A stretch of DNA of 20,000 bases from an uncultured virus (IMG/VR IMGVR_UViG_3300027787_000001) (IMGVR_UViG_3300027787_000001), one strand, 5' to 3'; counted from the stretch's first letter, positions 1-20,000 are shown. A program made the numbers and translations. Notes: a model not told the origin generated them from the sequence alone.

Positions 1-385
1 CGCGTTTGATTCGCATGTTCTCCAGGGGTTGCCAGTCTCCGTATGGTGCCCAAGGGACTCCCCCGCCGTATAGGTTAAAGTGCGACCGCTCGGATATCGG
101 GGGTTTCCAGATTGCCGCGATCCAGCATGGACCGTACATCCTCGCCCATGATTCCCTCTTGTAGATCGGCACCGTAGCGAGAATGTTCCCCACCGCAACA
201 ATGTCCCGCTTTGGCGTGAAGACACCCATCTCGTTGATCTGGCCGTCCCGCACCCAATATTCCATCTCCGTGCTGTAGACCCATTTGCATTTTGGCTGCT
301 CGCCCTGGTTGCCGAACGAGACAAAGCCAAAAGTTTCACCGAGGCGTTGATTCAATTTGTTGATGTGGCGCTGTGTGTCGGTCAT
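1..385 (-). CDS. Phage hypothetical protein, truncated by the left window edge (possible head-completion or other virion-associated protein)
   Basis: Not in the ORF track. ATG at 385 lies 6 nt after the TAG of the upstream gene, and the frame stays open to the edge: MTDTQRHINKLNQRLGETFGFVSFGNQGEQPKCKWVYSTEMEYW...GPCWIAAIWKPP...PWAPYGDWQPLENMRIKR. No signal peptide. Function inferred from position only. Confidence 0.75.
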   Translation of the reverse strand, partial: MTDTQRHINKLNQRLGETFGFVSFGNQGEQPKCKWVYSTEMEYWVRDGQINEMGVFTPKRDIVAVGNILATVPIYKRESWARMYGPCWIAAIWKPPISERSHFNLYGGGVPWAPYGDWQPLENMRIKR

Positions 386-391
386 ACTGAT

Positions 392-2167
392 CTACCTTTT
401 GCTGTTCCCGCCCATCACGGCCGTGCCGCCGAGGACGGAGGACGCACCAGCCGCAATGCCGGTACTAAACTCAAACGCCCCACGCTCCCAAGTACCGTCA
501 AACGTCCGGCTGACTCCGGCTAAATCCACGTTGTACGGTGCCGACAATGTAATGCCGTCGTTCAAGTGGGCGTCCACCGTTTCACTGGTCAGGTGAAAGT
601 CAGTAGCGGATACGAATGGATTAACCCCAACTCCTCCAGGAGCGGTGCCGACCTGAAATTCATGCGCGGCAACCGTTGTCGGCCCTTCCCCGGTATTAAG
701 CCACGTGTTGTAATCATGCGAGATATCGGCGTTGCTAAATATGTCCCCGGCTGTACAATTCCACCAGAGATTATTTTGAACTGTGTTTCCCGTAGAAGCA
801 GCCAAGGTGATTCTGACACCGGCAACATCCGCTCCGGGGTGCCCAGGAGCTAAATGGATTCCAGAAAAAGTGTTCCCATAGAATACCGAATTCGTCAAGA
901 CACCTGTAGGTCCGTTATCACCGATGCCTTTTGATACCCCACAAGTAGACGACGTGTCACCTAAATGTGTACAAACAGAATCCCAGTCGCTCGTATAGTA
1001 AAAGATATTGTTATATACCAGCCAACTGTCACACAGCCCGTTCAAACACGTGATAAAGCCGGTACCCTGGATATTTTTGAACGTGGAAGAAACAACCGTC
1101 AAATTACTCAGGCCCGTTTTTGTTGAATCGTTTGCCGGTGCCTGCGTCTGAATGGCGTTAGAGTGCTGAGCCGCATCGCTAAAATTATTTTCTATCCAAT
1201 CATTTGACACGGTGAACCCGGTGACATTGCCGGCAGATTGCACCAAAACCTGGATGTCATGAACAAAAGAATGTTTAAGACTGATGGTCGTAACTGTTGG
1301 TGTGGTCGTCGACGGACTTCCAAAATAAAACGCAGTAGAGCCTGACTGGCTGGCGGCATACGCCAAACCGGAGGCCGTGGTGGGGGATGAAGTAAGAATT
1401 AAGTGCGTGGCATCCGTGACTGAGGAAATGGTGCGGACCACAGCGTTAATCGTTATTTGCTTTCCACTCCAAAAACCGGATGTATCGAACTGGCTACGTG
1501 GGCTACCGGAAGCGTCTGTCGCCCAAGTGACTGTAGTAGTTCCATCTGTATTGAGAGTGCCTGTGCCGAGCACCGCTGAACCAGCCGCCTCTACACCATC
1601 CAGTTCTATATGCGCGAGAGTGATATGAGATAGCGACGCTTCGCTGCACGCATGGCTGTCAATGCGAATGAACCCAAACATTCGTCCGCTGCTGACGAAA
1701 TGGAACCCGTAGGTCCCCGTTGTATCGGAAGTCCCAACTTGTCCGTCCACGTCGTAGTAGTTGCCGCACATATCCCAAAAGGGATTCTTGAGTCCGTCTG
1801 TTGCAACAAAAGAATTGGACCACAAGATGTTAGGCGTCACGTCCACGCCAAAACTGGCATTCCATCCGGTTGCCGTTCCGTGATCCGCCCCAGTCGCCGC
1901 CTTGATCGTGATGTGACTCCCGGCTGTCCCGCTGGTGCTGAAGGTGTGAGTAAGTTCCCCGGCACACGGCGTGGTCGTGTCCGCAAGGTTGCCGCCGGAG
2001 TTCCCGATGTAGACTACATCTCCTGCCGCGAGCGGTGGGATTTTACAGTTGGCGTTTGACCAATCTGTCCCAGCGTGTGTCCCCGCGCCACCGGCGAGAA
2101 CAAAGAACGTCGATGCAGAGCAATCCGACACCAGCAGAAACACGTAGATGGGGAATCGCAGTATCAT
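392..2167 (-). CDS. Signal-peptide-bearing right-handed parallel beta-helix (pectin-lyase-like / tailspike-like) protein, 591 aa
   Basis: N-terminus MILRFPIYVFLLVSDCSA|STFFVLAGGAG...GTDWSNA. Asn-ladder repeats (VYNNIFY, FYGNTFSG, VQNNLWWN, HDYNTWLN). Typical beta-helix C-cap NPFVSATDFHL...DLAGVSR...WERGAFEF. ATGA overlap with the upstream stop. Confidence 0.8.
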   Translation of the reverse strand: MILRFPIYVFLLVSDCSASTFFVLAGGAGTHAGTDWSNANCKIPPLAAGDVVYIGNSGGNLADTTTPCAGELTHTFSTSGTAGSHITIKAATGADHGTATGWNASFGVDVTPNILWSNSFVATDGLKNPFWDMCGNYYDVDGQVGTSDTTGTYGFHFVSSGRMFGFIRIDSHACSEASLSHITLAHIELDGVEAAGSAVLGTGTLNTDGTTTVTWATDASGSPRSQFDTSGFWSGKQITINAVVRTISSVTDATHLILTSSPTTASGLAYAASQSGSTAFYFGSPSTTTPTVTTISLKHSFVHDIQVLVQSAGNVTGFTVSNDWIENNFSDAAQHSNAIQTQAPANDSTKTGLSNLTVVSSTFKNIQGTGFITCLNGLCDSWLVYNNIFYYTSDWDSVCTHLGDTSSTCGVSKGIGDNGPTGVLTNSVFYGNTFSGIHLAPGHPGADVAGVRITLAASTGNTVQNNLWWNCTAGDIFSNADISHDYNTWLNTGEGPTTVAAHEFQVGTAPGGVGVNPFVSATDFHLTSETVDAHLNDGITLSAPYNVDLAGVSRTFDGTWERGAFEFSTGIAAGASSVLGGTAVMGGNSKR

Positions 2168-3573
2168 TGCACGAACGCTGTCTGTCCGCCGACACTAGCC
2201 TGATGCTGTGCGGCCCCGACATCACGAAAATTGGTTGTCAATCCCGCAGGGAAAGTCAAAGGGTCTCCGACCGATTGAAGAAGCGCTCCGGCTCCGACCG
2301 TGTTGTTGAGAAGAAAGTTGGACGCTGCTGCGTTGACGAACACCGATCCGGCAGTGACTGGAATAGCTCCGACATTGGCCATTGGGTTGGCGTTGGTGGC
2401 GACCCCAACGGAATTATTGTTGAAGTAGGAAACATTTCTAAGGTTTTTCCCTTGACCAGTAAAATTGAATCCGGCAGAAGCAACGCTGACGCCGTTGTTT
2501 TCTGCATGAGAGTCAACGACTAGCCCTGGCGCGTTGGTGGTACTGGCAGCAAATCCATGCTGGCCGTTGGACACAGCAACGCAGTGGTAACAGACTTGAT
2601 TTGAATAACCGATAGTGGTTGCGCCTGTGTTCCCGTAGGATAAACAATCGACACAATACAGAGTCGTTATCGGGGTCGCTGTATTTGCCCATGCTTCACA
2701 GGCAATGCAGATGGCAGTTCCTCCGAAGACCGCGGCAGAATTAGTCGTCGCGCCGCACTTGTAGAAGATCGGGGTACCGCTGGTAGCGGTATTGAAGTTT
2801 TTGAATAGGCAGTTGGTAAAAATGTTGGCCCCCGATGTCAACTTAGCCGCGGTCTGTGTATTTCCGTCGAAGATGATGTTCTTATATATAGTCGCGCTGG
2901 TCGTAGCGATTGTTACGGTGGTCGTGTTGATTTGGATCGTCGGTCTGTTGTCCGAGTTCCCCAGTGTGCGGCTGGAAGTATACCCTTGCATAAATACCAC
3001 GGTCGCCCCGGAGAACGTGCCGCCCGCCACATTGCCTGTCGCCGAAGTGATCGAGTAGACGGATGCCCCGTCAGCACCAACATTCAAAAGAAAGATCACG
3101 TTTCCGGAAATTGCCAATGAGTTCGCCTGACCGGGGCTTAGAAGTGCCCCACCGATGTTCATGGTCGCTCCGGTCCCAGTAGTCAAGCCGGTTGACCGAT
3201 CCACCACAATCGTGGTCGAGTTGGTGAAAGTAATAACTTGATACCAAGCTGAGGCTATTGATCCTGTACCGCCAGACACGTTGATGATGTTGCCGACGAT
3301 GGCAGCGCTGAAATTAGCCGTTGCCGAGGTGATGGTGGTCGTTCCATTTGTGACCGCATCTGTGGTGGAGATGTTGATCGTCGCGCTCTGACAGGACGTG
3401 CAAGCCACGGCATTCTTATTGGCGAACAGGGACATATCCGTGCCCGATGCGCCGGTGACGAATCCGCCGCCATTGGTGTCGCTGCCGGTGAGCCTGACTT
3501 CAAAAACCGATTGCGCTGATATGGCGGAAAACGCCCGAGATGCAAAGAGTAAAACGACGAGTAGCTTTTTCAT
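2164..3573 (-). CDS. Signal-peptide-bearing beta-helix protein, 469 aa (start revised from 3690 to 3573)
   Basis: ATG at 3573 overlaps the upstream TAA (TAATG). MKKLLVVLLFASRAFS|AISAQ is a Sec-type signal. Coil repeats FTNCLFKN, ICIACEAWAN, YCVDCLSYGN, VCYHCVAVSN. C-cap FVNAAASNFLLN...RDVGAAQH. Confidence 0.8.
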   Translation of the reverse strand: MKKLLVVLLFASRAFSAISAQSVFEVRLTGSDTNGGGFVTGASGTDMSLFANKNAVACTSCQSATINISTTDAVTNGTTTITSATANFSAAIVGNIINVSGGTGSIASAWYQVITFTNSTTIVVDRSTGLTTGTGATMNIGGALLSPGQANSLAISGNVIFLLNVGADGASVYSITSATGNVAGGTFSGATVVFMQGYTSSRTLGNSDNRPTIQINTTTVTIATTSATIYKNIIFDGNTQTAAKLTSGANIFTNCLFKNFNTATSGTPIFYKCGATTNSAAVFGGTAICIACEAWANTATPITTLYCVDCLSYGNTGATTIGYSNQVCYHCVAVSNGQHGFAASTTNAPGLVVDSHAENNGVSVASAGFNFTGQGKNLRNVSYFNNNSVGVATNANPMANVGAIPVTAGSVFVNAAASNFLLNNTVGAGALLQSVGDPLTFPAGLTTNFRDVGAAQHQASVGGQTAFVQ

Positions 3574-4607
3574 TATTGTGTCCCCGAAAGCGTGACCTTC
3601 CCAGACAGTGTGTGGATGTTTGTAGGGGAAGTAAGCACTATGCAAACCACTATTGGCGCGGCTGCCGTGCCTGAGATTGTTTTCGACCACCCGGTTAGAG
3701 TTGTGTCTTTGAATCCGAGAACCGCCGAGAAGGTTGGTGTATCCGAGGCTGTGATTGATGTGGCACCGCCAGGGCCGGATGTCAGATAGTTGGCAAAGGT
3801 CTCGGTCTGAAGATCCAGCGTAGCGCCGCCCGAAACATCCCCGAGTAGGCTAATGCCCGTGATGGTCGCGGTGTAGGTTATGGTATTGCAGGCTGTCTGT
3901 CCTGTGAGGACGGCTGTGCTGGAGAATCCTATCGCAATTTCATGTGTGACCGCCGTCACACCGGAGCCGCTGCATCCGCTTGTCGTCGCTCCGCCGTTTG
4001 CGTCGGTACAGAGAGACGCGCCAGTTCCCGAGACCGTGCCGGAACTCAGGAGCTTCGTGTCGGTGCCTTGGATGGCCTTGATGGAGAGCGTGCCCGGTGT
4101 ACCAGCGCCGTCGCTCACAATTGCGCCTGCTGCGTCGGCGGCGGGGACTTTCCACTGGTAGGCGGTAGGAATCGACGTTGGGGCAAAGATTGTTAGGCCG
4201 TTGGCACCAAAGATAGGTAGCGTGCCCTGCCCAAAGAAGGAAGTACCGGCGATACCAGATCCTACTTGGGTGCTCAACGTGCCAGTGAGCGATAAGTTGC
4301 CGTTGGAATCAAGCAGGCACAAAGGGCATATCGTCTGGATCGCGGTCCCGCCCGCGCTGGTCACGATGGCCCCGTTGGTCATGGTGCCGGTGGTGGTGAC
4401 GGAGCCGTTCCCAGATCCCATATCTGCCCAGGTGTCCGTCGCGGTGCAAAGTCGTTCCTTCGCTGTTGAGGTGTCGAAATATTTTTCACCGGCCGCGCAA
4501 TGCGTTGGAGCCGTGGCGAGTTCGGGCCACGGGGGATTAGGTCCAACTATGACCTGAGCGAACATCGCAGGACAAACCAGGGAAAAAAGTAGCGCCTGGT
4601 ATCTCAT
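3573..4607 (-). CDS. Signal-peptide-bearing fibre/spike-like protein, 344 aa
   Basis: MRYQALLFSLVCPAMFA|QVIVG signal, with GGGGAG RBS upstream. Small Cys-paired N-module (HCAAGEKYFDT...LCTATDTW), Gly/Thr shaft with LCxD(S/A)NG motifs, and a C-terminal beta-sandwich-like domain. Confidence 0.7.
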   Translation of the reverse strand: MRYQALLFSLVCPAMFAQVIVGPNPPWPELATAPTHCAAGEKYFDTSTAKERLCTATDTWADMGSGNGSVTTTGTMTNGAIVTSAGGTAIQTICPLCLLDSNGNLSLTGTLSTQVGSGIAGTSFFGQGTLPIFGANGLTIFAPTSIPTAYQWKVPAADAAGAIVSDGAGTPGTLSIKAIQGTDTKLLSSGTVSGTGASLCTDANGGATTSGCSGSGVTAVTHEIAIGFSSTAVLTGQTACNTITYTATITGISLLGDVSGGATLDLQTETFANYLTSGPGGATSITASDTPTFSAVLGFKDTTLTGWSKTISGTAAAPIVVCIVLTSPTNIHTLSGKVTLSGTQ

Positions 4608-4610
4608 TGT

Positions 4611-4964
4611 CTACTCCCCTCTTTCTACGAGAACCCAAACCGAATACGCACCCGTCCCCGCATAGGTACTAGAAATGGTAATGGTGCTGATTGATCGGAT
4701 CAGGGCAGCGCTCGTGGCGGCATTATTAGAGGTCAGATTGAATCCCGCAGGGATCGTAAGACTTTTAGCCCCGCTATCTGTTGTGAACCCCACTGAAAAT
4801 GAGACAGACCCAGATCCAGCGGTAGAAGTTTCTGCATACACGCTTACTCTGTAGAGTCCACTGGGAAGTGAGGAGCCGACTATCGCTCCAGAAAGACTGG
4901 CGGACTGGGAAAGAAACGAAGTCACTTTCCCGCCGTTTTTTAGGCGCCCCTGGTAGTTGAGCAT
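4611..4964 (-). CDS. Small all-beta virion protein (putative decoration or spike-base protein)
   Basis: GGAG RBS. Ser/Gly/Thr-rich with alternating beta strands (GLYRVSVYAET, YSVWVLVER). Second gene after the capsid gene. No signal peptide. Confidence 0.55.
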   Translation of the reverse strand: MLNYQGRLKNGGKVTSFLSQSASLSGAIVGSSLPSGLYRVSVYAETSTAGSGSVSFSVGFTTDSGAKSLTIPAGFNLTSNNAATSAALIRSISTITISSTYAGTGAYSVWVLVERGE

Positions 4965-5049
4965 AGCGGCTCCATTCTGATTTGAAGCCGGTCTCTTCCG
5001 GCCGTCACGCCGCGCAAGCGTCTGGGGGCGTTCACAGAATTGCTAGGTT

Positions 5050-5466
5050 CTAGCTGACCAGCAGGAAGATTTTCATGGTCCCGGTTTCGGCACCATCGGC
5101 TACTTCCGTGTTGGTCAGGTTCGAGTAGAGCCGACACGTGAAGACGTAGGCTGTACTCGTCCTCGTCCAGACATTTGGCTGGCCGATCTTGATGTTGGTC
5201 CCGGCTGCCGTGACGACAGCGAATAGGACATCGACAGCTCGGATAGATGCGATGCCTTTCTGGAAAGTCCCTCCCTGCTGGCCTGAAGGCATGTCAGGGA
5301 AATCGCCATGTTCGAGCGATTGCAACGGAGCGGTGAAATCGAATGTGATACCGCCAGTTGCGGTAGCGTAAGTGAATCCGATCGTCGCCGTCAGCGAAAC
5401 GATACGCGGATTGGTCAGGTGCGACAGACCAATTGGTGTGGGGTTAACTACAAAGCTGTTTGCCAT
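5050..5466 (-). CDS. Putative capsid decoration/cement protein
   Basis: Immediately follows the major capsid gene, AAGGA RBS, 138 aa, beta-rich (YATATGGITFDF...TEVADG). Confidence 0.6.
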   Translation of the reverse strand: MANSFVVNPTPIGLSHLTNPRIVSLTATIGFTYATATGGITFDFTAPLQSLEHGDFPDMPSGQQGGTFQKGIASIRAVDVLFAVVTAAGTNIKIGQPNVWTRTSTAYVFTCRLYSNLTNTEVADGAETGTMKIFLLVS

Positions 5467-5493
5467 GTCGTTTGTCCTTTTTCTTTCTAAGCC

Positions 5494-6789
5494 CTAGTAA
5501 CCAGAGGGCAAACTGCATCCATAGATCGTCCCTTGGCTGCCTGGGTCAAAGGACACAAAGTTCTCGTCCTGCGTGAGAGAAAACCAGAGTCCCGCCTGCG
5601 GTGCTCCGCTCGGACCAGGGATGAAGAAGAAGCGCTGGCCACCGATCTCGAAATAGCCGAGTTGGTTCAGCCGCGCCTTGCCCCAGAGAGAAGGAACGAT
5701 CCAATCGAGGCGCGAACGATCCTGCCGGTAATCCAGCAGGTGATCGATGCCGGCGAATGGGAACGAGGACTTCGAAGCGTCCTTGGTGGCATTGGGCAGG
5801 AAATCGCGTGCCTCCATGTCCTTCGAGTTCTGGAGGTTGACGGTTAAGGCGACCTGCTCGGAGAAAATCTGCGCGCGCTGCGAGATATTGGCGAGGCCCT
5901 TCAGCCCAGTCGGTTCCTGGCCGCGCCGTTGGCCGATTGCATCGAGTAGCAGCAGGCCGTGGTTCCAGGTCAAGGCTCCATTGGCGTTGATCGAGTTGAC
6001 GGCCAATTCCGGCTCGACTGCTCGATCCAGGCCCTGATAGGTGCCCGAGGAGGCGTAAGAGTTGTGGTAGTACAGTCCCTGTTTCCAGGTTGGTGCGGCG
6101 CCGGTGGTATTGACACCATCGAAGCAGATCACATCTGTTGCTCCGGCCGAAGCGACCAGGCCACTCAAAGTGATCTTTTTGTTGGAGTAGTCGATTTTGG
6201 TCACGAACATTCCCGAGGCGCGCAGTGTGTTGAAGTCGCTCGAATACACGACGACATACATGCCGCGCCGCATACGCTGAATGCCAAAATTTGCATCGAG
6301 CGTATAAGTGGTAGCGCCCGAAACGGTAGCGGTGGCCGTCGCAGTTCCTGCTACTGCCGTGCCATCTGTGTGGAAGCTGAAATCGTTGTAGACGGCGAAT
6401 TCCCTCATCGCCCTCTTCATCGTTTCCTTGAAAACCGATCCGGCCGGTGAGACTTTGGCATCGGCCGTTGCATCCATCTTGAGCTTCGACAACTCAAAGT
6501 TGAGGCGCAGGGGGAAGAACGTCGAGATGAGCCGATCCCCAGTCATTGAGGAGCCGCGGCCCATGTCGCCGAAGTTGTTGTCGTAAGTTCCGAACCGACC
6601 GCCGGCCGATAGCCAAATGGGAGCCCGGAAATCGCGCTCACCTACTCGCGTTACTTCCGTCTTCTCGATTAGGTTCGACGCGACGACAAATGATTCCTGC
6701 CATTCTTGCAGCTTTGGCCGGATGACCTCCGACTGCATCCAAAGTGAGTTTGTGTTGGTATAACCGTGAGTGGTACTGGCGTCTGCCAT
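5494..6789 (-). CDS. Major capsid protein (HK97-type fold inferred)
   Basis: 431 aa, directly after the scaffold-like gene, AAAAGGA RBS. Sequence pattern consistent with phage capsids (E-loop-like ERDFRAPIW..GGRFG, long helix FKETMKRAMREF, GTYQGLDRA, C-terminal DPGSQGTIYG). Confidence 0.8.
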   Translation of the reverse strand: MADASTTHGYTNTNSLWMQSEVIRPKLQEWQESFVVASNLIEKTEVTRVGERDFRAPIWLSAGGRFGTYDNNFGDMGRGSSMTGDRLISTFFPLRLNFELSKLKMDATADAKVSPAGSVFKETMKRAMREFAVYNDFSFHTDGTAVAGTATATATVSGATTYTLDANFGIQRMRRGMYVVVYSSDFNTLRASGMFVTKIDYSNKKITLSGLVASAGATDVICFDGVNTTGAAPTWKQGLYYHNSYASSGTYQGLDRAVEPELAVNSINANGALTWNHGLLLLDAIGQRRGQEPTGLKGLANISQRAQIFSEQVALTVNLQNSKDMEARDFLPNATKDASKSSFPFAGIDHLLDYRQDRSRLDWIVPSLWGKARLNQLGYFEIGGQRFFFIPGPSGAPQAGLWFSLTQDENFVSFDPGSQGTIYGCSLPSGY

Positions 6790-6884
6790 AGGAATTCCTT
6801 TTGATCGTCAGGTACACTTGTCCTGAGCGAATCGAATGAATTTGGTACTGCGGCGGGAGTTAGTAGGCCGCCGTGCGGATTCCG

Positions 6885-8294
6885 CTAGATACCGAAGTTC
6901 TGCCGGAAAATCTCATCAATCTCTGCGCTCGGGTCTCGCCCTTTGACTGCCGTTCCCACCTTCGTGAGATCGGGGGCAATCGAGCGCCTGACTGGAGATC
7001 CTCCGGCCAGGTTCTTCTGGCTGGCGGAATTCGCTAACTGCTGATGCCGTTGTCTGTTTTGCTCGACAACGGTATTGGTGGCCTGTGGCAGCAGACGCTT
7101 CACTTCAGAAGTGATGATGCTTTTGGCCCTTGCTGCATACCGCTTCACGGCTTTATCCAGGTCCCTTTCGGACCCGGATCGCCGGGCGGATTCCATATCG
7201 AGATCGTAGAGCGATTTCCACTCTGCGTTCTCGGAAACTTTCTTTTCAACCCCGCTGAGTACTCCGGTGCGGATCATCTCGAGCAGGGCCGGTCGATCTT
7301 TGAATCCTTCCTTGACCTTGGAGAGCAATTCGTCGGCAATTTCCATGACCGCCGACTCGCGCTTGGCGTTGGCGTTGGCTTCCCACTGTTTGGACTGCTC
7401 CTGGAAGTGCTGATGCCGAATCGCGTTGATGCGGCGCTCTTCCTGCTGCAGTTCGGCACGTTGCTGGGCGTATGGGTCCACGCTTCGCGCGTCATCGATC
7501 TGCTTATATCTCCCGGTAAGTTCCCAATTCGTCCTTTGGATGCGGAATATCTCTGCCTGGGCGGCCGAGATGCGTTTGGGGTCTCGGGATGCCTCTGCCT
7601 GGCGCAGTGCGTCAAACGCAGCCGGATAAAGCGCATCGAAGCTGGTCGTGATGATCGGTTCGGCTATGGTGCTGTTGAAAACCTGCGGAGCCGATCCAGC
7701 CAGAACACGTGTTCCATGCGCCACCATCTGCCCGAAGGCCTGCGGGTTGCCGGAATCGACCGCGACATTGACCAGATGCTGGACGAACGTCCCAATTCGG
7801 TTCGGGTCACCCGAAATCAGGTCGGCATTCATCCGGCGTAGGTCCGTGAAGCCCTGATAATGCTCGACGGCGGCCTCGGGTGTGAATTCTGGGATCTGTT
7901 CACGGATTTGCCGGAGCTCTTGATGCTCGGAAACGAGAAGCTTTCCTTTGGTCTCTGAAAAATGCCACTTTTTAGCACCATCACGCGAGGTCGTAATTTC
8001 TGGTTCGCCTATTTCATCGTCTGCCGGCTCCGCTGGAGCCTGTTCAGTGGCTTCTGCGCCCTCTTTTTCAGGCGCCGCGGCTTCCTGGCCGGGTTCCGGC
8101 GCTAATTCTTCGGGCGGCCGTCCATCGGGAGGCCCGATGGACTCCTCAGGATTGGAGAATTCAGGTGCTGTGAAGCCTGGGCCGGCTCCTGTGGTGGCGC
8201 TGGTCGTCCCAGTCTCAAAAGCGGCGTCAATTTGGGAGTCTACGAAGCCAGAAGATGGCAGTGTGCCGGCATCGGGCGCTAACGTTTCAGGCAT
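6885..8294 (-). CDS. Capsid scaffolding protein
   Basis: AGGAGA RBS. Acidic Pro/Glu-rich disordered N-terminus, long coiled-coil helices, short C-terminal helix (AEIDEIFRQNFGI). Located between portal and capsid. Confidence 0.7.
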   Translation of the reverse strand: MPETLAPDAGTLPSSGFVDSQIDAAFETGTTSATTGAGPGFTAPEFSNPEESIGPPDGRPPEELAPEPGQEAAAPEKEGAEATEQAPAEPADDEIGEPEITTSRDGAKKWHFSETKGKLLVSEHQELRQIREQIPEFTPEAAVEHYQGFTDLRRMNADLISGDPNRIGTFVQHLVNVAVDSGNPQAFGQMVAHGTRVLAGSAPQVFNSTIAEPIITTSFDALYPAAFDALRQAEASRDPKRISAAQAEIFRIQRTNWELTGRYKQIDDARSVDPYAQQRAELQQEERRINAIRHQHFQEQSKQWEANANAKRESAVMEIADELLSKVKEGFKDRPALLEMIRTGVLSGVEKKVSENAEWKSLYDLDMESARRSGSERDLDKAVKRYAARAKSIITSEVKRLLPQATNTVVEQNRQRHQQLANSASQKNLAGGSPVRRSIAPDLTKVGTAVKGRDPSAEIDEIFRQNFGI

Positions 8295-8329
8295 TGGATC
8301 TCCTATTCAGGAAAATCTTGAAAATTTGG

Positions 8330-8406
8330 TCCCGGAAAACGAAAAAGGGGCCACCGATGACGTGTTAGGTCATCAGCGACCCCCTTCGAAGGTTCGCTTT
8401 CCGGGA
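8330..8406 (-). promoter_or_regulatory. Long RNA stem-loop in the leader of the scaffold gene (cis-regulatory element or attenuator)
   Basis: Minus-strand nested pairing UCCCGGAAAG/UUUUCCGGGA, AAGGGG/CCCCUU, UCGCU/GGUGG (G-U pairs), GAUGAC/GUCAUC, with loop CUAACAC. Confidence 0.65.
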
Positions 8407-8464
8407 TTTACAGCATCGCCGCGGTCATGAGGCGCGACGAAACGGTTAGAAAATGGCGGTTACA

Positions 8465-8788
8465 TTATCGTTTTCTCAGATCGTGCTGTCGGACCGCCGT
8501 CTCAAACATCCGGCGCCGCTGGTCATGTATCGATGCGCGAATGCGGTGGTCAGGGTCTGGGGATTCAGTTCCGCAGAGGATACGTGCCTGTTGCTGAGCT
8601 TGTGCCAATTGGGCGCGCTCCTGCTCAAAATACATTTGCGTCTCTTGTATCCCAGCCCTTATACGTCCCTCGATGAACTGTACGACTTCATTAGATGGGC
8701 ACCAGACTGCGTGTTCTGCCCGGCCGAACACGCATCCCTCGCAGCATTGGCTGGGGCGATACGGGCGCGAGTAGAGAGGTTCGCTCAT
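8465..8788 (-). CDS. Hypothetical protein with N-terminal CCxxC...H...C motif
   Basis: ATGA coupling to the upstream gene. MSEPLYSRPYRPSQCCEGCVFGRAEHAVWCP followed by a helical region. Confidence 0.6.
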   Translation of the reverse strand: MSEPLYSRPYRPSQCCEGCVFGRAEHAVWCPSNEVVQFIEGRIRAGIQETQMYFEQERAQLAQAQQQARILCGTESPDPDHRIRASIHDQRRRMFETAVRQHDLRKR

Positions 8789-9018
8789 TGCTCAGTATGA
8801 TCCGGCCCTCTATGGAATCCAGTTGGTCCCCGATCCGTGGACTTATAGTCCGCTGGCATTGAAGCAAACGCCCCACCGGGTTGCATTTTCTGCGGCATTT
8901 TGCTGTACAACGCCCCACAAATGGAGCAACATTCATGGGCTCCCGCTGGTTTGGATTTCAACCGCTCCAGCGCCTCGTGGCAATCGCATTCTTGGTTGGA
9001 GTAGACTGATTCACTCAT
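8785..9018 (-). CDS. Cys-rich hypothetical protein, 77 aa (start revised to 9018)
   Basis: ATG overlaps the end of the upstream gene. CDC and CCSIC motifs. Confidence 0.55.
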   Translation of the reverse strand: MSESVYSNQECDCHEALERLKSKPAGAHECCSICGALYSKMPQKMQPGGAFASMPADYKSTDRGPTGFHRGPDHTEQ

Positions 9019-9232
9019 TGGGTACCCGTTCAAGACTGTAGAATACCCCCTCGTATGTGGCTTGTGCTGGAAGAGCCTTCCGCATCGCCTGTCTCATCTT
9101 CATCGCTCGTTCGTGTCGTGAGTGGAACCAGACAACCGACCCATCACGTAGCTGAAGCGCACAGGCCGGATAACGATGGGAAATCTCAGTGCGTCGAACT
9201 GGCGGAAGATCTTTGTTTAGATATCCGAACAT
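9011..9232 (-). CDS. Hypothetical protein
   Basis: Starts 9 nt after the portal stop and overlaps the next start, filling the operon without a gap. Confidence 0.55.
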   Translation of the reverse strand: MFGYLNKDLPPVRRTEISHRYPACALQLRDGSVVWFHSRHERAMKMRQAMRKALPAQATYEGVFYSLERVPNE

Positions 9233-9241
9233 CTCAACATT

Positions 9242-11587
9242 CTACTGTATCGGTAAATTGGCCGGTGGTGCGCTGATCGGCCCTGGTTCATTCGTTCCTG
9301 GAGGTGCTGCTATGTTCGTGCTGGCCGCCGCCGCCGAACCATTAGGCTTCGCGTGGAGCGGTTTGCCGATGGGTTTTTGAGGAACTCCGGGAGGAGGTAC
9401 TGGACTCGTTCCCGGAGGTGGTGCTGGCGGAGAGAGCGCCAACTTATGCTGTTGCCAGAAGTTTACCACGTTCTGAAAGTTCGGGTTCTCGTCCTGCGCC
9501 TGCTGCCCCTCATCGGAGATCATCCATGCCCGCAGGAGGTCCGAGACAATGGCATGGTCATCGAATGCATCCACCTGCACGATCTGGCCGGCCAGGAGCT
9601 TCTTGACCGCGCGCCGTACTTTCTCTCTCGCAGCTTCAACTGGCGCCCACATGCCTGGCACGCCAAGGTAGCGCTGTAACTTGCCAGCATTGAATGGCGA
9701 ATCGAAACCTACCGCAGTAGAGATCGGCGGAGCGTTGAGCATGATATCCTTGATCCCATCTCTACGCTCTGCGAAAGTATCCGGCATCCCCGGATCAGCC
9801 TCGAAGTGATAGCCTTCGTCGGCCAGTTCCGCAATATCGGCCGTCCTGGAATAGGTCCCAAGAAACCCTTCATCCGATGCCACGCGAATCTGCCCTGTTC
9901 CGTATCGCGCCATCTGCTTAACTGCATTGAGGGTCAACCCGCAGTTGAACGCCCGGATATTGTCATAGGTGATCGACATCTGCATCAGGGCCATCTGCTT
10001 CTCAATCAGAGCCTGCTTTGCCGTCTTCTCAGTGGGGTCGTATCCTCCATAGATCGAGCGATTGACGCCCACGAGTTCGCGGCCCATTTCACGCTGCGAG
10101 TTCTGTAGATTAGTTACGTCAGGGGAAATTGTGGCAACCGGGAAAGGGTAAACCTGGTCCTGAAGGCGCACGCCGCCGCCGGGTTTCGTCCAGATGAAGT
10201 CTGCCGCATTCGGAGGGCGGTTCTCGAGCGATTCCCGATCCATAATTTCGTTCGACACCAGAAGCGCCGGTAACTGCTTCATCACCGCCTCTTCCTGCAT
10301 GTTGACGGTGTTGTTCGTAATGTCCTGGGCCGGAATCTCATCGGTGCAGAGCGCATCAGACATGAGTTTGCTCGATACCGTTGGCTTGCAAATCTCCCAA
10401 CAGTCGAACAAGTCTTCATCTTTGATGTCCACCAGATCGCCGTTAACGAAGTCCAGCCGACAGCCCTTGGGATAGATGTCCTTCATCAGATCGCACAGCT
10501 TCTGCTTGCCCTGGACGGCGAATTGCGCCGGTACGTCGCCTTTGATGAGTTCGTAGATCGAAGGTTTCAGCCAGTTGAGCTCGGAGCGCCAGAGATTAGG
10601 ATGTGGAAAGCGAACTCCGGTCGGTGACGATAGCGACCCGCGCACCTCGACCCCAGATTGCTTCGATGAAGTCGTTCCCCCTTCTGATGCTGACTCCAAC
10701 TTGTCCCTGAGTTGAGGGTACATCGTCACCAGCTTTCCCTTTGGCATGTCGCGTTCGAGCTTCAGGTATTCCAACTCCAGTTTGGCTGCGGCATAGAACG
10801 AGATCGAGACCTCAAGTGCGGAGTAGATATCAAGCTCGACGCTACCGTTTTCGTATTTGTTGATCTTGCCCGTATCGTGCGGGATCGGTACCGTATCAGG
10901 CTTGATGAAATTCTCATCACCTAACGGTCCCCCGCAGGTAGGGCAGGACGCAACGGAACCCTGCTCGCCTTCGGTAGCCTCATGGCAGGTCGGACATGCG
11001 TAACGCCCAGGTGTCAGCGGGACATCCTGCGTCTCGATGACTGGCTCCTCGGTATAACCGTACTTTGCTCCGTCGGCGCTGTAGTAGGTCCACCCGAATG
11101 CCGGGCCGAGAATCCACAGAATGAACGCCGTCTGCCGCGTCTTCTCATCCATGTTCCATTTGTCGTGCAAATCCTGCGCCACCACATCGGCCAGAATCGC
11201 TTGGCGCTCGCCATCGTCTGACTCGGGGTCGTCGGCCACCGCTCGCACAGTTGGCGCCTTGCCCATCACCGCGACGGCCTTCAGGCAATCGCCGCGGATG
11301 ATGTTGAAGACGTAATCGAACTGACCGACCTGGGCATCCGGGCTGAAGTTGTTCGCCAGCGGAGCGCCAGAGGACCCGAAGTCCGCAAAGTTCGTGCCAA
11401 TCCACTGCGGGACGATGTTCTGCTTCCCCTCGAAGTAGAGGTGGTTCCTCCGCATCGTGCGGTAGGTGACGATCTTCTCCTGCTCGCAGTCCGGGTCAAC
11501 CTCATCGTCGATCAGCTTCTTCAGCGGCGTTTTGAGGAGGATGAGGAGCGTCTTCTTATCGAGTTGTGGGAGGCCTGGGGCCATCAT
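9242..11587 (-). CDS. Portal protein with Zn-ribbon insertion and Pro-rich tail
   Basis: About 780 aa, between terminase and scaffold. Portal-like segments (YVFNIIRG..., PTVRAVADDPESDDGERQA, IPAQDITN, ELVGVNRSIYGG...KTAKQ). CPTC-x15-CPTC insert. ATGATG overlap with the upstream TGA gives a start at 11587 or 11584. Confidence 0.85.
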   Translation of the reverse strand: MMAPGLPQLDKKTLLILLKTPLKKLIDDEVDPDCEQEKIVTYRTMRRNHLYFEGKQNIVPQWIGTNFADFGSSGAPLANNFSPDAQVGQFDYVFNIIRGDCLKAVAVMGKAPTVRAVADDPESDDGERQAILADVVAQDLHDKWNMDEKTRQTAFILWILGPAFGWTYYSADGAKYGYTEEPVIETQDVPLTPGRYACPTCHEATEGEQGSVASCPTCGGPLGDENFIKPDTVPIPHDTGKINKYENGSVELDIYSALEVSISFYAAAKLELEYLKLERDMPKGKLVTMYPQLRDKLESASEGGTTSSKQSGVEVRGSLSSPTGVRFPHPNLWRSELNWLKPSIYELIKGDVPAQFAVQGKQKLCDLMKDIYPKGCRLDFVNGDLVDIKDEDLFDCWEICKPTVSSKLMSDALCTDEIPAQDITNNTVNMQEEAVMKQLPALLVSNEIMDRESLENRPPNAADFIWTKPGGGVRLQDQVYPFPVATISPDVTNLQNSQREMGRELVGVNRSIYGGYDPTEKTAKQALIEKQMALMQMSITYDNIRAFNCGLTLNAVKQMARYGTGQIRVASDEGFLGTYSRTADIAELADEGYHFEADPGMPDTFAERRDGIKDIMLNAPPISTAVGFDSPFNAGKLQRYLGVPGMWAPVEAAREKVRRAVKKLLAGQIVQVDAFDDHAIVSDLLRAWMISDEGQQAQDENPNFQNVVNFWQQHKLALSPPAPPPGTSPVPPPGVPQKPIGKPLHAKPNGSAAAASTNIAAPPGTNEPGPISAPPANLPIQ

Positions 11588-11961
11588 CCGGCTTCTCCGT
11601 GTACTGTCTTCCACTGATCCTTAGCCTGCGAGATGAAGTTGAGGGTTTCCTTCTTGCGGATCATCGCCGTCTGGCTCATCGGTCGTTCAATCGGTCCCGG
11701 CTTCTGCTCAACCGACCGCCCCTCGGGAATGCCCGGCGCCTCAGGATATAGCTTTATGCCGTACTGCCGCTGCCATTCCACGTTAGCGATCGTCTTCAGC
11801 GCGTCCGACAGTTCCTTGTCCTTGCGAGTGAACTGCTCATACCAGCGGTCGCGCTCGTTCTGAACCGCGATGAGCCGGTCCTCGGCCAGCACGCGGGCGT
11901 CGTTGGCAGCATCGAGCAGGCGCTTAAGGGCGATGGGGTTTAGATTGATCGGGAGCATCAC
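11584..11961 (-). CDS. Coiled-coil hypothetical protein coupled to the portal gene
   Basis: Start and stop codons overlap its neighbours on both sides. Heptad-like helix RVLAEDRLIAVQNERDRWYEQF. Confidence 0.7.
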   Translation of the reverse strand: MMLPINLNPIALKRLLDAANDARVLAEDRLIAVQNERDRWYEQFTRKDKELSDALKTIANVEWQRQYGIKLYPEAPGIPEGRSVEQKPGPIERPMSQTAMIRKKETLNFISQAKDQWKTVHGEAG

Positions 11962-12212
11962 TTTGTCATCCGCTCCAGTTCCTGCAGCTCCAGGTCTGTC
12001 GCCATACCGCGATGGTCACCCATGAGCCGTAGCTGTTTACGCTTGCCACATTCACACGAAAGTACAACCAGTGTGTATCCCCACAGGCACCGCAAACTAT
12101 CGACCGTGTAACAACCCCAGACCGCAGCGGATGGGTTGGCATCGTTGAAAACACACGACAGCATCCTGAACCTGTGCCCGACGATCAGCGCGTGGTAGAG
12201 ACGCTTGAGCAT
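11958..12212 (-). CDS. Hypothetical protein, 84 aa (start revised to 12212)
   Basis: TAATG overlap at 12212. MLKRLYHALIVGHRF...LSCECGKRK; His plus CxC suggests metal binding. Confidence 0.6.
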   Translation of the reverse strand: MLKRLYHALIVGHRFRMLSCVFNDANPSAAVWGCYTVDSLRCLWGYTLVVLSCECGKRKQLRLMGDHRGMATDLELQELERMTK

Positions 12213-12481
12213 TACAGGCCTCCGACGAATCGCATCTGCCAGACCTTGTAGTGGCGGTACCCGCCGCACTCCCACTCGCGGGCTTTGAGCACATTCCAGT
12301 ATGAGGGCAACCAAAATAACGCTATACCGTAGAATCTGCCATACCTAGGGACGCCAGTGGTCCCCCAATCCGGTGCGCCATCCGAAATAAGTAGAGAGAA
12401 CAGCGGTGTGCTACAAATCAGGTAATCCGCATCGAACTGGAAGCGCCAATACTGCCTCCAGAGCCAGAGAAGCCGTCTCAC
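12212..12481 (-). CDS. Trp-rich hypothetical protein, 89 aa (start revised to GTG 12481)
   Basis: GTG overlaps the upstream TAG and its TAA overlaps the next ATG. Sequence MRRLLWLWRQYWRFQF...WQMRFVGGL. Confidence 0.5.
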   Translation of the reverse strand: MRRLLWLWRQYWRFQFDADYLICSTPLFSLLISDGAPDWGTTGVPRYGRFYGIALFWLPSYWNVLKAREWECGGYRHYKVWQMRFVGGL

Positions 12482-12747
12482 TAGCTTCCGTAGCCTCCGC
12501 CAGCGCCCCCACCGCCCGCTTCCTGCCCTTCGCCCTCGCCGGCCTCTTCGGTCTGCACCGCGGCCTCGATCTGGTCGCACAGGTCGCGCATCTGCGAGAC
12601 AAGCCCCATCACCGCATCAGGACCTTTGCCTCCGCCGTCTGCCGCGCCATCGTCCAGACCGGCGCCCGCTCCGTTCGCTTTTGGTCTCGCCTCAATCGCT
12701 ACCGACATCATCGGTCGCGGTGGCGGCATTCGTCTGCTTGGTGACAT
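12481..12747 (-). CDS. Gly/Glu-rich small protein, 88 aa (start revised to 12747)
   Basis: AAGGAAAG and an A-rich leader precede ATG 12747. Low-complexity flanks around one amphipathic helix (VMGLVSQMRDLCDQIEAAV). Confidence 0.6.
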   Translation of the reverse strand: MSPSRRMPPPRPMMSVAIEARPKANGAGAGLDDGAADGGGKGPDAVMGLVSQMRDLCDQIEAAVQTEEAGEGEGQEAGGGGAGGGYGS

Positions 12748-12794
12748 GGTTTTCTTCTTTCCTTGGTGCTGGCATAGATGGCCAGCGATCTTCC

Positions 12795-13154
12795 CTAGCC
12801 TCTCGGAACATCTGCAGCCCCTGTCCTGTAGGCAATACCGAATTTGGCGGCACCCCAAAGCAACATATCTTCAATTACCTGCTTGGAATCATCTGTGTTT
12901 GATCTCGTCTCAACAACTAGAAGCGTGGTGAAGATCGTAAACTTCTGAATCACCTTATTCCCGGCCTTGCCGTCTTCAAATACAACGCCGTTCGATTCAT
13001 CAAACTCCTCTGGCTTGGTAGGGAATTTTCTAAACCTGTATCGCTCCACCATCGCCTTAACCACGTCAGGGAGAAACACATTTCCTCTCGGGCTGAGATC
13101 AAACGTTTCGATATAGGCAAGGGTTCTAGCGAGGACAACTGCGGCGAGTTGCAC
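12795..13154 (-). CDS. Hypothetical protein, possibly C-terminally truncated
   Basis: Globular-looking sequence (QLAAVVLARTLAYIETFDLSPRG...LLVVETRSNTDDS) starting 4 nt after the upstream stop. More AT-rich than the flanking head genes. Confidence 0.65.
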   Translation of the reverse strand: MQLAAVVLARTLAYIETFDLSPRGNVFLPDVVKAMVERYRFRKFPTKPEEFDESNGVVFEDGKAGNKVIQKFTIFTTLLVVETRSNTDDSKQVIEDMLLWGAAKFGIAYRTGAADVPRG

Positions 13155-13158
13155 TAGC

Positions 13159-13422
13159 TTATTTTCCCTTGAGTGCTGCTTCCTCTGCTGGTGTCGACTT
13201 TACATCCACCGGCAGAATACCGATAGATGCCTGTAGTGTGGCGGCGGCCCGTGTAGCGGGTGTCGATAACAAATCGTTTACGTTAGAACTCGTGCCACGT
13301 GACCCTACAGCCACATCGAAATTATCACGAGACCGGGAACGTTTCTTGGGAGGTCCGGAAAAGACTCCCACGGCAAAAACAAAAGCCAATATAATAAAAA
13401 GACCCACCGATGCTTGCAGCAT
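13159..13422 (-). CDS. Small membrane-anchored protein
   Basis: GGGAGG RBS. N-terminal transmembrane segment VGLFIILAFVFAVGVF followed by basic KKRSRSR. Confidence 0.55.
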   Translation of the reverse strand: MLQASVGLFIILAFVFAVGVFSGPPKKRSRSRDNFDVAVGSRGTSSNVNDLLSTPATRAAATLQASIGILPVDVKSTPAEEAALKGK

Positions 13423-13428
13423 GATGCT

Positions 13429-13584
13429 TTAGTCCTCCCTTTCCGTAGCCGCCAGCACAAATGCCGCGAGAAGAAATACTCCGACCAAGAGGAGGCTGGT
13501 GTGCCAAAGGGCGTCGGCTGTGGGCATCAATCTCCTCAATATCCTCCCCGCCCTCCACTCGAACATCATATCCGGTGGGAACAT
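13429..13584 (-). CDS. Small membrane protein, 51 aa (start revised to 13584)
   Basis: TAATG overlap with the terminase stop. C-terminal hydrophobic segment SLLLVGVFLLAAFVLAA. Confidence 0.5.
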   Translation of the reverse strand: MFPPDMMFEWRAGRILRRLMPTADALWHTSLLLVGVFLLAAFVLAATERED

Positions 13585-15446
13585 TAGGCTGGGTGATCCC
13601 ATCTGCGCCGGTTCCTCATCGAACCTCGCGCGAATCTTCCCCACGGTAGCGGCCGGTTCTTCTCCTGATCCAGCAGCGTCTTCTGAACCACCTGGTGCCG
13701 TACCATTGGATCGCTCAACACCTCGGCATTGACCACGCCGGCGGCCGCGATGCGCTCCGCGATCTGGATATCCAGCGGCTTCTGATTCTCGCGGGACCGG
13801 TCACCCATTACGAGATAGCGGGCGCTCTGCAAAGGGTCGTCACCAACGAACTTTCTTATGTCATGTTTGCCATCGTCATCATGAGTCGCAATTGCCAGAA
13901 GCTCTTTCAGCTTTTGGCAGCAATCCCATATCTGGATCTTTGGCAGGACTTCCCGCGGTTTCTTGTGACGAGCCAAGTATTGCTGGTAAGCGTCCCGGCC
14001 TTCACTGAGAAACAGTTCGCGGGCGAAGTCCATGTCTGGCTGCACCTCCGGCTCGATCGGTGTGAAGCGCATCAACCCATGAAGATACTGCCAGCCGTCC
14101 GCGCGCCGGTTATTGGCGCGATAGATGATGATCCGCATGCGGCCATCGAGCGCGTTGTACCGCTGCTCCATTGACTGCCAGGCCTTTTCCGGTGAACCAA
14201 GACGTTGCTCATCGTCCGTCAGATCTACCAGGAACGCGGAGCCAGCTCCCAGCACAATCTCGATACCGCGGCGAATCTGCTCGGCAAAAGTATACTTCGC
14301 GTCAGTTTTAGAGAAACACGACGGGTCGAGATGCAGCGGTATCGTGTGATCCGGCAGCCCTTCCAGGTCGCTCATGGACATCTTGGCGATCTCAGACCCC
14401 AAGACCTCCGAACCCATGCCCTTGATGACAAACTCCCGGTAGATGTGCAGCCTTCCATCGGCCTTGTTCTGGCAACCCCAATGCACCGACGAGAAGTGAT
14501 CGTATCCCCAGTCGACACCCATCGTCCGCGGCCACCAGGGAAGCAGATCGGCGCCAAGAATGACGTGCCGCGCCTCGGGTGGTTCGCCCGCGAGCGGGCC
14601 GTGCGGTCGATACCACTTGAAGTACGGACCCAGCATCGAGTCCCAGTCACCCTCAAGCCAAGCCCTTCGCGTCGCTTCCGGCTGATCCTTCAGCTGATTG
14701 AGATAGTCCTCATTGTGCATCAGATAAGGATTGTCTTTTAGAAACGCCGGGATAAATATTCTGGTGCGCTTCGTCGCTGCGTCCAGCATCGTTGTCATCG
14801 ACGGAATCAGGTTCCCGTCCTTGTCCAATACTTTGACGTAGCGTGCGTTAACCCAGGCCGACCCCGGACCGTCAGGATTAGTCGTGGCGAAGAATTGGGC
14901 CTTAATCTCTGGCATCGTGGAGCGGCAGCATCCGAGAAGTCTCTTGAACAGGTCGAGGTCTGGAACCTGCGTCAATTCTTCTACCAGAACCTGTTGATAT
15001 TGTTGCGACTTGTACAACTCGTAGGACTTTGAATCCTTGAGGTGCCCGCCGCGGATGATATGGCCGTCCGGCCAGCGGATCTGAAGCGGACGTTCGGCAA
15101 ACTTGGCGCCAGTCGGCTCGTAGAGCACTCGAGCGCGCGAGATCCACTCGGCCAGATCCTTTTCATTAGCCCGGATCACTAGACCGCGTAGGTCACGCAG
15201 GATACGCGGTTCCTGCGGTTCGATCTCGATCATCCCTGTTTCGGGATTGAATCGTTGAATCGTCCGATGTTTTACCAGCCAGGCGATGCCGCAGTCTGAC
15301 TTCGCCCCACCGCGAGCACCACCGTAAAGAACCTCATTCTCCGTGCGTGCCAGAGCTATCGCCTGCTTCGGCAGAGGTTTCCAGATAATGTTAGGTTGGA
15401 TTTGGATGCGCCCCGTATCGCAGCCCTTTGCCCTTGGGCGCCTCAC
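13584..15446 (-). CDS. terL: Terminase large subunit
   Basis: Q-motif KPLPKQ, Walker A VLYGGARGGAKS, Walker B VLVEELTQ, coupling motif ATTNPDGPGSAWV, FIPAFLKDNPYL, RAWLEGDWD, RNase H-like nuclease MGVDWGY...IYREF...LDPS...DDPLQSARY. Confidence 0.95.
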   Translation of the reverse strand: MRRPRAKGCDTGRIQIQPNIIWKPLPKQAIALARTENEVLYGGARGGAKSDCGIAWLVKHRTIQRFNPETGMIEIEPQEPRILRDLRGLVIRANEKDLAEWISRARVLYEPTGAKFAERPLQIRWPDGHIIRGGHLKDSKSYELYKSQQYQQVLVEELTQVPDLDLFKRLLGCCRSTMPEIKAQFFATTNPDGPGSAWVNARYVKVLDKDGNLIPSMTTMLDAATKRTRIFIPAFLKDNPYLMHNEDYLNQLKDQPEATRRAWLEGDWDSMLGPYFKWYRPHGPLAGEPPEARHVILGADLLPWWPRTMGVDWGYDHFSSVHWGCQNKADGRLHIYREFVIKGMGSEVLGSEIAKMSMSDLEGLPDHTIPLHLDPSCFSKTDAKYTFAEQIRRGIEIVLGAGSAFLVDLTDDEQRLGSPEKAWQSMEQRYNALDGRMRIIIYRANNRRADGWQYLHGLMRFTPIEPEVQPDMDFARELFLSEGRDAYQQYLARHKKPREVLPKIQIWDCCQKLKELLAIATHDDDGKHDIRKFVGDDPLQSARYLVMGDRSRENQKPLDIQIAERIAAAGVVNAEVLSDPMVRHQVVQKTLLDQEKNRPLPWGRFARGSMRNRRRWDHPA

Positions 15447-15675
15447 CCTTCTCCTCAGGCGTCAGCTCGATCTCTTTGCCGCAGTGCGGGCAACTCACGA
15501 CACCGCCATGCTCCAGGTGCTTCAGTGTGATCGCCAGGCGAGCTCTCTGGCCGGCCTTCCCGCTGTCGTGCTTGTGCTCCTGTTCGTAAGCGGAGTTCGA
15601 GACGCCTTCGCGCTTGGCGGCCGCGGTCATGGCGCCTGGATGCTTTATTGCGCCTTGGATAAAGTGTTCAGCCAT
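15391..15675 (-). CDS. Small basic phage protein (IQGAIKHPGA...GQRARLA type) with a CPHC knuckle
   Basis: GAGGT RBS. The motif FIQGAIKHPGA...GKAGQRARLAITL recalls small basic proteins seen near phage packaging genes. Function unknown. Confidence 0.7.
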   Translation of the reverse strand: MAEHFIQGAIKHPGAMTAAAKREGVSNSAYEQEHKHDSGKAGQRARLAITLKHLEHGGVVSCPHCGKEIELTPEEKGEAPKGKGLRYGAHPNPT

Positions 15676-15991
15676 GGTCGTTTACCTCACTCAATAAAAC
15701 TGCGGGTGCGGTTGTGTCGCCCCAGTATCCGATCGGGGTATCTTCGTCGGTGGGCCCAACTACCTCAATCCTAAGATCACGCGGGTTCTTGCATCGCCGC
15801 TCGACTGCTCTCTTACTGTCGGCCGCTTCGTGATCGACCTCTAAAGTCTGTAGAAGACTGATACCGTAAAGACCGCAGGTACAGGACCACCGCGCGGCGA
15901 GCTTGGGCCTTTCGCTGTATGGCAATGGGCGCGGGGCGTTTTCGAGTTGTCTGAACAGCATGTCGGTAACCGTTGGCTGCCGTTTGCTCAT
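15668..15991 (-). CDS. Hypothetical protein
   Basis: Overlaps the next gene's start. WSCTCG...H...C is a possible Zn site. Confidence 0.6.
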   Translation of the reverse strand: MSKRQPTVTDMLFRQLENAPRPLPYSERPKLAARWSCTCGLYGISLLQTLEVDHEAADSKRAVERRCKNPRDLRIEVVGPTDEDTPIGYWGDTTAPAVLLSEVNDHG

Positions 15992-16156
15992 GCCGACATC
16001 ATGCCGATTTCAGCCCGAGAAACAAAAGGAGCCGTTCAAACCACGTGACCCGTCTGCACTCACTTGACGACAACTCTCCGCAGCGCCACCGCCAGTAACT
16101 ATGGTAGCCATGCAGTGGATGGTACATCAGGATGGCTTTCTCGCGTTTCATGCCGA
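15988..16156 (-). repeat. Three copies of the 9-bp direct repeat TCGGCATGA at gene junctions
   Basis: Plus-strand tcatgccga at 15988-15996, 15999-16007 and 16148-16156. Confidence 0.85.
15999..16151 (-). CDS. 50-aa hypothetical protein (below the ORF-track cutoff)
   Basis: ATGA overlap with the terS stop. MKREKAILMYHPLHGYHSYWRWRCGELSSSECRRVTWFERLLLFLGLKSA fills the gap between terS and the next gene. Confidence 0.55.
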   Translation of the reverse strand: MKREKAILMYHPLHGYHSYWRWRCGELSSSECRRVTWFERLLLFLGLKSA

Positions 16157-16819
16157 CTTAGGGTCAATCACCCGCACCGCGTTCTCGATAGTCAACGGCG
16201 CGTGACCGTTAACCTGGTCCGCCGCGTGCCCGTTCGCCTGGCTGACCTGCGGAGCGATCAGCACCAGCACTTGCGCCGCGGTCGGCCCGTCGCCTTCATC
16301 GTCTTTCTTGACCGTCAACGCCCCAACCGCGCCGGCGATCTCCATTGCCATTTTAGCTGACCTGGTCGCCGACTCGAGCGCCTGCCAACTCACCGGCTTG
16401 ATGATCGTGATCCGCGTTTTGCCGTCTTCGTCTTCCTTGACCTCCTGCTGAGTCAACGGCCACTTGGCCAGCGTCATCCATTTTTGCAGGATCAGGCCAG
16501 CACCGAGCGCGGAATTTTCCCGGTTCTCGATCAGGCGAAGCGCCCAAACATCACCGGCTTGCTCTACTCGGGCAAGCTGCTTGCCGAGGCTTGCCGCTTG
16601 AAGCCTTTCGTCAAAAGCCTTTGCTCGCTCGATCCACTGGAAGTCCTTTACCCACTTAGAGAATTTGCCAGAGCATTGGCTTGCCCGCGGCTTGCCAGAC
16701 CACTTGCGGTAGGCCTCACGAAAGGTACGATTCTGCATTTCGCGGTAAAGCACAAAAGCTCGCCACGCTGGCTCATTCTCATCGGGCAGACGATCCCAGG
16801 CATGCTTCTCAGAGGTCAC
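16148..16819 (-). CDS. terS: Putative terminase small subunit
   Basis: N-terminal WDRLPDENEPAWRAFVLYREM...KWVKDFQWIERAKAFD HTH-like domain, followed by oligomerisation-type helices. Located upstream of terL, with GTGA coupling to the ParB-like gene. Confidence 0.7.
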   Translation of the reverse strand: MTSEKHAWDRLPDENEPAWRAFVLYREMQNRTFREAYRKWSGKPRASQCSGKFSKWVKDFQWIERAKAFDERLQAASLGKQLARVEQAGDVWALRLIENRENSALGAGLILQKWMTLAKWPLTQQEVKEDEDGKTRITIIKPVSWQALESATRSAKMAMEIAGAVGALTVKKDDEGDGPTAAQVLVLIAPQVSQANGHAADQVNGHAPLTIENAVRVIDPKSA

Positions 16820-17337
16820 GGCTTGAACCTATGCCCGCAACTGGGGCACTTCACGCTCTTGTCTTTTCCCGCTGCCTCTGGCTGCTCGTCAACCAGTTTG
16901 CGCCCCATGTCGTCCATGATCTCCTGCAGCGCCTCTTCGTCAAACCCTGTTCCTTTCAGGTCACCTTGATCTGATCTAATGGATTCAAGCAGTTCCGCAA
17001 GTTCCTGCGGGTTGTCGACGCCGAGCCGCGCCGTCCGGTTGTCTGCCAGCATGAAACACAGGGCGGTAGCATCATCCAAGTCGGCCCAGATCACCGGGAA
17101 TTGAATCAACCCCCGTTCCTTGGCCGCCAGCCAGCGATGCTTGCCAGCCACAATGTAGCCGGTCGAGCGCTGCACCACCGCGGCCCCGATGAATCCGTTA
17201 ACCTCAATGCTTTCAATGATACAACCGACATCGCCTTCATTCGTATTTTTGGGATGCGGCTGCACTGAGTCAATATCGACCAACTCGTAGGTCTGTTCCG
17301 CCACAGTTACCGTTGCGGTTTCTCTTTTTCTCCCCAT
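16816..17337 (-). CDS. ParB/Sulfiredoxin-like domain protein with C-terminal Cys knuckle
   Basis: PHPKNTN...SIEVNGF...IVAGKHRWLAAKERG...FMLADNRTA...TGFD...CPSCGHRF. This architecture is typical of phage ParB-like proteins beside terS. Confidence 0.85.
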   Translation of the reverse strand: MGRKRETATVTVAEQTYELVDIDSVQPHPKNTNEGDVGCIIESIEVNGFIGAAVVQRSTGYIVAGKHRWLAAKERGLIQFPVIWADLDDATALCFMLADNRTARLGVDNPQELAELLESIRSDQGDLKGTGFDEEALQEIMDDMGRKLVDEQPEAAGKDKSVKCPSCGHRFKP

Positions 17338-17373
17338 CGAAGTGGTGTATAGTGCTCAGTATAAGGCTTGCTT

Positions 17374-17586
17374 ATGTTCTACCGCGTCCATTGCGTCAAG
17401 ACGGGCCAGCGGTTCGGGTTCTTCTCGAGGGAGTTGCTTGAGCCTGGTCAGCGCGTTGCTTTCGTTGCTGATGACGGCGGGAACTTCGTTATCGAGGTAG
17501 AGCAAGCTTCTGAAGCTTCTCACGCGAACACCAGCGGCAGCCTGGCCGGAACCGCCGACGTTGGAACGTCAGCAAACGTCGGGTGA
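17374..17586 (+). CDS. Possible small hypothetical protein on the opposite strand
   Basis: MFYRVHCVKTGQRFGFFSRELLEPGQRVAFVADDGGNFVIEVEQ looks beta-rich and occupies a gap free of minus-strand genes. Its tail overlaps the convergent gene. Confidence 0.4.
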   Translation: MFYRVHCVKTGQRFGFFSRELLEPGQRVAFVADDGGNFVIEVEQASEASHANTSGSLAGTADVGTSANVG

Positions 17587-17750
17587 CTGAACGAGAGCAC
17601 CACTGAGCCGGTGCTGTGCTCAGCGAAGAAACCACGATAGACCGCATCTGACGGTAAATCAGGGCATTGCAGGCGTACTTTGTCGCTGGCAGCCAACAAC
17701 TCAGCGAAGGCGTGCACGTCCATTGCGTAGTGGCGGAGACGGCGGTTCAT
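17520..17750 (-). CDS. Hypothetical phage protein, 76 aa (start revised to 17750)
   Basis: GGGAGG upstream of the ATG. Sequence DLPSDAVYRGF...FSHPTFADVP. Confidence 0.65.
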   Translation of the reverse strand: MNRRLRHYAMDVHAFAELLAASDKVRLQCPDLPSDAVYRGFFAEHSTGSVVLSFSHPTFADVPTSAVPARLPLVFA

Positions 17751-18003
17751 GCGTGTTACCGTTCCTCCCTCGCGTGCCCGCCGCATCTCGGCCCGAAGAA
17801 CTGCCACGGATCGAACGGAATGGTTAGAGCACGGCCTGGTGGACAGAACTGGACGTGAAGTTTACCGTGGAACACTTTTGCGGGCTGCTTGCGGGCTGGC
17901 TGCTTCGGCGGCTTCATGGTGCTCGGGAAAAGCATGACTTGGGGTTGCCCGTATCGCGTCGAAGCAATTGAGCAACCCCCGGACCGGCAAGCTCTGCCGA
18001 GAG

Positions 18004-18234
18004 CTATCCTGTGCCACTTGATTGTATATGCCGATCACACACCGAAGCAATAGGCGGCTGGGATACCAGCCGGATGGCGTCCACTTCTTCCGGTGGGTTG
18101 AACTGGTATCTACTCCACATAAGCGGCGCAATCTGCGCAACCGCTTGCGCCACAGCCACAAGCCGACTTGCCGGAATCTGATTCTGCATGAATTCGGCGA
18201 CTGCTTTCACGTCTTCATCGAGCACACAATCCAT
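18004..18234 (-). CDS. Hypothetical protein, 76 aa (start revised to 18234)
   Basis: GGGAG RBS 6 nt before the ATG. Helical sequence DEDVKAVAEFMQNQIPASRLVAVAQAVAQIAPLMW. Confidence 0.6.
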   Translation of the reverse strand: MDCVLDEDVKAVAEFMQNQIPASRLVAVAQAVAQIAPLMWSRYQFNPPEEVDAIRLVSQPPIASVCDRHIQSSGTG

Positions 18235-18281
18235 TTTACACTCCCGTTGGGAAACCGGCGCCAAGTGGGGCAGAGAACTGG

Positions 18282-18632
18282 CTAATCGTAATCAATGTGA
18301 AACCGCCTCCAAGGAGGGTAGTAATAATCCCCCGTTACGGCGCGGGGCTGAAGAACGGCACGGCCATCGCGGTGTGGCGCGAACCGCCAGTTCCACTTCG
18401 GCGACCGCCTCTCAGGTTGAGGAGGGGCCTCGTAGAACTTGACCTTTGTGAGCCGTCCTGTCCTCGGGTTAGTGCTGCCTACATAATCTCCAAACGCAAC
18501 GATTAACGCTACTTGCGCGCCTGGCAGGATACATTCTGTTCGTGAACCGTCGAGCCGGATCGAGACGACGCGGATTGTCTCGATTTTGGAGGCTAACTCG
18601 GCTAGAACTGTGGGGGATTTGATTAGCGGCAA
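18282..18632 (-). CDS. Hypothetical protein, paralog B of a tandem pair
   Basis: Aligns by eye with the adjacent gene (SPxVLAxLA...DG...QVAxIV..G.Y.G...GRL..VK). Confidence 0.7.
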   Translation of the reverse strand: MPLIKSPTVLAELASKIETIRVVSIRLDGSRTECILPGAQVALIVAFGDYVGSTNPRTGRLTKVKFYEAPPQPERRSPKWNWRFAPHRDGRAVLQPRAVTGDYYYPPWRRFHIDYD

Positions 18633-18937
18633 GCCCGAATACCCTTAGACTTTACCAAGTCCCGGAACCATTTGGGTTGATTAGTCATTGCAGATTCAGA
18701 GAAATTGGCCTCCTTAACGTAGACTAACCGACCAGACTGGCCAGTCTTCCCGTAGTATCCTCCAAGGGAAACTATCGCAGCAACTTGCGGTCCAGTAAGC
18801 CGGCCTTCGCGCTGACGCCCATCTGGTAAAAAAGAGATTAGCCGAAGGCTCTGAATGGGAGTCGCTAGTTTCGCCAAAACTTCTGGGGAGTCAATAAATG
18901 ACACTTGTAGCTCATCTCGGGTCTTTGGAGCCCGCAA
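18623..18937 (-). CDS. Hypothetical protein, paralog A of a tandem pair (true start may be GTG 18904)
   Basis: Paralogous to 18282-18632 and lies just downstream of a consensus-like promoter. Confidence 0.7.
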   Translation of the reverse strand: MRAPKTRDELQVSFIDSPEVLAKLATPIQSLRLISFLPDGRQREGRLTGPQVAAIVSLGGYYGKTGQSGRLVYVKEANFSESAMTNQPKWFRDLVKSKGIRACR

Positions 18938-18982
18938 TCAAAAAATCCGCGGCGGCCACACCGAGCATGTACGTCGTGAAAC

Positions 18983-19011
18983 ATTCTGAGCCAAATTATT
19001 TTAGATGTCAA
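18983..19011 (-). promoter_or_regulatory. Sigma70-type promoter
   Basis: Minus-strand TTGACA (19011-19006), 17-nt AT-rich spacer, CAGAAT (18988-18983), in an intergenic gap. Confidence 0.7.
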
Positions 19012-19021
19012 GTTTCTGTAA

Positions 19022-19276
19022 TCACCCGGCCTTGCTAATCCCCGCCCGCAGTATCCGCCGGCGCCGGATCTCGTCCCAGATCGGCCCTGGTTCAACCGGC
19101 AGACCCAGTTTTAGAGCCGCCTCTACGTCGGCGTGGAAGTCCTCGTAGGTCTGGGTCATCTTTTCCAACGTCTCTGCCAACGCCAGCAGGGCGTCGTGCG
19201 TGTGCAACAGCCTTCTTAACCGTGCTTGAGAGATGAACCTTGTCGGGTGCATCGTGAGCACCTTGGGTTTCTTCAT
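19022..19276 (-). CDS. Hypothetical protein, 84 aa (start revised to 19276)
   Basis: GAGG upstream of the ATG. MKKPKVLTMHPTRFISQARL..., a coiled helix, then LKLGLPVEPGP. Confidence 0.6.
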   Translation of the reverse strand: MKKPKVLTMHPTRFISQARLRRLLHTHDALLALAETLEKMTQTYEDFHADVEAALKLGLPVEPGPIWDEIRRRRILRAGISKAG

Positions 19277-19556
19277 CGTGGCGAGCCTCTGTTTGGAGCT
19301 GCCCAACCGATGCCCTGATCTCATCGATTGAGCGTGTTGCAAGTTTAATCCATTCTTCGATTTTGACAAGCAGCAAGTTCTGGGGAGTCGAGACCCCCTG
19401 ATTTGGGGTGGCGGGGGATTCCACAGCAAGGTAGTTCTCCAGCGCCTCCTGCGTCAGTTGCCACATCGGCCGTCCCGCATCCACCGCCCTGGCCTTGAGC
19501 GCCTTCTTGAGGCTGGGCAGCATCGCGATCCCGAACTTTATTCGCTTTTCTTCCAT
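19092..19556 (-). CDS. Ribbon-helix-helix (CopG/Arc/MetJ-like) transcriptional regulator
   Basis: KRIKFGIAMLPSLKKALKARAVDAGRPMWQLTQEALENYL reads as alternating beta strand, helix A, Gly turn and helix B. It is followed by a coiled segment and a low-complexity tail. Confidence 0.75.
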   Translation of the reverse strand: MEEKRIKFGIAMLPSLKKALKARAVDAGRPMWQLTQEALENYLAVESPATPNQGVSTPQNLLLVKIEEWIKLATRSIDEIRASVGQLQTEARHDEETQGAHDAPDKVHLSSTVKKAVAHARRPAGVGRDVGKDDPDLRGLPRRRRGGSKTGSAG

Positions 19557-19563
19557 TGGGTTA

Positions 19564-19614
19564 GGTGCACTGGTGCACTTTTCTCTTGCACAAAGTTCAC
19601 TTGTGCATTAGTAT
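19564..19614. promoter_or_regulatory. Divergent control region: tandem 8-bp palindromic boxes overlapping a rightward promoter
   Basis: Boxes GGTGCACT 19564-71, GGTGCACT 19572-79, CTTGCACA 19585-92, AGTTCACT 19594-601 and TGTGCATT 19602-09. Promoter TTGCAC (19586-91), N17, TAGTAT (19609-14). Confidence 0.7.
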
Positions 19615-19624
19615 TATCAGCGAC

Positions 19625-19783
19625 ATGACAACCACCAAGCCGATAACTATAACCCAAGTGAAGTGCAAACGGTGCGGCCATGCCTGGCTACCACGGTCAA
19701 CCGAAGTTCCTGCGCAATGCCCTAATTGCGGCTCTGCTCGATGGAACCGTGAGAAGCCAGCTAAAAATACCAGCGCCGCCTAA
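19625..19783 (+). CDS. Small Zn-ribbon protein, 52 aa (start revised to 19625)
   Basis: CKRCGHAWLPR...PAQCPNCGSARWN four-Cys motif. The ATG is 10 nt after the -10 box, implying a nearly leaderless mRNA. Confidence 0.75.
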   Translation: MTTTKPITITQVKCKRCGHAWLPRSTEVPAQCPNCGSARWNREKPAKNTSAA

Positions 19784-20000
19784 GCGCCATCCATGCCTTC
19801 CGCCCTCCAATCCGGTGTCGCGCGCGCCGCACGCCCGGCAGCCCCGGTTTCCCCCGATGGCGTACCCCGAAGGCCACCAGCGCGTGCGACACAGGCTGAT
19901 GGTAACGGAGGCGTCTTTTTCAGCAAGCATCCGACACGGCGAAGAATGGGCAAACCGACTGAAAACAGGAAACATAGGATCGGCATTAGGGTCCAGGAAC

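Follow-up and report, generated by a model that had tools for sequence, protein, structure and literature searches.

A predicted Sec-exported fibre and β-helix module in the head gene region of a soil phage, and its possible docking on virions at lysis

The present analysis suggests that a podovirus-like soil phage encodes, in its head gene region, three consecutive proteins that are predicted to leave the cytoplasm, and we give about even weight to the reading that they make up an exported appendage, a fibre with adhesins, which attaches to virions when the cell lyses. The window analyzed, 20,000 nucleotides, comes from the complete genome of this phage (IMGVR_UViG_3300027787_000001; 66.6 kb, completeness rated at 100%). 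Tailed-phage particles are thought to be completed in the cytoplasm; if the reading is correct, exported appendages joining at lysis would represent a second assembly compartment, host adhesins and enzymes that fold oxidatively would be available to phages for recognizing their hosts, and some of the secreted “auxiliary” carbohydrate-active genes of soil phages would be parts of particles. A broader proposal, which we hold tentatively and rate a little short of even, is that tailed phages of Acidobacteriota-like hosts build a virion part in the periplasm: a normally cytoplasmic fibre knob and peptide-docked adhesin would have switched more than once to a Sec-exported, disulfide-locked form that joins heads at lysis, recruiting secreted exopolysaccharide-binding proteins of the host as receptor-binding parts. 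A full-text literature search, which covered few subscription papers, found no description of fibres or spikes that are exported by Sec and then join a tailed virion; the accessible part of PMC5723332 counts signal peptides and holds nothing more on point.

The three genes lie on the minus strand and encode proteins of 344 aa (3573–4607), 469 aa (2164–3573; MKKLL start) and 591 aa (392–2167). They are as tightly coupled as the preliminary description stated: a 3-nt gap separates the preceding 117-aa gene from the 344-aa gene, the 344- and 469-aa genes meet in TAATG, the 469- and 591-aa genes in ATGA, and 6 nt separate the 591-aa gene from the next. Its observation that no intergenic room is left for a promoter or terminator of their own also held, given the overlapping junctions and the short downstream gap, and the count of promoter-like sites is no higher than chance (6 vs. 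4.9 in shuffled sequences, σ70 consensus only). The set sits in a 5.1-kb accessory block. The upstream boundary of the block is the gene for the likely major capsid protein (5494–6789, minus strand), so assigned from a weak match to phrog_14242 (E 0.064), the gene order terminase–portal–scaffold–capsid, and retention in 33 of 34 loci; as a single query against genome contigs this protein returned zero relatives. The downstream boundary is the start of a conserved, signal-less 199-aa gene (2–385, minus strand) that has a homologue in 23 of the 34 loci. These two genes are 5109 nt apart here vs. 27–1546 nt in 23 relatives, and thus the block is an insertion between conserved neighbours. Its first gene encodes a signal-less 138-aa protein (5050–5466, minus strand; a homologue in 1 of the 34 capsid-relative loci), by position a candidate decoration protein, and its second a 117-aa jelly-roll (4611–4964, minus strand; viral clusters, TM 0.82–0.85) that has neither a signal nor Cys and may be a cytoplasmic adaptor for the exported parts. 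With the likely capsid gene on one side and conserved genes of morphogenesis on the other, the block belongs to a virion structural module. The placement in the capsid operon noted earlier is not a conserved one, because the 344-, 469-, and 591-aa genes are absent from all 34 loci of capsid relatives. This absence, together with a separate 562-aa fibre-like gene without a signal in the same genome, indicates that the lineage can do without the block, a point against the docking reading. The genome also holds a second signal-bearing cassette (611, 1178, and 140 aa), as well as a ParB-like gene and an IS-like transposase.

Insertion between conserved genes is also what would be expected of a moron, that is, of surface or periplasmic proteins of host origin that are produced during a carrier state and alter the cell surface or mask receptors. 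Lambda lom and phi80 cor are morons placed in a late operon, GC3 is slightly lower in the 117-, 344-, 469-, and 591-aa genes (0.51–0.63) than in four head genes (0.63–0.70), and the transposase hints at long residence in a host. We consider this reading improbable. A search of the complete genome for four families (integrase, resolvase, recombinase, HTH_3 repressor) found none; no promoter-like site (σ70 consensus) precedes the three genes and no terminator was found after them; a candidate stem-loop in the 85-nt gap ahead of the 117-aa gene was rejected, as it folds no better than shuffled sequences (z −0.73); and the knob of the 344-aa protein belongs to a phage structural family. Lom, cor, and T5 Llp, which are signal-peptide proteins encoded among structural genes, are membrane proteins or lipoproteins and resemble neither fibres nor β-helices.

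The preliminary description had placed signal peptides on all three proteins, and our analysis agrees. Signals were called with our own n/h/c heuristic rather than SignalP, at a false-call rate of 1.9% (60 of 3093 internal control windows), so that three calls in a row are far above chance; 8 of 30 late genes of the phage were called in all. By this heuristic each of the three leaders has the basic n-region, hydrophobic h-region, and small −3/−1 residues of a Sec/SPI signal. In the 344-aa protein (leader 4557–4607, minus strand) cleavage is likely at A17|Q18; Met at −3 is atypical, Gln occupies +1 in many homologues as judged by eye, and 25 of 37 homologues were called signal-bearing, several of the remainder looking like fragments. 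The leader of the 591-aa protein (2114–2167, minus strand), with likely cleavage at A18|S19, where conservation begins in the homologue alignment, is the weakest of the three, with an Asp close to the predicted cut and a ribosome-binding site that is not evident. Its start does, however, overlap the stop of the preceding gene, and 24 of 26 homologues were called signal-bearing. In the 469-aa protein (leader 3526–3573, minus strand) cleavage at S16|A17 is predicted from the family itself. Among 115 homologues, 92 start, with their initiator Met, exactly at the cleavage position of the other 23; these signal-less forms begin M-AISANSV and set the site as AFS|AISAQ, so that of the two mature N-termini suggested earlier AISAQ is retained and QSVFE is not. 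That homologues generally lack the N-terminal extension had been named as an observation that would count against export, and it is true of this family; it nevertheless marks the cleavage site and shows that structural modules also encode this body as a cytoplasmic protein, which supports export. The closest signal-less homologues share 55–57% identity, and these near-identical bodies with and without a leader are natural controls for export, disulfides, and docking that make the locus a good test case.

Cysteines provide a second line of evidence, although not in the way first proposed. The many Cys of the three proteins (9, 10, and 10) are weak evidence for periplasmic folding, and neither their total nor its parity was accepted as support for it: mature members of the 469-aa family have a median of 9 with a signal vs. 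10 without, and even counts show no excess (14 of 23 vs. 54 of 92). Only one pair in this protein is signal-specific, the CxxC formed by C58 and C61 (3391–3402, minus strand), found in 14 of 23 signal-bearing vs. 2 of 92 signal-less forms (by column, Cys in 13 and 14 of 23 vs. 0 and 1 of 92); its other eight cysteines also occur in signal-less homologues. In the knob of the 344-aa protein (residues 215–344; 3576–3965, minus strand), the pair C240/C322, which from the jelly-roll topology would form a disulfide, occurs only in signal-bearing fibres, with knob cysteine pairs in 9 of 10 of these vs. 0 of 13 signal-less complete fibres. From the exact register of signal-bearing and signal-less forms and the signal-specific cysteine pairs we strongly infer export and cleavage, and export of the three proteins is well supported at the level of sequence. 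The 469-aa family tree calls for at least 7 switches of signal status along strongly supported branches, or 11 under parsimony. Seven independent inventions were rejected, because 14 of the 23 signal-bearing forms share a Cys pair in the same N-terminal loop across branches, most with closely similar sequence; this suggests that an N-terminal block recombined or that the tree is noisy.

The preliminary description took all three products for spikes or β-helices, which fits the 469- and 591-aa proteins; the 344-aa protein is instead predicted to be a fibre, with a small Cys-paired N-terminal domain behind its leader, a β-repeat stalk, and a C-terminal knob. It matches phrog_35197 (E 1e-7), the knob alone does so at E 3.4e-10, and residues 173–343 match viral structure clusters (TM 0.74–0.81, normalized by target). 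Aligned knobs match phrog_35197 in 24 of 26 cases and phrog_10330, “virion structural protein,” in 17 of 26, the latter not being matched by the knob of the 344-aa protein itself; the knob also occurs, with structural annotation, in the cultured Synechococcus phages S-SSM7 and S-CAM1, and its profile found no match by sequence among solved structures. None of the three proteins was named above cut-off by Pfam or NCBIfam, and a 50,697-record phage collection held no relative of them or of a signal-less homologue.

The AlphaFold2 model of the 469-aa protein (pLDDT 93; 859 homologues) is a right-handed β-helix of Pel9A-like fold, with 1ru4 as best match (Z 23.5, rmsd 2.8, 299 aligned). Its Asp and Glu together make up 3% of residues and no conserved acidic cluster appears among the invariant columns of 103 sequences, so an adhesin fits better than an enzyme; of the Ca-binding Asp cluster and catalytic Lys that mark PL9 lyases, the cluster has no evident counterpart in those columns of the alignment, and a Pfam scan gave no match. 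The model suggests that this protein is likely glycan-binding. The 591-aa protein is predicted to be a β-helix with an inserted small domain, closest to 5mqp (Z 28.2, rmsd 2.7, 306 aligned) and tied between families, the Pel9A fold scoring Z 26.3 (rmsd 2.7, 335 aligned); its C-terminus gives a choice-of-anchor Q match below cut-off (E 0.041). Tailspikes and depolymerases (P22 gp9 type, CBA120 TSPs, Klebsiella depolymerases) share with these two proteins the right-handed β-helix and a place in a structural module. However, the term spike, in the sense of a canonical P22 gp9-type tailspike, is not supported: both proteins carry leaders, lack an N-terminal particle-binding domain, begin at the helix cap, and apparently attach by a C-terminal tail. 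Their alignments to Pel9A-type enzymes start at residues 17–22, right after the leader, and cover the whole length, C-terminal cap included.

In other phages a knob fibre and a β-helix recur as a pair, and their signals change together. At 18 loci the status of the β-helix agrees with that of the upstream knob fibre in 17 (7 both, 10 neither, 1 mixed; Fisher p 2.5e-4, an optimistic value with statuses assigned by eye and several loci from related phages). The tail class of the β-helix likewise tracks the upstream knob, occurring at 13 of 18 loci with a knob vs. 2 of 38 without (permutation p 5e-5, optimistic, since the motif was picked after viewing the data and several loci are from related phages). 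Signal-less pairs in uncultured tailed phages (L063, L064, L073, L075, L083, L094, L110, and L150) have the same knob, body, gene order, tail class, and module location as the block but neither leaders nor signal-specific cysteine pairs. Pairs lie downstream of a major head gene with signals in L072 and without in L083, signal-less pairs follow tape-measure genes in L064 and L073, and in L094 the knob is fused to a tail-collar fibre. One could suppose that the leaders persist from captured host genes or go unused, with assembly taking place in the cytoplasm as it does for normal fibres; the 92 leaderless members of the 469-aa family, the atypical 591-aa leader, and the mixed locus, L163, with its signal-bearing fibre and signal-less β-helix, might suggest so. 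Such a reading is very improbable, given that full n/h/c structure is preserved across diverged phages, that cysteine pairs accompany the leader in two separate families, that neighbouring fibre and β-helix switch together, and that none of the three proteins has an internal Met at its cleavage site. Sequence comparison places the 469-aa family and the knob almost exclusively in phage structural modules, and the structural annotation of the knob family, together with the signal-less pairs after capsid and tape-measure genes, lends a virion role for the module support that is indirect only.

The docking model starts from the observed gene coupling, leaders, and insertion after the likely capsid gene. 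The three products would then probably leave the cytoplasm by the Sec pathway and, with disulfides likely formed in the periplasm, fold into a fibre bearing two predicted glycan-binding β-helices. The 469-aa protein may dock on the knob by its last ~8 residues (2167–2190, minus strand), a candidate docking strand that the monomer model predicts with low confidence; the C-terminal tail of the 591-aa protein is different. In the weakest step, rupture of the inner membrane might let the N-terminus of the fibre bind a site assembled in the cytoplasm, for which the 117- or 138-aa protein on the head is a candidate, so that attachment to finished particles would occur at lysis or afterwards. The appendage could serve in auxiliary binding, and possibly also cutting, of host exopolysaccharide, beside the signal-less 562-aa tail fibre.

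Alternatively, the late-exported module might stay off the particle, acting as a fibre-adhesin or depolymerase complex, free or on the cell surface, that loosens or binds host exopolysaccharide and so aids the exit or reach of progeny. The exopolysaccharide loci of Terriglobia hold relatives of the 591-aa protein, including its closest ones in genomes, and the nearest folds of the β-helices are those of secreted lyases and hydrolases. In addition, a P0149 query found cassettes that combine one or more secreted fibres with a large secreted protein in 3 of 401 Acidobacteriota genomes. They lie between genes for glycosyltransferases and metabolism, so modules of this kind need not belong to a virion; one of the cassettes holds a homologue of the phage's 1178-aa protein (E 4e-29). 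Against this, in the same 401 genomes the 469-aa family profile found no full-length match (short, weak β-helix matches in 17, one of which is marked unpublished and carries no weight in any conclusion here) and the knob found one, in keeping with their near confinement to phage structural modules. Tail and gene order are unchanged in signal-less versions, the acidic-poor makeup of the 469-aa protein suits an adhesin better than an enzyme, and an adhesin set free would be of little benefit to a phage. We regard a free or surface product as rather unlikely, though it is the main and a strong rival to docking.

Known systems resemble the docking model in parts. Filamentous-phage pIII and pVIII are signal-peptide proteins in virions, assembled at the membrane without lysis. 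The phi29 head fibre and T4 Hoc are dispensable accessory structures on the particle that are believed to help it attach to cells (PMC7602432); they share that status with the block and differ in fold, and “signal peptide” does not occur in the accessible part of that review. According to the accessible part of PMC10769870, Bdellovibrio MAT fibres are phage-tail-like, with a signal peptide at the start, a conserved β-rich domain of ~130 aa after it, and varied adhesin tips at the end, and as signal-bearing, phage-like fibres on the cell surface they speak for a surface product; they are chromosomal and shown on the bacterium, whereas the block is phage-borne, in the head gene region of a complete phage genome. 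A precedent in layout is Cellulophaga phage phi18:3 (KC821620), whose gp085–087 lack sequence matches to the three proteins, have 0–3 Cys, and come from a phage of a Bacteroidota host, but are likewise encoded by three genes in a row, carry Sec-like leaders followed by Gln at +1, and are annotated in GenBank as “structural protein” from MS/MS, in which they could have co-purified.

The best single reading of the three coupled genes is that they encode an exported three-protein appendage that would join the virus particle at lysis, a reading that we hold with roughly even confidence and place ahead of a free product, a moron, and unused leaders. The genes lie on the minus strand and specify proteins of 344 aa (3573-4607), 469 aa (2164-3573), and 591 aa (392-2167), with coordinates and tight junctions as first described. 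The leaders proposed for all three were likewise flagged by a heuristic signal caller, which was positive for 8 of the 30 late genes of the virus versus 1.9% of 3093 internal control windows. This caller is our own rather than SignalP, and because it errs on other loci, where false calls occur, borderline cases were judged by eye. By the same heuristic, 24 of 26 homologs in the 591-aa family and 25 of 37 in the 344-aa family carry a signal. Judged from sequence, the leaders look functional, and export of the three proteins is highly probable; that the leaders go unused is the least probable of the readings weighed here.

The preliminary description grouped the three as spike or β-helix proteins; a β-helix is seen in the 469-aa and 591-aa proteins, and the 344-aa protein is instead a fiber with a knob. 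In predicted structure its C-terminal half matches viral clusters, and the knob corresponds to phrog_35197, with phrog_10330, “virion structural protein,” matched by 17 of 26 aligned knobs. A knob-family gene, annotated as structural, is also present in cultured cyanophages. The 117-aa gene upstream of the fiber encodes a signal-less viral jelly-roll protein. Among the related records L005, L007, and L045, the others match window positions 3573-4607, and one has Trp in place of Gly at a single knob position. Structure prediction gives a right-handed β-helix for the 469-aa protein (pLDDT 93; nearest structure Pel9A, Z 23.5, rmsd 2.8, 299 aligned) and a β-helix for the 591-aa protein (pLDDT 77), whose leading matches are spread over several lyase and hydrolase families (Z 26-28). 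Both predicted structures begin at the helix cap directly after the leader and therefore lack a tailspike particle-binding domain; both end in a short low-confidence tail. Acidic residues make up 3% of the 469-aa protein, a conserved acidic cluster is absent, and an enzymatic role for these lyase- and hydrolase-like folds is only putative. In function the three would resemble accessory receptor-binding appendages, yet they stand outside the canonical tailspike family. Across the 591-aa family (L041 9974-11569; L044 6115-7956; P0122, P0126, and P0130), tails are either of the PxPPTNLxV type, chromosomal members among them, or of the G-x-V-x-L-x-G-G type that the window protein shows; an exchange of tails may accompany the move into a phage.

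The virus record, which comes from soil metagenomes, comprises 66,639 bp with a terminal overlap of 103 bp and a completeness rating of 100%, and the window is its end. The minus-strand late operon carries the terminase large subunit (phrog_979, E 3e-25), followed by a 790-aa portal-like gene and a 469-aa scaffold-like gene (distinct from the 469-aa β-helix), a 431-aa gene for the likely capsid protein (weak phrog_14242 match), and, beyond the head genes, an endolysin; gene order and make-up further suggest an adaptor-like and a nozzle-like gene, as well as three long proteins that lack Cys, in the manner of podovirus ejection proteins. A prophage in one Acidobacteriota genome (G016) has homologs of the terminase, portal, capsid, and nozzle, which makes an Acidobacterium the likely host; the capsid was matched in 2 of 401 Acidobacteriota genomes, G016 being one of them. 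The complete genome also bears on whether the three genes are a moron, which we consider very unlikely: integrase, resolvase, recombinase, and HTH_3 repressor were all sought in it and none was found, and promoter- and terminator-like sites are no more frequent than chance. Elsewhere in the record, positions 13000-20100, between the early and late regions, hold a cluster in which counter-oriented genes and unassigned ones accompany an IS-like transposase; it may be a defense or accessory island. Two small lower-GC genes (119 and 87 aa; window 12795-13422) occupy the terminase-portal interval and match no family. In the lysis region, record 42135-42797 (L001 15496-16158, minus strand) encodes a signal-bearing protein of 220 aa that also matches no family. 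Its end, with alternating strands and Phe as the last residue, resembles an outer-membrane β-barrel, and a role in exclusion or as a unimolecular spanin-like protein is possible.

The view that the three genes are a fixed part of the capsid operon did not survive comparison with 34 capsid-relative loci (32 viral, many closely related, and two stretches of G016): matches to the 117-, 344-, 469-, and 591-aa proteins occur in none, and to the 138-aa protein, another signal-less product encoded between capsid and fiber, in one. From the capsid gene to a conserved 199-aa gene the distance is 5109 nt here versus 27-1546 nt in 23 relatives; the block is an accessory insertion. Fiber-like genes at other slots are signal-bearing in some relatives (L177, L181, L189, and G016), and others have signal-less ones. 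The virus itself has a signal-less 562-aa fiber-like gene (record 37137-38825; L001 10498-12186) in the tail slot between the adaptor-like and nozzle-like genes, and L181 and L189 have a signal-bearing fiber-like gene in or beside that slot. A second cassette, on the minus strand, closes the late operon (record 20110-26493; L002 13471-19854) and repeats the layout of the block, with a signal-less 183-aa gene followed by signal-bearing genes of 611, 1178, and 140 aa. The 611-aa protein is fiber-like with 14 mature Cys; the 1178-aa protein has 24 Cys and two putative Ig domains, and a 56-residue stretch of it is 52% identical to the 469-aa protein.

Comparison across loci suggests that the knob fiber and the 469-aa β-helix behave as a module, with docking putative. 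Sufficient context was available for 56 of 78 non-redundant 469-family loci, 18 of which have a knob directly upstream. A tail motif, [AG][FY], chosen after inspection and counted over loci that include related phages, is present in the β-helix tail in 13 of these 18 versus 2 of the other 38, and tails behind a knob resemble each other beyond chance (p 5e-5). Signal status of the two partners agrees in 17 of 18 loci (17 from the tail survey, L096 being excluded as cut, plus L072). The exception, L163, has a signal-bearing 623-aa knob fiber (1749-3686) and directly after it a signal-less β-helix; docking of these two, should it occur, would have to wait until lysis is over. The fiber and β-helix together stand behind a major head gene with leaders in L072 and without them in L083, and behind the tape-measure genes of long-tailed phages without leaders (L064 and L073). 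In L151 and L152 (1-11900), a signal-bearing pair lies beside 310- and 409-aa genes that have no PHROG match and are unlike tailed-phage head genes; this virus is possibly tail-less.

Leader status was classed in 115 469-family homologs (from the best 120 of 859, five with cut or odd starts being excluded). In 92 the start Met falls precisely at the predicted cleavage point of the other 23, which sets the site of the 469-aa protein at AFS|AISAQ. With leaders removed, this protein clusters with two signal-bearing forms in a 21-member clade (support 95) whose remaining members are signal-less. The earlier argument from cysteine content fails for totals in this family (median 9 in signal-bearing versus 10 in signal-less forms), and 8 of the protein's 10 cysteines occupy columns filled in signal-less homologs too; a short N-terminal pair, by contrast, is present in 14 of 23 signal-bearing versus 2 of 92 signal-less forms. 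Similarly, one or the other of two register-conserved pairs is carried by 9 of 10 signal-bearing versus 0 of 13 signal-less knob fibers (28 distinct knob rows, less four cut at the 5′ end and one near-duplicate). We infer that these signal-specific pairs are disulfides. Many knob-less 469-family genes (L048, L049, L060, L061, L065, L076, and L105) directly follow a conserved signal-less gene of ~100-116 aa, a second kind of partner, which in L060 precedes a signal-bearing form.

A precedent comes from Cellulophaga phage phi18:3, whose gp085-087 begin with clear Sec-like leaders and bear a structural annotation based on MS/MS; its other translated genes so annotated lack leaders, the one positive call of the heuristic, on gp120, being probably false. 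The gp085-087 proteins show no sequence match to those of the window, and their structural label is that of the GenBank annotation; the case suggests that signal-bearing proteins may co-purify with tailed virions. A route by which Sec-exported parts join tailed virions was not described in the literature found by full-text search. New here are paired signal and no-signal versions of one module, signal-specific cysteine pairs, knob-tail covariation, and chromosomal counterparts.

Those counterparts provide the support for the strongest rival, a late product that acts free or surface-displayed, outside the particle, which we consider somewhat unlikely. Three of the 401 Acidobacteriota genomes match a homolog of the N-terminal part of the fiber, and in all three one or more secreted fiber-like genes precede a large secreted protein. 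Among 41 scanned ORFs of these and two related loci there is no Pfam phage head or tail family, and many encode glycosyltransferases or other sugar genes; one chromosomal cassette includes a homolog of the phage 1178-aa protein. Members of the 591-aa family at 38% identity lie within exopolysaccharide loci of Terriglobia, which we take to belong to the Acidobacteriota. Secreted fiber-plus-enzyme modules are therefore possible without a virion. However, the 469-aa family and the knob are nearly absent from the 401 genomes, which weighs against this rival. Bdellovibrio MAT fibers (PMC10769870), like the chromosomal cassettes, are fiber modules that exist without a virion. The Acidobacteriota loci L238, L239, L240, and L241, in which secreted phage-like fibers and secreted proteins of 1000-1300 aa lie near glycosyltransferase or sugar genes, possibly represent an undescribed bacterial surface appendage.
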